Of a stretch of 12,571 nucleotides of DNA, positions 1-12,571 are shown piece after piece. Position numbers and translations under genes: made by a program. The notes below the pieces were generated by a model. It was not told where the DNA came from. It searched no databases and worked only from the letters and a program-made list of their open reading frames with translations. The number at the start of each line of letters is the position of its first letter. The stretch's first letter is position 1. Source of the stretch: Promethearchaeota archaeon. Its GTDB lineage: Archaea > Asgardarchaeota > Lokiarchaeia > Sigyniarchaeales > SOKP01. The stretch is taken from the NCBI GenBank assembly GCA_048938445.1, contig JBHLME010000130.1, positions 1-12,571 of the forward strand. Reading direction: 5' to 3'.

Positions 1-102
1 TATTTTAATAAATTTTCCATAATTAAAACAATATTATATGAATTCACAAATTTATTATTATATTCTTATTTATTTAATTTATTAGAAAAATGGAAGGTAA
101 CC

Positions 103-879
103 TTGAAAAAATCAAATTTAAAGTTTTTAGCTTTATTATTAGTATTTCAGATAATCATCATACCAAATTTCTTTATAATTATTGGTCAAGGTGTTACACT
201 TGAAATAGATCCCGAATTTGGAGAGATGCCTACAATCGATGGAGATATTTCAGAAAGTGCATGGGATAATGCAACTAAAAATAATATAAAATTAGACGAT
301 TTAGATATAGAGTTATGGGTAATGCAAAGTAATTCTCATCTTTATATAGCAATATCTTTTGAATTAGATTATTTAGAGACGGAATTTTTAGCGATAATTA
401 TTTCAAATAGCACGTCTAATAGCACGTCTAGTTACAAGGATGCTAAAATTATTCAATTTGTTAACCTAACAACTGGAGAATTTAATTATTTAGACTATAA
501 AATTAACAATAATTTATTTACTCTGGATACTAAACAAGATGGTAATGGGGCAGCAAAAAATATTACTCACGAAAAATATTATGAATTTAGCATACCAATA
601 GATAATGGGGATGATATCGAAGATGTAGATTTACAATTTGAACAATCCTATGGATTTAATATCTCTCTTGGATATACTGCATCATATCCTAGTGGCATAT
701 TTAAAAGCAATTTTATTATCATTAATTTGCGCACTCCTTCACCTCCAGAAATAAATCCTATAGAATTATCACTATTAATTATATCTATCGTCATTAGTAG
801 CATTACTGGTGCATTTATTATCATTTATTCATATAAAATATCAACTTTAAAGAAAAAAATTAAAAGGTTTATAAAATAA
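103..879 (+). CDS. Secreted, C-terminally membrane-anchored protein with CBM9-like/DOMON-like beta-sandwich domain (putative cell-surface glycoprotein)
   Basis: TTG start after GGAAGGT. Basic+hydrophobic N-terminus (MKKSNLKFLALLLVFQIIII). PTIDGDISESAW and YYEFSIPI motifs typical of CBM9-like/DOMON folds. Pro-rich linker (TPSPPEINP), C-terminal TM helix and basic tail. Six N-x-S/T sequons. Confidence 0.6.
   Translation: MKKSNLKFLALLLVFQIIIIPNFFIIIGQGVTLEIDPEFGEMPTIDGDISESAWDNATKNNIKLDDLDIELWVMQSNSHLYIAISFELDYLETEFLAIIISNSTSNSTSSYKDAKIIQFVNLTTGEFNYLDYKINNNLFTLDTKQDGNGAAKNITHEKYYEFSIPIDNGDDIEDVDLQFEQSYGFNISLGYTASYPSGIFKSNFIIINLRTPSPPEINPIELSLLIISIVISSITGAFIIIYSYKISTLKKKIKRFIK
406..430 (+). repeat. 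Perfect in-frame 12-bp tandem duplication (AATAGCACGTCT)x2 encoding NSTS-NSTS
   Basis: Read directly: aatagcacgtct 406-417, aatagcacgtct 418-429, then a430. Confidence 0.95.
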
Positions 880-880
880 C

Positions 881-1303
881 ATGCCAAAATTTGAAAAAGA
901 AAGAAAAAAAGCTTCAAAATCGCAAAAAAACCAAGGGTTTGACCAAGATTTAGCTTTCAAATCATTAGTTTTTACTTTATTTGTTGGTTCTATATTCTTC
1001 ATTTTATCAATTCTTTTTAATGTGGTAGATATACTTTCAGTATTATCTTTAATCCAACATCAACTTATTGAGATATTAGATATCGGGATAAAGGTAATCA
1101 CACCAGTTTTATTCTTCCTTTTCATATTAACTAGTGTAGGTAATTATAAAGATTTGTTAGGAAAACCTGCTGATTGGAAAGAGATCACGTTTCTTTTTTG
1201 TTTATCTTTATTTCAAACTGTTAGAAACACAATTGCATTTGGATTAACCTTAGTAGGATTGATATTAGTGGTACTATATTTTTATATCATTCAAGAGGAC
1301 TAA
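881..1303 (+). CDS. Hypothetical integral membrane protein (about 4 TM helices)
   Basis: Basic N-terminus then four hydrophobic stretches. ATG lies 1 nt after the upstream stop, suggesting translational coupling. Confidence 0.7.
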   Translation: MPKFEKERKKASKSQKNQGFDQDLAFKSLVFTLFVGSIFFILSILFNVVDILSVLSLIQHQLIEILDIGIKVITPVLFFLFILTSVGNYKDLLGKPADWKEITFLFCLSLFQTVRNTIAFGLTLVGLILVVLYFYIIQED

Positions 1304-1329
1304 CTTAATTCTATAATTAATTCTAAATA

Positions 1330-2064
1330 ATGAATTCAGAAATCTATTGCATAGGTCATAGAGGATGTAGAATAGGCTCAGATGAAAATACCTTTACTGC
1401 TTTTACTAAAGCCCTAAAAAATGGTGCAGATTGCATAGAATTCGATGTTCACAAAACTAAAGATAATAAGTTAATAATAATTCATGATATAACGCTAGAA
1501 CGGACAACCAATGGATTCGGTAAAGTTAATGAATTGAATTATGAAGAAATTAAGAATTTTAAAACAAATTTAAAAGGATGTCCAATTCCCCTTCTATCCG
1601 AGGTAATTGATGCATTTAAAAATAAGATAAATTTCTTAATTGAATTAAAAGGGGAGAATATCAGAAATTTATTAATAAAATTGTTAAAACAAAAAGATAT
1701 TCTTAATAGTTGCATTTTTAGTAGCAGAAATTTAAGCGAATTATTTTTATTAAAAACTGAACTTCCAAAAAGTCAAATTTGCTATAATATTACAAAAGGG
1801 ATAGGTTTATCTTTAAAAAAAATCCAAGAACAGAAAAAAATTCCGAAACAAATCAATATCATTAGTTTGGATTCAAGATTAATCACACAAGATTTTATAA
1901 ACCTTTGCCACAATCAAAATGTTTTAGTGTATTCATGGAATTTCATTAAATACAAGAAACCGATTGAAAAAATTAAATTGCTAATAACGCTTGGGATTGA
2001 TGGAATTTTATTTGATGATTGTCAAAACATTCCTTCTATCAAAAAGTGGGTAAAATCAAATTAA
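1330..2064 (+). CDS. ugpQ: Glycerophosphodiester phosphodiesterase (GDPD, UgpQ/GlpQ family), cytoplasmic
   Basis: IGHRG (H10), ENT, IEFDVHKTKD (E37, D39), IIHDxTLxRTT (H52), IPLLSEV, IELK and GIDGILFD motifs. No signal peptide. Confidence 0.92.
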   Translation: MNSEIYCIGHRGCRIGSDENTFTAFTKALKNGADCIEFDVHKTKDNKLIIIHDITLERTTNGFGKVNELNYEEIKNFKTNLKGCPIPLLSEVIDAFKNKINFLIELKGENIRNLLIKLLKQKDILNSCIFSSRNLSELFLLKTELPKSQICYNITKGIGLSLKKIQEQKKIPKQINIISLDSRLITQDFINLCHNQNVLVYSWNFIKYKKPIEKIKLLITLGIDGILFDDCQNIPSIKKWVKSN

Positions 2065-4121
2065 ACTTTTTCAAGCTCCATTACGGAGGTCCCTGATGGG
2101 AGTTTTAAAAGGATCTCATCTAATGGTAAAAGTTTCACCCATTTTTTAAATTCTTTATTAATATTTTTAATATAATATTCTTTTATTTCTTTTGCTAATT
2201 TACCTTTTGAAATTCCTGTTTTAGAAGGTTTAATTATTAGAATATTGCTTGATACTTGACTCTTTATAGATATAATTGGTCCACATAAAATTCTAGGATA
2301 AAAAAGTTTGGTCTGATTGTCAATTGAGCCTTCTAACTCTTCTAATTCTAATGCAATTGCTAATTCTGTTTTAATATTCCTCATAAAATTCTTTTTTCCT
2401 GTAATAATAAATGATCCCTTGGGTAAAAACTCTCCAGAAGGAGGTGTTTTTGAAACTTGAGAGGAATTTACAAAAAAAACATCAACAATATTCCAAGATT
2501 CTTTCCATGCTCGAGAAAAACTGGCGACAAATATAGCTGTTTCTTCCAATGATACTTCAGAAATTTGAAGATTTTCTGTGTTTTTTATAATCATCAAAGG
2601 AGAACCAGGAAAATTTGTATGAAAAACTAAATCATTAGTTTCCATATATTTTTTAAAAATCACTTCATTAGAAGAGGCATCTTTTCCACCAATTACGAGA
2701 AATCCTTCAGAAGTAATAAACCAATGAAATTTTTCATACCATTTTTTTTTTGGTTTTTTAATTAAAACATTTATTTCCGTTTCTATAGATTCTTTCTGTT
2801 CTTTTAATTCTTTAATTTTTTTTTTTGTTTTTTCAATTGCAGGAATTGTTCCTTTTATTTTTTTTTCCGCTTTTTTTCCTTTATCATAAATAGAATTTGC
2901 ATTTTCTCCAACACTTTTATTGAGATCAATATAAACCTCACTTTCATTTATTAAAATAATTAATTGTTTCGAGGCGGGAAGGATTTTTCCAAATAATTGA
3001 GTATCCGGCAAATTTTCCAATTTTGCTGTTTTTAATTTATTATTAATATCTTCCCATGAGTATCCCTTCTCTCTAGCAGAAAGAATCACATTGATCATAT
3101 TTTCTATGGTCTTAAAATTTGCATATATATAATCTCCATATTCATAATATTTCTTCTTATCTTCTTTTAGTTCCTCTAGATATTCTAATTGATTTTTTAA
3201 GATCTTTTTATGTGTTTTAATTTTTTGGTTAATTCTTAGGTCTTTAGGTTCTTTTATAACCTTAGAGTCTATTTTTGAAAAAAATTCATCTACAGCTTCA
3301 TTAAAAGTATTACATTTTTTCATATTACTATCTTTATACATTTCTAATTCAAAAGGAATAACAAATTTTTCTTCATTTGAATCATCTAATATAATTAGGG
3401 GTTGAAATTCATCAAAAAGTACCTGATTTCTTAAATTTCTAAATATTTTAAATAAATGGTCTAATTCTTCTTCAGTGAGTTTATTTCCCGATTTTTTTTT
3501 ATTAATTTTAGCTCGATAACATAATTCTTCACCATACAATCCAGAAATATTAATATTTCTTGCTAAAATGCGAACTAACTCTGCTTCAGAACCTTTAATT
3601 ATTTCTTTAAAATCTTCTTGATTTATTGTAAGAAAATCTTTCCCTCGAGATGGTGGAAATAAAAATTCTCTTCCAGCTAATATATCCCTATCCCTAAACT
3701 TTCTATATTTTTTAGCGACTTTTAATATATTATTCTCATCTAATAGTAAATAATTGCCTTTATTAAATAGTTCAATTATTAATTTCCAAGGTTCTCCATT
3801 AATGTTACTTAATTCAACAATAATTATTCGATCAAAATTAAATTGTGATACTCCTAAAATAGTTCTATTTTTTAAAAATTTTCTTAATGACATTACAAAT
3901 TGACTTGGATATTTGGGAACAGGATAATCATATTCCGTTAAATTTATTCGAGAGTCGCTCTTAATAATTAAATTTTTGCGCCCATTTCTTTTCAAATTTA
4001 ATTTTAAAATTAATAAATCCTCAAGTTCATAAACATTTACTATGCTACTACCTTCTAGTAATTCATTCAATTCTTTCGAAATCGCATAAACATCAAAATT
4101 CGAAAAATTTACATTTGGCAT
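2061..4121 (-). CDS. rqcH: Ribosome quality-control factor Rqc2/NEMF/RqcH (NFACT-N, HhH, coiled coil, NFACT-R)
   Basis: N-terminal FD (D10), PSQFVMSLRKFL, FDRII (D97-R98), IIELFNKGNYLL, ENANSIYDKGKK, WYEKFHWFITSEGFLVIGGKDASSNE, VSKTPPSGEFLPKGSFIITGKKNF. These are hallmark archaeal/eukaryotic NEMF motifs. Confidence 0.95.
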   Translation of the reverse strand: MPNVNFSNFDVYAISKELNELLEGSSIVNVYELEDLLILKLNLKRNGRKNLIIKSDSRINLTEYDYPVPKYPSQFVMSLRKFLKNRTILGVSQFNFDRIIIVELSNINGEPWKLIIELFNKGNYLLLDENNILKVAKKYRKFRDRDILAGREFLFPPSRGKDFLTINQEDFKEIIKGSEAELVRILARNINISGLYGEELCYRAKINKKKSGNKLTEEELDHLFKIFRNLRNQVLFDEFQPLIILDDSNEEKFVIPFELEMYKDSNMKKCNTFNEAVDEFFSKIDSKVIKEPKDLRINQKIKTHKKILKNQLEYLEELKEDKKKYYEYGDYIYANFKTIENMINVILSAREKGYSWEDINNKLKTAKLENLPDTQLFGKILPASKQLIILINESEVYIDLNKSVGENANSIYDKGKKAEKKIKGTIPAIEKTKKKIKELKEQKESIETEINVLIKKPKKKWYEKFHWFITSEGFLVIGGKDASSNEVIFKKYMETNDLVFHTNFPGSPLMIIKNTENLQISEVSLEETAIFVASFSRAWKESWNIVDVFFVNSSQVSKTPPSGEFLPKGSFIITGKKNFMRNIKTELAIALELEELEGSIDNQTKLFYPRILCGPIISIKSQVSSNILIIKPSKTGISKGKLAKEIKEYYIKNINKEFKKWVKLLPLDEILLKLPSGTSVMELEKV

Positions 4122-4182
4122 GGTTTTTCTAGTTAATTAAATATGTATAATATTTATTATGATTGGAGTATAAATATCTATT
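4122..4182. promoter_or_regulatory. Putative compact bidirectional archaeal promoter between rqcH and the EMC6-like gene
   Basis: 61-bp divergent intergenic gap with the symmetric AT element ATAATA-TT-TATTAT (4147-4160) centred about 30 nt from each ATG, the TATA-box distance for leaderless or short-leader mRNAs. Confidence 0.45.
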
Positions 4183-4674
4183 ATGAATCAACCACCAAAG
4201 AAGAAGATACGTAGCCGCCATAAAGTAAATATTAAAAAAGAACGATTAAAACAAAAGAAACACGCTGAAAAAGAAAAGAAGAAACTATTAAAATCAAGAG
4301 AGGACCTTCAACCTAAACAAAAACAAAAAAGCGTTAAAGAGACGGCTTTAGATATCAGAATAACTAGAGAAACAAAAATATATTGGATTAGGGGTGCAAC
4401 AGGGGCATTCAGTGCTTTAATATTAAGATTAATAGGTTTTGTTGGATTCCCTTTATTGATATGGTTGATTGCTTTGTTATTTTTAGTTCCCTTCGTTATT
4501 AATTATCTCTTAGGTTATAAACTTGATAAGGAAGAATGGACTTGGAAGAATGTATTGAAACCAGGTTTAGGTTTATTCTTTTTTCTATTCATGTTTGTTG
4601 GGGTAATTATCGAAACAATTTTTGTTGTTTTTGATATAGGAATTAGAATAACTTTTACAGGAATTTACTTCTAA
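4183..4674 (+). CDS. EMC6/Rab5IF(OPTI)-like 3-TM membrane protein with Lys-rich N-terminal extension
   Basis: About 60-aa highly basic N-terminus, then IYWIR (66-70) opening TM1, GFVGF, an acidic loop LDKEEWTW, and KPGLGLFFFLFMFVGVII. This matches the pattern I recall for the Rab5ip/EMC6 family (IYWFRQ...LRGF...IDEEEYGGTW...KEGFMTSFALFMVIWII in RAB5IF). Confidence 0.65.
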   Translation: MNQPPKKKIRSRHKVNIKKERLKQKKHAEKEKKKLLKSREDLQPKQKQKSVKETALDIRITRETKIYWIRGATGAFSALILRLIGFVGFPLLIWLIALLFLVPFVINYLLGYKLDKEEWTWKNVLKPGLGLFFFLFMFVGVIIETIFVVFDIGIRITFTGIYF

Positions 4675-4700
4675 TACTATTTTAGTACTATCAATAAGTT

Positions 4701-5207
4701 CTATAAATTTAATTTTTGGCTGACTTTTTTTTCAATTTTCTCCTTAGAACTAAACGTTATTTCATCTAAATTATAAATACGATCACAGTACACACACTGA
4801 ATTTTTAAAGGTTTTTCAACCAAAACAGAGAATTCTGAATCAATAGGTTCCTTTTCAGAGTTACTAATACATGTTTTATTTACACATAGAATTAATTTTT
4901 TTATAATTTCTGGAAGTTTTACTTTCTTCTTTTCAATAACTTTATAATTATCAATCAATGAGATAGTCGCATTTGAAGAGAGAATTGCGATTTTTTGCAT
5001 TTGAACCTCGTTTAGAAATACATTTTCTATTTTTATGATATCCTTTTTATGATATTTATTTGAGGAAACATTAACACCAATAGTCATTAAGTTAGGAGAC
5101 TTTTCCAGGCCAGTTAAAGAGAGAATTGTTATTGCATATCCCGCATCGATATGATCTATAACTGTTCCCTTATTAATCCTCCCAATTTTAAGATGTTCTT
5201 CTGACAT
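4701..5207 (-). CDS. pyrI: Aspartate carbamoyltransferase regulatory chain
   Basis: I-x-x-GTVIDHI, GVNVSS-x3-KKDIIKIE, ATISLI-x3-KVIEK, and Zn ligands C-x-N-x-x-C (CVNKTC) and C-x-Y-C (CVYC). Confidence 0.95.
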   Translation of the reverse strand: MSEEHLKIGRINKGTVIDHIDAGYAITILSLTGLEKSPNLMTIGVNVSSNKYHKKDIIKIENVFLNEVQMQKIAILSSNATISLIDNYKVIEKKKVKLPEIIKKLILCVNKTCISNSEKEPIDSEFSVLVEKPLKIQCVYCDRIYNLDEITFSSKEKIEKKVSQKLNL

Positions 5208-5383
5208 TGATTATAATCAGTTTTTTTAATTAAAATGGTATGATATTTAGATTCAATAAGATATATTCTTTTATTTATTTTTCATTTATTTGTTTTACCT
5301 TATTAAAAATTTAAGACAATCATATATATATTCTTAAAGATAGTTTATTTAATAGTTTAGGAATGGAAAGATAATCTAGTATT

Positions 5384-5412
5384 AAACAAAAAGAAATAAA
5401 ATAAAAGTTAAT
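5384..5412 (-). terminator. Putative oligo-T archaeal terminator downstream of trpB2
   Basis: The minus strand reads attaacttttattttatttctttttgttt immediately after the stop. The AT-rich background lowers certainty. Confidence 0.35.
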
Positions 5413-6813
5413 TTAAAATTGAGATTCATCTATATTAGGCATTTCGGGTGATGCTAAAGCTTTCTCTATGTCTTCAGAGGGCATTTCGTAATCACGTAAA
5501 TCTCCAGTCATAAATTCTTTATAAGCAAGTAAATCAAAGAATCCGTGACCGCTGAAATTAAACAATATTACTTTCTTTTCATTGTTTTCTTTAGCATTTA
5601 ACGCTTGATCAATTGCTTCTTTTACAGCATGTGCAGTCTCTGGAGCAGGTAGTATCCCTTCCGCATTTGCAAATTTAAGACCGGCATCAATTACTTCCGT
5701 TTGATGATGCATTACAGGTTTTATAATATTAGCATTACTTAAGATTGAGACTATAGGTGCTATTCCATGATATCTTAATCCTCCTGCATGGATTGGACTT
5801 GGTATGAATGTATGCCCTAAAGTATGCATTTTTACAATTGGACCTTTCATTGCTGTATCCCCAAAATCCCATCGATAAGATCCTTTACATACACTTGGAC
5901 AAGCTCGAGGTTCTACACCAATTATTTCTAAATCTGGTAAAATACCATGTAATTTATCTCTAGCGAATGGTATCATTAATCCCCCAAAATTAGATCCTCC
6001 GCCCATACAGCCAATAACGACATCCGGTTTAATACCTACTTTATCAAGCTGTACTTTTGCTTCCTGACCTACAATTGTTTGATGAAGGAGAACGAAATTA
6101 ACAACACTTCCAAGCGAATATCTTATCTTATCACTTCTCATACTATGCTCTACAGCTTCCGAGATTGCAATACCGAGGCTACCTGGATGATCTGGATCTT
6201 TTTCTAAAAAAGTTTTTCCAGATTCAGTAAATCTTGAAGGACTTGCATGTACTTCTGCATTAAATGATCTCATTAAGATTTTTCTTCCTGGTTTTTGATT
6301 AAAACTTATCCGAACCATATAAACAGTACATTTAATTCCAAATAGACTGCAACCATAAGAAAGTCCAGATCCCCACTGGCCTGCTCCTGTTTCTGTGACC
6401 AATTCCTCAAGCCCATCTTTTTTAGCATAATAAGCTTGTGCAATTGCTGTATTTGGTTTATGTGAGCCTGTAGGTGAATATGATTCATTCTTATAATATA
6501 TTTGAATGTTATCCCCTTCAATGTCTAAAGCCTTTTCTAATCCTAAAGCTCTGTGAAGAGGAGAAGGGCGATAAGTTCTTGCGAAAATTTCCCTCAATTC
6601 ATTTGGAATTGGAATATTTGGTTCTTGAGAAACTTCTTGAAGGACGCATTCTTTTGGAAATATTGCAAATGCCATTTCGGGAGGGGCTGGCTTTCCATCC
6701 ATTGGATTAACTAATGGTGTCATTGGTGTTGGTAAATCGGGTAATATATTTACCCATTCCTTTGGTACTTCGTTTGGTTGTAACAAAATTCTTGAATTAA
6801 AATAATCTACCAT
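5413..6813 (-). CDS. trpB2: TrpB2-type (tryptophan synthase beta-like) PLP-dependent enzyme
   Basis: EVPKEWVNILPDLP N-terminus, YKNESYSPTGSHKPNTA (PLP lysine), TETGAGQWGSGL, HPGSLGIAISEAVE, GGGSNFGG, IHAGGLRYHG, PAPETAHA, FNFSGHG. The 466-aa length and the N-terminus are typical of type 2. Confidence 0.95.
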   Translation of the reverse strand: MVDYFNSRILLQPNEVPKEWVNILPDLPTPMTPLVNPMDGKPAPPEMAFAIFPKECVLQEVSQEPNIPIPNELREIFARTYRPSPLHRALGLEKALDIEGDNIQIYYKNESYSPTGSHKPNTAIAQAYYAKKDGLEELVTETGAGQWGSGLSYGCSLFGIKCTVYMVRISFNQKPGRKILMRSFNAEVHASPSRFTESGKTFLEKDPDHPGSLGIAISEAVEHSMRSDKIRYSLGSVVNFVLLHQTIVGQEAKVQLDKVGIKPDVVIGCMGGGSNFGGLMIPFARDKLHGILPDLEIIGVEPRACPSVCKGSYRWDFGDTAMKGPIVKMHTLGHTFIPSPIHAGGLRYHGIAPIVSILSNANIIKPVMHHQTEVIDAGLKFANAEGILPAPETAHAVKEAIDQALNAKENNEKKVILFNFSGHGFFDLLAYKEFMTGDLRDYEMPSEDIEKALASPEMPNIDESQF

Positions 6814-7013
6814 TTTTTATACCTATTTTCAATTTTTTTTAATAGAAAACGTCTATTCGACGAAATTAATATTTTTTATTGTCTACTATTTAAAAAGTTT
6901 TTACTTTTTTATTTACGCTATTTTAGAAGAAGTGTGTTAAAGAGAATAATTGCTCTGAATTAATGGTTAAATTATTAAAAATCAATAATGATTAAAACCA
7001 TAAATTAAATTAG

Positions 7014-7020
7014 AAAAAAA
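7014..7020 (-). terminator. T7 tract directly after the Roadblock gene stop (possible terminator)
   Basis: The minus strand reads TAA-TTTTTTT. Confidence 0.3.
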
Positions 7021-7434
7021 TTACCTTCCTTCGAATATTTTCATTAAATTTTTTGCAGCTATACGCATTACTTTAACTGTTTTCATCAAAGTATCTATTC
7101 TAGTACCTGCTGAAGCGATAACTAATCGTCCTGCATTAGTGACTACAATATATCCATCATTAGCTCTTACAATAATTTCACTTAAATCTTCTTGGAATAA
7201 TGATTGGATTGTGGAGCGTCCTGTCATCGTTAATGCAGAGGCTAGTCCACAAAATGCATCAGAATCTACAGTATAATTAGGGAGCGCGCTAAACGCGATT
7301 TGATAACCATCTTGGCTTACAAGTGCAATTGCTTCAATCTCAGCATTAGATGTTATAAATGTGATTTGGGGACTAATTTTCTCTATATCCTCATTAGTAA
7401 TTCCCAAATCTGAGCCGAATTGGACTTTTATCAC
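7021..7434 (-). CDS. Roadblock/LC7 (MglB/LAMTOR-like) domain protein
   Basis: EIEAIALVSQDGYQIAFS, DAFCGLASAL and LSEIIVRANDGYIVV match the Roadblock consensus (alpha-beta-beta-alpha-beta-beta-beta-alpha). The GTG start is uncertain. Confidence 0.88.
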   Translation of the reverse strand: MIKVQFGSDLGITNEDIEKISPQITFITSNAEIEAIALVSQDGYQIAFSALPNYTVDSDAFCGLASALTMTGRSTIQSLFQEDLSEIIVRANDGYIVVTNAGRLVIASAGTRIDTLMKTVKVMRIAAKNLMKIFEGR

Positions 7435-7595
7435 CTTTTTTCTTGTTTCAGATAATATTTTTAATGTTTAGAATAAATCAGTCAATTTCTTTCATTTTTT
7501 AAAATTTTAGAAACTGAAATAATATATTAATTATAATAATGATCATTAATAATTTTAATTATTGATAAAGATCAAAAATTTTCCAATTAAAATAA

Positions 7596-9620
7596 TTAAA
7601 GAAAATCATCTAAATTTAATTGAAAACGTCTTTTTTTAAGAGTTTCAAATAGTCTTTTTCTATTTTTTTCCTCAAAATCATTAAAAAATCCTTCAAAATT
7701 GAAATCTTGCTGTAAGTTAGTTGTGTCATAAAGAATGTCAGAAAAGTGCAATTGGTCAAGAGAATCAATATCCCAGTTATAATTAAAATCTAATATATTT
7801 TGAAAATAACGTTGATAATATCCATCAAGATCTATTAAATAGGAGAAAAAAGCAGGACTTATTATTTTTATATTTTTTGGATATTTTACAACTTTCTCAT
7901 TTGGAGGTTCTTTTACCTGATTTTTCCACCAACTTGGCCATTTCATTCCAATGATGAAAAACATAATTTTCTTATGTTGGTATTTAAGAATTTTTTTAAG
8001 AATGTTTTTTTCAGTAATATCATTCGTATAATCAAACATCAATATTTCAATATCTTCTCTAAATTGAATTCCCATACTACTTGCTTTTTGGCGAATTCTA
8101 TCAATCTTAATTACTATACCATCAACTTTCATATTAGAATAAGGAAACAAACGTACTTCGGAGTAAAATTGGATTGAAATTGAATTAAAGAATGCTGTTA
8201 AAAGTTCATTGGTCTTTTTATGTACAACAATCCCAAGTCCACTAGCTTTTTGCTGTGGAAATCTTGTATTATAGATAAGTTCATCCCCATTGAACACTTC
8301 TTCCATTGCTATTTTTCTAACAGTATTAAGAGCAACACCATACTTTTTAGAAATGTCAGTGGCATTAAACTTTTTACTGTACAAAATATCATATTTAATA
8401 TCATCTCTTATCTTATCAGGGATCAAATCCCTTGTTGCTGTCCACCTTTCTTTATAATCCTCAGTACTGAAATTCTTTTTTGCTAGGTTCAATATAACAA
8501 TAAAACTAATCCCATATTTTTTAAATTCTTTATAAATCTCCTTAAGAGGGACAGGAGGATTTTGGTATAACTTAGAAAGGATCTTTTTTTTTAATGGTTT
8601 GAAATACTTTTCTTGGTCTGCAGGCCATTTTCTTCTATATTCTTGTAATGAATTATGTTTTTTAGCAATTTTTTTTACTGGACTTGATGAAATATCAAAA
8701 TCAGATGCAATTGTTTCCAAAGAGTCAGGATATTTTTCTTTGACTCGTTGAATTATAGCATTGTTAATTTCGACAGATAATTTTTTTTGGTTTGCAGGCC
8801 ATCGAGACTCATATTCTTCAGCGGTAAATTGTTCTTCAGCTATTTTTGATATAGTTCCGTTTCCAACTTTCAAGATTTTTGAAATTTTTATATGTGGTAT
8901 TATGGGATTCTTATTTAGCAGTTTTATTATTTCTTTTTTTTTAGATTCATGAATTTGTTGTCGCTTCGGAAAACATTTTTGATAGTAATAAATATTCCCA
9001 TTATATATTTCATTAAGGGCGATTTTTTTTATCTCATAAGGGTAAGTATTGGGATTTAATTCTGCTCCTAAATTGTTTAATATCGCTAAGATTTTCCTTT
9101 GGGAAAGAAGGGTATGCTGAATCAAATCCTTGGTAAATTCATAGATCTCACTTGTGGATTTGTTTATGATGTTAGGATTTAATAAATTTGGATATTTTTT
9201 TTTATTTATAGTTCTTAATGCATTCCTTACCAAGGAACTTCTCCGATTTTTTTGAGTTACTTGATTATAACGTTTTTTTCCTGTAGGATTGAATCGCTCT
9301 TTATATAAATTGGGCAGTAAGATTGGATTAATGCGTCTTATTAAATCAATACCAACGCCACATTCAGTTGCAATATCTTTTTTGAGCATTTGAGTATTTT
9401 CCTCCATATCCATAATCAAGGGAATTGCTTTGATCATACCTTCAATGCGAATCCTCGTGTTAGGAGTCCATTTTGAGGGAGGAGTTTTTGTAAATCCTTG
9501 TACCTCCACGTCAGCAATAATTTCATTAAGTTTTTCTTTTGACCATTTTTTTATAGATGAGGAATAATATGTATTTTTCACATAGTTTAAGATATTATCG
9601 CGGGCGACTATGGATACCAT
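7596..9620 (-). CDS. Multi-HTH repeat protein fused to a putative PD-(D/E)xK-like nuclease domain, with C-terminal PIP box
   Basis: ATG preceded by a GAGAGGA RBS. Motifs YKERF(106), YQKCFP(213), YESRWP(270), YRRKWP(328), YKERWT(389), YNTRFP(450) each follow an HTH-like segment. C-terminal G-x-x-x-H(467)...E488...VD500G...FD530YT. Ends in QLNLDDFL. The ORF is solid; the function is inferred. Confidence 0.65.
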   Translation of the reverse strand: MVSIVARDNILNYVKNTYYSSSIKKWSKEKLNEIIADVEVQGFTKTPPSKWTPNTRIRIEGMIKAIPLIMDMEENTQMLKKDIATECGVGIDLIRRINPILLPNLYKERFNPTGKKRYNQVTQKNRRSSLVRNALRTINKKKYPNLLNPNIINKSTSEIYEFTKDLIQHTLLSQRKILAILNNLGAELNPNTYPYEIKKIALNEIYNGNIYYYQKCFPKRQQIHESKKKEIIKLLNKNPIIPHIKISKILKVGNGTISKIAEEQFTAEEYESRWPANQKKLSVEINNAIIQRVKEKYPDSLETIASDFDISSSPVKKIAKKHNSLQEYRRKWPADQEKYFKPLKKKILSKLYQNPPVPLKEIYKEFKKYGISFIVILNLAKKNFSTEDYKERWTATRDLIPDKIRDDIKYDILYSKKFNATDISKKYGVALNTVRKIAMEEVFNGDELIYNTRFPQQKASGLGIVVHKKTNELLTAFFNSISIQFYSEVRLFPYSNMKVDGIVIKIDRIRQKASSMGIQFREDIEILMFDYTNDITEKNILKKILKYQHKKIMFFIIGMKWPSWWKNQVKEPPNEKVVKYPKNIKIISPAFFSYLIDLDGYYQRYFQNILDFNYNWDIDSLDQLHFSDILYDTTNLQQDFNFEGFFNDFEEKNRKRLFETLKKRRFQLNLDDFL
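8256..9149 (-). repeat. Intragenic tandem array of five ~57-61-codon HTH modules (a sixth, detached copy lies at about 9288-9440)
   Basis: Terminal motif spacing is 57, 58, 61 and 61 aa. DNA-level trace: TTGGT(C/T)TGCAGGCCAT at 8613-8628 and 8787-8802, 15/16 identical and 174 bp (58 codons) apart. Confidence 0.8.
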
Positions 9621-9855
9621 AAATTTATTCCTCTCTTTGACTTTATTCTTATGATTTTTTTTAATAGGAATTTCTGTTATAATTTTTAAATCTATAGTGT
9701 CTGCTTAAGTATATTATAGGATGAGATTGATGGTATGATTCCTTAATTTATATGTTTTTTAAATATGAACTATAAAAAATACACCTTTAAGTAAGATTTG
9801 AGTCAGAAATTATTCTATTCCGAATGGATATCATTTTATAAAAAATGCATTTGTG

Positions 9856-9879
9856 AAATAAGGATTAATTCCCTTATTT
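9856..9879. promoter_or_regulatory. Inverted repeat AAATAAGG-N8-CCTTATTT (operator or hairpin candidate)
   Basis: Perfect 8-bp arms at 9856-9863 and 9872-9879 in the 377-bp intergenic region upstream of the multi-HTH nuclease gene. Function not established. Confidence 0.35.
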
Positions 9880-9997
9880 TTCTTAATCATTTCAAGTAAT
9901 CTGAAAAATAAATTTCAATTTTCGTTTCTATAGCAAACTGTAGGTATCATGAACTTATAAGCAATACCCTTCACTACTTTACAATGTCTGTTTGATA

Positions 9998-10195
9998 TTA
10001 CTTTTCAAAAGATATCTTTTGAAAAAGATTTTTCTTTTCCTCGATAGAAAGTATATCTTGATCCTCTAATTCTACGAGATCTTTTTTACTAAATTCCAAT
10101 CTGCACTTAGGACAATCAAAGGATTCATCATACTCGATTAAACCTTCAGTATTTTTACATCGAGGACAATACAAAATGTTAATATTTGTACTCAT
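9998..10195 (-). CDS. Small C4 zinc-ribbon protein
   Basis: CPRC-x14-CPKC followed by an acidic helical tail. ATG start; lies alone in otherwise non-coding DNA. Confidence 0.8.
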   Translation of the reverse strand: MSTNINILYCPRCKNTEGLIEYDESFDCPKCRLEFSKKDLVELEDQDILSIEEKKNLFQKISFEK

Positions 10196-10323
10196 TACTT
10201 CTCGCCCAAAAAATGTTATTCAATTAAAATATTATAATTAACATATTTAAAATCCTCTGATTCACACATTAATAATTAATCTCATTTTTTAACTAATCAA
10301 GAGATTTATGGACTATTTATATT

Positions 10324-10602
10324 TTAATAGATCCTATATTTATAACAGTCTGCTTCATAAATTTTCCCTTCAATAATTAAATCCGAAATAATTTGTTCTA
10401 GAGTCTCAACATCAATTCCTGTCATTTTTCCTAATGTAAAAATAGTCGTCCCATCCTCTTCTGTTTGATATCCTTCTGAAAGATATCTGAGTAAATGAAA
10501 AATTATTTCTTTAACTAATTCAAAAAAATAATTCTTGAAATAGTACCTTAATTTCACTAACTGTATTTTTGTTTTTTTAAATAATATAGGGATACTAATC
10601 AC
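10324..10602 (-). CDS. Stand-alone winged-helix protein (resembles the C-terminal wH of MCM or RPA32)
   Basis: EIIFHLLRYL...GTTIFTLGKMTGIDVETLEQIISDLIIEGKIYEADCYKYRIY gives three helices plus a terminal beta-wing with the G-x-IYE-x4-Y-R-I pattern seen at archaeal MCM C-termini. Start uncertain (GTG lies inside GAGGTGAT). Confidence 0.6.
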   Translation of the reverse strand: MISIPILFKKTKIQLVKLRYYFKNYFFELVKEIIFHLLRYLSEGYQTEEDGTTIFTLGKMTGIDVETLEQIISDLIIEGKIYEADCYKYRIY

Positions 10603-10798
10603 CTCAAATCATATTTATTACCTAAAGTAACTTGTGAATCTATTTAAAAAAAAAAGTTAGAAAAATGATTAGTAAATAATTATTTATAAAAAAGTCAAGC
10701 TAGAATGACAAACGCTAAATTAGATTTGGGTAATCTTTCAATTAAGTTTCTTTTATTATCATATCTTCTCTGTGATATAATGAAATTTTGTTGTTCTT

Positions 10799-10806
10799 TT
10801 TAAATA
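10799..10806 (+). promoter_or_regulatory. Candidate TATA box (TTTAAATA) for tfb
   Basis: Matches archaeal TTTAWATA, ending 34 nt before the ATG at 10840. No purine-rich BRE upstream, and the background is AT-rich. Confidence 0.3.
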
Positions 10807-10839
10807 TTAATGTAAATTTAATCATAAAAAGAGTTTTTT

Positions 10840-11784
10840 ATGTTTAAAATAGATCTTTTTAAAAGAACTATAAAAAATTGCCCTGAATGTAAAGAATTTG
10901 AATGGATTTTCGATAAAAACCGAGGAGAAATTTCATGTAAAGCGTGTGGATTTGTGAGGAATGAAAAATGTATAGATTTGGGGGAAGAATGGCGTGCCTT
11001 TTCAAGTGAAGAAGCTATTAGACGAATTCGGACAGGTGCACCATCTACATTAAAAATTTGCGATAAAGGTTTAAGTACGGTGATTAGCTGGCAAAATATT
11101 GATGCATATGGAAATTATCTCAGTCCTAATATGGTTGATCAAGTAAGAAGATTGCGTATATGGCAAAATAGATGTAGAAAATTAGGCGGAATTGAAAAAA
11201 CAATGGCAAAAATATTACCTTTATTGAGTAATTTTATATCTCAGTTGAAATTATCAAATAATAAGATATATGAATCAGTGGCATATTATCTCAGAAAAAT
11301 TAGAGAAAAAGATATGATAAAAGGAAATCCATATGAAATTATTGTTCTAGCTACAATATATTTTAGCTGCAGACAATTTAATATCCCATTATCCTTTAAG
11401 GATATTATCGAAACTTTTGATGTGAATAAAAGAGAATTATACCAATTTTACATTAAAATTAGGAAAGAATTTCCTTTAAAATTAGGAGCTTTAAAACCTT
11501 TAGATCTTATTGCGAAATATTGTAATATGCTAAATATTTCTGAAAATTGTCAACAATTGGCATGTAAAATAGTTAATATCGCCGAACAAAAAAGGATTAC
11601 TCAAGGAAAATCTCCTGCGGGTATTGCTGCGGGAGCGATTTATTTGGCTGCCTATTTAAAATCAGAACAGATTACGCAATATAGTTTATCTAAAGTAGCT
11701 AGGGTTACTGAAACTACTTTAAGGAAACATTATAAAAATTTTAGGACACATATTGATTTACACGAACATATTCTCCCTATTTAA
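10840..11784 (+). CDS. tfb: Transcription initiation factor IIB (TFB), divergent paralogue
   Basis: Zn ribbon CPEC...GEISCKACG, B-reader GEEWRAFS...RTGAP, DKGLST, B-linker RLRIWQ, two cyclin repeats, GKSPAGIAAGAIYLA, and C-terminal HTH TQ...VTETTLRKHYK. Confidence 0.95.
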   Translation: MFKIDLFKRTIKNCPECKEFEWIFDKNRGEISCKACGFVRNEKCIDLGEEWRAFSSEEAIRRIRTGAPSTLKICDKGLSTVISWQNIDAYGNYLSPNMVDQVRRLRIWQNRCRKLGGIEKTMAKILPLLSNFISQLKLSNNKIYESVAYYLRKIREKDMIKGNPYEIIVLATIYFSCRQFNIPLSFKDIIETFDVNKRELYQFYIKIRKEFPLKLGALKPLDLIAKYCNMLNISENCQQLACKIVNIAEQKRITQGKSPAGIAAGAIYLAAYLKSEQITQYSLSKVARVTETTLRKHYKNFRTHIDLHEHILPI

Positions 11785-12490
11785 AGTAAGCATAACAATT
11801 ATCATGAATTTTATTTGTTATAGTTCTAACAATATCGTGAACAAGTTCCCGAGGTATTCTTTCTAGGGATTCCTTTAGTTCCTCTTCTACTATTTTCTCA
11901 GTTTGATCTGCAAATTCTTCAAATGATAAATTTATTGCGTAATTATTCGTCCCTATTCTACCTTTGGCCTTGTTTTTTGTCTGATCTTCTTTCAAATAGG
12001 TTCTTATAAGCAGGTCTAATTTATTTATTAAATTAATTTTTAAGTAATCTTTAAAACCATTGACCAAGGTATCTATTAATACCGAATTTATTTTAACATT
12101 TTTTCTTCTATTGTTATATAATATTTCAGTGTTTGTCTTATTGAACTTGCTAATCTCTTTTCTATGTAGAAAATTTTCGAAGTAATTTAACAATGGAGTA
12201 GATTTAAATACATTTTTAAGTTCATTCATTGCAATTTCTCGACCTTTAATTGTTATGAAGTTAATCTGAGGTCTAAAACCTACTCTCGAGATTAAATTCT
12301 TACTCTTTAAAGTTGTTAAAATTATGGATACTTGACTCTTATTTCGCTCTAACCAAGATTGAATCTCTTTAAATTTCGCACCATTTTTTCGAAAATTTAA
12401 AAAAATTAATACTTTTAATTGGATAAGTGAAAGAGAAATATTTTCACTTTCATTATCATAAACACTTACTAATCTATTCATCTCATCCAT
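11777..12490 (-). CDS. MarR-like winged-helix DNA-binding protein with an uncharacterised helical C-terminal domain
   Basis: LSLIQLKVLIFL...AKFKEIQSWLERNKSQVSIILTTLKSKNLISR...FITIKG fits the MarR-type wHTH pattern. The C-terminal ~140 aa are unrecognised. Overlaps the tfb 3' end by 8 bp. Confidence 0.75.
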   Translation of the reverse strand: MDEMNRLVSVYDNESENISLSLIQLKVLIFLNFRKNGAKFKEIQSWLERNKSQVSIILTTLKSKNLISRVGFRPQINFITIKGREIAMNELKNVFKSTPLLNYFENFLHRKEISKFNKTNTEILYNNRRKNVKINSVLIDTLVNGFKDYLKINLINKLDLLIRTYLKEDQTKNKAKGRIGTNNYAINLSFEEFADQTEKIVEEELKESLERIPRELVHDIVRTITNKIHDNCYAYFK

Positions 12491-12571
12491 ACCTATTTAT
12501 TCTTTTATTCAAAAATTTCCTTAATTATTTTGTATAACCTTATCATATCGTTTACTATTTGTAAACTAACT

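Follow-up and report, generated by a model that had tools for sequence, protein, structure and literature searches.

Few kinds of modular reader of nucleic acids are known; zinc fingers, TALEs, PPR and Pumilio proteins are examples, and every one of them has become a tool. In PMC2685105, the endonuclease FokI is described as three HTH subdomains followed by a linker and a catalytic domain of 196 residues. Winged-helix fusion endonucleases (Type IV, modification-dependent) are stand-alone fusions of a DNA-binding domain and a nuclease that occur without a methyltransferase, according to PMC11037411. Among archaeal DNA-binding proteins, Cbp1 consists of three imperfect repeats and binds CRISPR repeats (PMC3597662).

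In the present study, we analysed a window of 12,571 nt (the whole stretch of DNA under study) from a Promethearchaeota (Asgard) genome, with a focus on the gene of P0001. The coordinates of its features are given in Table 1. With a confidence slightly above even, we regard P0001 as an endonuclease that targets DNA and belongs to an undescribed family of the Promethearchaeota (Asgard), in which an HTH array with modular subsite reading is fused to a PD-(D/E)xK-type domain with an intact catalytic motif. Such a protein is probably a modular DNA-targeting nuclease without a simple code.

Table 1. Features of the P0001 gene and product in the window (aa, residues of the product)
Feature	Position	Strand	Basis
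Entire gene (product P0001, 674 aa), with an N-terminal region, six HTH modules and a nuclease-like domain at the C-terminus	7596..9620	minus	ORF list and translation
Stop codon of the P0001 gene	7596-7598	minus	
N-terminal region, aa 1-63	9432..9620	minus	without significant module or family match; module profile < 0 bits; no Pfam match
HTH module 1, aa 64-114, weakest, N-terminally truncated; GVGIDLIRRI (88-97)	9279..9431	minus	module profile 22 bits, i-E 9e-7; string position
Spacer, aa 115-155, basic, not a module	9156..9278	minus	without module match; anchor spacing 103 aa vs usual ~58
HTH module 2, aa 156-220, insertion before helix 3; NTYPYEIKKI (191-200)	8961..9155	minus	module profile 23 bits; alignment
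HTH module 3, aa 223-277; KVGNGTISKI (251-260); cap YESRWPANQ	8790..8954	minus	module profile 45-48 bits; AF2 helices aa 225-237, 243-250, 254-264, 267-273
HTH module 4, aa 281-335; DISSSPVKKI (309-318); cap YRRKWPADQ	8616..8780	minus	module profile 45-49 bits; AF2 model
HTH module 5, aa 341-396; GISFIVILNL (370-379); cap YKERWT	8433..8600	minus	module profile 34 bits; AF2 model
HTH module 6, aa 400-457; GVALNTVRKI (428-437); cap YNTRFP; abuts nuclease-like domain	8250..8423	minus	module profile 50 bits; AF2 model
C-terminal PD-(D/E)xK-like domain, aa 460-647; H467, E488, D500, D530-x-T532, K543, K546-Y547-Q548, W561, N583	7680..8243	minus	conserved part of 107 family clusters; AF2; structure neighbours; residue conservation
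C-terminal tail, aa 648-674, low-confidence prediction	7599..7679	minus	pLDDT < 60 for last ~25 residues
15/16-nt match, copy 1; encodes (K)WPADQ of module 4 cap	8613..8628	minus	
15/16-nt match, copy 2; encodes (R)WPANQ of module 3 cap	8787..8802	minus	

The gene sequence was identical, with 0 differences, to short contigs from another study's runs (e.g. 7733-7883, 7974-8337, 8460-8676 and 9228-9555). No population variation was obtained from the contigs of four sequencing runs, which were short and identical to the gene, and no RNA run was among those listed for it. The six 10-residue strings that had been proposed as turn plus recognition helix were all found at the residues listed in Table 1. 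The fusion of the HTH array to a nuclease-like domain was a feature on which the original prediction was silent. A word-indexed protein search returned one relative only, an exhaustive search gave 107 family clusters, and a search of genome contigs with P0001 alone revealed no relative. Full-text literature searches returned no paper on the P0001 family.

To describe the repeat, a module profile was built from the six modules of P0001 and then iterated over the family. The profile detected 216 modules in 58 of the 107 family proteins and 0 in their shuffled or reversed copies. P0001 contained exactly six modules, and the profile found no seventh in aa 1-63 or aa 115-155. A typical module has a size of about 55 aa and four helices, and the family proteins carry 1-11 of them. 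The recurring scaffold and cap that had been noted in P0001 hold across these 216 modules: column 35 is V/I in 88%, column 37 is K/R/N in 74% and column 38 is I/L/V in 80%, and the cap consists of Y48 (67%), R51 (49%), F/W52 (98%) and P53 (88%). Some family arrays contain identical neighbouring modules; since these occur together with a module number of 1-11, the sequences indicate that family arrays grow by module duplication.

The AF2 model of modules 3-6 (aa 223-457) had a pLDDT of 88.9 and showed four helices per module, at profile columns 3-15, 21-28, 32-42 and 45-51, with a G-V-S turn at columns 29-31. The inter-module geometry was poorly constrained in this model (pTM 0.42). Single modules were aligned with solved HTH DNA-binding domains with a Z of 5.1-6.2 and an rmsd of 1.6-3.7 over 42-55 residues, among them the DNA-binding domain of GcrA (Z 6.1, rmsd 2.6, 48 residues) and the HTH of a serine recombinase (Z 5.5, rmsd 1.7, 43 residues). 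Further single-module matches were Lrp/AsnC, homeodomains, Myb repeats and the Tc3 bipartite domain. The model and the structure alignment revealed a three-helix core with a tight turn before helix 3, as is found in HTH domains. With the module-array model, Foldseek returned nothing at E <= 0.001 in the PDB. No P0001 module exceeded a Pfam curated cut-off; the best model was HTH_24, which reached 13.2 bits on the whole protein and 20.9 bits on aa 223-457 against a curated cut-off of 21.9. Among 24 relatives, Sigma70_r4 matched 14, HTH_23 14 and HTH_Tnp_ISL3 9, with a best E of 2.6e-31, these Pfam scores being whole-protein values summed over the repeats. Together, the four modelled helices, the alignments with solved HTH domains and the Pfam matches of the relatives bear out the HTH assignment of the original prediction.

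The variation among the six modules of P0001 itself was widely spread. Their pairwise identity was 8-35% at the amino acid level and, apart from the 15/16-nt match, 39-51% at the DNA level. The mean per-column pairwise difference was 0.79, and the seven columns that differ in every module pair also extend over helix 1 and the loop. The helix-3 sets chosen a priori exceeded the remaining columns in variability by a factor of only 1.08-1.17 (permutation p 0.18-0.44). These results indicated that the P0001 modules are old and that their variation is spread across the whole module; thus a hypervariable recognition helix cannot be demonstrated from P0001 alone. The nucleotide match was confirmed as 15 of 16 nt identical in two copies 174 nt apart, and it falls on the most conserved peptide of the modules, RWPA[DN]Q. 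Where the residues are the same, the codon usage of the P0001 gene predicts the same P/A/Q codons in about 1 case in 10, and 17 two-copy repeats of similar size lie within the same 5.6 kb. The match marks the shared cap motif and no recent duplication, so its use as proof of internal duplication did not stand. An ancient internal duplication as the origin of the modules does follow, but from the homology of the modules themselves.

The concentration of variation that had been predicted for the recognition helix was found in relatives with young arrays. Recognition columns were defined as columns 32, 33, 36 and 37, i.e. residues 1, 2, 5 and 6 of helix 3, which are also the places where classical HTH helices touch bases. 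Column 22 lies in helix 2, and columns 22 and 36 were added after the data had been seen. In eight young arrays, which represent about six subfamilies, the most variable columns were 32, 22, 33, 36 and 37, with column 32 ranking first in 6 of the 8, and the variability of the a-priori sets was 1.9-2.2 times that of the remaining columns (permutation p 0.005-0.0001). The scaffolds of these arrays were 55-79% identical, and their modules differed mainly at the first two residues of helix 3. In one array of 11 modules (P0004), 8 different residues were observed at column 32. The original prediction had named a module HMM, a collection of homologous modules, per-column variability and dN/dS as the way to check it, and the last of these was calculated for 10 non-overlapping close module pairs with DNA, all from arrays of one genus. 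In these pairs, omega was 0.99-1.12 at the recognition columns vs 0.27-0.29 elsewhere (set-N vs rest-N, Fisher p about 1e-8). Within-array dN/dS was limited to these 10 closest pairs, with synonymous sites over all pairs near saturation (pS 0.44-0.79). No significant excess of omega over 1 was detected at the recognition columns of the 10 pairs (Fisher p 0.34-0.56); since omega is about 1 and not significantly above it, diversifying selection is not demonstrated. Collectively, the family sequences support the view that the N-terminal residues of helix 3 carry module-specific information at the family level.

The C-terminal domain was modelled by AF2 with a pLDDT of 87 and a pTM of 0.83. It comprised a helix (456-480), three strands (486-489, 499-503 and 526-532), a second helix (537-547) and a further strand (552-558), which together with the structure comparison, at modest Z, correspond to the alpha-beta-beta-beta-alpha-beta core fold. 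In two structure comparisons, PD-(D/E)xK nucleases with a Z of 4.4-6.7 made up almost all of the top 50 rows, including a HerA-associated nuclease (Z 6.7), Can1 (6.3), McrC (6.2-6.3), Can2, the R2 endonuclease domain, BglII and Bax1. In the ESM Atlas, the structural neighbours belonged to the Mrr_cat and CoiA_nuc clusters. Foldseek with the domain gave nothing at E <= 0.001 in the PDB (best E 0.0095) or BFVD, and a PDB sequence search with the domain profile produced no useful match (best E 0.13). The domain was covered by none of the Pfam, NCBIfam and PADLOC models, and the NCBIfam and PADLOC matches were generic HTH matches only. In 85 full domains, E488 was conserved in 61, D500 in 69, D530 in 55 (plus 8 with E) and Thr532 in 73. 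Thr532 occupies the canonical Lys position of (D/E)xK, and K543 and K546 are conserved on the next helix; we assume that one of these two provides the active-site Lys. The models suggest that, within the PD-(D/E)xK fold, the domain forms a new divergent branch.

The folds of the modules and of the domain, the link between HTH array and intact motif, and the evolutionary pattern of helix 3 were computed directly. On the endonuclease reading, each module would place its helix 3 in the major groove, where residues 1, 2, 5 and 6 of the helix may set the module's own subsite preference; column 22 of helix 2 probably also faces the DNA. The array would read a long composite site and bring the nuclease domain there, much as FokI uses its three HTH subdomains to place its cleavage domain. 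A new specificity may come about when a module is duplicated and a few of these positions then change fast, after which selection may hold them. Candidate roles are those of a selfish homing-type cutter, of a modification-independent defence and of a host DNA transaction.

A rival reading, akin to the first of these roles, is that the gene is a selfish free-standing homing-type endonuclease gene, or the remnant of a mobile element, with a long rare target and spreading by cutting empty sites. We consider it unlikely. Of 41 relatives, 11 had the C-terminal domain, all of them from a single family, in which another query was positive in 45 of 135 genomes with 0-9 matches per genome. Several family copies carry in-frame stops, and one orthologue group occurs in 6 of the 54 genomes of its genus, with a TGA stop in one copy. 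Sporadic distribution, variable copy number and decay are what homing genes display. The flank of the gene that lies away from Roadblock is also not common to five same-genus genomes, in which TrpB and Roadblock are 83-97% identical and other genes adjoin Roadblock; the Roadblock-adjacent genes of two same-genus genomes lie on another contig of the source genome, at only 45% identity. Synteny defined no insertion border, and the contig ends at 12571, before any second border, so a contig of 12.6 kb is too short to show the borders of any island. Against a selfish element, the ORFs of this contig and scans for tRNA genes and repeats revealed no intron, intein, terminal repeats, integrase or tRNA beside the gene, and one pattern found no relatives in IMG/VR viral contigs. 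Moreover, five orthologues are syntenic at a conserved position with housekeeping genes as neighbours, and they are under purifying selection (omega about 0.28).

The same five orthologues, conserved in position and under purifying selection, are also in line with a reading of P0001 as a non-cutting DNA-binding regulator or chromatin-type protein, whose array binds repeated or long sites and whose C-terminal domain serves oligomerisation or sensing. This explanation appears quite unlikely. Cbp1, with its repeats introduced above, is a precedent for an archaeal multi-HTH binder, and a non-catalytic use of the domain does occur in the family: 26 of the 37 members without HTH modules have lost the motif, and with their acidic residues lost they cannot be nucleases. 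Most of these members are membrane proteins, and a scan of 20 family members, the majority of them long, showed Laminin_G_3 ectodomains in five and Big_13 in two. In its inactivated form, the domain is also found as a cytoplasmic tail on large surface proteins. However, the motif H..E..D..(D/E)xT..K..KYQ was intact in 52 of 54 HTH-bearing members vs 11 of the 37 without HTH, and the retention of H, E, D, D/E, K, K, Y and Q alongside the array, with decay in its absence, is hard to explain without catalysis.

The modules might also form a solenoid-like scaffold for protein or RNA binding, with variable positions that are merely unconstrained surface. An omega of about 1 at these positions after duplication, the poorly defined packing between modules in the model and the modest Z of the fold matches are in line with this proposal, which we nevertheless judge very unlikely. 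The variable positions are not neutral in composition: Arg accounts for 17% at the recognition columns vs 4.9% at other exposed columns (3.5-fold enriched) and Glu for 4% vs 16.8% (4-fold depleted). They are also conserved between orthologues. In the five syntenic orthologues, which are kin, the recognition columns had an omega of 0.35 (0.27-0.28 at the rest) and were 57-58% identical; between the modules of one protein, the recognition columns were 7-9% identical vs 26-27% for the rest. The composition and the conservation between orthologues are indirect evidence for the predicted DNA binding through helix 3. In addition, the positions correspond to the base contacts of classical HTH helices, and the arrays co-occur with the intact nuclease motif.

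HTH helices generally contact several bases each in a context-dependent manner, and a repeat code of the TALE/PPR type, with fixed bases per module and a few residues mapping one-to-one onto bases, which would allow targets to be deduced or designed from the sequence, is scarcely credible here. The young arrays of relatives superficially resemble such a code in their conserved scaffold and their variation at the first helix-3 residues, but the P0001 modules are only 8-35% identical, and a small recurrent residue alphabet is absent: the 126 distinct residue pairs at columns 32-33 of the 216 modules match random pairing (129.5 +/- 3.7 expected), and 201 four-residue signatures are distinct, only 10 of them being common to at least 2 proteins. 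The DNA-reading code of the original prediction found no support; modular reading is plausible.

A stronger form of the endonuclease reading is that the family comprises natural array nucleases, HTH-built analogues of ZFNs and TALENs, in which the modules would read roughly additive short subsites, the 1-11 modules would set the target length, and new specificities would come from module duplication and the rewriting of four or five helix residues. We hold this form to be doubtful. In the P0001 family, the evolutionary signature of a modular reader is seen on the most common of all DNA-binding folds, and the array is already joined to a domain of nuclease type. Should the modules prove additive in their reading of DNA, the family would offer a testable natural system for building long target sites from HTH units, and it would be a candidate undescribed class of site-specific nucleases in Promethearchaeota. 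Otherwise, what remains is a lineage-restricted protein family that lacks annotation and contains a new divergent PD-(D/E)xK branch.

Compared with the known systems, P0001 resembles the FokI-type (Type IIS) enzymes in its layout of N-terminal HTH recognition units and a separate C-terminal PD-(D/E)xK domain. It differs in that no ORF of the window codes for a methyltransferase, nor does any of 33 neighbouring ORFs at 28 related loci (flanks of about 1.5 kb; 33 of the 48 ORFs found, the 15 shorter or overlapping ones being omitted). The modules of the P0001 family are homologous, tandem and 1-11 in number, whereas the three FokI subdomains are unlike one another, and the presumed catalytic Lys of P0001 lies outside the canonical position. 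There is no sequence similarity to FokI, which was absent from the best 50 structural neighbours listed, a result that still leaves room for similarity. The Type IV winged-helix fusions detect methylated bases with one or two winged helices, in contrast to the long wingless four-helix array described here. The HTH/NUMOD homing endonucleases (I-TevI and its kin) likewise tether a nuclease domain to small modular units of DNA-binding type and are patchy and multi-copy, but their nuclease domains are GIY-YIG or HNH, whereas P0001 has a PD-(D/E)xK fold and no intron or intein context.

Myb R2R3, SNAPc Myb, Paired/Tc3, DUX4 and Cbp1/Cbp2 share with the family the consecutive tri-helical HTH units of about 50 aa, each of which reads part of a composite site in those proteins. 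The best multi-module structural matches came from this group (Tc3, Z 5.8; SNAPc, Z 5.6 over 146 residues; DUX4; R2R3 Myb), with modest Z and no significant sequence relation. Such tandem readers have 2-5 units without a nuclease domain, whereas in the P0001 family the modules have a fourth helix with the Y..R[FW]P cap, the arrays reach 11 units, and a PD-(D/E)xK domain is fused to them. Near-identical repeats of the TALE/PPR/Pumilio kind were not found in P0001, where the concentration of variation is instead seen in its eight young-array relatives, and the family as a whole lacks their small residue alphabet. P0001 also differs from C2H2 zinc-finger arrays and TALEs in its HTH fold and its highly diverged repeats. 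The family nevertheless resembles these arrays in its conserved scaffold with a few fast-changing positions, predicted to face the nucleic acid and kept between orthologues, and its array-plus-nuclease layout mirrors that of engineered ZFN and TALEN designs.

The region of the original prediction, 8256-9440, corresponded to residues 61-455 of P0001, a 674-aa protein whose gene wholly contains it. Comparison of this gene with short contigs from another study's sequencing runs revealed zero differences, indicating that the sequence is reproducible. All six 10-residue strings described as the turn and recognition helix of helix-turn-helix (HTH) modules were found in place, and as anchors they gave spacings of 103, 60, 58, 61 and 58 residues. 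A module profile was seeded with the six modules of P0001 and iterated over the family, namely 107 protein clusters related through the C-terminal domain (C-domain). The profile detected 216 modules in 58 of the 107 proteins and 0 modules in shuffled and reversed family copies; in P0001 it recovered six, and a seventh was absent. The proposed common scaffold was evident as I24, A25, V30, S31, T34, V/I35, K/R/N37, I38, A39, Y48, R51, F/W52 and P53 (profile columns). The modules of P0001 shared 8-35% residue identity and 39-51% base identity, and the sequences indicated that the repeat is real yet old. Two 16-nt stretches, equal at 15 of 16 bases and 174 nt apart, had been read as a trace of internal duplication. 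The match codes for the cap W-P-A-[D/N]-Q; given these residues, the same Pro, Ala and Gln codons would arise by chance about 1 time in 10, and 17 two-copy matches of similar kind occurred within the same 5.6 kb. The match thus reflected a conserved motif and no recent duplication.

Coordinates of genes in the window and of structural elements in the module profile
Feature	Position	Strand	Basis
NFACT (RqcH-type ribosome quality control) homologue	2061-4121	-	
Roadblock/LC7 protein	7021-7434	-	
P0001 gene	7596-9620	-	
Small Zn-ribbon ORF	9998-10195	-	
PCI/winged-helix ORF	10324-10602	-	
TFB gene	10840-11784	+	
237-aa winged-helix protein ORF	11777-12490	-	
Helix 1	columns 3-15		AF2
Helix 2	columns 21-28		AF2
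G-V-S turn	columns 29-31		AF2
Helix 3 (recognition helix)	columns 32-42		AF2
Helix 4, short, bearing the Y..R[FW]P cap	columns 45-51		AF2

The AF2 model of P0001 modules 3-6 (pLDDT 88.9) contained four helices in each module; its pTM of 0.42 means that the placement of one module relative to another is not defined. Foldseek with this model returned no match at E <= 0.001, and the rows of highest probability were the DUX4 double homeodomain, the Tc3 bipartite domain and the Pax6 paired domain. In an exhaustive structural comparison, single modules matched solved HTH DNA-binding domains with Z of 5.1-6.2, including GcrA (rmsd 2.6 over 48 residues), a serine recombinase HTH (rmsd 1.7 over 43 residues), Lrp/AsnC, homeodomains and Myb repeats. 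The modules of P0001 itself scored slightly below the Pfam cut-offs; among 24 relatives, Sigma70_r4 was matched in 14, HTH_23 in 14 and HTH_Tnp_ISL3 in 9.

Variation had been predicted to concentrate in the recognition helix. This did not hold within P0001, where the mean between-module difference per column was 0.79 and helix-3 sets chosen a priori varied 1.08-1.17 times as much as the rest (p 0.18-0.44), but it did hold in the family's young arrays, which comprised eight relatives from about six subfamilies (median identity among modules of one array, 0.50-0.79). Variability there was highest at columns 32, 22, 33, 36 and 37, of which 22 and 36 joined the column set only after data inspection. 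Column 32, with which helix 3 begins, ranked top in six of the eight arrays. The originally proposed columns (32-34) varied 1.9 times as much as the rest (p 0.005), and helix-3 positions 1, 2 and 6 varied 2.2 times as much (p 0.0002). Codon analysis covered 10 non-overlapping close module pairs from five arrays with DNA, all of one genus. By Nei-Gojobori counts, which are rough for a genome of 27% G+C, omega within arrays was 0.99-1.12 at the variable helix-3 columns versus 0.27-0.29 elsewhere (p ~1e-8); an excess of omega over 1 at the variable columns was not significant in these pairs (p 0.34-0.56). Arg made up 17% of residues at variable columns versus 4.9% at other exposed columns, and Glu 4% versus 16.8%. 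Among five syntenic orthologues, which are kin, with six collinear modules each, omega at the variable columns was 0.35 (rest 0.27-0.28), with 57-58% identity. Between modules of one protein, these columns were 7-9% identical and the rest 26-27%. Collectively, the sequence comparisons indicated that the variable helix-3 columns are not free surface and follow a specificity-determining pattern of rapid change after duplication and subsequent retention. At family locus L019 (genome G043, contig C2), the adjacent modules at open-frame residues 559-609 and 615-665 were protein-identical with three synonymous differences, a recent duplication within the array kept by purifying selection.

A modular DNA-reading code had also been suggested. 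Columns 32-33 held 126 distinct residue pairs among the 216 modules, compared with 129.5 +/- 3.7 under random pairing, and the four-residue signatures numbered 201, nearly all unique, with 10 common to more than one protein; these counts left such a code unsupported. TALE repeats use a small residue alphabet, whereas nothing alike was seen in the family modules. In summary, the original observation was real and overstated for P0001, and its interpretation was borne out in part, at the family level.

The C-domain of P0001 (residues 460-647), overlooked in the original prediction, showed the strongest conservation within the family (107 clusters at E <= 0.001, 71 of them at <= 1e-10). Its AF2 model (pLDDT 87, pTM 0.83) had an alpha-beta-beta-beta-alpha-beta core. 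In two structural comparisons, the best 50 rows were nearly all PD-(D/E)xK nucleases at modest Z (4.4-6.7), and ESM Atlas structural neighbours were Mrr- and CoiA-type nuclease clusters. Sequence searches of Pfam, NCBIfam, PADLOC and PDB found no match to this domain. The conserved polar residues were H467, E488, D500, D530-x-T532, K543, K546-Y547-Q548, W561 and N583. Since Thr occupies the canonical Lys position, the catalytic Lys, if existing, must be supplied by the next helix.

The nuclease motif was intact in 52 of 54 HTH-bearing members (lost in 2) and in 11 of 37 members without HTH modules; the 26 that had lost it were mostly membrane-segment proteins. An intact nuclease motif therefore goes together with the HTH array in this family. 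A Pfam scan of 20 mostly long members having no HTH modules or only a few matched Laminin_G_3 in 5, four of them also with DUF2341, Big_13 in 2 and an extra RNase_T in 2, with no match in 12. In P0083 and P0053, RNase_T (DEDD exonuclease) followed the PD-(D/E)xK-like domain, forming an HTH, endonuclease-like and exonuclease fusion. P0079 and P0094, without HTH modules, carried a Cys/His-rich end (C..C ... C.HH), possibly a zinc ribbon, behind the inactivated domain. The P0001 genome holds one inactivated paralogue (L002, contig C253, 3-1496, plus strand), in which the C-domain terminates a membrane protein whose ectodomain is Ig-like and the acidic nuclease residues are substituted. In relatives, the inactivated domain terminates very large surface proteins of up to 3037 aa, as a cytoplasmic tail.

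Of 41 related genomes, 11 had the C-domain, and all 11 belonged to one taxonomic family (10 of 24 in that family, 0 of 16 across three sister families). Single genomes gave 0-9 matches, and some copies contained in-frame stops. With a second query, relatives turned up in 45 of the same taxonomic family's 135 genomes; a GH57-adjacent orthologue group was carried by 6 of the 54 genomes in its genus. Family loci were flanked by housekeeping genes, and a single-pattern IMG/VR search found no relatives. At three loci of genus g11 (L032, L033 and L034), the family gene adjoins a gene for a ~480-aa Ras/Roc/Arf-type small GTPase, and other loci have a GH57 or VWA_CoxE neighbour in common; these recurrent neighbours indicated several distinct orthologue groups at fixed chromosomal places.

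The window (25-36% G+C) encodes TFB, Roadblock/LC7, NFACT and a TrpB-like enzyme 73-92% identical to Promethearchaeota (Asgard) assembly proteins. NFACT and Roadblock/LC7 are typical Asgard genes, ordinary and separate from the array. In five same-genus genomes, TrpB and Roadblock were 83-97% identical to those of the window. The genes beyond Roadblock differed, and the window's TFB was only ~40% identical to the TFBs of four same-genus genomes, which have two copies apiece, so the P0001 gene borders a strain-specific stretch, its extent hidden by the contig end. Together with the nearby Zn-ribbon, PCI/winged-helix and 237-aa winged-helix ORFs, TFB resembles an accessory cluster of transcription factors specific to the strain, which may belong to an integrated element. 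At 4.6 Mb and an estimated contamination of 8.2%, the genome bin exceeds the five same-genus relatives in size (2.5-4.0 Mb); the 770-aa gene flanking Roadblock in relatives has an only 45% identical copy on a separate contig of the bin, some contigs of which may come from a second strain or species.

Full-text literature searches found no paper on this family. Sequence and structure models suggested that it belongs to HTH readers fused to PD-(D/E)xK nucleases; computation established the architecture, the link between array and intact motif, and the evolutionary pattern. Helix 3 of every module would read its own subsite, the array would thereby recognise a composite site of considerable length, and cutting or nicking near the bound site may be done by the PD-(D/E)xK domain. 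The feature of interest is the zinc-finger-like diversification of HTH modules, which is open to bench testing. By sequence, P0001 is a member of none of the FokI, Myb, Paired/Tc3, DUX4, Cbp1 or zinc-finger groups. Zinc-finger arrays are the nearest analogue for the evolutionary mode. The family differs from restriction-modification systems in the methyltransferase, which was absent from the 33 neighbour ORFs examined out of the 48 found. For tandem HTH reading, the nearest analogues are Myb, Paired/Tc3, DUX4 and Cbp1, the last described in PMC3597662. In architecture, the nearest analogue is FokI, which combines three HTH subdomains with a cleavage domain (PMC2685105).
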